In this document: piece after piece, positions 1-64,000 of the stretch | How positions within the stretch are numbered: position 1 is the first letter of the stretch | Layout: each line of letters starts with the position of its first letter | NCBI GenBank assembly: GCA_038087875.1 | Contig: CM075995.1 | Location: 1,800,001-1,864,000, forward strand | From: Malacoraja senta | Taxonomy: Eukaryota | Direction of reading: 5' to 3' | DNA: 64,000 bases | Position numbers and translations under genes: made by a program | Notes under the pieces: model-generated | The model's database searches: none | What the model was told of the DNA's origin: nothing | The model's input: the letters and a program-made list of their open reading frames with translations, nothing else

Positions 1-344
1 TTTTAAATGTGATAGTGCCTGCTTCAACTACCTCATCTGGCAGGTCGTTCCTAATCGCCACCTCTCCTTCGTGTTCAATCCCGCAAAAAATGTAATCATC
101 TTGTAAATGCGTAACGACAATGTTTTATACATATTTTTGATGGATGAATTATTAAGATGTTTCGGTTAAAAGAAATGATACTGAGATACTAAAGAAAACA
201 TTATATGGAAAGATGTAGTTTTTTTTAAACTGTTAGTAGGTTGGGTTTCTGAGACTTCATGTCAATAGACAAAAGACAATAGGTGCAGGAGTAGCCATTC
301 GGCCCTTCGAGCCAGCACCGCTGGTTTCATGTCTGGTTTCATAA

Positions 345-690
345 AGTCTTAAGTGATAGGAGCAGAATTAGGCCATTCGGCCCATCAAGCCTATTCCGCC
401 ATTCGATCATGGCTGATCTATCTCTCCCTCCTAACTCCATTCTCCTGCCTTCTCCCCATAACTCCTGACACCCATACTAATCAAGAATCTATCTATCTCT
501 GCCTTAAATATACCCAATGGCTTGGCCTCCACAGCCTTCTGTGGCAAAGAATTCCACCGATTATCCACCCACTGACTAAACAAATTCCTCCTCATCTCCT
601 TCAGAAAGGAACGTCCTTTAATTCTGAGGCTGACCTCTGGTTCTAGACTCTCCCACTAGTGGAAACATCCTCTCCACGTCCACTTTATAA
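345..690 (-). mobile_element. CR1-clade (HER1-like) LINE 3' fragment
   Basis: Reverse complement of the CR1 ORF2 C-terminus/3' UTR repeated throughout the window (ctagactctcccactagtggaaacatcctctccac). Confidence 0.85.
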
Positions 691-998
691 AATACTTTCA
701 TTTTACTTTGATTTTAATCATTTCATCTTCATCTGACAATTCTGTCTAGTTGTTCCCTGATCAGATAAACTCTTTCTTATATTGGCAAACTGAGAGAAGA
801 ATCGGGAAAACATAAAATGAGTTATACTGTCTCTTGGTGTTGATTAATGTTACATTTTGGCCCTGTTTGACTGGCTGGCTGATATACAATCAAACTTCTA
901 GTATTATTTTAAAGAATAAGAGAGTCTGTAAGCAGTAATAGCGATCCTTCAATCCAGGTACCTAAAAGGTGTTGCCGTCAATTAGAAACCAACCAGCT

Positions 999-1421
999 GG
1001 GCTTGTACACTCTGGAGTTTAGGATGAGAGGCTATCTCATTGAAACATATAAGATTGTTAAGGGCTTGGACACGCTAGAGGCAGGAAACATGGTCCCGAT
1101 GTTGGGGGAGTCCAGAACCAGGTGCCACAGTTTAAGAATAAGGAGTAAGCCATTTAGAACGGAGGCGAGGAAACACTTTTTCTCACAGAGAGTGGTGAGT
1201 CTGTGGAATTCTCTGCCTCAGAGGGCGGTGGAGGCAGGTTCTCTGGATGCTTTCAAGAGAGAGCTAGATAGGGCTCTTAAAAATAGCGGAGTCAGGGGAT
1301 ATGGGGAGAAGGCAGGAACGGGGTACTGATTGGGGATGAGCAGCCATGATCACATTGAATGGCGGTGCTGGCTCGAAGGGCCGAATGGCCTACTCCTGCA
1401 CCTATTGTCTATTGTCTATTG
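999..1421 (+). mobile_element. CR1-clade (HER1-like) LINE 3' end
   Basis: ORF 1003-1329 (LEFRMRGYLIETYKIVKG...FFSQRVVSLWNSLP) matches the CR1 ORF2 C-terminus; (TATTGTC)n tail. Confidence 0.92.
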
Positions 1422-1451
1422 AGTTGTTTGGGGAAACTTGCTGAAGAGGAA

Positions 1452-1765
1452 ATGTGTAGGAAGGAACTGCGGATGCCGGTTTACACCGAAGATAGACACA
1501 AACAGCTGGAGTAACTCAGCGGGGCAGGCAGCATCTCTGGAGAGATGGAGTGGGTGACGTTTCCAGTTGAGACACTTATTCAGACTGAGAGACAGTGGAG
1601 AGGGAAACTAGAGGTATGAAAAGGTACAAATGAATGAAAGGTATGTAAAGCTCAAATAAGAGCTGACCAAGGAACGGTGGAGCCCACAATGGTCCTTTGT
1701 TGGCTGTGGACGGGGCGAGAGATGCAGTCTGACCCGCTGAGTTCCTCCAGCACTTTGTGTCCATT
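1452..1765 (-). mobile_element. Penelope pLTR-derived short element with short inverted arm
   Basis: Family sequence GCTGGAGTAACTCAGCGGG...; 14-bp TSD TTGCTGAAGAGGAA at 1438-1451 and 1766-1779. Confidence 0.8.
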
Positions 1766-1933
1766 TTGCTGAAGAGGAATTGGCTGGTGAATGTCCCTCC
1801 ACTATCATAGTCAGTGCACCAAAGTATTACGCGTTAAATGTGAAGCATTTGAAGTCACCTTCTGGGCTTGAAAGCTAATCATTAAATACTTTTATTTTTG
1901 CATATTCAAACTCTGCATTTTAAGAATGTTGTC

Positions 1934-2229
1934 TTAGTTGAGTGTAGTTTAGAGATACAGCATGGAAACAGGCCCTTCGGCCCACCGAGTCCGTGCCGAC
2001 CTGCGATCCCCGCGCACTGGCACCATCCCACACAAACTAGGGGCAATTTACATTTTATACCAAGCCAATTAACCTACAAACCTGTACATCTGTGGGGCAC
2101 CCGGAGAAAACCCACGCGGTCACAGGGAGAACGTGAAAACTCCGTACAGACAGCACCTGTGGTCAGGATCGAACCTGGGTCTCTGGAGCTGTGAGGCAGC
2201 AACTCTACCGCTGCGCCACCGTGCCGCCC
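1934..2229 (-). mobile_element. HE1-like tRNA-derived V-SINE
   Basis: On minus strand: tRNA-like head GGGCGGCACGGTGGCGCAGCGGTAGAG...GGTTCGATCC, V-type core, tail gggccgaagggcctgtttcc. Confidence 0.9.
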
Positions 2230-2462
2230 AAAGCTTATTGATATTGCGTGTCACACAGGAGCAGAATTAGGCCATTTGGCTCCTTTAGCCTGTTCCAGCA
2301 TTCTATCATGACTCATCTATTTTCCCCTTTCAACCTCAGTCATCCATCGCAGAGAATATTCTTACTGTCCAAGCCTGTTTGACCTACTCACATGAAGATG
2401 GACACAAAATGCTGGAGTAACTCAGCGGGACAGGCAGCATCTCTGGATGGAAGGAATGGGTG

Positions 2463-3160
2463 ATCTATCTCTCCCTCCTAACCCCATTCTCCTGCCTTCT
2501 CCCCATAACCTCTGACACCCGCACTAATCAAGAATTTATCTATCTCTGCCTTAAAAATATCCACTGACTTGGCCTCCACAGCCTTCTGTGGCAAAGAATT
2601 CCACAGATTCACCACCCTCTGACTAAAGACATTTCTCTTCATCTCCTTCCTAAAAGAACATCCTTTAATTCTGAGGCTATGACCTCTAGTCCTCGACTCT
2701 CCCACTAGTGGAAACATCCTCTCCACATCCACTCTATCCAAGCCTTTCACTATTCTGTACGTTTCAATGAGATCCCCCTTCATTCTTTTAAACTCCAGCG
2801 AGTACAGGCCCAGTGCCGACAAACGGTCATCATGCATTAACCCACTCATTCCTGGGATCATTCTTGTAAACCTCCTCTGGACCCACTCCAGAGCCAGCAC
2901 ACCCTTCCTCAGATATGGGGCCCCAAATTGCTCACAATATTCCAAATGCCTCCTGACCAGCGCCTTATAGAGCCTCAACATTACATCCCTGCTTTTGTAT
3001 ACAAACACCCTTGAAATAAGTGCTAGCATTGAGTTTGCTTTCTTTACTATCGATTCAGCTTGCAGATTGACTTTTTGGGAATCCTGCACCAGCACTCCCA
3101 AGTCCATTTGCACCGATTTCTGGATTCCCTCCCCGTTTAGAATATAGACATTTGTTTCTA
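2463..3160 (-). mobile_element. CR1-clade LINE ORF2 3' fragment
   Basis: ORF 2478-3215 contains DLGVLV...LYKALVRRHLEYCEQF...QRRFTRMIPG...LWNSLP; its N-terminus runs into an adjacent SINE. Confidence 0.92.
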
Positions 3161-4016
3161 CTTCTCCCCTTGACCTGCGTGGGTTTTCTCTGAGATCTTC
3201 GGTTTCCTCCCACACGCCAAAGACGTACCGGTTTGTGGGTTAATTGGCTTGGTATAAATGTAAAATAAAATGTTCCCTGGTGTGTGTAGAGTAGTTTTAA
3301 TGCGCGGGGGGGGATTGCTGGTCGGTGCAGACTCGGTGGGCCGAAGTGCTTGTTATGGCACTGGCCCATCTACCAGATCTATTCCTCTCAAATAGGAATA
3401 TTCTTCAGAACATTATTAAAGCAAGTGCATTAGTGGGGGGAGAACATTTATTTAATAAAAACTTGTTTCTGAAAAAATGCTATTTCGCAGTAAAGTTTCC
3501 AGGTTATTTAAGGAGCGGGTTTGAAGAGAAATATGTGAATTCAAGCAAAGAAATACCCATGCCTTTAAATATTTAACACTTTTTTGATGAAGTGACATTG
3601 ATGACTGATACAAGGAAGCCTTACGAAAGAGAATATTTAACAAGGTCTTTACAATGTATGATAAACAACACAGTTGCTTGTTTTTATGTTGTAAATGATC
3701 ACAAATTTAACTCATTGTTTATTTTTTCAGTTTAGTTTAGAGATACAGCGCGGAAATGGGCCCTACGGCCCGCCGAGTCTGCACCGACCAGCGATCCCCG
3801 CACACTAACACTATCCAGCATACACTCGGGACAATTTACAATTTTTACCAGGCCAATAAACCTACAAACCTGTTTACCTTTGGAGTCATTCCATGGATGA
3901 CTTTGTTAGAATGAAAGCTAATATAACAGCAAAGGAATAAATGGTTAGTTAACCTGTTTCTGGTTTCTGGTGTTGGTTAAGAAAGTCGTATTCAAAAGGA
4001 TGCCATTAGAAGGTTG

Positions 4017-4150
4017 GGTAGGAAGGAACTGCAGATGCTGGTTTAAACCAAAGATAGGCACAAAAAGCTGGAGTAACTCAGCGGGACAGGCAGCATCTCT
4101 GGAGAGAAGGAATGGGTGACGTTTCGGAACGAGACCCTTCTTCAGACTGG
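4017..4150 (-). mobile_element. Penelope pLTR-derived short element
   Basis: Family sequence with degenerate hammerhead core; flanks AGAAGGTTGG/AGAATGTTGG resemble a TSD. Confidence 0.75.
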
Positions 4151-4159
4151 AGAATGTTG

Positions 4160-4460
4160 GATTTAGTTTGGTTTAGTTGAGAGATACACCTCGGAAACAG
4201 GCCCTTCGGCCCACCGAGTCCATGCCGTCCAGAGATCCCCACACATTAACACTACCCAACACACACACGGGACTATTTTACATTTGCACTAAGTCAATTA
4301 ACCTACAAACTTGGAGTGTGGGAGATAACTGAAGATTGCGGAGAAAACCCATGCATGTCATGGCGAGAATGTACAAACTCCATACAGACAGCACCTGTAA
4401 TCAGTATTGAACCCCGGTCTCAGGTGCTATAAGGCACTAGCTCTATCACTGTTCCACCGT
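4160..4460 (-). mobile_element. HE1-like SINE
   Basis: Same head/core/tail as the other SINE copies. Confidence 0.85.
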
Positions 4461-4464
4461 GCGT

Positions 4465-5130
4465 GGTTCTTGGTGTAATAAAGTAAACATGCAGGTACAG
4501 CAGGCAGTGAAGAAAGCTAATGGCATGTTGGCCTTCATAACGAGAGGATCTGTGTATAGGAGCAAAGAGGTCCTTCTTCAGTTGTACGGGGCCCAGCTGG
4601 AGTATTGTGTGTAGTTTTGGCCTCCTAATTTGAGGAAGGACACCCTTGCTATTGAGGCAGTGCAGCGGGACTGACATAAGAGGAAAGATTGAAAAGACTG
4701 GCCTTGTATTCACTGGAATTTAGAAGGATGAGAGGGAATCTTATAGAAACATATAAAATTATAAAAGGACTGAACAAGCTAGATGCAAGAACATTTTCCC
4801 AATGTTGGGGGAGTCCAGAACCAGGGGCCACCGTCTATGAATAAAGGGGAGGTCATTTAAAACTGAGATGAGAAAAAACCTTTTCACCCCGAGAGTTGTG
4901 AATTTGTGGAATTCCCTGCCACAGAGGGCAGTGGAGGCCAATTCACCGGATGAATTTAAAAGATAGTTAGATAGAGCTCTAGGGGCTAGCGGAATCAAGG
5001 GATATGGGGAGAAGGCAGGCACGGGTTACTGATTGTGGATGATCAGCCATGATCACGATGAATGGCGGTGCTGGCTCGAAGGGCCAAATGGCCTCCTCCT
5101 GCGCCTATTTCCAATGTTCCATGTTTCTAT
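4465..5130 (+). mobile_element. CR1-clade LINE 3' fragment (internally deleted)
   Basis: VKKANGMLAFI...LEYCV...SLEFRRMRG-like sequence, then 3' UTR and TATGTTTC-type tail. Confidence 0.88.
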
Positions 5131-5493
5131 GTTAATATTTAATTTAAAAGACAGCATCAATAAACTGCAGCAATTCTCCACCGCTGTGCTGATGCTTGGA
5201 GTCGACCTTTTTGTTTATGGCTGTGTCATTGAATCTGACGAGGTGATAAAAAAACCCTACCAAATATTAAATGTATTATTCTGCAATCTGCTTCATTATT
5301 TAGGATTATTATTTAGGATTCCATGAGTAGCAACGTTGAATAATATAGAAGATTAACTAATGTCTACATTAGAAACAAATTGTGATACATGTGTATGTAT
5401 TCCTTACTGTTGAAAACTAATATCTCTTCATGGACACAAAATGCTGGAGTAACTCAGCGGGACAGGCAGCATCCCTGGAGAGAAGGAATGGGT

Positions 5494-5521
5494 GACGTTT
5501 CGGGTCACGACCCTTCTTCAG
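5494..5521 (-). ncRNA. Minimal hammerhead ribozyme-like core in pLTR-derived element (5431-5525)
   Basis: Minus strand reads CTGAAGA-A-GGGT-CGTG-ACCC-GAAA-CGTC. Confidence 0.65.
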
Positions 5522-5989
5522 ACTCTCCATAGAGATACAGCGTGGAAACAGGCCCTTCAGCCCAAATTGCCCACACCGACCAACATGACCCATCTACACT
5601 AGTCCCACCTGTCTGCATTTGCCCCATATCCCTCTAAACCTGTCCCAGCCATGTACCCGTCTAATTGTTTCTTAAACGTTGCAATAGCACCCGTAGTCAG
5701 AATCGAACCGGGGTCTCTGGCATTGTAAGCGCTGCAAGGCACCACTGCGCCACCTTGCCACCTCGACTTACTCTAAATCTTTGCATGCTTTTTGCATCAG
5801 CTACTTTTTGTGGAATCAAGTTGTATTCTTTTCACGTATAGGTTTGGGTAATGTTTTTTCTTCTCAATCTCCTTTGGGGTTATTATACTAACCTTATATT
5901 TGACCCTTATTTTTGGATCTCGCCTGCAACATTGTTGTTGCATTCATCAGATCAAATTCTTCAATAGTACTGCGAACCTGTGAATCCAC

Positions 5990-6222
5990 CACAGTGAAGG
6001 GTAGGCCTCTGGGGAGTGTTGTGGAGCAGAGGGATCTAGGAGTGCAGGTGCATGGTTCCTTGAAGGCGGAGTCAGAGGTAGATAAGGTGGTCAAAAAGGC
6101 TTTTGGCACATTGGCCTTCATCAGTCAGAGTATTGAGTATAGAAGTTGGGAGGTCATGTTGCAGTTGTATAAGACGTTGGTGAGGCCGCATTTAGAGTAT
6201 TGTGTTCAGTTCTGGGCACCAA
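5990..6222 (+). mobile_element. CR1-clade LINE ORF2 fragment
   Basis: EQRDLGVQVH...VVKKAFGTLAFI...LYKTLVRPHLEYCVQFWAP. Confidence 0.88.
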
Positions 6223-6431
6223 AGATGTTGCCTTTATGACTATGCATCTATGACTCTCTATGACCTGCATTAAGATGCCTCACAGTCTTCTTCCTGTGAA
6301 ATAAAGTGCAGTTTGTTTAGTCTTTCCTGATGCATTTCTTCTCCTTTGAGCTGCATATAAGTGCGATTGACATACTGTGCGTTGCTACTTTGCATTGACA
6401 TATGATGAAAAAATAGATAGATAGGTTCAAT

Positions 6432-6757
6432 AGAGGGGATCTTATAGAAATATAAAATTCTTAAGGGATTGGACAGGCTAGATGCAGGAAAAATGTTCCT
6501 GATGTTGGGGGAGTTCAGAACCAAGGGTCACAGTTAAAGACCAAGGGGTAGACCATTTAGGACTGAGATGAGGAAACACTTTTTCACCCAGAGAGGTGTG
6601 AATCAGTGGTATTCTCTGCCACAGAAGGCAGTGGAGGCCAATTCACTGGATGTACTCCAGGGAGAGTTGGATATAGCTCTTAAGGCTAATGGAATGAAGG
6701 GATATGGGGAGAAAGCAGGAACGGGGTACTGATTTTGGATGATCGGCCATGATCATA
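6432..6757 (+). mobile_element. CR1-clade LINE 3' end
   Basis: Near-identical to the other HER1-like 3' ends. Confidence 0.85.
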
Positions 6758-6761
6758 TAAC

Positions 6762-7028
6762 ACTGTTTGTATTACTCGTTATCCCCTTCCCCACAGCCAA
6801 CAATGGCCCATTGTGGACTCCACCTTTCCTTGATCATCGTCGCTGACTCTGATCTGTCCTATTGCATATCTTTCATTAATTGGTTCTTTGCACCTTTTCA
6901 TATCTCTCGGTTCCCTCTCCCCCGACTCTCAGCCTGAAGAAGGATCTCGACTTGAAACGTCACCTATTCCTTCTCTCCGGGGATGCTGCCTGACCCGCTG
7001 AGTTACTCCAGCTTTTTGTGTCTATCTC
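6762..7028 (+). mobile_element. Penelope pLTR-derived element
   Basis: cagccaacaatgg...CTGAAGAAGGATCTCGACTTGAAACGTC...ctgagttactccagc. Confidence 0.8.
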
Positions 7029-7943
7029 ACACTCACGAAGACCATCACTCATCTCCCTGAAAATAACCCATATTCCTCCATCCCCTACATATCCTTATGC
7101 CTGTCCAAAAGACTTTTAAATGCCACTAACGTACAGGTATAATGTTTCACCCAGAGAGTTGTGAATCTGTGGAATTCTCTGCCTCAGAAGGCAGTGGAGG
7201 CAAATTCTCTGGATGCTTTCAAGTGACAGAGCTCTTAAAGATAGCAGAGTCATGGGATATGGGGAGAAGGCAGGAACGGGGTACTGAATGTGGAAGATCA
7301 GCCATGATCACAGTGAATGGCGGTGCTGGCTCGAAGGGCCAAATGGTCTACTCCTGCACCTATTGTCTATTGTCTATTGTCTATAAACCAGCATCTGCAG
7401 TTCATTGTCTCCCCACAATCTCCGTGTTGCTGTTCAAGACACATAAAACTAATCACTAAATCATGAGAGGAGTAGATTGGGTCGATGTACAGAGTCATTT
7501 GCCCAGGCTAGGGGAATTGAGAACCAGAGGATATGGTGAGAAGGCAGAAATGGGGTACTGATTGGGGATGATCAGCCATGATCACATTGAATGGCGGTGC
7601 TGGCTCGAAGGGCCAAATGGCCTACTCCTGCACCTATTGTCTATTGTCTAGGTACCTGCTTCAACCACCACCCACAGGTACACAATCTAGGTGCTCGTCA
7701 TCCTCTGTGTACAAAACTTGCTCTGCACACCTCCCTTGAACACTGCCCCTCTCACCTTAAAGCCAAGCTCTCTAGCAGTTGATGTTTCCATCCACCACAT
7801 GAAGACTGCCTCCTTGCAGGCTCAACATTAGAAGGCACAGAAGCACGCAGGCTAACTTGTGCAATAACTAGAGGTACCTAGAGCTCTGCACACTACGTGT
7901 CCTCAAATTATTAAGTACACATCTCTGATCTAAATTCTTCATC

Positions 7944-8205
7944 AACACTTTTTCTCACAGAGAGTGGTGAGTCTGTGGAATTCTCTGCCTCAGAGGGCGG
8001 TGGAGGCCGGTTCTCTGGATGCTTTCAAGAGAGAGCTAGATAGGGTCCTTAAAAATAGTGGACTCAGGGGATATGGGGAGAAGGCAGGAATGGGGTACTG
8101 ATTGGGGATGATCAGCCATGATCACATTGATTGGCGGTGCTGGCTCGAACGGCCAAATGGCCTACTCCTGCACCTATTGTCTATTGTCTATTGTCTATTG
8201 TCTAC
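7944..8205 (+). mobile_element. CR1-clade LINE 3' end
   Basis: Near-identical to 1172-1421; (TATTGTC)n tail. Confidence 0.88.
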
Positions 8206-8857
8206 TGTTCATAGAACATAGAACTATAGAACACAGCACGGGAACGGGCCCTTCGGCCCACAATGTTTGTGCCGAACATGATGCCTATTTGAACTGATCT
8301 CATCTGCCTGTACATGTTCCATATCCCTCTATTCCCTACACTTTGTGTGCCTGTCTGAAGGCCTGTTAAATGCCACCATCGTATCTGCCTCCACCACCAC
8401 CCCTGGCAATGCGTTCCAGGCTGCCACCACCCTCTGTGTAAAAATACTTGCCCCGCACCACTCCATTAAACTTTCCCCCCCTCTCACCTCTAGCTATGCC
8501 CTCCAGTGTTGGTCATTTCAACCTTGGGGAAAAAGGTTCTGACTGTCTACCCTATCTATATGCATCTCATAATTTTATATACTTCTATCAAATCTCCCCT
8601 TAATCTCCAACATTCCAGAAGCACACGTGGTCACCAGACATCACTAGTCAATAAACATCTTCCATCCTTTGCAACCTTGAACATTGCAAAGCTATATTTC
8701 TACTCTGTATAATATCCTTTCATATTCCTAATCAAGCAATGGAATTCAACGAGACTTTTAGGTGGAGACAGAATAGGAATGTTCACATTTATGATTAGAA
8801 AGTTAAATACATTTCTGGAACGTAAAATTTTCCCCAGGGATTTCTGACTTCATTGAA

Positions 8858-9457
8858 GGGCGGCACGGTGGCGCAGCGGTAGAGTTTGCCTCGAAGCGCC
8901 TGAGACCCGGGTTGGATCCTGGCTACGGGTGCTGTCTGTGCAGAGTTTGTACGTTCCCCGCCCCCGTGACCGCGCGGGGTTTCTCCACATAATTCAGTTT
9001 CCTCCCACAGTCCAAAGATGTGTGAGTTTGTGGGTTATTCGGCTTCTGTAAAATTGTGTTGGATGTGCAACTGGGATAACAGAGAACTAGTGAACAAGTG
9101 ATCGTTACGTTGTCACGGTGGTGCAGCGGTAGAGTTGCTGCCTTACAACAAAATGCAGCGCCAGAGACCCGGGTTCAATCCCGACCACGGATGCTGTCTG
9201 TACGGAGTTTGTACGTTCTCCACGTGGGTTTTCTCCGAGATCTTCGGTTTCCTCCCACACGCTCCAAAGACGTACAGGTTTGTAGGTTAATTGGCTTGAT
9301 TAATTGGCTTGATAAAAATGTAAAAATTGTCCAAGTTGGCGATATGCTGAGTACTGCCCTACCGACTACAAGATTCAGAAGGTTCGTTAGTCGGTGCGGA
9401 CTCGGTGGACCGAAGGGCCTGTTTCCACGCTGTATCTCTAACCTAAAACTAAACTAA
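8858..9457 (+). mobile_element. Two tandem HE1-like SINE copies
   Basis: tRNA-like heads at ~8858 and ~9113; the second ends in (AACTA)n. Confidence 0.85.
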
Positions 9458-9488
9458 GTATCCTAGTGAGTGGATCTGCCCAAACATC

Positions 9489-9606
9489 CCCGCCCCCCCC
9501 CCCCCCACCCTACATCAGTCTGAAGAAGGGTTTCAGCACGAAACGTTGCCTATTTCCTTCGCTCCATAGATGCTGCTGCACCTGCTGAGTTTCTCCAGCA
9601 CTTTTG
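9489..9606 (+). mobile_element. Penelope pLTR-derived mini-element (UUCG-type subfamily)
   Basis: Perfect 14-bp TSD TCTGCCCAAACATC at 9475-9488 and 9607-9620. Confidence 0.8.
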
Positions 9607-9686
9607 TCTGCCCAAACATCTTCAGTTCTATAAAGCAGGCAGCGGAAGATGTTTAAAGCTGTTCAACAATGCAACAATTTATCAGT

Positions 9687-9714
9687 CTGAAGAAGGGTTC
9701 CGACCCGAAACGTC
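9687..9714 (+). ncRNA. Minimal hammerhead-like core in pLTR-derived element (9682-9798)
   Basis: CTGAAGA-A-GGGT-TCCG-ACCC-GAAA-CGTC; element flanked by AA(T/C)GCAACAATTTA duplication. Confidence 0.65.
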
Positions 9715-10039
9715 ACCTATTCCTTTTCCTCCAGAGATGCTGCCCGCTGCGTTACTCCAGCATTTTGTGTCTACAACCCAGCATCTGCAGTTCCTTCCAA
9801 CGCAACAATTTAATATTCACACAGCACTATCTCTATGAAAAATGTACATTGCCTGCAGGTGTACATGGTATTATTCTTACCGACCCATTGAAGTGTGAGT
9901 GATACTGGGTGGGAAAGAGAGCCAGGGTCCCAGGCAATTCTGTCGATGCCAGCAACAGGGTTAGGTTAAAATTGCCTGCAAAGCTTCAACCTTATTTGAT
10001 TGTACAACACATTTGTTCCATCTTAAAAATGTTAATGTT

Positions 10040-10350
10040 TAGTTTAGTAGAGTTTAGTTTGGAGATACAGTACAGAAACAGACCGATCGGGCCCACCGAG
10101 GCCATGCCGACCAGTGACCAGCTCGTACACTATCTTACACACTGGAGACAATTTACAATCTTAACCAAAGCCAATTAACCTACAAACATGCACGTCTTTG
10201 GAGTGCGGGAGGAAACCAGAGCACCCGGGGAAAACCCACGCAGGTCACAGGGAGAACGTACACACTCCGTGCAGCCAGCACCCCTATTCAGAATCGATCC
10301 CAGGTCTCTGGTGCTGTGAGGCAGCAACTCTACCGCTGCGCTACAGTGCT
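10040..10350 (-). mobile_element. HE1-like SINE
   Basis: Family similarity. Confidence 0.85.
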
Positions 10351-10364
10351 GTTAAGGAATGTTA

Positions 10365-10814
10365 AGGGGCTGTCCCACTTGGGCGACCTAATCCGCGAGT
10401 TTGCCCTCGACTCATACTCGCAGCATGGTCGACACGAGGTCATAGGAGGTCTTCGTAACTCTCCTTCATGCTCGAGAGTGGTCTCCGCGTACTCGAGGCC
10501 TCAGCTAGGTCGCCATTGACAAAATCAATACTTTTTTTACTCGTAGGTTTAGTCATAGTAGGTCGGCATGTTAGTCATAGGTAATCGAGGGTAGTCAAAG
10601 GTAGTCGTAGATAGTCTTCATCATAGTCGAAGGGAGATCGAAGGAGATCGATGGAGGCCGTCTTCACTCTCCACTATTCAGTGTCCAATTTCCCCGAAGT
10701 TAGTCGTAGCTAGTCGAAGCTGGTCTTCTACATAGTCGAAGGAGGTCTTCAACATGTCATTTTTCCAAACTCTTCTAAACTCGCCAATTAGATCGCCGAA
10801 GTGGGACAGCCCCT
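10365..10814. mobile_element. PIF/Harbinger-like MITE
   Basis: TIR AGGGGCTGTCCCACTT...AAGTGGGACAGCCCCT; TTA on both sides (10362-10364, 10815-10817). Confidence 0.8.
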
Positions 10815-10817
10815 TTA

Positions 10818-11231
10818 TAAAAAATGTCATGTTGAAGACCAGCTTCGACTAGCTACGACTAATTTCGGGAAAATTGGACACCGAATAGTGGAGAGTGAAG
10901 ACGACCTCCTTCAACCTCCCTTCGACTATGATGAAGACTATCTATGACTATCTTCGACTACCCTCGATTACCTACGACTAACATGCCGACCTACTACGAC
11001 TAAACCTACGAGTAAAAAATGTAGCGATTTTTTTCCATGACGACCTTTTTTTACTCGCGGGCATTTTTTAACATATTGAAAAAAACGCCGCGACCTAGCT
11101 GAGGCCTCGAGTACGCGGGGACCACTCTCGAGCATGAAGGAGCGTTACAAAGACCTCCTACGACCATGCTGTAAGTAGAGGGCAAACTCGCCAGAACTCG
11201 CGGATTAGGTCGCCCAAGTGGGACAGCCCCT
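10818..11231. mobile_element. Inverted partial copy of the preceding MITE
   Basis: Reverse-complement homologue of 10365-10765; ends in TIR followed by TTA (11232-11234). Confidence 0.8.
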
Positions 11232-11544
11232 TTATTCTGAAAAATGAGGGATGATCAGATGTAAAAGTTTGAAAATGTTACTGTGGTTTTGATGCCAACA
11301 GCAATATTGAATGAATGATTGACCATGATCTGTCTTGTGCACCAAATGAGCAGGTGAATTAATTCAAAGGAACCCACAATGGTGTCTTCTCTGAGGACAG
11401 GTTGCGATAATTTTACTCTTAAAGCACTGATCCAAAGCTGACACTAAAGTGGAATATGATCACCAGCAGTCAATTAGCCCGTCAACAAAGGGTTGCTGAT
11501 TGCTTTGGGCTTTGTTGGCAATGAACTTGCAACGGATATTAATT

Positions 11545-11682
11545 ACAAGTCTGAAGAAGGGCCTCGACCCGAAACTTCGCCAATTCCTTCTCTCCATCGA
11601 TGCTGCCTATCCCGCTGAGTTACTCCAGCATTTTGTGCCTTATCTTCAGTTTAAACCAGCATCTGCAGTTCCTTCCTACACA
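11545..11682 (+). mobile_element. Penelope pLTR-derived short element
   Basis: CTGAAGAAGGGCCTCGACCCGAAAC followed by the family 3' arm. Confidence 0.78.
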
Positions 11683-11812
11683 TTTTATTACAAGCCAAGT
11701 GTACAAAGGTGCGATACTGAATGCATCTTTGTTTGGCAAAGATCCCTGAGCTGTTTTCCATCTTTTATAACATTATTTAATAAAATGGATGTGTGTAATA
11801 AAAAATATCTCA

Positions 11813-12115
11813 GGGGCGGCAAGGTGGCGCAGCGGTAAAGTTGCTGCCTTACAGTCCCCGGGATCGATCCCGACCACAGGTGCTGTCTGTACGGAGTTTG
11901 TACCTTCTCCCCGTGACCTGCGTGGGTTTTCTCCGAGATCTTCGGTTTCCTCCCACACTCCAAAGACGTACAGGTTTGTAGGTTAATTGGCTTGGTAGAA
12001 ATGTACAAAACAGTCCCTTGTGTGTGTAGGATGGTGTTAATGTGCGGGGATCGCTGGTCGGTGTGGACCCGGTGGGCCGAAGGGCCCGTTTCCGCGCTGT
12101 ATCTTCAAACTAAAC
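11813..12115 (+). mobile_element. HE1-like SINE, near full length
   Basis: Head, V-core and tail all present. Confidence 0.9.
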
Positions 12116-12119
12116 AAAG

Positions 12120-12527
12120 GCTTGTTTTCACTAGTGTTTAGAAGGATGAGGGGGGGTCTTATAGAAACATATAAAATTATAAAAGGACTGGACAAGCTAG
12201 ATGCAGGAAAAATGTTCCCAATGTTGGGGCGAGTCCAGAACCAGGGGCCACAGTCTTAGAATAAAGGGGAGGTCATTTAAGACTGAGGTGAGAAAAAACT
12301 TTTTCACCCAGAGAGTTGTGAATTTATGGAATTCCCTGCCACAGAGGGCATTGGAGGCCAAGTCACTGGATGGATTTAAGAGCTCTAGGGGCTAATGGAG
12401 TCAAGGGATATGGGGAGAAGGCAGGCACGGGTTATTGATAGGGGACGATCAGCCATGATCACAATGAATGGCGGTGCTGGCTCGAAGGGCCGAATGGCCT
12501 CCTCCTGCACCTATTTTCTATGTTTCT
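12120..12527 (+). mobile_element. CR1-clade LINE 3' end
   Basis: GESRTRGHSLRIKG...LWNSLP; 3' UTR and tail. Confidence 0.88.
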
Positions 12528-13587
12528 AAAACCAAGCGTACAAACACGCAATGCTGCATGGATTTTTGTTTTGTAAAGTTCCCTGTTTTTTTCCATTTTT
12601 TATAAAATCATTTAATAAAATGGATGTGCGTAAAAAAATGTTCAGGTTTATTATTGTCACGTATAAATAATGTAAACAGAGTAAAAAATGTAAATAAACG
12701 TGTACTGTTAAAATCTTTTACATGCTGTCCAAACAGGTGAGATAATACTGTATGTAAATACAAAATGGTGGCAGCAGCTCTGCCTAAGAAAGGCGTAGAG
12801 GATGATCTTCATGGTCTGGCACAGTTCTCATTAGAGATCACCGACGTCAGGCTAATGCAGAGCCCTGCAGCTGTGACAGCACTTTGGAAAATGAGCAGTC
12901 TTAAAGGTGGAGCAGCAATGCTGACAGCAAAAGCTTTTACCCCGAGTCAGGAGGTTAGGAGTTCAAGTCCATTCCCGGATCCTGTGGCCAGGCTGTCACT
13001 ATGTAATGGAGAAAGGAACTGCGCATGCTGATTTATACCGAAGACAGGCACAAAGTGCTGGAGTAACTCAGCGGGACGGGCAGCATCTCTGGAGAATAGG
13101 AATAGGTGACGTTTTGGGTCGAGACCCTTCAGAGTGCAAAAAAAAAAGGATACATCTGATTAAATGTTTCACGGAGATCCTGTCGTTGAACAACAGCCGA
13201 ATTGGGCAAATTATTCATCCAGGAGATAGGTAGTGCAGATGCTGGAAATTCAAAATTAAAAGTTGAAAGTCTGAAACGCAAAGGACACAAAGTGCTGGAG
13301 TAACTCAGAGGGTCAGGCAGCATCTCTGGAGAAAAGGAATAGGTGGCGTTTCAGGTTGGAATCCTTCAGACTGAAAGATAGGGGTGGGGTGAGGGGGAGG
13401 GGGAGGGGAGGCAATGGGTCTTCACAGCCAGCTGGGACTCTGAAAATGGCGCCATAACCTGGCGACTCTTGCATATGGACTCAGTGGGCTGTTTTTATGC
13501 ACCCTGTACCTAATTGGGGATTGTATTAATGCATGGCAATAATCTCTCTGACTTGTAGGAAAAAAAATAACTTTAGCTTGGTACACA

Positions 13588-13979
13588 AAAAATAAAAATT
13601 GAGGTCAGGTAATGGGGGATGATAGTTGAAGAGTTGGTATGTCCCATTTGCGTAATGCTCATAAAAAATATTTGTTTCTCTCTTTTTCCTCTTTCTCTTT
13701 CTCCTTCTTTTCTAGGGTCTATTTCTTAACTCTTTTTCTTTTGTTTTTAATTTTGTTCTTATAGGGTCTTCGTCCTTTTTTGTTGTCACATTTTCTACAC
13801 TCTCACTTTTTCCTTCACTTTCTTCTTTCTTTCTTTCAATCTTATCCTTTCCTTTCACTAGTGTAAAAAACAAACGGAGTACATTAATTGTAAGAAGACA
13901 TAAGTGACGAGTACTAATGTATGTGGTTGTAATGTAATGTACTTCTAATAAATAAAAAATTAAATAAAAAAATAAAAAA
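13588..13979 (+). mobile_element. L1-clade LINE 3' UTR insertion
   Basis: Homologous to 48596-49022; AATAAA plus A-rich tail; 13-bp TSD AGCTTGGTACACA (13575-13587, 13980-13992). Confidence 0.85.
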
Positions 13980-14097
13980 AGCTTGGTACACATGATAATT
14001 AAAGAACCATTGAACCCAGCAGAACTCACACCAAGTCCCCGGAATGCAATAGACGCCATGAATAGGGTCAGTGGATAAGTAGGCACTTCCCCGCAAC

Positions 14098-14410
14098 TGG
14101 CACAGTGGCGCAGCGGTAGAGTTGCTGCCTTCGAGCGTCAGAGACGTGGGTTCGATCCTGACCACGGGTGCTGTCTGTACGGAGTGCGTACGTTCTCCCC
14201 GTGACCTGCGTGGGTTTTCTCCGGGATCTCCAGATACATCTCACACTCCAAAGACGTACAGGTTTGCAGATTAATTGGCTTCGGTAAACTTGTAAATTGT
14301 CCCTAGTGTGTGTGGGATAGCGTCGGTGTGCGGGGATCGCGGGTCGGCGCGGACTCGGTGGACCGAAGGGCCCGTTTCCACGCTGTATCTCTAAACCCGA
14401 CTAAACTAAA
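14098..14410 (+). mobile_element. HE1-like SINE
   Basis: Family similarity. Confidence 0.9.
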
Positions 14411-15304
14411 CCTGCATCTGTTGCATCTGAAGCGCGCATTTAAATTCTGGCTTTTTAAACGCAGAGCAATAATTACTGCTAATTAAAATTAATTAAGGTA
14501 ATTAACAGTATGAACGAAAGGAATCTTGAGATATACCGATGAACTCTGTAACTAAGGTGCCTCTGCACAGCTGTTCAGTTCAGTTCAGTTTATTGTCACG
14601 TGTACCGAGGTACAGTGAAAAGCTTTTGTTGCGTGCTAACCAGTCAGCGGAAAGACAATACATGATTACAATCGAGCCATTTACAGTGTATATATAAGTG
14701 AGAAGAGAATAATGTTTAGTGCAAGGGAAAGCCAGTAACGTCTGATCAAGGATAGTCCGAGGCTCACCAGTGAGGTAGATAATAGTTCAGGACCGCTCTC
14801 TCGTTGTGGTGGGACTTGCACTAAACGTTATTCACGTAAATCTCTAGTCAAGAAGATGGTGAATCTGTGGATTTTTTTTGCCACAGAAGGCTGTGGAGGC
14901 CAAGTCAGTGGATATTTTTAAGGCAGAGATAGATAGATTCTTGATTAGTACGGGTGTCAGGGGTTATGGGGAGAAGGCAGGAGAATGGGGTTCGGAGGGA
15001 GAGATAGATCAGCCATGATTGGATGGCGGAGTAAACTCGATGGGCCGAATGGCCTAATTCTGCCACTATCACTTATGACCTTATGACTGCAAGATAGATT
15101 TGTGCAAACCTTGTCGTTTGAAGAGTAGTGTGCATGAAAGTGTTTTAGTACAGGGCCCACGTACAAGTGTTGAGAGATGTCCTTCAACAAGACTAGTCCA
15201 TTCATCATCATGAATTATGTGTAATGTGAAGCCTTAATTTATTTAGCAATAAATCATTTAAAAAATATTAAAAACAATACATACCTTTTAAAAAGCACAT
15301 AGAG

Positions 15305-15715
15305 AGTCAGAGTCATACAGCGTGGAAACAGGCCCTTCGGCCCAACTTGCCCACACCAGCCAACGTGTCCCAGCTACCCCAGCCCCACCTGCCCGCATTT
15401 GGTCCATATCCCTCTAAACCTGTCCTATTCATGTACCTGTCTAACTGTCTCTTAAACGTTGGGATTGTCCCTGCCTCAACTACCTCCTCTGGCAGCTTGT
15501 CCCATACACCCACCACCCTTTGTGTGAAAATGTTACCCCTCAAATTCCTATTAAATCTTTTCCCTTCACCTTAAACCTATGCCCTCTGGTCCTCGATTCC
15601 CCTACTCTGGGCAAGAGACTCTGTGCATCTACCCGATCTATTCCTCTCGTGATCTTGCACACCTCTATAAGATCACCGCTCACCTTCCAGCGCTCCAAGG
15701 AATAGAGTCCCAGCC
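15305..15715 (-). mobile_element. CR1-clade LINE 3' end (second subfamily)
   Basis: RGNIFTQRVVGVWDKLPEEVVEAG; tail gggccgaagggcctgtttcc is shared with the SINE. Confidence 0.88.
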
Positions 15716-16234
15716 ACATGGCTTGGTAATATTTTCAATTGTGATAAAAAAAATTGCTACCTCAATCAAATAAGTTCTTAAGTTGTAGGAACAGAATTAG
15801 GCCATTCGGCCCATCAAGTCTACTCCGCCATTCAATCGTGGCTGATCTATCTTTCCCTCTCAACCCTATTCACCTGCTTTCTCCCCATAACCTCTGACAC
15901 CCCTGAAATTAATACCCCCCAGCAGTCTGAAAGGCTCCCGACTCGAAACGTCACCTATCCAAGTTCTCCAGAGATGCTGCTTGTCCCTCTCAGTTACTCC
16001 AGCACTTTGTGTCCTTTTTTGTTGTTGTAAACCAGCATCTGCACTTTCTTGTTTCCACAAATTAACTTGTGTCAAGGCACCTGCCTGTCAGGTTTTGAAC
16101 ATTGATTTGAAAAGTTCATCAGATCTCCACAACGTGAGTGGAAATTAATAGATTTTTTTCAATATTATGATGGATGAGTTAGTGCAGGCAAATTACAGTG
16201 AAGTTAAAAAAAAGTCAGTCATAATTTTGGCTGC

Positions 16235-16770
16235 TTTAGTTTAGTTTGGAGATACACAGCCCCTTCAGCCCAACGAGTCCGCTCCGATCAACCAGCACCC
16301 GACTATAAGTTCCATGTTATCCCAGTTTCACATCCTACACACCTAGGGACAATTTACAGAGGCCAATTCATCTACCAACCTACATGTCTTTGGAATGTGA
16401 GAGGAAACCGGAGCACCCGGAGAAAACCCATGTGGTCACAGGGAGATCGTACAAACTCCGTACCGACAGCACCCGTGGTCAGGATTGAACCCATGTCTCC
16501 GGCGCTGTAAAGGGCCTGTCCCACTTTCACGACCTAATTCACGACCTTTTTTACTCGTGGACATTTTTCATCAGGTTAGAAAAACGCCCCGACCTACTTG
16601 ATGCCACGAGTACCTACGACTAGCATCACGGCCTGCTCCGACCTACCTACGACCTTCTGCGACCTCGTGACGACCATGCTGCGAGTATGAGTCAAGGGCA
16701 AACTCGGCAGAGGTCGTGAAAGTGGGACAGGCCCTTAAGGCAGCAATGCAACCACTGCGCCACCGTGCCT
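16235..16770 (-). mobile_element. HE1-like SINE interrupted by a MITE
   Basis: SINE sequence GGCGCTG-TAA-GGCAGCAA is split at the TAA. Confidence 0.85.
16511..16735. mobile_element. PIF/Harbinger-like MITE (225 bp)
   Basis: TIR AGGGCCTGTCCCACTTTCACGACCT; TAA TSD at 16508-16510 and 16736-16738. Confidence 0.88.
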
Positions 16771-16910
16771 TCCCTGGACATGGGAAGTGGGGAAGAAGAT
16801 CAAATGGAGCAAATCGTATACCCCTGCTTCTGTTTCTTATGTTGTTCAGAAACGAATCACAATAACGTGAATTTATTATTTCCTTAAAGTATTCTTTCAG
16901 CTGAACACAT

Positions 16911-17197
16911 AGGGCAGCAACATAGTGGTAGAGTTGCTGCCTTGCAGCGCCAAAGACACGGGTTCAATCCTGACTACGGGCGCTGTCAGTACGGATTTTG
17001 CACGTTCTCCTTGTGACCGCGTACTTTTTCTCCGGGCGCTCCGGTTTCCCCTCACAGACGTGCATAATTGTAGGTAAAGATTGTAAATTGTCCCTAGTGT
17101 GTGTAGGGAATATGGGGATCGTTGGTCGGCGTGGACAAGATGGGCCGAAGGGCCTGTTTCCACGGTGTATCTCAAAACTAAACTAAACTAAACTAAA
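16911..17197 (+). mobile_element. HE1-like SINE
   Basis: Family similarity; (AAACT)n tail. Confidence 0.85.
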
Positions 17198-17204
17198 ATT
17201 GCTC

Positions 17205-17645
17205 GGTCCACCAAGCCCTATTGGCCCTCCCGGTTGCTAACCAGTTTAACCCCTCTTCCCATTCCCACACTGGCCTTTCTGTCCTGGGCCTCCTCCATTG
17301 CCAGTGAGGCCATACACAAACTGGAGGGACAGCACCTCATATTCCACTTGGGTAGCTTACAGCCTCAAGGTGCGAACATCAAATGCTCCAATTTTAAGGT
17401 AAATAACCTACAACCCTCTCCCCCTCCCCCCCCCCATTTTTTCCCGGGTCCCCTCCCCTCCCATCACTGTGCACACCCTGGTTACACACCCAATGCTCCT
17501 CAACTCTTCCCCTTCCACCTACATTCCTTCTCCTTGCTTCACAATTTGCAATTCTTTCCATCTCACACTTTTTTCTTTCTAACTCTGGCCTTGGTCTCTG
17601 CCCAACCATCTGCCTATCAAGCCCCTCTCTCCCCCCTATATCTAC
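17205..17645 (+). mobile_element. Degenerate Penelope 3' ORF/pLTR fragment
   Basis: HKLEGQHLIFHLGSLQPQG resembles the C-terminus of the GIY-YIG ORF at 40329-40733. Confidence 0.75.
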
Positions 17646-17651
17646 CTACAA

Positions 17652-18070
17652 GTTCAGTTTAGTTTATTGTCACGTGTACTGGGTTACAGTGAGCAGCTTT
17701 AGTTGCGTGCTAACCAGTCAGCGGAAGGACAATGCGTGATTACAGTCAATCCATCCAACCGCAGTGTACACACATGTTAAAGGGAATAACGTGAATAATG
17801 TTTAGTGCAAGATTAAGTCCAGTATAGTCCGATCAAAAATAGTCCGAGTGTCTCTAATGAGGTAGATAGTAGCTCAGGACTGCTCTCTAGTTGTTGGTAG
17901 GATGGTTCAGTTGCCTGATAACAGCTAGGAAGAAACTGTCCCTGAATCTGGAGGTGTGCGTTTTCACACTTTTGTACATTTTGCCCGATGAGAGAGGGGA
18001 GAAGAGGGAGTGGCCACGACTTGTCTTTGATTATGCTGCTGGCCTTGCCGAGGCAGCGTGAGGTGTAAAT
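17652..18070 (-). mobile_element. Rex1/Babar-like LINE 3' end
   Basis: Minus strand encodes RCLGKASSIIKD...THTSRFRDSFF-like sequence; tail gtgacaataaactaaact. Confidence 0.75.
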
Positions 18071-18094
18071 CTCATCATGGTACTTTGGGTATTT

Positions 18095-18980
18095 GACTAG
18101 GATGGCAGCCTCTGCCTGCAGTCTGTCTGTTTTTCTATCTTTTTTTAATTTTTAGTCTGTTTTAAAAGTATGTTTTGGAGGTTTCTTTAGTTTTTCTCTG
18201 TGGGGGAGGGGGGCAGGGTAAGGGGGAAACCGTTTCCCAGTCACCTCCTGGCGAGGATGCGCCTATTCTCCGAGGCGCGTCCTCGCCCCCCTCTGGATTG
18301 AAAGGCCGCTCCAATCCAGCGCCTACCACCTAGATTGGAGCGGCCTTTCCTGCCGGGGACGCGAACCAGAGCTTCAGCAGCGGCGGCGCAGCGCTGGATT
18401 CACCGCGGAGCGGGCGATGCCTTACCGGGGATCGCCGTTTGAAGCTCTGCAGTGTCGGGCCTGCTGCTTCAACACCGCGGAGCTGTGGTTCGTAGAGCTT
18501 CCAGCGCAGGCGGCGCTGACTTCAGCATCGCGGAGTCCTGGGACCTTTTGCCGAGGTCCACCAGCATAAAATCTCTGCCCAGCGCGGCCTGAGGACTTCG
18601 GGAGGCGCGGACTCCGGTAGGAAGTGGCCGGTTCGGAGGTCCAAGCCGCTTAGGTTGTTCTCCCATTCCGACGTCGGAGTTCCATCATCTCGGCGAGGGG
18701 GCCTGAACATCGGGCCACCCGTAGCGGCGACTGCGAGGGGTTCGGGAGTCCCCCCCGACCACGGGTGAACAACAGAGGACAACAGAGGAGGATGACTGCA
18801 TTTTGGAGCCTTCCCTCCCAGTGGGAAACTTTGATCCCGCTGTGTGGGGATGTCTGTGTTAAATTCTGTCGTGTTCTGTGCTCTTTTTATTCATATGGCT
18901 GTATGGCGACCACACATTTCACTCTACCAATTGGTACATGTGACAATAAATGTATCTTGTATCTTGTACCTTGTATCTTG
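18095..18980 (+). mobile_element. GC/CpG-rich non-coding element with Rex1-like 3' tail (putative non-autonomous retroposon)
   Basis: Ends ATTTCACT...GGTACATGTGACAATAAA-(TATCTTG)n, like the LINE tails in the window; internal hairpins; 5' boundary uncertain. Confidence 0.55.
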
Positions 18981-19880
18981 AATATAGTTTGAGAAAATGC
19001 AGACAAAAATGATACCATCAGGAATGTTGTTGGGTTGTCAGGAACACAACTGATTCACTAAAGTCAAAGAGGATTCATTGAAGTATAGAATGTAACATCA
19101 GAGCCAAGATGGCAGAACTGCATCGAACACAAGGCCATAGGCTGTATCCTCATCATACCTGAAGAAGGATCCTGCCCCAAAGTGTCATCTGTCCATTCCC
19201 TCCACAGATGCTGCTCGACCCGCCGAGTTACTCCAGCTCTTTGCGTTTTGTTCTAGATGCCAGCATCTACAGTTCCTATCCAGTACTCATCTAAACTCTT
19301 CTCAATTCAACATTGTTGAGGCATTTAACTATGAATTTTTCAGAAGGGGCAATAATTTCTCTTGATATTATTTTTCTGTCAGTTTTCTGTCCAATATTTA
19401 CCCCCCCCCCCCTCAAAATGCATCTTTGGTGGTTTGTGGAAGTTTGTTGTTGCCCCTTAACCATCATTGTTGCTACATTATGAAGGTCACTTCTAGGGCG
19501 GCACGGTAGCCCGGCGGAAGAGTTGCTGCCTTACTGCGCCAGAGACCCTGGTTCGATCCTGACTGTCTGTACGGAGTTTGCACATTCTCCCTGTGACTGG
19601 GTGTTTTCTCTGGGTGCTCCGGTTTCCTCCCACATTCCAAAGACGTGCATGTTTGGAAAATCCATGTTCATAAGTTATAGGAGCAGAATTTGGCCATTTG
19701 GCCCATTAGCTCTACACCGCCATTCTATCAAGGCTGATCTATCTTTCCGTCTCAACCCCATTCTCCTGCCTTCTTCCCATAACCCCTGACACCAACATAT
19801 TCCCTCGAGTGTAGGATAGAACTAATGTAAGGGTGATCGTTAGTCGGCAGGGGACTCGGTGGGCCAAAATATCTGTTTCC

Positions 19881-20569
19881 CCGGTAGACAAAAATGCTGG
19901 AGAATCTCAGCGGGTGCAGCAGCATCTATGGAGCGAAGGAAATAGGCAACGTTTCGGGCCGAAACCCTTCTTCAGACTGATGCAGGGTGCGGGGGGGGGG
20001 GGGGGGTGGGCAGGAAGAAGAAAGGAGGCAAGAGGAGGAGCCAGAGGGCGGAGGGAGAGCTGAGAAGGGGAGGACACAGCAAGGGCTACCGGAAATTGGA
20101 GAAGTCAATGTTCATGCCGCTAGGGTGCAGACTGCCCAAGCAGAATATGAGGTGCTGCTCCTCCAATTTCCGGTGGTGCTCACTCTGGGCATGGAGGAGG
20201 CCAAGGACAGAAAGGTCGGATTTGGAATGGGAGGTGGAGTTGAAGTGCTGAGCCACAGGGAGATCAGGTTGGTTAATGCGGACCGAGCGGAGGTGTTCAG
20301 CGAAACGATCGCCAAGCCTACGCTTGGTCTCACCGAAGGTAGCCCTTGCTGTCTCCTCCCCTTCTCAGCTCTCCCTCAGCCCTCTGGCTCCTCCTCTTCC
20401 CTCCTTTCTTCTTCCTGCCCCCCCCCCCACCCTACATCAGTCTGAAGAAGGGTTTCGGCCCGAAACGTTGCCTATTTCCTTCGCTCCACAGATGCTGCCG
20501 CACCCGCTGAGTTTCTCCAGCATTTTTGTCTGTCTACGATTTTCCAGCATCTGCAGTTCCTTCTTGAAC
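19881..20569. mobile_element. Penelope fragment with inverted pLTR arms
   Basis: GIY-YIG C-terminal fragment on minus strand (~20085-20337) between inverted pLTR arms; hammerhead cores at 19948-19975(-) and 20442-20469(+); 12-bp TSD ATATCTGTTTCC (19869-19880, 20570-20581). Confidence 0.85.
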
Positions 20570-20997
20570 ATATCTGTTTCCACGTTGTATCTTTCAACTG
20601 AACTAAAATAAACTTCTAAATGATTTTGCTGGCTGCTAGAGTTTTCTGTTTCCTTTGCCTGTGCTGTGTCGGTACGTGTTACAGGATGATAAGTAATTGG
20701 CATCAGAAAGTGGCTAATGAAGAGAGTGAAGATGGGTTATCGGATTAGCAGCAATTAAAAGAGATTTTCATCACCTGTTTGTTGTCCACCGTAAATTGGC
20801 TCGCTGTGGAAAAACACATCTCGAGAAAAATTGAAATCATTTTGAAACACGGGCACGTGCTTTCTTCAGATATCGTGTAAAAATTGCATCTCGGCATCTA
20901 ACTTAAGCTATCTTTAGCCACGTCTTTTGAAACACTTTGAATTAAATCGGAGCTGCTGTATCTTAGCAACTTACAGGAAATCTTGCAAATCAGAGAT

Positions 20998-21485
20998 AGG
21001 TCGGCACGGTGGCGGAGCGGTGGAGTTGCTGCCTTACAGCGCTGGAGACCCGGGTTCGATCCCGACCACGAGTGCTTCTCTGTATGGAGTTTCATTCGAT
21101 CATAAGAAATCATAAGAAATAGGAGCAGCATTAGGCCATTCGGCCCATCAAGTCTACTCCGCCATTCCATCATGGCTGATCTGTCTCTCCCTCCTTACCC
21201 CATTCTCCTGCCTTCTCCGCATAACCTCTGACACCCGTACTGATCAAGAATCTATCTATCTCTGCCTTAAATATATACATTCTCCCAATGATCTGCGCGG
21301 GTTTTCCCCGAGATCATCGGTTTCCTCCCACACTCCAAAGGCGCACAGATTTGTAGGTTAATTGGCTCGGTCCAAAATATAAATTGCCCCGAGCGCACGT
21401 CGGATAGTGTTGGTGTGCGGGGATCGCTGGTCGGCGCGGACTCAGTGGGCCAGTCTCTGCAATGTATCTCCAAACTAAATTAAAA
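20998..21485 (+). mobile_element. HE1-like SINE split by a CR1 3' end (minus strand, ~21098-21275)
   Basis: SINE head 20998-21090 and body 21277-21485. Confidence 0.8.
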
Positions 21486-22128
21486 CATGTGGAAGTCACC
21501 GCAGTGTAGTTGGGTATCGCAATCTGACTTTCCCCTGTGCATTGAGGATGCAAACTTTACCCCCCCCCCCCAAAAAGAACGGTACAGTCAATGTTTATAG
21601 GGTCGAGTTTCCAATGCATGTTCACATTTTGTTGCAAAACAAACAGCACTTGTCATTTATTGTGGAAATGTGTGATAGAATACTGAGTAACACCTGCAAC
21701 AGTGAAAGGATTAGCACTCAGGCTGTGCCACCCGAAGCTATCCGGTTCAGCGTCAGTCTCTGGTAAATAACAGATACGTTATTGACAGCAACAAGACAAA
21801 GCGGCGGATAATGTGTTTTCGGCAAAAACATGATGTTAAAAAAAAAAAAAAGCACTGCGGTCCATCAGCTGATGTCGACACACAAAGGGAAAGAGTAGAA
21901 CTGGTATTAATAGGAGTGTACAGTGATACTGTTTGAACAGGTGTGTGGGGAGTTGCTATGATATGCAATGAATAGCGGGAGTGTTGTTTCCAGTCAATAA
22001 CTCCGCAACGATCAAAGAATGAAAACCTGCATTGTCACAACATTCAGCGTCTTGGGAAGTTTTTTTCTCCCGTTTACGGGGGGTGGTGAATCTGTGGAAT
22101 TCATGAAACTAAACTAAACTAAACTAAA

Positions 22129-22450
22129 AGGGCGGCACGGTGGTGCAGCGGTAGAGTTGCTGCCTTACAGCGCTTGCAGCGGCGGAGACACGGGTTCGAT
22201 CCCGACTACGGGTGGCTGTCTGTACGGTGTTTGTACGTTCTCCCCGCGACCTGCGTGAGTTTTCTCCCAGATCTTTGGCTTCCTCCCGCACTCCAAAGAC
22301 GTACAGGTTTGTAGGTTAATTGGCTTGGGTTTGTATATGTGTATAATTTGGCCCTAGTGTGTGTGTGGGCTTGTGTTAGTGTGCGGGGATCGCTGGTCGG
22401 CGCGGACCTGGTGGGCCGAAGGGCCTGTTTCCGCGCTGTATCTCTAAACT
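22129..22450 (+). mobile_element. HE1-like SINE, full length
   Basis: Complete head/core/tail. Confidence 0.92.
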
Positions 22451-22492
22451 CTACTCTACACGAAAAACTATACACTATCAGATCCTTAAACC

Positions 22493-24111
22493 AACCTGCA
22501 AGTTAAGGGCAAGACTGCTTTATCAAAGGGAGCTGAGGGAATGCTCTGTGTTCTGTTTCACAGAGACATGGCTCACCCCCCAGCTCCCAGACTCAGCGGT
22601 CCAGCCTGAAGGGTTCTCCATTCACCGTATGGACCGTACACTGGCATCTGGGAAGGGGAGAGGAGGGGGCGTCTGCCTCATGGTCAACTCTGCGTGGTGC
22701 TCAGACGTGGCAGTCCTGTCCAACTCGTGCTCTCCACACCTGGAACATCTGGCGGTGAAGTGTCGTCCCTTCTACTTTCCGAGGGAATTCACCTTCATCA
22801 TCCTGACCGCGGTCTACATCCCACCCCAGGCAGACGTCCGTCTGGCACTGGAGGAGCTGCACGCAGTGGTCAACAAACACCAGACGTCCCACCCCGAGGC
22901 ATTTACCACCATAGCTGGGGACTTCAATAAGGCAAACCTTATGAAATCGCTCCCTAACTTCCACCAACATGTCTCCTGCTGCACCAGAGGACCAAACACC
23001 CTCGACCACTGCTACACCACCATCAAGAATGCCTATCGTTCTATCCCTCGCCCTCACTTCGGTAAATCCGACCATACCACGGTGCTGCTTCTTCCTGCCT
23101 ACAGGCAGCAATTAAAGAGCGCACCCCCAGAGGTGAGGACAGTACAGAGCTGGTCAGGGGGGGGGGGGGGGGGCAAAGGAACAACTCCAGGACTGTTTGG
23201 AGTCTGTAGACTGGGCAATGTTCAAGGACTCGGCAATGGACTTGAACGAATACGCCACAGTCGTTACAGACTTCATAAAGAAGTGTGTGGAGGACTGCAT
23301 CCCCACAAAAACCTTCCGAGTGTTTCCCAATCAGAAACCTTGGATGAACTTTGAGATCCGCACTCTAATGGACTTTGGAAGGAGTAGGATGGGGACCAAC
23401 AGGCCCGTTTATATCAACGGGTCGATGGTTGAAAGGGTCAAGAACTTCAAATTCCTGGGCGTACACATCTCTGAAGATCTTTCCTGGTCCGAGAACACAG
23501 ATGCCATTATTAAGAAAGCACATCAGTGCCTCTACTTCCTGAGAAGATTACGGAGAGTCGGTTTGTCAAGGAGGACTCTCTCTAACTTCTACAGGTGCAC
23601 GCTGACCGGTTGCATCGTGGCTTGGTTTGGCAACTTGAGCGCCCTGAAGCGGAAAAGACTACAAAAAGTAGTAAACACTGCCCAGTCCATCATCGGCTCT
23701 GACCTCCCTTCCATCGAGGGGATCTATCGCAGTCCCTGCCTCAAAAAGGCTGGCAGTATCATCAAAGACCCACACCATCCTGGCCACACACTCATCTCCC
23801 TGCTACCTTCAGGTAGAAGGTACAGGAGCCCTGAAGACTGCAACGACCAGGTTCAGGAATAGCTACTTCCCCACAGCCATCAGGCTATTAAACTTGTCTC
23901 GGACAAAACTCTGAACATTAATAGCCCATTATCTGTTTATTTGAAGTTTATCAGTTTATTTATTCATGTGTGTATATATTTATAGAATGGTATATGGACA
24001 CACTGATCTGTTTTGTAGTCAATGCCTACTATGTTCTGTTGTGCTGAAGCAAAGCAAGAATTTCATTGTCCTATCAGGGACACATGACAATAAACTCACT
24101 TGATCTTGAAG
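22493..24111 (+). mobile_element. Rex1/Babar-like LINE, internally deleted (AP endonuclease plus post-RT C-terminus)
   Basis: CFTETWL...RGGGVCL...AVYIPP...AGDFN...TLDHCY...GKSDH (APE motifs); frameshift at poly-G 23156-23173; jump at ~23367 to DFGR...FKFLGVHIS; possible TSD TCC(T/C)TAAACC. Confidence 0.88.
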
Positions 24112-24388
24112 TCCCTAAACCTTCAGCAACTGAACATTACCGAGTACATCTTGCACAACAATGGACTCGGTTACAATGTTTTGAACTGATGTATTTTTTA
24201 TCGTCTTTTTTGATTTCACAGTTCATCAGACCATAAGACCATAAAACACAGGAGCAGAATTAGACCATTTGGCCCATCAAGTCTACTCGGCCATTTAATC
24301 ATGGCTGATCTATCTTTCCTACTGCCTTGCAGAACCTATGTTTTTTCCCCTTTTTCCTTCCGCCCACAATATTTAATATGTAAAAGAA

Positions 24389-24727
24389 TAGAAACATAGA
24401 AACATAGAAATTAGGTGCAGGAGTAGGCCATTCGGCCCTTCGAGCCTGCACCGCCATTCAATGTGATCATGGCTGATCATCCAACTCAGTATCCCGTACC
24501 TGCCTTCTCTCCATACCCTCTGATCCCTTTAGCCACAAGGGCCACATCTAACTCCCTCTTAAATATAGCCAATGAACTGGCCTCGACTACCCTCTGTGGC
24601 AGAGAGTTCCAGAGATTCACCACTCTCTGTGTGAAAAAAGTTCTTCTCATCTCGGTTTTAAAGGATTTCCCCCTTATCCTTAAGCTGTGACCCCTTGTCC
24701 TGGACTTCCCCAACATCGGGAGCAATC
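24389..24727 (-). mobile_element. CR1-clade LINE 3' end
   Basis: ORF 24486-24725; near-identical to 49123-49450. Confidence 0.9.
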
Positions 24728-24964
24728 TGTGATTCTATTCTTCCATTCTGCTTGTGGTTTGTTTGTTTGTTTGTTTGGGTTTTTTGCACAAAGACCGCGA
24801 GCATTGCCACTTTTCATTTCACTGCACATCTCGTATGTGTATGTGACAAATAAACTTGACTTGACTTGATAATGTGCATGACGTATGTATAATGAATATT
24901 TTTGTCTATGTTTGTCCATGTGCCTGTGTTGCTGCTGCAAGACAAAATGTTCATTGTTTCAATT

Positions 24965-25470
24965 GGGGCAGCACAGTGGCACTGCGGTGGGGTTGCTGCC
25001 TCACAACACCAGGGGTCCGGGATCTTGTGTGTTGTTTGTGTGGAGTTTGCACGTTCTCCCATGTGAGCTACGGGCGGTTCCGGTTTTCTCCCACGTTCCA
25101 AAGACGTGTAGGTCTGTAGGTTAATTGGCTTCTGTAAATTGCCCCTAGTGTGTGTAGGATAGAACTAGTGTACGGGTGATCATTGGTCGGCACGGACATG
25201 GTGAGCCGAAGGGTCCATTTCCATGCTGTATCTCTAAAACTAAAATCTAAAACACGTGAGTTCATAGGTGAATTGCCTTCTGTAAATAGCCCTTAGTGTG
25301 TGTAGAATAGAACTAGTGTAAGGGTGATCATTGGTCAGTGTGGGCTCGATGGGCCGAAGGGCCTGTTTCTATACTGTATCTCTAAATTAAACTAGTGTAC
25401 GGGTGATCATTGGACAGCGCGGACTAACTGGGCCGAAAGGCCAGTTTCCACTCTCTATCTCCAAACGAAA
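24965..25470 (+). mobile_element. HE1-like SINE with three tandem 3' tail segments
   Basis: aactagtgta.gggtgatcattgg...gccgaa.gg occurs three times (~25163, 25311, 25390). Confidence 0.8.
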
Positions 25471-25542
25471 CCTCCATTTCACCGTACCTGTCCATGTGAT
25501 GATACAAGGCGATTCAACTTGACCAGAATCGCTGCAGTTGGT

Positions 25543-25762
25543 GTAGGAAGGAACTGCAGATGCTGGTTTAAACCGAAAATAGACACAAAATGCCGGAGTA
25601 ACTCAGCGGGACTGGCAGCATCTCTGGAGAGAAGGAACGGGGTGATGTTCAGACTCGAGTCTGCAGAAGGGTCTCGACCCAAGAACGTCTACCATTCCTT
25701 CTGGCCAGAGATGCCTGCTGCCTGTCCGGCTGAGTTACTCCAGCGTTTAGCGTCTATCTTCA
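25543..25762. mobile_element. Fold-back pLTR-derived element
   Basis: Inverted arms around a degenerate hammerhead core; flanks CTG(C/A)AGTTGGTG. Confidence 0.78.
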
Positions 25763-26259
25763 CTGAAGTTGGTGGGTGCCCTCTCTTGGTGACAGACTGT
25801 AACTGCAGCGCGGGGGAACATTGGGAAGATGCAGACAAGTCTCGCACTGCCACCAATTACCCCGACAAAGAAACAAACTCCAACCATTAACAACCAAGCG
25901 CATGTGAAAGACGTGTCCGCTGCGAGTAGCTATTTAGTACGTGTGTTCATTAACGAGTGGCAGAATATATATGTGACAAAAGATGTTTTTGAATATATTA
26001 TCCAAATTAAACGGTGAATCCACTAAAGCAGCCACCTGTGACTCACTTTGCAATGTCTAGGTGGAGCGGTATTCTCACAAATCTCATTAATCATACCTAT
26101 TATCAAAACATTTTAGTCTGCAAAGCACTGACTATTTTAGGCTTTTCTTTTTCGAAGGGAAAACATGACGTGAAAATAATTGTCATTTCTCCTCCTTCTT
26201 GCCCATTTCATTTTAGTCCCATTCATATTTACTGACTTGGGGATGTTTTATTAGGTCAC

Positions 26260-26588
26260 AAGGTCATAAGGAGCAGGAGCAGAATTAGGCCGTTCTACTC
26301 CAGCGTTCAATCATGGCCGATCTATCTCTCCCTCCTAACCCCATTCTCCTGCCTTCTCCCCACAATCCCTGACACCCGTACCAATCAAGAATCTATCCAT
26401 CTCTGCCTGAAAAATATCCACTGACTTGGCCTCCACAGCCTTCCGTGGCAAAGAATTCCACAGATTCACCACCCTTCGACTAAAGAAATTTCTCCTCATC
26501 TCCTTCCTAAAAGAACCTCCTTTAATTCCGAGGCTGTGACCTCTGGTCCTAGACTCTCCCACTAGTGGAAACATCCTCTCCACATCCT
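26260..26588 (-). mobile_element. CR1-clade LINE 3' end
   Basis: ORF 26335-26583. Confidence 0.88.
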
Positions 26589-26763
26589 ATTGACGTGCTA
26601 TTCTTAAGTTCTCTGACCAAGTGTCATCTTTTAGCCAGAGGGTGTTACCAAATTGTTACCCCACAAGGGCACAACAGTCAATCTTGGACTGCATCTTCAT
26701 TCAACATCTTGGATGGGGGTCATAAAGTCATACTTCTATCCAATCTTGGGGGGAGAGAGGGGG

Positions 26764-26794
<31 letters not shown>

Positions 26795-26868
26795 GAGCCC
26801 AGCTCATCCATCTAAGCTAGGCTGCATTTGGCCCATATCCCTCGAAACCTTTCCTCTCCATGTACCTA

Positions 26869-27440
26869 AGGGCGGCATGGTGGCGCAGCGGTAGAGTTGC
26901 TGCATTACAGCGCCAGAGACCCGGGTTCGATCCTGACTATGGCTGCTGTCCGTACGTTCTCCTTGTCTGTATGAAATACCTGTCTGACTGCGTGGGATTT
27001 CTCCGGGTGCTCCGGATTTCTCCCACACCCCAAAGACATACAGGTTTGTAGGTTAATTGGCTACGGTAAAAGTGTAAATTGCCCCAAGTGTGTAGGAAAG
27101 TGCTGGCGTACGGGATGATCACTAGTCGGCGCGGACTAGTTTTAATTTACTTCAGTGACACAGGCCCTTCGGCCCACTGAGCCCGTGCCGACCAACGATC
27201 CCCGCACACCAACACTGTCCTACACGTACTGGGGGCAATTTATAATTTATACCAAGCCAATTAACCTACAAAGCTGTACTCCTTTGGAGCGTGGGAGGAA
27301 ACCGGAGCGTCCTGGAGAAAACCCACGCAGGTCACGGGGAGAACGCACAAACTCCATACAGATTTCACCTGTAATCAGGATTGAACACGGGATTCTGGCG
27401 CCGCAAGGCAGCAACTCTACCGCTGCGCCACCGTGCCACC
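26869..27440. mobile_element. Tail-to-tail pair of HE1-like SINEs
   Basis: Plus copy 26869-27137, minus copy ~27155-27440. Confidence 0.85.
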
Positions 27441-27504
27441 CATGGCCGCCTCTTATTTCTAAGAGTCTAACGTTTAAGAGTCTAGTGTCTATCAGATGTT
27501 GTTA

Positions 27505-27897
27505 TTCTACCCCAAGGGCCAGGAAGCGAGCGGGCAAGATCATCTCTGACCCCTCTCACCCTGGCCACAAACTCTTTGAATCACTTCCCTCTGGAAGGCG
27601 ACTCCGGATTGTCAAAGCTGCCACAGCCAGACATAAAAACAGTTTTTATCCACGAGTAGTAGCTCTACTCAGCAGCCAAAAATCTGTAGCCTCCCTTTGA
27701 TTTGGAATTTTGTTGGTTCACATGCTTGATCAATGGTGTTTTATCATTAATGTTTTATTATTATTAATGTTTAGTGTTTTCTGAGTCATTCGTAACTGTC
27801 ACTGTATGTCATGTTGTTACTTGTGGGCGGAGCACCAAGGCAAATTCCTTGTATGTGAATACTTGGCCAATAAACCTACTTACTTACTTACTTACTT
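27505..27897 (+). mobile_element. Rex1/Babar-like LINE 3' end (different family)
   Basis: RARKRAGKIISDPSHPGHKLFESLPSGRR...KNSFYP; AATAAA plus (CTTA)n tail. Confidence 0.8.
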
Positions 27898-29999
27898 AAA
27901 GTATCACCTCTGCAGTTCATTCCATATACCCACCACCTTCTGTGTGCCCCTCAGGTTCCTATTACATCTTTTGCCTCTCACTCTAGACCTATGTCCTTAT
28001 GTGCTTGGTTCCTCTGCCTTAATCCCCCTCATGATTTTGTACACCTCCATAAGATCACCCCTCATCCTCCTGCGCTCCAAGGAATAGAGTCCCAGGCTTG
28101 CACAATAGCTGCCTATCGCTCAGGTCCTCGAGTCCCGGCAACATCCTCGTAAATCTTCTCTGCGCTCTTTCTAACTTGATGATCTTCGAGAGGTGTATAA
28201 AATCAGTAGAGGAATAGATCGGGTAGACGCAGGTGAAGGGGGGGGGGAAAGATTTTATAGGAATCTGAGGGGTTACTCTCACACACAGAGGCTGGTGGGT
28301 GTATGGAACGAGCTGCCAGAGGAGGTAGTTGAGGCAGGGAGGTAGGGACTATCACAATGTTTAAGAAACATCTAGGCAGGTACACGGATAGGACCGGTTT
28401 AGAGTGATGGGGGCCAAACACAGGCAAGTGGGACTAGTGTAGGTGGGACATGTTGGTAAGTGTGGGCAAGTTGGGCCGAAGGGCCTGTTTCCACGCCCTA
28501 CGACTGCATGACTCTATGATATCAGGCCAGGTCGGGGGGAGTTCCCCCCGCCACGGGTACCATGTAATCCCGTGCTACCTGCTCCATGGTCGGATACTCG
28601 GCGACTAAACCGTCTCCCCCACCTGGTTTGCCAGGTGAGGAGGGGGCTGTGGACCCCCAGCAGGACCAAAAACAAGACCTGTCAAAGGGCGGATGAGCTC
28701 CTAGCGAGCCGACGGCCATCCACACTTCAGTAGAAGTTGCGATCACTGTCGTACACAGCATTGTAAGGAAAGATGATAAAGCACACACGCACCAAAATCC
28801 TATACTTCCAGCGGCAAGGAACTGGAGGACAGAGATGTGTGGTACGTCCGTCACCGTTCCCGTTGGAAACCAGCACCACTGCGTCGCTAATGTTTTCAAC
28901 GATGATGAATGAACTTCCTGTAGCAGGATGATCAAAACAAACACAGTACTCCAAATATGGTCTCACCAAAGTCTTGTACAACTGTGACATAAACGTCCCA
29001 ACATCTAGACTCAACGCCCTGACGATATTGATCTCAAACAGAGTCAGTGAATGCGACATTTGTCCTTCCATCTTTAGTTTAGTAGCTTGTAATATTGCTC
29101 TGTTTAGGTCGCATAATAACACGATCGAGGCATTCAAGGGGAGCTCTCCAAAGAGCTACAGGAGATAACTGATATTAATTCTGCATGATCAGCCATGATC
29201 ATATTGAATGGCGGTGCTGGCTTGAAGGGCTGAATGGCCTACTCCTGCACCTATTGTCTATGTTTCTATGATTCTATAACAGTGAACTCATTCATTCATT
29301 CATTCATTCACTATGGTCCCAAGCATCGATCCAGGCTCTACATACATATGTTTTCCCCGCAATACTCCTGCATGGTGTTCATGAGGCCACCAGAGCCACA
29401 GCAGATCAACCTTGAGTTTGTGTGATGGTCCAATATGAGCGAAAGCAAATTATCTCCCAAAATGTTTTTCCGTTGACTTCAATGAACAAAGGTGATATAA
29501 ATCTGACCGTCATCCAACTTAAGCAATACACACGGTGCTGGAGGAGCTCAGCAGGTCAGGCAACTTCTCTGGAGAGAATGGACTGGTGAGGTTTCGGGTC
29601 AGGATGCTTCTTCGGACTGATTGTAGTGGGGAGAGTGGGAGAAAGCTGGAAAGTGTTCAGCAAAACGATGGCCCTTACAACCCAGAGGTGTGAACATTGA
29701 TTTCTCTAATTTCAAGTGACCCCTGCATTCCCTCTCTCCCCCCCTCCCCTCCCCCACCTTAGTCATCCTACTAGTTCCACTGTTCACATCCTTTCGTGAT
29801 CACCTCTACTTCCCCAGCCAACAATGGGCCATTATGGACTCTACCCTTCCTCGGTCATCTGTCGGGTCAGGCAGCATCTCTGGAGAAAATGGTGTCCACT
29901 CCTTCTCTCCAGAGATGCTGCCTCACCCGCTGAGTTAATCCAGCATTAAGTGTCTACCTTCGATTTAAACCAGCATTTACAGTTCTTTCTTACACTTTA

Positions 30000-30704
30000 T
30001 GTGTAAACTTTATTTACACAATAAAGTTTTATTCAGAACTATGGTGTGTTTATCAAAATTATATAAATATAATCATTGTATAAATATATGAATCTATAGA
30101 TTTGATTGTAATAATCGGTAAAACAGGGATAAAAGTTCTGAATACAAAGCATATGTCAGGAGATCCAGGATCGAACCCGGGTCTCTGGCGTTGTAAGGCA
30201 GCAACTCTACCGCTGCTCCACCGTGCCGCCCCATAGGATAGGTACAATAGTGTGGCAATTATGTGATTGGACTGGGAAACGGATTCAATAACTCATGGAT
30301 TTAACTCTTATACCATACTTCATAGAGAAGGAACTACCAACCAAGTCTGTTTTTATTTTACCTCCCATTACCAGGTCCAGATACCTTTTATTTATTTATT
30401 TGTGTAAACTTTATTTACACAATAAAGTTTTATTCAGAACTATGGTGTGTTTATCAAAATTATATAAATATAATCATTGTATAAATATATGAATCTATAG
30501 ATTTGATTGTAATAATCGGTAAAACAGGGATAAAAGTTCTGAATACAAAGCATATGTCAGGAGATCCAGGATCGAACCCGGGTCTCTGGCGTTGTAAGGC
30601 AGCAACTCTACCGCTGCTCCACCGTGCCGCCCCATAGGATAGGTACAATAGTGTGGCAATTATGTGATTGGACTGGGAAACGGATTCAATAACTCATGGA
30701 TTTA
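30000..30704 (+). repeat. 304-bp perfect direct repeat (30000-30303 and 30401-30704)
   Basis: No differences seen by eye; both copies give identical 62-aa ORFs; includes a SINE head. Confidence 0.92.
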
Positions 30705-30757
30705 TATCCCACCTTGATATCTCATACTTTCATGGAGTTCTGCAACACTGAAATGAC

Positions 30758-30956
30758 AGATAGACACGAAAAGCTGGAGTAATTCAGCGGGACGGGCAGG
30801 ATCTCTGGAGAGAAGGAATGGGTGACGTCAGACTGAAGAAGGGTCTCGACCCGAAACGTCACCCATTCCTTCTCTCCAGAGATCCTGCCCGTCCCGCTGA
30901 ATTACTCCAGCTTTTCGTGTCTATCTTTGGTTTCAACCAGCATCTGCAGTTCCTTC
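30758..30956. mobile_element. Perfect fold-back pLTR-derived element with hammerhead core in loop
   Basis: 71-bp perfect inverted arms at 30758-30828 and 30856-30926; core at 30833-30860. Confidence 0.88.
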
Positions 30957-30959
30957 TTA

Positions 30960-31186
30960 AGGGCCTGTCCCAGTTTCACGACCTAACTCACGACCTCTGT
31001 CGAGTTTGCCCTTGACTCATACTCGCAGCATGGTTGTCACGAGGTCGTAGGTAGGTCGTAGCAGGCCGTGCTGCTAGTCGTAGGTACTCGTGGCATCAAG
31101 TAGGTCGGGCCGTTTTTCTAGCCTGATGAAAAATGTCCACGAGTAAAAAAGGTCGTGAATTAGGTCGTGAAAGTGGGACGGGCCCT
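30960..31186. mobile_element. PIF/Harbinger-like MITE (reverse-orientation relative of 16511-16735)
   Basis: TIRs AGGGCCTGTCCCAGTTTCACGACC / GGTCGTGAAAGTGGGACGGGCCCT; TTA TSD. Confidence 0.88.
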
Positions 31187-31604
31187 TTACACATTGAAAT
31201 GAAAAGCTGGTGTCAGTACATTAAAAAAGTTCATAGAAAATTTCATTTCAAGGCCACTTGCCACGAAACCCCTCTGGTGGTGATCTAACTCTATTTGGCA
31301 CCGTTCGCTCTGGCGAGCTCCCAACATGTAATCAGACAGGCAGAAAATTCCATGTAACAATCCCTTAATATTCACAGTCTCCCCAGTACACCGTGTGACT
31401 TGGACATGGTGAAGTTGGGCTAGAAAGGAACAATAGGTTTTCATTTGGTCATGGGCCAGATAGAAATAATATCAACACAACTGCTAAAAAATGGAACAAG
31501 GGATCCTATAAACTGGAAAATAGGAAAAATGTCTTGGAGGTAGCTTGGCTCAGCTGGTAATCCATTTTCAGCTGAATCGGTCTGCACTTTCCACGCTGCA
31601 GTCC

Positions 31605-32291
31605 CCGACAGTCTTTTCATGTGAGGTAGAGGTTCACTTGCACCTCCTCCAACCTCATCCGCTGTATCCGCTGTTCTAGGTGTGGTCTCCTGTGTATCGG
31701 CGAGACCAAGCGCAAGCTCAGCGATCGTTTTGCTGAACCGTCCTCTCGGTCCGCCTAAACCTACCTGATCTCCCGGTTGCTGAACACTTTAACTTCCGCC
31801 CTCCCCCCCCCTTCCCTCCCATTCCCACGCTGACCTTTCTGTCCTGGGCCTCCTCCACTGTCAGAGTGAGGCCCAGCTCAAATTGGAGGAACAGCACCTC
31901 ATATTTCACTGGGGCAGCTTACAACTCAGCGGGATGGATTTTGATTTCTCTCACTTCAAGTAAACATTGCATCCGCTCTCTCTCCGTCCCTCCCCCACCT
32001 TAGTCATCGTACTAGTTTCACTGTCGTCCTGTTGAGTTTCACCGTCTCGGTATCACCTGGCCCACAGCCAACAATGGACCATTGTGGGCTCCATCAATCC
32101 TTGATCATCGTTGCTTTTTGCATCTCTTTCATTCATTTGTTCTATATCTCTATATCGCCGTCTATATATCGTTTGTTTCCCTTTCGCCCGACTCTCAGTC
32201 TGAAGAAGGGTCTCGACCCGAAACGTCACCTATTCCTTTTCTCCAGTGATGCTGCCTGACCCGCTGAGTTACTCCAGCTTTTTGTGTCTAA
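31605..32291 (+). mobile_element. Penelope 3' fragment (degenerate GIY-YIG) plus pLTR
   Basis: FTCTSSNLIRCIRCSRCGLLCIGETKR-like sequence; hammerhead core at 32200-32227. Confidence 0.85.
32200..32227 (+). ncRNA. Minimal hammerhead ribozyme-like core
   Basis: CTGAAGA-A-GGGT-CTCG-ACCC-GAAA-CGTC. Confidence 0.7.
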
Positions 32292-32714
32292 CGTACACTT
32301 AACAAGCTTCAGTTCCAAGCAATAAACACATCATTAGGCCTAACACTTTATTGCAGTAGAAGGGGAATCTTACTTTAGAGTCATGGAGTCGTACGGCACG
32401 GAAGCAGGCCCTTCACCCCAATTTGCCCACACTGACCAACATGCCACATCAACACTGGTCCCATCTGCCTGCTTTCTTGGAGGCAGTGAGGTGTATGTGG
32501 AAATAGAAATCGGAAGAGATGTAAAACAAGCCAAGTCACTGTCACCTGTTTATGGTATTGCAAAAAGTCATGGCGTCTTACAACAGGGAAACAGATCCCT
32601 ACTGACCAAGATACTCTGACTAAGCTAATTCCATTTGCCTATGTTTGCCCCCATATCCCTCCTAATCTTTGCTATCCATCTACCTGTCCAAATGTCTTTT
32701 TGAACTTTTGTTTT

Positions 32715-33028
32715 AATTTAGTGACACAGCGCGGAATCTGGCCCTTTGGCCCATCGAGTCCGGCAACGACCAGCGATCCCCGCACATTAACTTTACCTTA
32801 CACACACACCAGGGGAAATCTAAACACGCAACAAGCCAATTAACCTACAAACCTGTACGTCTTTGGAGTGTGGGAGGAAACCGAAGATCTCGGAGAAATC
32901 CCACGCGGGTCACGGGGACAACGTGCAAACTCCGTACAGACAGCACCCGTAGTCGGGATGGAACCCGGATCTCCGGCGCTGCAAGCGCTGTAAGGCAGCA
33001 ACTCTGCCGCTGCGCCACCGTGCCACCC
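32715..33028 (-). mobile_element. HE1-like SINE
   Basis: Family similarity. Confidence 0.9.
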
Positions 33029-33334
33029 TGTTGATATTGTATGCTGTTATTGTACCTGTTTCATCGACTTCCTCTGGCAACATGTTCTGTATTTAACCAT
33101 CGCCAGGTGTTGGGAATGGATGAGAACGTGGAATATCGTGGAACCAGTGTGAACGGGTGATCAGTGGTCGGTGTGGACTCAGTGGGCCGCAGGGCTGTTT
33201 CCGTGATGTATCTCTAAACTAAACTAAACTAAACTTACTCCAAAAGTAGCCGAACCACAGTCCTATAAAGATGCAACTTCAAGAATCAGGATCACATCAT
33301 TACGATTCGATTATCTAATCCACACCACACTGAA

Positions 33335-33685
33335 TAGAGTGGATGTGGAGAGGATGTTTCCACTAGTGGGAGAGTCTAGGACCAGAAATCATAGCCTCAG
33401 ATTTAAAGGACGTTCCTTTCGGAAGGAGATGAGGAGGAATTTCTTTAGTCAGAGGGTGGTGAATCTGTAGAATTCATTGCCACAGAAGGCTGTGGAGACC
33501 AAGTCAATGGATATTTTTTAAGGCAGAGATAGATAGATTCTAGATTAGTACGGGTGTCAGGGGTTACGGGGAGAAGGCAGGAGAATGGGGTTAGGAGGGA
33601 GAGATAGATCAGCCGTGATTGAAGGGCGGAGTAGACTTGATGGGCCGAATGGCCTAATTCTGCTCCTATAAACTTATGAACTTAT
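33335..33685 (+). mobile_element. CR1-clade LINE 3' end
   Basis: RVDVERMFPLVGESRT-like coding sequence plus 3' UTR. Confidence 0.88.
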
Positions 33686-33809
33686 GGAGCACATACAATG
33701 TGCAAATCTGCTCCTTCACAAGAGTCATGTGAGCAAAGAGTGTTCTATTGCCATATGTCCCGAAACGGAACGATTCAATTCCTACTTGCACCCATGTTCA
33801 ATGTAAAGT

Positions 33810-34400
33810 ACAGTTTAGTTTAGCTTAGTGTTACAGCGCAGAAACAGGTCCTTCAGCCCACCGAGTCCGGGCCGACCAGCGTTCCACACACATTAACACT
33901 ATCCTACACACACTAGGAACAATTTACAATGATACCAAGCCAATTAGCCTACAAACCTGTACGTTTTTGGAGTGTGGGAGGAAGGAAATAACTCTACTGC
34001 CACACCACTACGCTGCCCGTAACTTAAAGATTGTGGAGGCTTTGGAGAGGGTGCAGAAGAGGTTTACTATACATTGTGCGTGTAGACTTTAGATGTATCG
34101 ATACAGTGTGGAGACAGGCTCTTTGGCCCACCAATTCCACGCCGACCAGTGATCAGCCCCGACACTAATGCTATCCTACACACACTAGGGACCATTCGCA
34201 ATTAGTTTTACCAAAGGCCAATTAACGTACAATCCTGCACGTACGTCTTGGGAGTGTGCGGAGGAAACCGGAGCACCCGGAGAGAACCCACGCAGGTCAC
34301 GTGGAGAATGTACAAATTCCGCCCACCCGTAGTCAGGATCGAACCCGGGTCTCTGGCGCTGTAAGGCTAGCAGCTCTGCTCCTGCGCCACCGTGCCGCCC
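33810..34400 (-). mobile_element. Two HE1-like SINE copies
   Basis: ~33810-34010 (deleted) and ~34085-34400. Confidence 0.82.
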
Positions 34401-34492
34401 AACAGGTTAAAACACCGAAGAAGTCTGAAGAAGAAGGGTCGCGACCCGACACGTCACCCATTCCTTCTCTTCGGAGATGCTGCCTGACAGGC

Positions 34493-35355
34493 AGCTGATG
34501 ACACCACTGTTGTGGGACGTATCACTGATGGGGATGAGTCAGAGTACAGAAGAGAGATCGAGCAACTGTCCATATGGTGCCAGCACAACAACCTGGCCCT
34601 CAACACCAGCAAAACCAAGGAACTGATTGTGGACTTTGGAAGGAGTAGGATGGGGAACCACAGTTCCATTTATATCAACGAGTCGATGGTTGAAAGGGTC
34701 AAGAGCTTCAAATTCCTGGGCGTGCACATCTCTGAAGATCTTTCCTGGTCCGAGAACAATGATGCCATTATTAAGAAAGCACATCAGCGCCTCCACTTCC
34801 TGAGAAGATTACGGAGTCGGTTTGTCAAGGAGGACTCTCTCTAACTTCTACAGGTGCACAGTAGAGAGCATGCTGACCGGTTGCATCGTGGCTTGGTTCG
34901 GCAACTTGAGTGCCCTGGAGAGGAAAAGACTACAAAAAGTAGTAAACACTGCCCAGTCCATCATCGGCTCTGACCTCCCTTCCATCGAGGGGATCTACCA
35001 CAGTCGCTGCCTCAAAAAGGCTGGCAGCATCATCAAGGACCCACTCCATCCTGGCCACACACTCATCTCCCTACTACCTTCAGGTAGAAGGTACAGGAGC
35101 CTGAAGACTGCAACGACCAGGTTCAGGAACAGCTACTTCCCCACAGCCATCAGGCTATTAAACCTGGCTCGGACATAACACTGAACTTTACTAGCCAATA
35201 CTGTTATTTGCACTTTATCAGTATATTGACCATTGTGTATATATTTATAGAATGCCTTGTAGTCAATGCCTACTATGTTCTGTGCTCAAGCAAAGCAAGA
35301 ATTTCATTGTCCTACCAGGGACACATGACAATAAACTCACTTGACTTGACTTGAC
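34493..35355 (+). mobile_element. Rex1/Babar-like LINE, 5'-truncated
   Basis: Starts at ADDTTVVG (RT motif end), continues WCQHNNLALNTSKTKELIVDF; (CTTGA)n tail; close relative of 23367-24111. Confidence 0.9.
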
Positions 35356-35740
35356 TCCAGCTTTTTGTGTCTGTCTTAAGTTTAATGCCGCACCCAGCTT
35401 AGTGTTAAATTGAGTGCCGAGTGGTTTTCCAGCGATGTAGCCGTCTCGCCTGAAACGAGCGAAAAGTAATAAAGGAATAGGCTAATTCTATCTAATTCCT
35501 GTCGACACTGTGACTTGTTGTGGTGACATCTGCCACACTGTGCACAATAACAAACCATTACAAATGAGAAGGAGAGACATTTCACTGGTGTAGAGTGTTA
35601 TCAGACCATTACTGTGCCTTGAGTCAAATCTCCTAGGCACCTATCAGTCGCCTCATTATTTGTATCACAGGGAAGTCCAGGAGGAACAACTCCGGCGCTC
35701 ACTTTTTCAGAGCTCATTAGATGAACGGAAATTAGAAGTC

Positions 35741-35742
<2 letters not shown>

Positions 35743-35794
<52 letters not shown>

Positions 35795-35800
35795 GAGAGA
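35743..35800 (+). repeat. (GA)n microsatellite
   Basis: Direct observation. Confidence 0.97.
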
Positions 35801-36106
35801 GCAGGTTGCCACCTAGCCAGTACGAAATAATAGCCAGCATGGTGAACACTGTAACACTGAATGTTGCCTCATTACTGTTGTCTCTTCATTTGGACAAAGA
35901 GATGGCCTTAGAACGCCTGTGTTGCATTGCCCTCAAAATCCATTTGGACTTATGGAAATTTATGGCACAGAATTGACAGATTGTTGACAGATTGAATCTG
36001 AAATCAGCTTAACATCAGATAAGTAAAACATAAAGAAAATATTCTGTCACAGCGGGTTAAAAATCATAAGTGAAGCATCACCATATCAATGGCATTTTCG
36101 TCGATT

Positions 36107-36350
36107 CTAGTTTAGGTCAGAGATACAGCGCAGAAACAGGCCCTTCGGCCCATCGAGTCCGTGCTGACCAGCGTTCCCCGTACACTAACACTATCCGACA
36201 CACACTGGGGACACTTTACAATTATATCAAGCCAATTAGCCGACCAACCTGTACGTCTTTGGAGTGAGGGAGGGAACCGGAGCACCCAGAGAAAACCCAC
36301 GCAGGTCACGGGGAGAACGTACAAACTCCGTACAGACAGCACCCGTAGTC
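36107..36350 (-). mobile_element. HE1-like SINE (5' truncated)
   Basis: Family similarity. Confidence 0.85.
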
Positions 36351-36415
36351 AAGTTCAAGTTCAAGTTCAAGTTCGCTTTTATTGTCACATGCGCCAATTT
36401 AGGTACAGTGATATT

Positions 36416-36652
36416 TGGAAACACTTTTTCACACAGAGGGTTGTGAGTCTGTGGAATTCTCTGCCTCAAAGGGCGGTGGAGGTTGGTTCTCTGGATACTT
36501 TCAAGAGAGAGCTAGATGGGGCTCTTAAAGATAGTGGAGTTAGGGGATTTGGGGAGAAGGCAGGAACGGGGTACTGATTGTGGATGATCAGCCATGATCA
36601 CATGAATGGCAGTGCTTGCTCGAAGGACAGAATATTGGCTATTGTCTATTGT
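36416..36652 (+). mobile_element. CR1-clade LINE 3' end
   Basis: KHFFTQRVVSLWNSLP...GEKAGTGY. Confidence 0.88.
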
Positions 36653-36769
36653 CGATTCTAGTCTTAATCGAAAAGTGAGATCTGCTGTGAATTAATTATA
36701 TTGACAGAAAGTGCATGTTAGCAAAGCAATACCATGTATGAAAGTGGGTCGATTGGGCTTGTGATGAAA

Positions 36770-37207
36770 GAATGGGTCGACTGGACTTGTATTCACTGGA
36801 ATTTTGAAAGATGAGAGGGGATCTTATAGTAATATAAAATTCTTAAAGGATTGGACAGGCTAAATGCAGGAAAAATGTTTCCCATGTTGGAGGAGTCCAG
36901 AACCAGGGGTCACAGTTTAAGAATAATGGGTAGGCCATTTAGGACTGCGATGAGGAAAAACTTTTTCACCCAGAGAGTTGTGAATCTGTGGAATTCTCTG
37001 CCACAGAAGGCAGTGGGGGCCAATTCACTGGATGTTTTCAAGAGAGAGTTAGATTTAGCTCTTTGGGCTAGAGGAATCACGGGATATGGGGAGAAAGCAG
37101 GAACGGGGTACTGATTTTGGATGATCAGCCATGATCATATTGAGTGGCGGTGCTGGCACGAAGGGCCGAATGGCCTACTCCTGCACCTATTTTCTATGTT
37201 TCTATGT
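36770..37207 (+). mobile_element. CR1-clade LINE 3' end
   Basis: ORF 36851-37114 plus tail. Confidence 0.9.
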
Positions 37208-37323
37208 ATATTATAGTCCAAGTTCTGATACAGTGTTAAATAAGTGAGATCAAGTCCCATTTTCAATCTTTCACGGCTTCGAAAAGGATGGCACGGTGTC
37301 GCAGCGGTAGAGTTGCTGCCTAA

Positions 37324-38055
37324 AGGGCCTGTCCCCCTAGGCGATTTTTTAGGTGACTATCGGCGACTGTCATAGTCGTAGCAGGTCGCCGAAAAACCGG
37401 CGACTGGACTTACTGGGCCTGTCCCACTTAGGCGATTTTTCCAGTGACTGCCGGCGACTACAACAATGGAATTCACTGGAGTCAACACCGGCGACAACCT
37501 ATGTCCCCTGGCGACAACCTACGCCATCTTGGCGACAACCTACGTCCCCTGGCGACAACCTACGCCATTTTGGCCACAACCTACGTCCCCTGGCGACAAC
37601 CTGCGCCATCTTGGCGACAACCTACGTCCCCTGGCGACAACCTACGCCATCTTGGCGACAACCTACGTCCCCTGGCGACAACCTGCACCATCTTGGTGAC
37701 AACCTACGTCCCCTGGCGACAACCTGCGCCATCTTGGCGACAACCTACGTCCCCTGGCGACAACCTACGCCATCTTGGCGACAACCTACGTCCCCTGGCG
37801 ACAACCTGCGCCATCTTGGCGACAACCTACGTCCCCTGGCGACAACCTACGCCATCTTGGCGACAACCTACGACAGGAGAAGACAAGCTACGACGGTCGG
37901 CGACTGTCGACGAAAAGTTTTGAACATTTCAAAATCCAGCAGCGACCAGAAAAACGCTACGACGCTTTGGGCGACGAAGGAGGCTACTCACGACCGTACA
38001 GGCGACACCATGTGGCGGCAGTCGCCTAAAATATCGCCTAAGTGGCACAGGCCCT
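37324..38055. mobile_element. PIF/Harbinger-like MITE with internal minisatellite, inserted in a SINE head
   Basis: AGGGCCTGTCCC...TAGGCGAT / ATCGCCTAAGTGGCACAGGCCCT; extra internal left end at ~37415. Confidence 0.82.
37490..37872 (+). repeat. 41-bp dimeric minisatellite (9 units plus a partial)
   Basis: Strict alternation of GGCGACAACCTACGTCCCCT (20 bp) and GGCGACAACCTRCGCCATCTT (21 bp). Confidence 0.97.
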
Positions 38056-38544
38056 TTGCAGCCCCAGTGACCCGAAAATGTTAGTGTGCCCACACTGTGA
38101 TTTAGACCATGCCGCATAGTCCTACAGCGGTGATTTTGTAGCCCAAACAGAATGAGCATGCATCACATTAGCTGCCCACAGTTTGCATTACCACCCAAAA
38201 CAAATTTATAGCTCAAATCCACTATTTCCTTTATAAATTTTAAAAATTCAGTTAGGTTTAGTTTATTGTCACGTGTACAGTGAAAGGTTGTTGTTGCGTG
38301 CTAACCAGTCAGCAGAAAGATAATACATGATTACAATCGATCCATTGTAATAGACACATGTTAAGGGAATAAGTGTATAGATAAGTGTACGGATGCGTGA
38401 TAAGGGAATAACGTTTAGTACAACTTAAAGCCAGCAAAGTCCGATCAAGGAGTGTCTGAGGGTCACCAATGACGTAGATAGTAGTTCAGGACTTCTCTCT
38501 GGTTATGGTAGCATGATTCAGTTGCCTGATAACAGATAGCCATA

Positions 38545-38972
38545 GAGAGAGACATAGAGTGATACAGTGTGGAAACAGGCCCTTCGGCCCAACTCGCCCA
38601 CACCAGCCAACAATGTCCCAGCTACAGTAGTCCCACCTGCCTGTGCTTGGTCCACATCCCTCCAAACCTGTCCTATCCATGTACCTGTCTAACTGTTTCT
38701 TAAATGATGGGATAGTCCCAGCCCCAACTACCTCCTCTGGCAGCTTGTTCCATACACCCACCACCCTTTGTGTGAAATAGTTACCCCTCGGATTCCAATT
38801 AAATCTTTTCCCCTTCACCTTGAACCTATGTCCTCTGGTCCTCGATTCCCCTACTCTGGGCAAAGGACTCTGAGCGTCTACCCGATCTATTCCTCTCATG
38901 ATTTTGTACACCTCTATAAGGTCTCCCTTCATCCTCCCCTCGTGGAATAGAGACCCAGCCTACTCAACCTCT
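38545..38972 (-). mobile_element. CR1-clade LINE 3' end nested in a Rex1-like tail
   Basis: ORF 38486-38932 (GDLIEVYKIMRG...VWNKLP); Rex1-like sequence on both sides. Confidence 0.88.
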
Positions 38973-39269
38973 CTGTCCCTGAATTTCCAGGTGTGCGTTT
39001 TTACACTTCTATACCTTTTGCCTGAAGGGAGAGGAGAGGAGAGGGGAGAAGAGGGAGTGATAGATGGAGTCATACAGCACGTAAGCATGCCGTTCAACCC
39101 AACTTATGCATGTCAACCAGGATGCGTTACCTGCACTAGTCCCACCTCCCCACGTTTGGCCCCTATCCTGCTAAACCTTTTCTACCATGTACCTGTCTAA
39201 ATGTCTTTTAAAGATAGACACAACGTGCTGGAGCAGCCATTTTATAAATGGGGAGAGAATTCAGAAATC

Positions 39270-39995
39270 AAAGGTACAAAGGGACTTGGGAGTGGAGGGT
39301 GCAGAATTCTCCAAAAAGTTAATTTGCAAGTTGAATCGGTAGTAAGGAAGGCGAATGCATTGCTAGAATTTAATTCGAGTGGGCTACAATACAAAAACAG
39401 GGCTGAGTAATGATGAGACTTTATAAGGCACTGGTCAGGCCGCCTTTGGAGCATTGTGAGTAGTTTTGGGCATCATATCTGAGGAAGGGAGTGCTGGCTC
39501 TGGAGAGGGTCCAGAGGAGGTTTACGAGAAAGATCCCAGGAATGATTGGGTTAACATATGATGAGCGTTTGACGGCACTGGGTCGCTACTCGCTGGAGAT
39601 TAGAAGGATGAGTGGACACCTCATTCAAACTTACCGAATACTGCAAGGTCTGGATAGAGTGAATGTGGACAGGATGTTTCCACTCGTGGGAGAGTCTAGG
39701 ACCAGAGGCCACAGCCTCAGAATAAAAGCATGTACCTTTAGAAAGGAGATGAGAGAAATTGCTTTAGTCAGAGGGTGGTGAATCTGTGGAATTCATTGCC
39801 ACAGAAAACTGTGGAGGCCAAGTCAATGGATATTTTTAAGGCCTCCGGAGATTGACAGATTCTTGATTAGTACGGGTGTCAGGGTTTATGGGGAGGAAAA
39901 TGGGGTTGAGAGGTAATGATTGAATCAGCCATGATTGAATGGTGGAGGAGACTTAATGGGCCGAGTGGCCAAATTCTGTTTCTTGGACTTATGAA
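39270..39995 (+). mobile_element. CR1-clade LINE ORF2 3' fragment
   Basis: LALERVQRRFTRKIPGM...GESRTRGHSL. Confidence 0.88.
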
Positions 39996-40328
39996 TGTAT
40001 TCATTGCCTCATGATGGTGAAAATGTTGCACTAATTCAGATGGTCTGGGATTTTAAACAACTTACAACAATAGTGGAAAACTGAATAAATGCTACTAATT
40101 GGTGGAAAGGATTGTGTGACTTGAATAGTGGACAGTGGAATAGGGAATTATAATCTCTCTATCCAATTGCCTGTGGATGTGCCTGATGGTTTGTATGCAT
40201 TCACATTAACCTCTCAAGTAGCCCTGTCTGATGTATCATAGCCGCCTATATGACATTTAGTGCCTGTGACTCTCTCTTTAACCCTCAACCTACCTGATCT
40301 CCCGGTTGGCAAACACTTTAAAGCCCCT

Positions 40329-40974
40329 TGCAACCGCAAGAGATGCAACACTTGTCCCTTCACTTCCCCCCTCCACTCCATTCAAGGACCCAAGCAGTCG
40401 TTCCAGGTGCGACAGAGGTTCACCTGCATCTCCTCCAACCTCATCTATTGCATTCGCTGCTCTAGATGCCAGCTGATCTACATCGGTGAGACCAAGCGGA
40501 GGCTTGGCGATCGTTTCGCCGAACACCTCCGGTCGGTCCGCAATAACCAACCTGAACTCCCGGTGGCTCAGCACTTCAACTCCCCCTCCCATTCCGTATC
40601 TGACCTCTCTGTCCTGGGTCTCCTCCATGGCCACAGCGAGCAACACCATAAATTGGAGGAAATGCACCTCATATTCCGCTTGGGCAGTCTACATCCTGGT
40701 GGCCTGAACGTTGAATTCTCCCAATTCTGCTAGCCCTGGCTGTCCCCTCCCCTTTATCAGCCATCTGGTTGTCTCCTCCCCTCCCCCAGCCCTCGGGCTC
40801 CTCCTCCGCCTTTTCCTTTTTTCCTTTCTTCTCCCCACCCCCTATCAGTCTGAGGAAGGGTTTCGGCCCGAAACGTTACCTATTTCCTTCGCTCCATAGA
40901 TGCTGCTGCACCCGCTGAGTTTCTCCAGCATTTTTGTGTACCTTCGATTTTCCAGCATCTGCAGTTCCTTCTTT
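40329..40974 (+). mobile_element. Young 5'-truncated Penelope-like element: GIY-YIG endonuclease C-terminus plus pLTR
   Basis: CNRKRCNTC...NLIYCIRCSRCQLIYIGETKRRLGDRFAEH...VAQHFN, open to the stop at 40733; hammerhead core 40850-40877; 17-bp TSD AACACTTTAAAGCCCCT (40312-40328, 40975-40991). Confidence 0.92.
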
Positions 40975-40984
40975 AACACTTTAA

Positions 40985-41377
40985 AGCCCCTGTCCCACTT
41001 AGGAGACCTAAACAGCAATCTCTGGTGACCTTGCCCGCCACCCAAAATAAAATCAAGGTCGAGGTGACCTGCAACCTCCTACCACCTCCCACGCATATGT
41101 TGAAAACCTTCCTCGACTGTGAAGAAAACCGGCTTCGACTAGACCTGCGACTAAAAATTGATCGATTTTTAAAACGGCAACCTATTTTTAGTCGAGACGT
41201 CGGTTTTAAACACGATGAAAAAATAGCAGCAACCTAGATGACGCCTCGACCACGCGGAAACCACTTTCGACCATTAGGGAGAGTGACCAAAACCTCCGGT
41301 GAACCTCATGGAAACCTTGGGTGGCGGGCAAGGTCACCAGAGGTTGCTGTTTAGGTCTCCTAAGTGGGACTAGGGCT
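40985..41377. mobile_element. PIF/Harbinger-like MITE (393 bp)
   Basis: 61-bp TIR with 3 mismatches (AGCCCCTGTCCCACTTAGGAGACC...); TAA TSD. Confidence 0.88.
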
Positions 41378-42136
41378 TAACTCCCCCTCCCATTCCCACA
41401 CTGACCTTTTTGTCCTGGGCCTCCTCCACTGTCTGAGTGAGGCCCAACACAAATTGGAGGAACAGCACCTCATATTTCGCTTGGGCAGCTTACACCCCAG
41501 CGGTATGAACATTGACTTCTCTAACTTCAAGTAACTCTTGCTTTCCCTCTCTCTCTATCTGTCCCCCTTCCCAGTTCTCCCACCAGTCTTACTGTCCTCC
41601 TGATTAAATTTCACATTGCATGCCTCGTTGTCAGCTTCCCCTCGCTAACAATGATCTATTCTACATTTTCCTTGATCTTTGCTCCCTTTGATCCCTCGTT
41701 TTCACACCTTGCCCTTCCATATCACGGCAGCATGGTGGCGCAGCAGTAGAGTTGCTGCCTTACAGCGCCAGAGACCTGGGTGTGATCCTGATTGTCTGTA
41801 CGGAGTTTGTACGTTCTCCCCGTGACCTGCGTGGGTTTTCTCCGAGATCTTCGGATTCCTCCCACACTCCAAAGACATGCAGGTTTGTAGGTTAATTGGC
41901 TTTGGTGTAAATGTAAAATGTCCCTATTGTGTGTAGGATAATGTTAATGTGAGGGTAACGCTGGTGGGCCGAAGGGCCTGTTTCAATGCTGTACCTCTAA
42001 ACTAAACGAAATATCACACATTTTCCTCTGCCCCGACTCTCAGTCTGAAGAAGGGTCTCGACCCGAAACGTCACCCATTCCTTCCATGCAGAGATGCTGC
42101 CTGTCCCGCTGAGTTACTCCAGCATTTTGTGTCTTT
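41378..42136 (+). mobile_element. Older Penelope 3' fragment/pLTR, interrupted by HE1-like SINE 41726-42010
   Basis: KLEEQHLIFRLGSLHP-like sequence; SINE TSD ATATCAC; hammerhead core at 42045-42072. Confidence 0.85.
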
Positions 42137-42883
42137 TTATTGTCAAAAGTTCTTTCACTTATTTGCCTTCAGTGAAAGCAATCTTACTACACAATCCCAA
42201 AAGCTCTACATAAAGGAACAATTTACTGAGTTTATTATTACGTAGAATCTGATGATAACTAAACAGTAGTGAGATTGATGAGCATCCAGTTCAGGTTGAA
42301 TGGCAATTGTACACAAATAGAACGATTTAAGTGCGGTCATACTCTGCGCCTTTGAATGATTAATGTTATGGTTTCTGTTCCAACAGTGTTGAGCTCTCCT
42401 TATTTCAGCAACTGTGAAATATTTGCTTGGATTCAACGTATAATTTCCAGAAGGATGGATGTTATCGATAGAGTGATACAGCGTGGAAACGGGCCCTTCG
42501 ACTCAACTTGCCCACACCGGCCAACATGTCCAATCTACACTAGTCCCACCTGCCCGCGTTTGGCCCACTTCCCTCCAAACCTGCCCTATCCGTGTACCTG
42601 TGCAACTGTTTATTAAACATTGCAACGGTCCCTGCCTCAACTACCTCCTCTGGCAGCTCATTCCATACACCCGCCACCCTTGTGTGTGAAAAAGTTACCC
42701 CTCAGATTCCTATTAAATAGAACAATTTAAACATAACTACTTATTTGATAAATCAGTAGCCATTGCTTTTAGTGCAAAATAAACAAATTTGCTGTTGTAA
42801 ACATTCCCACCGATTGTATATGGAATTAGCCGCCAGAGGACGTAGTTGAGGCAGGTACTATAACAACATTTAAAAGACATTTG

Positions 42884-43135
42884 GGGCGGTCACGGTGGCG
42901 CAGCGGTAGAGTTGCTGCCTTACAGTGAATGCAGCGCCGGAGACCCGGGTTCGATCCCAATTACGGGTGCCTGTCTGCACAGAGTGTTTATGTTCTCCAC
43001 GTGACCTGCGTGGGTTTTCTCCGAGATCTTCGGTTTCTCCCTTGAAATAAATTAAACCCAAGTGATTTCACCACATTGTGCTGGCTCGAAGACAATGTCA
43101 GGAGTAGGCCACCCCCTGCACTGGCCTACTCCTGT
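42884..43135 (+). mobile_element. HE1-like SINE 5' half with patchwork insertion
   Basis: Near-identical to 46517-46765. Confidence 0.82.
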
Positions 43136-43137
43136 AA

Positions 43138-43525
43138 TTAGGGGATCTTATAGAAACATATAAAATTGTTAAGGGATTGGACACGCCAGATGCAGGAAAC
43201 ATGTTTCCGATGTTGGGGGAGTCCAGAACCAGGGGCCACAATTAAGAATAAGGGGTAGGCCATTTAGAACTGAGATGAGGAAAAACTTTTTCACCCAGAG
43301 GGTTGAGAATTTGTGGAATTCTCTGCCTCAAAAGACAGCGGAGACCGATTCACTGGATGCATTCAAAAGAGAGTTAGATAGAGCTCGTAGGGCTAGCAGA
43401 ATCGAGGGATATGGGGAGGCAGGAACGGGGTACTGATTGTGGATGATCAGCCATGATCACATTGAATGGCTTGAAGGGCCGAATGGCCTAGTTCCTGCAC
43501 CTATTGTCTATGTATCTATGTATCT
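43138..43525 (+). mobile_element. CR1-clade LINE 3' end
   Basis: Family similarity. Confidence 0.87.
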
Positions 43526-43537
43526 ATATAAATGTAT

Positions 43538-43940
43538 CTGTGGCAATGAATTCCACAGAGTCGCCATCCTCTGACTAAATAAATTCCTCCTCATCTCCTC
43601 CCGAAAGGAAGGTCCTCTAATTCTGAGGCTATGACCTAGACTCTCCCACTAGTGGAAACATCCTCTCCACATCCATTCTATCCAGGCCTTTCACTATTCG
43701 GTAAGTTTCAATGAGGACCCCCCTCGTCCTTCTAAACTCCAGCGAGTACAGGCCCAGTGTCGACAAACGCTCATCATAGGTCAACCTACTCATTCCTGGG
43801 ATCATTCTTGTAAACCTCATCTGGACCCTCTCCAGAGCCAGCACATCCTTCCACAGATATGGTGCCCAAAATTGTTCACAATACTCCAAATGCAGCCAGA
43901 CCAGAGCTTTAAAGAGCATTACATCCCTGTTTCTGTATTC
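43538..43940 (-). mobile_element. CR1-clade LINE ORF2 fragment
   Basis: ORF 43629-43919 (LEYCEQFWAPYL...). Confidence 0.88.
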
Positions 43941-44186
43941 TAGTATTCTAGTAAATATTTATTTGGTATGTCAGACTTGTAACCAATGCTAGAAGATTAT
44001 TTTTGTTTTCCTGAAATACTTCTAAGGAGGACCAGGCGTGTGGGGAATCACCGAGAACTAAGGAGGACCGCAATGGAATGTGTTAAAAATGGTTTGTGTT
44101 AAAATGGGCTACTTTGTAACCCTGTCGGCGCCCTTTATGTAGCGACTCTTTGCATACCGTGGGTAGGCAGAACAAAGAATATCACC

Positions 44187-44982
44187 AGAGGTCATAGACT
44201 CAGAATAAAATGACGTGCCTTTAGGAAGGAGATGAGGAGGAATCTCTTTAATCAGAGGGCGGTGAATCTGTGGAATTAATTGCCACAGAAGGCTGTGGAG
44301 GCCACGTCAATGGAAATCTACTTCTTATTTTGCAAGGAGAGTCTCGGACTAGAGGTCATAGCCTCAGAATTAACGGAAGTTCTTTGAGGAAGGAGATGAG
44401 GAGAAATTTCTTTAGTCTTTAGAGGGCAGTGAATCTGTGGATTTATTTGCCACAGAAGGCTGTGGAGGCCATCAATTGATATTTTTAAGGCAGAGGTAGA
44501 TAGATTCTTGATTCATAAGGGTGTCAGGGGTTATGGGAACAAGGCAGGAGAATGGGGTTGAGAGGGAGAGACAGATCAGCCATGACGGAATGGCGGAGTA
44601 GACTTGATGGGCCGAATAGCCTAATTGTGGTCCTATCACTTATAGACAATAGACAATAGCTGCAGGAGTAGGCCATTCGGCCCATCGAGCCAGCACCGCC
44701 ATTCAATGTGATCATCGCTGATCATCCACAATCACTACCCCGTTCCTGCCTTCTCCCCATATCCCCTGACTCCGCTATTTTTAAGGGCCCTATCTAGCTC
44801 TCTCTTGAAAGCATCCAGAGAACCTGCCTCCACCGTCCTCTGAGGCAGAGGATTCCACAGACTCACCACTCTCCGTGAGAAAAAGTGTTTCCTCATCTCC
44901 GTTCTAAATGGCTTACTCCTTATTCTTAAACTGTGGCCCCTGGTTCTGGACTCCCCCAACATCGGGAACATGTTTCCTGCAT
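44187..44982. mobile_element. Cluster of CR1 3' ends (two plus-strand, one minus-strand)
   Basis: Plus 44187-44310 and 44340-44640; minus 44643-44982 (ORF 44735-44995). Confidence 0.82.
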
Positions 44983-45189
44983 GAACATGAATCATTGAAT
45001 CATTGGTTGCTTCACCAAAATCAAATCACTTGGGGTTTAATTTATTTCAAGAAAGATTCACCCAGTTTGATCCGGCCAGGTCAAAGGGACTGGGTTTTTA
45101 AAACGTTCTAAAGTGTTCCACTTTTTGGATGAATCATTGGTTGACGTTCAAGCTGGAGAGAGTCACCTTGGCAACAAGTGGCAGCAAAT

Positions 45190-45556
45190 CAAGAGAGGAA
45201 GAAATCGGGTAGATGTTCAGAGTCTCTTGCCTAGAGTGGGTGAATCGGGGACCAGAGAACATAGGTTCAAGGTGAAGGGGAAAAGATTTAATAGGAATAC
45301 AAGGGGTAACTTTTTCACACAGAGGGTGGTGGGGTGTATGGAACAAGCTGCCAGAGGAGGTTGTTGAGGCTGGGACTATCCCAACGTTTAAGTAACAGTT
45401 AGATAGGTACATTGGATAGGACAAGTTTCGAGGTACAGTATATGGACCATAAGCAGGCAGGTGGGACTAGTGTAGCTGGGACATGTTGGCCGGAGTGGGC
45501 AAGTTGGGCCGAAGGGCCTGTTTCCACACTGTATCACTCTTTGACTCTATGACTCT
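45190..45556 (+). mobile_element. CR1-clade LINE 3' end (second subfamily)
   Basis: RVDVQSLLPRVGES...; (TGACTCTA)n tail. Confidence 0.85.
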
Positions 45557-46037
45557 AAAAATAAGCCCCAATTTAGTTTTGCTCTGGATCGCCTGATAGC
45601 AAAGGTGTTGTGTAATGGAACATTATGTTTGAAGGCTGTTAATGTGACTCGTTCAGTGCAGTACAGTTCAGTTTAGTTCATTGTCACGTGTACTGAGGTA
45701 CAGTGAAAAGCTTTTGCTGTGTGGGGAGAAGAGGAGGTGGCCAGTCCTGGATTATGCTGCTGGCCTTGCCGAGGCAGCGTGAGGTGCAAATGGAGTCAGT
45801 GGAAATTAATTTACTGCACCAGAGATTCACCCAGCTGAATGGCCTTCATTACATTGCAATACTGCCAACTGAGACAGATAAAGTGAAGATTCCTGAAAGT
45901 AATGGCTGAGTCTTATAGAGTCATAGAGCTACACAATGCAGCAACTGGTCCATTGACCCAACTTGTCCATACTAGCCAAGATGTCTACAGAGCTAGTTCA
46001 CGGGTCATTGTGCTTGGGCATCAACAACTCACTGTCA

Positions 46038-46465
46038 AGGGTGCAAAAGTACTTTAAAAAAAATAAAAAATTGAGGTCGGGTAAGGGGGGATGATAGTTG
46101 AAGAGTTGGTATGTCCTATTTACGTAATGCTCAAAAAAATATTTGTTTTTCTTTTTTTTTCCTCTCTCTTTTTCTCTTTTTTTTTTCCTAGGGCCTATTT
46201 CTTAACTCTTTTTCTTTTGTTTTTAATTTCGCTCTCATAGGGTCTTCGTCCTTTTTTGTTGTTACATTTTCTACACTTTTCTACACTTTCACTTTTTCCT
46301 TCACTTTCTTCTCTCTTTCAATCTTTTCCTTTTTTAGTGTAAAAATAAATAAATAAAGGGAGTACATTAATTGTAAGAAGATACAAATGACGAGTATTAA
46401 TGTATGTGGTTGTAATGTAATATACTTCTAATAAATAAAAATTAAAAAAAATAAAATAAAAAAAA
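46038..46465 (+). mobile_element. L1-clade LINE 3' UTR insertion
   Basis: 15-bp TSD AACAACTCACTGTCA (46023-46037, 46466-46480); poly-A tail. Confidence 0.88.
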
Positions 46466-46516
46466 AACAACTCACTGTCATCACGGTCATCAACTCACGG
46501 TCAACAACTCACGGCA

Positions 46517-46940
46517 GTCACGGTGGCGCAGCGGTAAAGTCGCTGCCTTTCAAGCGCATACAGCGCCGGAGACCCGGGTTCGATCCCAATTACGGGCGCT
46601 GTCTGCATGGAGTGTTTATGTTCTCCCCGTGACCTGCGTGGGTTTTCTCCGAGATCTTCGGTTTCTCCCTTGAAATAAATTAAACCCAAGTGATTTCACC
46701 ACATTGTGCTGGCTCGAAGACAATGTCAGGAGTAGGACACCCCCCTGCACTGGCCTACTCCTGCAAATATGGTCCATTGTCTATTGACCCATATTCCAAG
46801 TACAGGTTATAAGTTAATTGGCTCGGTAAATGTAAAAAATTGTCCCTAATGTGTGTTAATGAGCGGGGATCGCTGGTCGGCGCAGACCCGGTGGGCCGAA
46901 GGGCCTGTGTCTGTGCTGTATCTCTAAACTAAAACTAAAC
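46517..46940 (+). mobile_element. HE1-like SINE with internal patchwork insertion
   Basis: SINE head to 46668, insertion ~46669-46798, then SINE tail. Confidence 0.85.
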
Positions 46941-47021
46941 GCCTGAACCTCTGCTGTATGCACCGTGAGCAGCTCACTCGTGCAGTTAGCATGCAGAGAG
47001 CTTTCACACAGCAGTACGGTT

Positions 47022-47741
47022 GGGACGGGACAGTGGCGCAGCGGGCGAGTTGCTGCCTAACGGCGCCAGAGACCCGGGTTCAATCCTGACTATGGGCGCT
47101 GTCTGTACGGAGTTTGTACATTCTCCCCGTGACCCTGGGTGCGTCTGGTTTCCTCCCACACCCCAAAGACGTCCAGGTTTGGAGGTTTATTGGCTTTGGT
47201 AAAAATAGTAAGTTGTCCCTAGTGTGTAGGGTAGCGCTAGTGTACGGGGTGATCGCTGGTGGGCGCGGATTCGATGGGCCGAAGGGCCTGTTTCTGTGCT
47301 GTATCTATAAACTAAACTAACCTACACTAAACTAAACAGAGACCCAGTTCCCTGAGTTTGATGATAAGTTTAAAGGGGATGATAATATCTACGACACAAC
47401 GTTTTATGTGACGTGTTTTTTTAAATTTCAGCTTTAGTTTTGGAGATACAGCGCGCAAACAGGCCCTTCGGCCCACTGAGTCTGCGCTGACCAACGATCC
47501 CCGCACACTAACACTGCCCTAGACACACTAGGGACAATTTTACATATTATACCAAGCCAATAAACCTACAAAACCTGTAGGTCTTTGGAGTGTGGGAGGA
47601 AACCGAAGATCCCGGAGAAAACCCACGCAGGTCTCGGGGAGAACGTACAAACTCCGTTTAGACAGCACCCGTGGTCAGGATCGAACCTGGGTCTCTGGTG
47701 GTGTGAGGCAGCAACTCTACCGCTGCGCCACTGTGCCGCCC
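47022..47741. mobile_element. Tail-to-tail pair of HE1-like SINEs
   Basis: Plus 47022-47335, minus 47430-47741. Confidence 0.88.
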
Positions 47742-48320
47742 CTGTCTCTGGCACTAAGTATTATGTGGCAGGTCATGGTATTTTAGACAGCCCATTTATA
47801 TTGGTGTCATATTTATTGTTGGGGTGGGAGATTACAACCTTCACGTGCACAATCAAATAAGATCAAATAGAACAAGTTGTCCTACAACTTTAGGCTGTGC
47901 ACGCCATACGCAAGAAGAAGAAGATTGCCACCAATATTGTCTGCATTATTGAGTAAGCTCCATTACTTGCCATTGTAAACCTCCCTTCCCCCAACCAATT
48001 GATTTCCATGTGAACTGTTTAGGTCTTGATGGTGTCTTAGCAGGGCAGGTGCAGTTTTGCAAATATATTCTATGAAATTGGCCCCAGTAGTATTCTGAAT
48101 CTTCTATTTTCAATCGTCAAAACAGGAAGATGGTCAATTCCCTGCAGATAAGGTGGGAGTTATCAGCTAACAGATCAGACTAGCTCTTTCTGTGCGGCAA
48201 TTCATCAGTAAGGAAAAGTTTGAGTCAGATTTTTCTCCCAAAAGAAGTGTGTATGGTATAAAATAAATAACGGAACAATGTGTAGGAAGGAACTGCAGAT
48301 GCTGGTTTAAACCGAAGAGA

Positions 48321-48987
48321 TACTGATACCCAAAGCAGAATGGATTATCTTCGGAATAACGGAAGATGATCCAGAACTAAATGTGTTTCAAAAGAAATTA
48401 ATGGATTATGGGTTAATAACTGGAAAAAAGCTAATTCTAAAATTTTGGAAGAAGGCTCCAATACCAACTATAAATATGTGGATTTCAAATATGTTTGAAA
48501 CACTACACCTTGAAGAGATAAGACTCCTCCTAGCAGGTAAACCAGATCACTTCCACCTGACGTGGTCTGCATTTATAGAATTATTACAAACATAGGGTGC
48601 AAAAGTACTTTAAAAAAATAAAAAATTGAGGTCGGGTAAGGGGGGATGATAGTTGAAGAGTTGGTATGTCCTATTTACGTGATGCTCAAAAAAAAAAAAT
48701 ATTTGTTTTTCTTTTTTTCTCTTTCTCTTTTCTTTTCTTAGGGCCTATTTCTTAACTCTTTTTCTTTTTGTTTTTAATTTCGCTCTTATAGGGTCTTCGT
48801 CCTTTTTTGTTGTTACATTTTCTACACTTTTCTACACTTGCACTTTTTCCTTCACTTTCTTCTCTCTTTCAATCTTTTCTTTCTTTAGTGTAAAAAAATA
48901 AATAAAGGGAGTACATTAATTGTAAGAAGATATAAATGACGAGTATTAATGTATGTGGCTGTGATGTAATGTACTTCTAATAAATAA

Positions 48988-49022
<35 letters not shown>
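48321..49022 (+). mobile_element. L1-clade LINE 3' end (ORF2 C-terminus, UTR and poly-A)
   Basis: YGLITGKKLILKFWKK..PTINMWISNMFETLHLEEIR; ~30-nt pure poly-A; TSD CGAAGAGA (48313-48320, 49023-49030). Confidence 0.88.
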
Positions 49023-49023
<1 letters not shown>

Positions 49024-49122
49024 GAAGAGAGACACAAAAAGCTGGAGTAACTCAGCGGGACAGGCAGCACATCTGGAGAAAAGGAATGGGTGACGTTTTG
49101 GGTCGAGACCCTTCTTAGTAAT

Positions 49123-49741
49123 ATAGAAACATAGAAAATAGGTGCAGGAGTAGGCCATTTGGCCCTTCGAGCCTGCACCGCCATTCAATATGATCATGGC
49201 TGATCATCCAACTCAGTATCCTGTACCTGCCTTCTCTCCATACCCCCTGATCCCTTTAGCCACAAGGGCCACATCTAACTCCCTCTTAAATATAGCCAAT
49301 GAACTGGCCTCAACTACCCTCTGTGGCAGAGAGTTCCAGAGATTCACCACTCTCTGTGTGAAAAATGTTTTTCTCATCTCGGTCCTAAAAGATTTCCCCC
49401 TTATCCTTAAAATGTGACCCCTTGTTCTGGACTTCCCCAACATCGGGAACAATCTTCCTGCATCTAGCCTGTCCAACCCCATAAGAATTTTGTAAGTTTC
49501 TATAAGAACCCCCCTCAATCTTCTAAATTCTAGCGAGTACAAGCCGAGTCTATCCAGTCTTTCTTGATATGAAAGTCCTGCCATCCCAGGAATCAGTCTG
49601 GTGAACCTTCTCTGTACTCCCTCTGTGTCAAGAATGTCCTTCCTCAGATTTGGAGACCAAAACTGTACACAATACTCCAGGTGTGGTCTCACCAAGACCC
49701 TGTACAACTGCAGTAGAACCTCCCTGCTCCTATACTCAAAT
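49123..49741 (-). mobile_element. CR1-clade LINE 3' fragment
   Basis: ORF 49213-49707 (LVRPHLEYCVQFWSP...); splits a pLTR element at CCTTCTT. Confidence 0.92.
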
Positions 49742-50339
49742 CCTTCTTCAGACCAAGAAACGAGGAACTGCGGACGCTAGTATACAAACCACAAAACAAC
49801 CACAGTACTAGTTCAAAAAAAAACTGGAGTCCTTAGTACAACTAAAGACAGTCCATGAAAAGACACAAAGTGCTGGAGGAACTCAGCGGGTCAGACAGCA
49901 TCTCAGGAGAACATGGAGAGGTGACGTTTCAGGTTGGGACACTTCTTCAGAAACTTTCCAAAAGACTGTGCGGTGCCAATATCGTATCTGCCTCAACGAC
50001 CGCCCCTGGCAGCGCGTTCCAGGCACTCACCGCCCTCTGGGTGAAAGACTTGACTCAGACCATCAGGCTGAAGAAGGGTCCCGACCCAAAACGTTACCCT
50101 CCAGAGATGCTGTCTGACCTGTGGAGTTACGTCAGCACTTTGTGTCCTTTTTCAGAACAAGATCACACTTAGTTTAGTTTAGTTTATTGTCGCATGTACT
50201 GAGGTACAGTGAAATCCTTTTTGTTGCATGCTAGCCAGTCAGCGAAAAGACTATATTTAATTACAATTAAGCCGTCCACAGTGCACAGATACGGGACAAG
50301 GGAATAAGGTTTAATGCAAGATAAAGTCCGATTAAATAT

Positions 50340-50538
50340 GCAGGAAGGAAGTGCAGATGCAGATTTACACTGAAGATAGACACAAAGTGCTGGAGTAACT
50401 CAGCGGGTTCTTGAAGAAGGGGCTCGACCCGAAACGTCACCCATTCCTTCTCTCCAGAGATGCTGCCTGTCCCGCTGTGTTACTCCAGCTTTTTGTGTCT
50501 ATCTTCGGTTTAAACCAGCATCTGCAGTTTCTTCCTAC
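50340..50538. mobile_element. Fold-back pLTR-derived element
   Basis: Inverted arms around TTGAAGAAGGGGCTCGACCCGAAACGTC. Confidence 0.78.
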
Positions 50539-51369
50539 AGAATCTTTCTCTTTGCTTCCAAACCATCTCCCCCCTCCCCCTCTAAAACAGACGATAATAT
50601 AGATGATTTATTTCAGAACAGCACTCCATAGTTGGAGTTGGAGCTTCGGATTGGAATTTTGCGATGATTTTTAAAAAGAAGCCGTGTTGAAGTTTCAAAT
50701 AAACCACATTGCTTAGTTTTTAAATATTGAATTCCTCATCATTCACTGCGGCTGCAATTGCAGGGTCTTTACATTTTCTACAGAACATGATTACTGAAGC
50801 ATCTCATGAATTTCAATATTAGAAAATAGAATTTTCAACGTATTTGATAGTTCAAAGATTTTTTTTAAACACAGTCCCTCTCAGTATATTCATTTCACTT
50901 CCAGACAAATGCAGCACAATGTTATTAAGCTGTGAATAAAAGCCCGTAGCTCATATAATTTAAATAATAATATCTTCTCGTTCATATCAACCAAGCTCAA
51001 TGATGTGTTTTGCTATCTAATGTTCAAGCGTTTAAGATGGTGCTGGAAGCACTTTGTGGTATGGTATGGTTTGTAAAGATGGTTAATATTTCAAATTAAT
51101 ACTAGAATGGGATTTTATAGAAACCTTTAGGTTTTGCTGACCTTTGACTGCTAATAAACTGGATCCAACCTCAGTTCACTGTGGGGTTGATGTTATGAAA
51201 CCACGAACAATAACTCGTGACTTAAGGCATGGAGGCAAGTATAAGATGGCGCCCGACCCAAGCGACTATTTGCGTGCTGGCCACAGAAGCAGATCTTTAA
51301 TCACGTACTACAATCTCTCCACGCTCTTCAATCTCTACCCCTACAGCAACATTTCTCACTTTAACTATG

Positions 51370-52070
51370 ATAGAGTCATAGAGTGAAACAGCGTGGAAAC
51401 AGGCCCTTCGGCCCAACTTGCCCACACCGGCCAACAATGTCCCAAGCTTCTTAGAATAAAGGGGAGGTCATATAAGACTGAGGTGAGAAAACATCTTTTT
51501 CACCCAGAGAGTTGTGAATTTGTGGAATTCCCTGCCACAGAGGGCAGTGGAGGCCAAGTCACTGGATGGATTTAAGAGAGAGTTAGATAGAGCTCTAGGG
51601 TCTAGTGGAGTCAAGGGATATGGGGAGAATGCAGGCACGGGTTATTGATAGGGGACGATCAGCCATGATCACAATGAACGGCGGTGCTGGCTCGAAGGGC
51701 CGAATGGCCTCCTCCTGCACCTATTTTCTATGTTTCTATGTTTCTCACACTAGTTCCTCCTGTCTGCGCTTTGTCCATATCCATCCAAATCTGTCCTATC
51801 CATGTACCTGTCTAACTGTTTCTTACACGTTGGGATAGTCCCTGCCTCAACTACCTCCTCCGGCAGCTTGTTCCATACACCCACCACCACCCTTTGTGCG
51901 AACAAGTTATCCCTCAGATACCTATTAAATCTTTTCCCCTTCACCATAAACCCATGTCCTCTGGTCCTCGATTCCCCTACTCTGGGCAAAAGATTCTATG
52001 CATCTACCCGATCTATTCCTCTCATGATTTTATACACCTCTATAAGATCACCCCTCATCCTCCTGCGCTC
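51370..52070. mobile_element. CR1 3' end (+, ~51450-51744) nested in a second-subfamily CR1 3' end (-)
   Basis: Host sequence aacaatgtccca...cactagt resumes after the insert. Confidence 0.82.
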
Positions 52071-52112
52071 TCTTCGCCTTGCACTGAATGTTATTCCTTT
52101 CTCATGATAGTC

Positions 52113-52312
52113 ACAAACTGCTGGAGGAACTCAGCGGGGCAGGCAACATCTCTGGAGAGAAGGAATGGGTGACGTTTCGTGCCGAGACCGTTCTTCAGTC
52201 TCGACCCGAAACGTCACCCATTCCTTCTCTCCGGAGATTCTGCCTGTCCCGCTGAGTTCCTCCAGCATTTTGTGCCCATCTTCAGTTAAACCAGCATCTA
52301 CAGTTCCTTCCA
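52113..52312. mobile_element. Fold-back pLTR-derived element
   Basis: Inverted arms; both carry the GGAGGAACTC variant. Confidence 0.78.
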
Positions 52313-52610
52313 AACGTTATTCCCTTATCATGTGTCTATACACGGTAAATGGATTGATTGTAATCATGTATTGTCTTTCTGCTGACTGGGTAGCACGCAA
52401 CAAAAGCTTTTCACCGTACCTCGATACACTTGACAATAAACTAAACTGGAGTTTCCTGAAAGTGGCCTTGCAGATCGATAAGGTGGTGAAGAAGTATATT
52501 GGCATTCTGGTGATCATCAGTCAGGGAATAGAGTATACCCGTCCTTTTTCTCCAGAGACAGTGCCTGACTGACTGAGTTACTCCAGCACTTTGTATCTAT
52601 CTTCGGTATA

Positions 52611-53128
52611 GTCAAGTCAAGTCAAGTCACATTTATATATATAGCACATTTAAAAAACAACTCCCGTTGGCCAAAGTGCTTTACATTTGTTATAAGAATA
52701 GCACAAACAAAACAAACTACATACATATATACATGTAGCCCTCACTCAGAGGACGTCAGGAAAGGCTTGGGAGTACAGATAAGTCTTTAGTCTTGACATA
52801 AAAGAGTCGATGGAGGGGGCAGTTCTGATGGGAAGGGGGATGCTGTTCCACAGTCTAGGAGCTGCAACCACAAAGGCGCGGTCGCCCCTGAGCTTATGCC
52901 TAGGCCGTGGGATATTCAGCAACCCCAAGTCGGCCGATCTGAGGGGCCTGGAGGTGGAGTGGTGGGTGAGAAGACTTTTTATGTAGGTGGGGGCAAGCCC
53001 ATTGAGGGCTTTGTAGACATGGAGGAGGATCTTGAAGTTTATACGGAACCGCACAGGGAGCCAGTGGAGAGAGGCCAGGATCGGGGTGATGTGGTCACTT
53101 TTTCGGGTGCCCGTCAGGAGTCTCGCTG
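52611..53128 (-). mobile_element. L2-clade LINE 3' end
   Basis: AARLLTG...HITPILASLHWLPVRFRINFK...GDRAF..AAPRLWNS; (CTTGA)n tail; TSD CGGTATA (52604-52610, 53129-53135). Confidence 0.92.
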
Positions 53129-53879
53129 CGGTATACACCAGCAGCTGCAGTTCCTTCCTACATTATTAGACTCTAGGTGTAGGCACATCAAGATGCTGGT
53201 GTGGCTGCACTTGGAATACTGCAGATAGACACAAAGTGCTGGAGTAACTCAGTGGGTCAGATAGCATCTCTGGAGGAAAGGGATAGGTGACGTCTAAGGT
53301 TGGGATCCTTCTTCAGACTGAAGGTAGAGGGGGAGGAACTGGTGGTAGGAAAAGGCCAGAACAAATCAGGGCCAGCAGCAGATGACCAAGAAAGTGTGTT
53401 CAGTTTTGGTGACCTTGGTGCAGGAAGAACTTCATTAAACTGGAAAGAGTGCAGAGAAGATTTACGAGGATGTTATAGAGTCCTTGAGTCATACCTGCGT
53501 GGGTTTTCTACGAGATCTTCGGTTTCCTCCCACCGGCAGGTTTGTAGGTTAATTGGCTTGGTATAAATGTCAATTGTCCCAAGTGCAAGGGCAGTGTTAA
53601 CGTGCGGGGGGGTCGCTGGTCGGCGCGGTCTCGGTGGGCCAAAGGGCCTGTTTCCGCGCTGTATCTCTAAACTAAACTAAATGTCACCACTAGACTCAAA
53701 CAGTGCTCCGCGCTGTATACTCAGTCACGCTCCTGACAACGTGGCAACCAAGAAACAGAGCAGTCTAGTTAGCCTCTCCATCTTGTTCCTGGTTCTCGAT
53801 AATGGATAATCTGCGATTCTATTCAGATCTTCACATCATCTATAATCCTCAATTAACAAAGTTAATTGCAGATTAAAAA

Positions 53880-54182
53880 TTTGTTTAGTTTAGCTCGGAG
53901 AGGCCGCGTGAAAACCGACTCTTCGGCCCACAAAGTCCGTGCCGACCAGCGATCCTTACACGCTAACACTATTCTACATACACACAAGCAACAATTCACA
54001 ATGTCTCCAAAGCCAATTAACCAACAAGCCTGCACGTCTTTGGGGTGTGGGAGGTAACCGCAGCACACGGAGTAAAACCTGCGTGGTCACGGGGAGAAAG
54101 TACAAACTCCGTACACTCAGCACCCGTGATCTGGATGGAACCCGGGCCTCTGGCGCTGTAAGGCAGCATCATACCGCTGCAC
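53880..54182 (-). mobile_element. HE1-like SINE
   Basis: Family similarity. Confidence 0.82.
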
Positions 54183-54474
54183 CAACAATAAACAACAGAG
54201 TCCATGTAAATTAGGTCAAACATTCCACAACATTGTTATAAATGTTTCCAACTACTGAGAGGTCGGGTTTGAATGTTTAGACCTCAACTTTGGTGACTAC
54301 CCCTCACCATTCACCCTATTTGTTCCACTTGTAAAATTTCTAACAAATCATATGTTAACCTTTGAAATTCCATGCGTGGCAACTTTTGATTTTTGTCATC
54401 TTTTCTCATAATTGACGTGGAATTGGTCTGTGGAATTCACTGCCTCAGTGGAGGCAGGTTCTCTGGATGCTTTC

Positions 54475-55046
54475 TTTTTTTTTTTATTGTTTAAATTAGA
54501 TGTAAGTACAATTGTATACAATCATATTTTCATAATGCATATTATGTACAGCTTCTTATTTTTATAATAAAGGAGAAAAAGAAAAAGAAGTTAGATAATG
54601 AAAAATAGAAAAATGTGAGATAGTGTGTGAAAAAGGAAAATAGAGAGTGAAAGAAGAAAGTTAAGAAATAGAAAATAGGAAAAAGAAAATAAAAGAAGAA
54701 AAAGAAAGAGAAAGAAAAAAAGAAGTAAGGAGATCGTATTTATAATCTTGACCATCCCTCGCCCAGTCACGAGTTAACTTTTACAATTGTGTTGCACCAT
54801 ATGATTCCAAAAATACGACAAATGGAGACCAACTCGTTGTGAATTGGTCAAATTTATCTATTAGGCGGAATCGCATTTCCTCAAGATGTGCGGTGTCCAA
54901 CATACTTGCAATCCACATTTTAAGCGTTGGTATTGGTGTATTTTTCCAAAATTTCAATATTAATTTTTTAGCTATTATTAAACCATAATTAAAAAATAAT
55001 TTTTGAGATGGATTCAGTTTATTCCCATCTTCCATTACCCCAAATA
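54475..55046 (-). mobile_element. L1-clade LINE 3' end (second subfamily) inside a CR1 3' end
   Basis: IFGV...NYGLIIAKKLILKFWKNTPIPTLKMW; poly-A; TSD TGGATGCTTTC (54464-54474, 55047-55057). Confidence 0.9.
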
Positions 55047-55737
55047 TGGATGCTTTCAAGAGAGAGCTAGATAGGGCTCTTAAAGATAGCGGAGTCAGGG
55101 GATATGGGGAGATGGCAGGAGCTGATTGGGGATGATCAGCCATGATCACATTGAATGGCGGTGCTGGCTCGAAGGGCCGAATGGCCTACTCCTGCACCTA
55201 TTGTCGATTGTCTATTGTCTATAATTAATTTCACTCACAATCCTTGCAAATCCAACTGCACTTCCTCCAATGTCAATCTGTTAAATCCATCCACAACATT
55301 GCAGGTGATGAGCAACTGGACTTTAGTACAGTTGTATCCTAAACTCTACTCCTTTGATCTCCAGTCTGAGATCAAAACAAAAGTTTAATTAACCTTTTTG
55401 AATGGATTCATTACTTGTCCTTGACTATTTTAACAATTTATGAACTGTGATTCTTACTATAGTCTCAGTTTAGTTTAGTTTATTGTCACGTGTACTGAGG
55501 CACAATGAAAAGCCTTTGATGCGTGCTAACCAGTCGGCAGAAAGACAATGCAAGAGACAATAGACAATAGGTGCAGGAGTAGGCCATTCGGCCCCTCGAG
55601 TACAATCGAGCCATTCACAGTGTACAGATACATGATGGAGGGAATAGCTTTTAGTGCAAGATAAGTCCAGTAGTGTCCACAAGTGTCTCCGCTGAGGTCA
55701 TTAAGTAGGTGAAGGAAGGAACTGCAGATGCTGGTTT

Positions 55738-55966
55738 AGTCTGTGGAATTCTCTGCCTCTGAGGGCAGTGGAGGCCAGTTCTCTGGATACTTTCAAGAGC
55801 GAGCTAGATAGGGCTCTTAAAGATAGCGGAGTCAGGGGATATGGGGAGAAGGCAGGAACAGGGTACTGATTGGGGATGATCAGCCATGATCACATTGAAT
55901 GGCGGTGCTGGCTCAAAGGGCCGAATGGCCTACTCCTGCACCTATTATCTATTGTCTATTGTCTAT
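55738..55966 (+). mobile_element. CR1 3' end inserted in a pLTR-derived element (55712-56068)
   Basis: Host GCTGGTTTA|AACCGAAGA is split by the LINE tail. Confidence 0.82.
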
Positions 55967-56399
55967 CAACCGAAGACGGACCCAAAATGCTGGAGTAACT
56001 CAGCGGGACAGGCAGCATCTCTGGAGAGAAGGAATGGGTGACTTTCGTGTTGAGACCCTTCTTCAGACACTCTAGTTAGACAATAGACAATAGACAATAG
56101 GTGCAGGAGTAGGCCATTCGGCCCTTCGAGCCCTCACCGCCATTCAATGTGATCATGGCTGATCATCCCCTTGTTGTTAATAAGATGGTTCAGTTGCTTG
56201 ATAACAGCTGGGAAGAAACAGTCCGTGAATCCGGAGGTGTCCCTTGAGTTTCTTGGACATTTTATGGATTGAAAGGTTTCAAGTAGTATGGGCCAACGCG
56301 GGCAAATGGGACCAACATTGATGGCCAGCATGGGCGAGTTGGACCGGAAAAGGGGGTTCAATTCCAATTAATTTATAGGAAACCCATTGCAGTCTATTA

Positions 56400-56872
56400 G
56401 TTTCAGCTCAGTTTAGTATATTATTGTCAGGTGGACCGAAGTACAGTGAAAAACATTTGTTTGCGTGCTACCCAGTGAAAAAAAAAATAGACATGAATGC
56501 AATCAAGCCATCCACATGCATAAATAAAGGATAAAGGGTACAATATTCAGTTCAAAATGTTATATTGAAATACGATAAAGTACAATGAAAGATAGTTCAA
56601 AGGTCTCCATTGAAGTAGATGGGAGGTCAGGACAATGCGAGGACCATTCAGTTGCCTGATAACAGCTGGGAAGAAACTGTCCCTGAATCTGGAGGTGTGC
56701 GTTTTCACACTTCTGTACCTCTTGCCTGATGGGAGAGGGGAGAAGAGGGAGTGACCGGGTTGGGACTGGTTCGTGATCATACTGGTAGCCTTGCTGAGGC
56801 AGCATGAAGTGTAGTCGGAGTCAATGGAAGGGAGATTTGTTTGCGTGGTGCTCTGGGCTACGTCCACAACTC
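56400..56872 (-). mobile_element. Rex1/Babar-like LINE 3' end
   Basis: ORF 56547-56867 (LPSIDS..TSCCLSKA...PGHSLFSPLPSGKRYRS). Confidence 0.82.
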
Positions 56873-57949
56873 TCTACATGCAAATGTAGCGTTTCACTGT
56901 ACATCGGTGCATGTAACAATTAAGTACCATTGGATATTTTGGAGACTAAACAAACTCAGTCCAAACTCTATCCTCCCCCCTCCCGCTTGCAGCCCCCCAC
57001 CTTGCTTCCCTTCCTCCACTAAACGTGGGTTGAGCAGTTCCACAGTTGGCAATGATGTGTCCTATTCTTGGGCTCACACCATCCCTAGCCAACAGACAAC
57101 CTATCATGGAACCTGAAGATAGACACAAATGGCAGGAGCAACTCAGCGGGACAGGCAGCGTCTCTGGAGAGAAAGACTGGGTGACGTTTCGGTTCGAGAT
57201 CCTTCTTCAGAGTGTGGAAGCTCATCTATTGCCAGCTTTGGTTTGTCCTGGATATTTCTTGCTCCCCCCCCCCCCCCCCCACCCCCCACCCGCACCCAAC
57301 CTGCCTCCGCAAGTTCACAAGTTTTAGGAGCAAAATTAGGCTATTCGGCCCGTCAAGTCTACTCCGTCATTCAATCGTGGCTGATCTACCTTTCCCCCTC
57401 CACCCCACTCTCCTGCCTTCTCCCCTAGAACCCACTGTACAAATAAGGCCAGGTTGACAAAGGTAGAGCAACAGGGCTACGAACGAGCCAGGCGGCCCAA
57501 ACAAACGACCCTAAAAGACTAGACCCGCGCACATAAACACACAGTTTAAAACTGAATCCCAGGGGTTGCGCACTGTGTTGGTAAAGTAGCTGTCATTGGC
57601 ATCCCCCTGCACCAAAGATAAGTACTGTGGGCGAGCGTGAATAATGATGTGAAGGCAGATTCAGCAGCAGGGAAGCTGCTAATTGTTTGATTATACAGAT
57701 CTTCACATTAATGAAGCACTTTTCCATGGGTCTAGAGCATGGCAAGCTACCAAATTACCACCCTAACACTCAAGCTGTGAGAGTTGATTACTCATTAACC
57801 AGCCGCAGAGTGGCACAAACATCATTTGCAGGCTATCCTTCGGATGAGCAAAAAAACATCGTTTGTTTGCGACGCGGAGAAGGTGGAGAATAAACGGGGG
57901 GTTGCATTCTTTGTTTTTTTGAAGCAACATATTGTCCTTTAGCCCTTTG

Positions 57950-58260
57950 GGTGGAATGGTGGCGCAACAGTAGAGCCACTGCCTTAAAGCGCCAAGTTCG
58001 ATCCTGACTACGGGTGCTTGTCTGTACAGAGTTTGTACGTTCTCCCCGTGGCCTGCGTGAGTTTTCTCGCGTGGAAATCTCCGGTTTCCTCCCACGCTCC
58101 AAAGACGTACAGGTTTGTAGGTTAATTGGCTTGGTATAAATGTAAATTGCCCTGTGTGTGTGTGTGTGTGTAGGATAGTGTTCGTGTGCGGGGATCGCTG
58201 GTCGGCCGGTGGGCACTCAGTGAGCTGAAAGGCCTGTTTCCGTGCTGTATCACTGAACTA
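57950..58260 (+). mobile_element. HE1-like SINE
   Basis: Family similarity. Confidence 0.85.
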
Positions 58261-58364
58261 AAAATAATGTTCGGGGTTAAATGTGCATGATGTGCATTCT
58301 GCAGTCGCGGGCGATGGGAGGGCAGATACTGAGGTAGTCCGTTCCTACCACTGCTTACAGAGTT

Positions 58365-58891
58365 TAGTTTAGCTTAATTTAGTTTAGAGATACAATAGAC
58401 AATAGACAATAGGTGAAGGAGTAGGCCATTTGGCCCTTCGAGCCAGCACCGCCATTCAATGTGATCATGGTTAAATCATCCACAATCAGTACCCCGTTCC
58501 TGCCTTCTCCCCATATCCCCTGACTCCGTTATCTTTAAGAGCCCAATCTAGCTCTCTCTTGAAAGTATCCAGAGAACCAGCCTCCACTGCCCTCTGAGGC
58601 AGAGAATACGGCGCGGAAACAGGCCCTTCGGCCCACCGGGTCCGCGCCGACCAGCGATCCCCGCACATTATCACTATCCTTCACCCACTGGGGGGCAATT
58701 TTTACAATTACCGAGCCAATTAACCTATAGACCTGCACGTCTTTGGAGTGTGGGAGGAAACCGAAGATCTCGGAGAAAACCCACGCAGGTCACGGGGAGA
58801 ACGTGCAAACTCCGTACAGACGGCACCCGTAGTCGGGGTCTCTGGCGCTGCATTCGCTATAAGGCAGCAACTCTACCGCTGCGCCACCGTG
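58365..58891 (-). mobile_element. HE1-like SINE with a CR1 3' end (58393-58605) inserted in its tail
   Basis: gagatac|...|atacggcgcggaaacagg. Confidence 0.85.
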
Positions 58892-59035
58892 ATCTCTAAA
58901 TGTTCCTGGGGCCAGCACTCGTGATTCTCAAAGCCGCACCAAATGCCCCTTCTCCAGTCTGAGCCACGAGGCCATGGGCCAGAGATTCCCAGGAGTCAGG
59001 GTTGATGTTCAGGAATTGCAACTATGCCGAAAACA

Positions 59036-59207
59036 GGCAGAAAGTGTTGGAGTAACTCAGCGGGTCAGGCAGCATCTCTGGAGGAAAAGAATAGGTGACG
59101 TTTCAGGGTCAGAGTCTGAAGAAGTGTCCCAACCCTAAACATCACCTATTCTTATCTTCCAGAGATGCTGCCTGACCCGCTGAGTTACTCCAATACTTTG
59201 TGTCTAT
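59036..59207. mobile_element. Fold-back pLTR-derived element
   Basis: Inverted arms share private variants (TTGGAG/CTCCAA; AAGAATAGG/CCTATTCTT). Confidence 0.8.
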
Positions 59208-59714
59208 CATGCATGATGATGTTCCCTTCTTCCAGGAAACATAGAAACATAGAAAATAGGTGCCGGAATTAGGCCATTCGGCCCTTCGAGCCAGCACCGC
59301 CATTCAATATGATCATGTCTGATCATCCTAAATCAGTCGACATTCCTGCTTTCTCCCCATCTCCCTTGATTCTAGGAAGCTTTAAGCACACACCCATGAA
59401 TGCTTCACCTCTCTCCACTTGTATTGGCTACAACGTTGGCCTGACCAAGGTTGATGACTGAATGTACTTAGGGCCTCAAAGCTGGGGAAGGACACCGAGC
59501 TGGCGACGATGGACGCAAGAGCAAGGGCCGGTCAGAGAGTCGCAAGGTCGGCCGCAGGAGGCGCCCCCGGGACACAGGGGCTGAAGGTGGCCGGGCGAGG
59601 AGAGGGCCGACTGGTTCACCTGGGCCTACCTGCTGCAACAGGCCGTACTTCCTCTCCATGACAACCAGGGACAGGGAGACCCGGGACATCTACCTGCAGA
59701 GGCCCATATTTAGT

Positions 59715-60041
59715 TTATAGTTTCGTTTAGTTTAGCGATACAGCACGGTAACAGGCCCTTCGGCCCACCGGGTCCATGCCGACCAGCGATGCCCGCACAT
59801 TAACGCTGCCCTACACACACATAGGGACATTTTTTACATTTATACCAAGCCAATTAACCTACAAACCTGCACGTCTTTGTAGTGCGGGAGGAAACCGAAG
59901 ATCTCGGAGAAAACCCACGCAGGTCACGGGGAGAACGTGCAAACTCTGTACAGACAGCACCCATAGTCGGCATCGAACCCAGGTCTCCGGTGCTGCAAGC
60001 GCTGTAAGGCAGCAACCCTACCGCTGCGCCACTGTGCCGCC
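59715..60041 (-). mobile_element. HE1-like SINE
   Basis: Family similarity. Confidence 0.88.
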
Positions 60042-60229
60042 TAGAGTGGCCACGTCACGCTGGATACTCACTCTGGTGGGGGGACAGGAGACAGTGAGGG
60101 GGGGATACGGGGGGGGTGGAAGATGGGGGGTTCAGGGCCGGGGGGGGGGCAGTCTATCAATGGGGGGTGGGGGTAATTCCTTAGTGCTGGCATTACATTA
60201 CCTCTCCAATAAGGAGTGCCGCGACTCTT

Positions 60230-60460
60230 GACACTGATGGTTCTGTCGCCTCATGACAGCTGGGAAGAAACTGTCCCTGAATCGGGAGGTGAGCGTTTCC
60301 ACACTTCTATACCTTTTTCCTGATGGGAGAGGGGAGAAGAGGGAGTGGCCAGGGTGCGACTCGTCCTTGATTATGCTGCTGGCCTTGCCGAGGCAGCGAG
60401 AGGTATAAATGGAGTCAATGGAAGGGAGGTTGGTTTGTGTGATGGTCTGGGCTACGTCCA
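60230..60460 (-). mobile_element. Rex1/Babar-like LINE fragment
   Basis: ORF 60198-60461. Confidence 0.82.
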
Positions 60461-60599
60461 TTGAATCGTTGAACCATTGCCATTGGTTTGACTATCCGTC
60501 TGGTCACTTTGAAGTATTTGATGGCACGGACTCAGTGGGCCGAAGGGCCTGTTTCCATGCTGTATCTCTAAACTAAACCAATCTAAGCGAAGAGCTTTA

Positions 60600-61224
60600 A
60601 GGGCCTGTCCCACTTGGGGCATCACTTACGCGACAGGCCGGTAGTGACGGTCGCGCGACGGTCCCGCGAGAGTTGCGCGCGTCATCATGCTCCCGCACAG
60701 CCGTCTGGAGCGCGTGACATCATTTGAAGAAGGACATAAAATGCAGGAGTAACTCAGCGGGACGGGCAGCATCTCTGGAGAGAAGGAATGGATGATGTTT
60801 CGGGTCGAGGCTCTTCTTCAGTCTGAAAGAAGGGTCTCGACCCGAAACGTCATCTATTCCTTCTCTCCAGAGATGCTGCCCGTCCCGCTGAGTTATTCCA
60901 GCATTTTGTGCCTATCTTCAATTTTCTTGGCCCAGCTCTGGGAGTAGGAGTGGTGGACGGATCCGGATCCGCAACGGCCGTGAGCCCCAGGCCGAGCTCG
61001 GCGATCGCTTGCCTGCTTCTGCTGCTGTTGGAGGTGAGACGTTGCGTCCAGGGTCTTGGACCTGTCCCACCTTAGTTACGCGACAGGTCAGTGGCGGGCG
61101 AAGATTTAGTGCAGGACGAGGTCCACACTCCTCCACACCACTCCATGCGCCCATCCCCGCACTACCCACACGCTAGCAGGTCGCGTAAATGGCGCACGAA
61201 AGACAGCCAAGTGGGACAGGCCCT
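60600..61224. mobile_element. PIF/Harbinger-like MITE carrying a captured hammerhead fold-back cassette
   Basis: TIR AGGGCCTGTCCCACTTGG / CCAAGTGGGACAGGCCCT; cassette ~60724-60921. Confidence 0.85.
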
Positions 61225-61504
61225 TAAAGCTTCAATGAGTCCAACATCAAAGTAAACAACTTCAGTGGAGTTACAGTACACAGATCAAATAGAATCAAAT
61301 AGATCAAACCAGATTTAATTGGTTAAATTAGTAAATTTGTTGTATTCATAGTTTCACCCGTTCCTTTCTTTTAGGGGAGTTGGGTGTAAATTTGTGAGAT
61401 GCCTGTGTTTGACATATTTGACCATCTGTATGTAATGATATGCAGGTACGACGACTCTGAAATAAAGCAGACTCTGCAATCGGTAGCCCTTGTCTCTGAA
61501 GTAT

Positions 61505-61870
61505 ACATAGAAACATTGAAAATAGGTGGAGGTGGAGGCCATTCGGTCCTTCCAGCCAGCACCGCCATTCAATATGATTATAGCTGATCATCCAGAATCA
61601 GTACCCCATTCCTACTTTCTCCTCATATCCCTTGATTCCATTAGTCCTAGGAGGTAAATCTAAGTCTCTCTTGAAAACATCCAGTGAATTGGCCTCCACT
61701 GCCTTCTGTGGCAGAGAATTCCACAGATTCACAACTCTCTGGCTGAAAATGTATTTTCTCATCTCAGTCCTAAATGGCACCACCCTTTATTCTTAAACTA
61801 TGATCCCTTGTTCTGGGGAACATGAGGAACATTTTTCCTGCATCTAACGTGTCCAACCCCTTAAGAATTG
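61505..61870 (-). mobile_element. CR1-clade LINE 3' end
   Basis: ORF 61598-61783. Confidence 0.85.
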
Positions 61871-62074
61871 TATACAGGAGGGCAGGGGCAACTGCTGCCT
61901 GGTAGAACACAATCATTGCGGATAGCGGTGAACACAATCTCCAAATGCCTTTTCCCTCCATTTTCCTCAATTGTGTTGTTGCATCGAAGGCTACAGGAAC
62001 TTTCATCACTGATATGTCTCCAGTCGGCTCCAAAATTAAAAAATGCCCTAAGGGGCTTCAAGGGCCCTTCATCA

Positions 62075-62450
62075 AGGGCGGCACGGTGGCGTAGTGGTAG
62101 AGTTGCCGCCTTACGGCACCAGAGACCAGGTTTGATCCTTACTACGGGTGCCTCTTCTGTATGGAGTTTGTACGTTCTCCCTGTAACCATGTGGGTTTTC
62201 TCCGAGTGCTCTGGTTTCTTCCTATACTCCAAAGACAAACAGGTTTGTAGGTTAATTCCCTTGGGTTTGTTTATTTCCAATTTCCCTCCGGGGATGAAGA
62301 AAGCTTTATTGTATCGTATTATATCGTATACTTGGTATGTGTAAATTACCCCTAGTGTGTGGAGGATTGTGTTAATTTGCAGGGATCGCTGGTCGCCGCG
62401 GACCTGGTGGGCCGAAGGGCCTGTTTCCGCGCGGTATCTCTAAACTAAAC
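62075..62450 (+). mobile_element. HE1-like SINE with short insertion
   Basis: Family similarity. Confidence 0.85.
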
Positions 62451-62451
62451 T

Positions 62452-62652
62452 GTGTACGAAAGAACTGCAGATGCTGGTTTAAACCAAAGATAGACGCAAA
62501 ATGCTGGAGTAACTCAGCGGGTCAGGCAGCATGTCTGGAGAGAAGGAATAGGTGAAGACCTGAACAAGGGTCTCGACCCGAAAGTTCACCTATTCCTTTT
62601 CTCCAGTGGTGCCGTCTGACCCACTGAGTTACTCCAGCCTCTTTATGTCTAT
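62452..62652. mobile_element. Fold-back pLTR-derived element
   Basis: Inverted arms around the degenerate core CTGAACAAGGGTCTCGACCCGAAA. Confidence 0.78.
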
Positions 62653-62655
62653 ACT

Positions 62656-62737
62656 ATCAATAGCATCTGATTGATCAATAGCATCTGATTGCTCAATAGC
62701 ATCTGATTGATCAATAGCATCTGATTGATCAATAGCA
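62656..62737 (+). repeat. 18-bp tandem repeat (ATCAATAGCATCTGATTG), ~4.5 copies
   Basis: Direct observation. Confidence 0.92.
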
Positions 62738-62791
62738 TGCAAAGCAAAGCCTCGGTACATGTGACATAAACAAAAACAATTGTAAGCCTAA

Positions 62792-63489
62792 AGGGCCTGT
62801 CCCACTTACGTGTCCTTGGCACGCAAATTACGCGACCTCGTGGTCGCGTTGAGCCGCGGTGGTCCCGCGAAGGTCGGGCGCGATTACATGCGTACGCACA
62901 GCCGTCTGGAGCGCGTGACGTTATTTGAAGATGGACACAAAGCTGGAGTAACTCAGCCGGACCGGCAGCATCTCTGGAGAGAAGCAATGGGTGACGTTTC
63001 GGGTCGAGACTCTTCTTCAGTCTGAAAAGAAGGGTCTTGACCCGAAACGTCACCCAGTGCTTCTCTCCAGAGATGCTGCCGGTCCCGCTGAGTTACTCCA
63101 GCATTTTGTGTCTATCTTCAATTTTCTTGGCCCCGCTCTGGGAGTAGGAGTGGGGGCGGATCCGGACCCGCAAACGGCCATGAGCCCCAGGCCGAGTTCG
63201 GCGATCGTTTGCCTGCTTCTGCTGCTGTTGAAGGTGAGACGTTGCGTCGCGTCAGGGTCTTGGGCCTGTCCCACTTTGGCCGTCAGTTCCGCGACAGGCC
63301 GTTGGCGCGCGAAGATTTCGTTCGCTACAAAAAATTTCGGAGCCCCGCGCGATGTCGCGCACAACTCCATACCCCTCCGCGCTTCTCAGTGGGACCGGCC
63401 CCGCGCGGCCATACGATGCCCGTGCGCCTCGACGCGACCTCGAGGTCGCGTAATTTACGTGCCAAGGACACGTAAGTGGGACAGGCCCT
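62792..63489. mobile_element. PIF/Harbinger-like MITE carrying the same captured cassette
   Basis: ~65-bp TIR AGGGCCTGTCCCACTTACGTGTCCTTGGCACG...; cassette ~62924-63121; middle homologous to 60690-61075. Confidence 0.87.
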
Positions 63490-64000
63490 TTAATCCTGAA
63501 CCTAAAGAGACATTGGAAGATGCGTCATCGATGAGGTCGAGAGCTGTGGAAAGACTGAAGAAAGAATGTGCAGCAGACTCCAGAAGATAGACTCAGCGGG
63601 ACAGGCAGCATCTCTGGACAGAAGGAATGGGTGACGATTCGGGTCAAGACCCTTCCCTCAGACTGGCTTCCAGCTGCTGAGTTACTCCAGCATTTTGGGC
63701 CTACCTTCAGTGTGAACCAGCATCTGCAGCCCCTTCCTACACACTGCCCATGCCACAAACCCCAATGTAGAATATGTCACTTGTGAGAAGATTGATGGGG
63801 TTGCCAGGGATGTAATATGCGTGCCCCTGTGGTTTACCGAGCTACAGTCAAGTATCACACAGAGCGTTCAAATAAATATGCAGGGAACATTAAATAGAGT
63901 CTGCTTTGTTTCAGTCTTCTCAGTCGCACATTATTACATCCAGATGATCAAATATGTCAAACACAGGCATCACGCTAATTTACTCCCGCCTCATGTAAAA

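Follow-up and report, generated by a model that had tools for sequence, protein, structure and literature searches.

In Anolis carolinensis, non-autonomous DNA transposons have been described that carry and amplify a piece of a Penelope retroelement. According to PMC3014272, these include the hAT families hobo-N1 to N6, in which a 520-bp Penelope insertion occurred in the ancestor of group A, and Helitron-2N3, which contains pieces of Poseidon; ends have been exchanged between groups by recombination. The two elements reported here from Malacoraja senta, E1 and E2, resemble these transposons in that respect, but they have PIF/Harbinger-like ends, are 0.6–0.7 kb long and carry as cargo a 195-bp fold-back of Penelope pLTRs with two hammerhead motifs, whereas ribozymes go unmentioned in the portion of the PMC3014272 text at hand. 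A second comparison is offered by the non-LTR retrozymes, which are likewise non-coding, Penelope-derived, hammerhead-bearing vertebrate repeats (bioRxiv 10.64898/2026.07.22.740005). As that preprint describes them, retrozymes consist of units repeated head to tail, with intact motifs that all lie on one strand, whereas the arms in E1 and E2 stand head to head, with one motif per strand, inside terminal inverted repeats (TIRs). The cassette was ruled out as a non-LTR retrozyme, since neither element has a head-to-tail tandem in which a single strand bears two complete motifs. The original prediction took the chimera to be undescribed; since hAT families with a Penelope insertion are described in PMC3014272, the type is already in print. 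A description of this particular family was not found in the literature searched, which comprised main texts and few subscription papers.

The window, by which we mean the whole 64-kb stretch of DNA analysed, contains only these two elements of the kind, 1.57 kb apart. Their boundaries and internal segments are as follows.

60600..61224, plus strand: E1, a non-autonomous TIR element of 625 bp with PIF/Harbinger-like ends, flanked by TTA and TAA
60698..60724, plus strand: E1 left unique segment, ending in ATT, the left copy of a probable 3-bp duplication from the Penelope insertion
60921..61057, plus strand: E1 right unique segment, CpG-rich, with ATT at its start
61058..61224, plus strand: E1 3′ module, from the inner TIR-like motif to the right TIR, a shortened mini-MITE-like unit
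61225..62791, no strand: spacer between E1 and E2, 1567 bp
62792..63489, plus strand: E2, a non-autonomous TIR element of 698 bp, flanked by TAA and TTA
62899..62925, plus strand: E2 left unique segment, with ATT at its end and high contig depth
63121..63261, plus strand: E2 right unique segment, with ATT at its start, GC 0.62, CpG observed/expected 0.96 and high contig depth
63262..63489, plus strand: E2 3′ module of 228 bp, an inner TIR-like end followed by the right TIR

Both elements start with AGGGCCTGTCCCAC and end with the reverse complement of AGGGCCTGTCCCAC. The TIRs, which start with AGGG in either case, are 18 bp long and perfect in E1 and 66 bp long at 93.9% in E2. Aligned by BLASTN, the two elements are 86.6% identical over 470 columns (E 4e-159), and in E1 a span of 360 bp is delimited by CAGCCG and the inner TIR. 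When identity was calculated per segment, values of 92.9%, 91.2% and 94.9% were obtained for the left unique segment, the cassette and the right unique segment, compared with 72.2% for the 5′ end and 79.0% for the 3′ end. The coordinates and anatomy that had been predicted for two MITEs with Harbinger-type ends are borne out by BLASTN and the TIRs; the TIR-proximal sequences do differ between the copies, as had been claimed, and the E1 span comes near the ~390 bp given for a common middle. A stop-free frame of 212 codons over E2 has no Pfam match and was dropped as a gene candidate. A sigma-70 promoter scan, a bacterial model applied to a vertebrate host, gave nothing above shuffles.

According to PMC4482050, MITEs of the PIF/Harbinger type have TIRs mostly below 60 bp, with A or G as the first base, and a 3-bp TWA duplication. 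The TIRs of E1 and E2 (18 and 66 bp, starting AGGG) conform to this description. Like PIF/Harbinger (Tourist-like) MITEs as described in PMC4482050 and PMC9179366, the elements are short and non-coding, with TIRs of 18–66 bp starting with A/G and flanking TWA, and they have the high copy number and distinct flanks of a MITE (see below). They differ from those MITEs in that the TWA is inverted, the middle is more conserved than the ends and no autonomous partner is seen in the window. An autonomous partner would be expected to have a DDE transposase and a Myb/SANT gene and to share the TIRs. Neither a transposase nor such a partner was found among the 19 frames of 150 or more codons in the window, five of which were scanned with Pfam. 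The carrier is therefore termed Harbinger-like: its ends fit PIF/Harbinger, its TWA is inverted and the window holds no transposase.

The 3-bp flanks of both elements are inverted, not direct (TTA/TAA in E1, TAA/TTA in E2). Five other AGGG-type elements are present in the window, and direct TWA flanks four of them (M10, M16, M31 and M41); the fifth, M37, has TAA/TTG. M16 and M31, of 225–227 bp, represent one family in opposite orientations, with flanks TAA/TAA and TTA/TTA. Kolobok elements follow a TTAA target rule, and the enzyme that mobilised E1 and E2 could have been one that duplicates TTAA or TA, or leaves no duplication (Kolobok-like, or a Spy-like member of the PHIS group), instead of a TWA-duplicating PIF/Harbinger transposase. 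If the ends are taken to start at GGG, E1 has TTAA on both sides and E2 has CTAA and TTAA; moreover, E1, E2 and M37 all fit inverted flanks, and Spy elements insert without duplication, according to PMC4482050. We nevertheless regard such an enzyme as unlikely, because M10, M16, M31 and M41 have direct TWA together with the same terminal motif, and because two elements originally flanked by TTA/TTA would acquire exactly the observed flank pattern if the 1567-bp spacer that separates their inner TIRs, a candidate inverted segment, had been turned round. End-to-end copying, or another target rule, would likewise give inverted TWA.

The cargo occupies the following positions.

60725..60920, no strand: Penelope pLTR fold-back of E1, with two arms of ~95 bp in head-to-head arrangement
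62926..63120, no strand: E2 Penelope pLTR fold-back, identified as an inverted repeat and by its DNA fold

In both elements the cassette is a 95-bp inverted repeat, ~195 bp overall, with ATT on either side. The E2 cassette has a predicted DNA fold of -108.7 kcal/mol (z -25.9), and 0 of 200 shuffles folded as well. A search of the window with a free copy of the cassette type as BLAST query returned 46 rows; ten of these, each covering fewer than 70 bases, were dropped, and the 36 spanning at least 70 bases correspond to the four arms of E1 and E2 and 32 free arms. Five free head-to-head fold-backs were located, at about 25575, 30758, 52106, 59029 and 62487, each with its own centre and all of these unlike the centre of E1 and E2. 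Inverted 5′-truncated copies are a normal part of Penelope insertions, according to PMC8557442, and such a copy stands beside a direct copy in E1, in E2 and at all five free sites. In this genome, then, such a fold-back is in itself a commonplace product, and the carrier is the special part.

A pLTR is expected to follow a C-terminal GIY-YIG endonuclease, and elsewhere in the window the cassette repeat does lie downstream of GIY-YIG ends: the homologous ends at 31603-31957 and 41364-41528 stand upstream of cassette-type arms at 32192 and 42037. The Pfam match to GIY-YIG at 40254-40730 scored 22.7 bits against a cut-off of 22.6 (E 1.2e-4). This fragment has a C-x5-C-xx-C motif upstream of GIY-YIG, and its pLTR belongs to a sister subfamily. 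A CX2-5CxxC linker upstream of GIY-YIG marks Neptune/Nematis-type elements, as stated in PMC8557442; in the window it is seen only in the 40254 fragment, and the two fragments that adjoin cassette-type arms do not cover that region. With Penelope/Neptune pLTRs E1 and E2 share the inverted 5′-truncated copies (PMC8557442) and the ATT at the insertion site (PMC11167929), the latter report describing an Anolis Penelope protein that cuts 5'-ATT-3' and inserts in vitro without ribozyme cleavage. They differ from such pLTRs in keeping the pLTR arms only, with no ORF, and in owing their copy number to a DNA transposon and not to retrotransposition.

Each arm contains a minimal-hammerhead motif.

60794..60821, minus strand: E1 left arm; core bases present, helix II with 2 of 4 pairs, altered helix III palindrome
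60823..60851, plus strand: E1 right arm; one extra A within CUGANGA
62993..63020, minus strand: E2 left arm; complete set of core bases, helix II with 3 of 4 pairs
63022..63051, plus strand: E2 right arm; two extra A's within CUGANGA

The hammerhead assignment rests on the match to the published minimal motif, since Rfam at gathering score gave no match anywhere in the window. The features shared with Penelope/Neptune pLTRs are CUGANGA, a single unpaired nucleotide ahead of helix II, the pair G10.1-C11.1, GAAA and a palindromic helix III stub (PMC4209133). Minimal hammerheads are described in the same report as having low, dimer-dependent activity, and dual motifs on opposite strands are noted there in Schistosoma. 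If an arm had the core, four helix II pairs (including G10.1-C11.1) and the palindromic helix III stub, it was counted as passing a strict hammerhead test. None of the four E1 and E2 arms passed, as against 8 of the 32 free arms, the other 24 being damaged. When the cassette was folded as RNA, the closing pair of helix II had a probability of at most 1e-15 and 82–94% of the core was paired with the other arm; burial of the ribozyme in the folded cassette is a relative statement only, because free monomer controls also did poorly at helix II (RNAfold P 0.00–0.35). In the polyA RNA run X23, a weak test, no pile-up of read ends was listed at the expected cleavage sites.

The same core lesions had been predicted for both copies. 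The extra A's (one in E1, two in E2) and a GAG are indeed common to them, but the GAG is a helix II mismatch at position 10.2 and not a core base. The further claim that the ribozyme cores were disabled was overstated, given the intact core in one arm of E2 and the damage that is also seen in 24 of the 32 free arms. Within the 64 kb, the extra A's and the GAG are each confined to E1 and E2, as is the centre sequence, and these common changes mark shared descent, not disabling of the cores by selection.

The distribution of changes between the arms bears on how often the cassette was acquired. Certain arm-specific characters, namely the GAG and a C near the tail in the left arm and the extra A's in the right arm, are common to E1 and E2 and absent from the free arms compared. 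At three mirrored sites, by contrast with this pattern, the two arms of each element agree with one another but not with either arm of the other element. Given 9 and 8 differences in 101 columns, the P of three coinciding is 0.023 by position alone and 0.003 when matching bases are given an even chance. These three sites suggest, from sequence comparison, that one arm has been copied onto the other by conversion.

The mirrored sites would also be accounted for if E1 and E2 had each received a Penelope fold-back of their own at one identical position, as separate templates would leave both arms of one element different from both arms of the other, and the tail-side ends of pLTRs are stereotyped. 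The identical centre, the GAG confined to left arms, the extra A's confined to right arms and the common C near the left tail, none of them found in the free arms compared, make such a coincidence very improbable. One insertion combined with arm-to-arm conversion explains both sets of sites, whereas separate insertions explain only the mirrored set. It is therefore likely that one Neptune-type Penelope fold-back entered an ancestral element a single time. The predicted single capture of a ribozyme module agrees with the identical cassette junctions of E1 and E2, which had also been foreseen, with their common centre and arm-specific changes, and with the other centres of the five free fold-backs.

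To estimate abundance, positions 62738-63590, covering E2, were compared at 80% likeness with contig runs X1, X2 and X3, which represent three organisms, and with X23. Summed contig depth in X1, X2 and X3, which is not copy number and comes from saturated DNA runs, was 3.1e5–6.7e5 in the MITE-specific bins 62883-62911 and 2.5e5–1.7e6 in the MITE-specific bins 63144-63259, compared with 0–72 in the right flank bins 63521-63590. The resulting ratios of middle to flank are 6,000–60,000, or 200–2,000 after division by 31 for word overlap. Among the 24 pieces listed of 436,598, four (X2 records 9 and 13, X3 records 23 and 24) match up to the TIR and then continue into unlike DNA, and three (X1 records 1 and 2, X2 record 9) continue from an E2-type left end to the middle without a gap. 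The right cassette junction is crossed by X3 record 17 (63079-63246), which has 28 other letters. The one-A form of E1 type reached depths of 128,877 in X2 (60 contigs), 97,587 in X3 (55 contigs) and 3,500 in X1 (37 contigs).

The family is abundant in all three organisms, and many of its copies probably bear the cassette. As only 24 of the 436,598 pieces were listed, identity of the junctions across genomic copies rests on E1, E2, the one bridging contig and, indirectly, on depth. It is extremely unlikely that E1 and E2 are the only two copies and arose by local duplication. Their separation of 1.57 kb and their being the only two in 64 kb would fit such an origin, but their 150-bp flanks are unrelated (alignments of only 61% and 53%, with 32–42 gap columns), contigs run into other flanks and MITE-specific depth is thousands of times that of the flank in three organisms, which refutes a family of only two. 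A spread in at least two MITE subfamilies had been proposed, of which the spread stands, the family being present in high copy number and with differing flanks in three organisms. The two subfamilies are partly supported, by the ends at 72–79% against the middle at 91–95% and by the E2-type left ends that are colinear with the middle in three other contigs.

Other searches were set apart from this estimate. In 14 large runs (8 organism labels, 8 studies), 0.36–0.59 of the 387 words of a 3.6-kb stretch were present; this share was not treated as MITE-specific because the 3.6-kb stretch includes other repeats. A 21-base motif had a sole match in metagenome_contigs (L001), judged to be chance, as it lies in a bacterial-looking coding stretch with no further similarity, and a 19-base motif had no match in viral_contigs.

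Taken together, E1 and E2 are two copies of a single, highly repeated element bounded by TIRs, and they have one Penelope pLTR fold-back in common. This fold-back probably entered an ancestral copy once and has probably since been an inert passenger, moved in trans by a PIF/Harbinger-type transposase. The process would have begun with a Neptune-type Penelope protein cutting an ATT site in the ancestral element, where a short 5′-truncated pLTR and an inverted copy would have been copied in, leaving a 3-bp ATT duplication. The cassette-bearing element would then have been multiplied by a PIF/Harbinger-type transposase acting in trans. Because the carrier needs only its ends to move, the cassette may have decayed neutrally. 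The ends would later have been swapped between subfamilies or have diverged, and the cassette arms may now and then have been copied onto each other. In any transcript, the only ribozyme in sense orientation would be buried in a ~95-bp hairpin, and no cleavage is therefore expected.

The same passenger outcome could have been reached in another order. The fold-back may have landed in genomic DNA beside a mini-MITE of ~230 bp, the present 3′ module, after which a second, upstream end captured the intervening DNA together with the cassette. The 228 bp at the 3′ side of E2 resemble a complete mini-MITE, since the inner TIR-like end is 87.5% identical to the left end of E1 over 40 bp and M16 and M31 measure 225–227 bp; capture of DNA by a second end thus stays a real alternative, although we hold it to be somewhat improbable. 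This order is also in keeping with the absence of a cassette-free form: no joint that skips the cassette was seen among the 15 listed of 1,293, a weak result given saturated DNA runs. The cargo of hobo_AC has, moreover, been attributed in PMC3014272 to genomic DNA that contained old TE pieces before it was taken up. On the other side, an inner TIR lies 90 bp inside the end of M37 without any cargo, so that inner TIRs may be ordinary subterminal repeats, and there is no TWA-A at the start of the inner TIR. In addition, the unique middle is as CpG-rich as the element ends (observed/expected 0.96–1.17), compared with 0.5 in the spacer. We lean towards insertion of the fold-back into an existing element as the order of events.

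The passenger reading was also weighed against retention of the cassette for a function, in which a pLTR hairpin behind CpG-rich promoter-like sequence would supply double-stranded RNA against the abundant Penelope family of the host. The middle of E1 and E2 is better conserved than the ends, the three mirrored sites suggest that the arms are kept alike, and the majority base at position 62922 is C in all four runs (94–98% in the DNA runs), which gives a palindrome beside the cassette that we take to be a CRE-type motif. Palindrome conversion and end exchange, however, explain both the conservation and the mirrored sites without selection. Reads of the polyA RNA run on the MITE-specific bins were few (18–48 per mate strand), the 3′ side had similar numbers from either strand, and a fraction of 0.98 continued into unlike sequence; no pile-up of starts was listed in this run, and free fold-backs, five of them in 64 kb, already supply many hairpins. 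A retained function of this kind is consequently improbable, and the RNA pattern on the unique parts is as expected of copies embedded in host transcripts. Among the 318 mismatch places listed for X23 there are 28 A>G and 34 T>C, with paralogues confounding any reading of these as editing.

For the biology of cartilaginous fish, the several Harbinger-like MITE families in the window bear on a question raised in PMC9179366, which reports no Harbinger in the elephant shark and leaves other cartilaginous fish to be checked; PIF-Harbinger is listed for the whale shark in PMC8455134. As a passenger chimera, the family is chiefly relevant to annotation: in repeat masking and in surveys of hammerheads, the cassettes would be scored as Penelope insertions or as ribozymes, though their number stems from a DNA transposon. 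With its many copies and fixed palindrome, the family would also lend itself to measuring arm-to-arm conversion and the exchange of ends in nature. A broader possibility, to which we give slightly less credence than to a retained function as such, is that a DNA transposon has become the vehicle of an anti-retrotransposon hairpin: hundreds to thousands of copies of a self-homogenising ~95-bp Penelope pLTR hairpin, each downstream of CpG-rich, CRE-bearing promoter-like sequence, would yield small RNAs that silence the most abundant retroelement of the host, and host selection would aid the spread of the family across related species. If the hairpin is in truth a source of small RNAs, the importance of the finding would be much greater.

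E1 (60600-61224) and E2 (62792-63489), the two non-autonomous elements that carry the Penelope cassette between PIF/Harbinger-like TIRs, are flanked by inverted 3-bp duplications (TTA/TAA and TAA/TTA, respectively) rather than the direct TWA expected for PIF/Harbinger. A candidate inversion of the spacer between them (61225-62791), occurring between facing TIRs, would account for the inverted duplications of both elements. The E1 flanks mirror each other across 7 bp. Repeats make up nearly all of the window, and further features were identified as follows.

2478-3239, 22380-23862 and 49213-49776: LINE-type reverse transcriptase/endonuclease frame fragments
10365-11231: element with related TIRs, a fold-back along its entire length
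16511-16735: Harbinger-like MITE, clean direct TAA/TAA duplication
30960-31186: Harbinger-like MITE, clean direct TTA/TTA duplication
37324-38055: element sharing its terminal motif with E1 and E2, flanks TAA/TTG
40985-41374: Harbinger-like MITE
62657-62746: tandem array of roughly five 18-bp units, immediately after a free fold-back

The LINE-type frame at 22380-23862 gave a weak Exo_endo_phos match. The MITEs at 16511-16735 and 30960-31186 belong to a single family (91.9% identity, opposite orientation); the latter lies in a Penelope tail, and the MITE at 40985-41374 is located in a Penelope endonuclease end. With 867 bp self-inverted at 70% and an inner right TIR at ~10814, the element at 10365-11231 looks like a MITE joined to its own inverted copy. 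The element at 37324-38055 likewise has an inner TIR, at about 37415, and contains a 41-bp tandem array. In the free Penelope fold-back at 30758-30927, the arms are almost perfectly complementary, private variants included, a pattern that would reflect either recent insertion or strong arm conversion.

Adjoining the E2 cassette, the family majority base at 62922 creates a CRE-type palindrome (62915-62923). The unique segment of E2 to the right of the cassette (63121-63261) is CpG-rich and contains a GC-box-like run and, at ~63234, a splice-donor-like site. This segment is possibly what is left of a transposon promoter.
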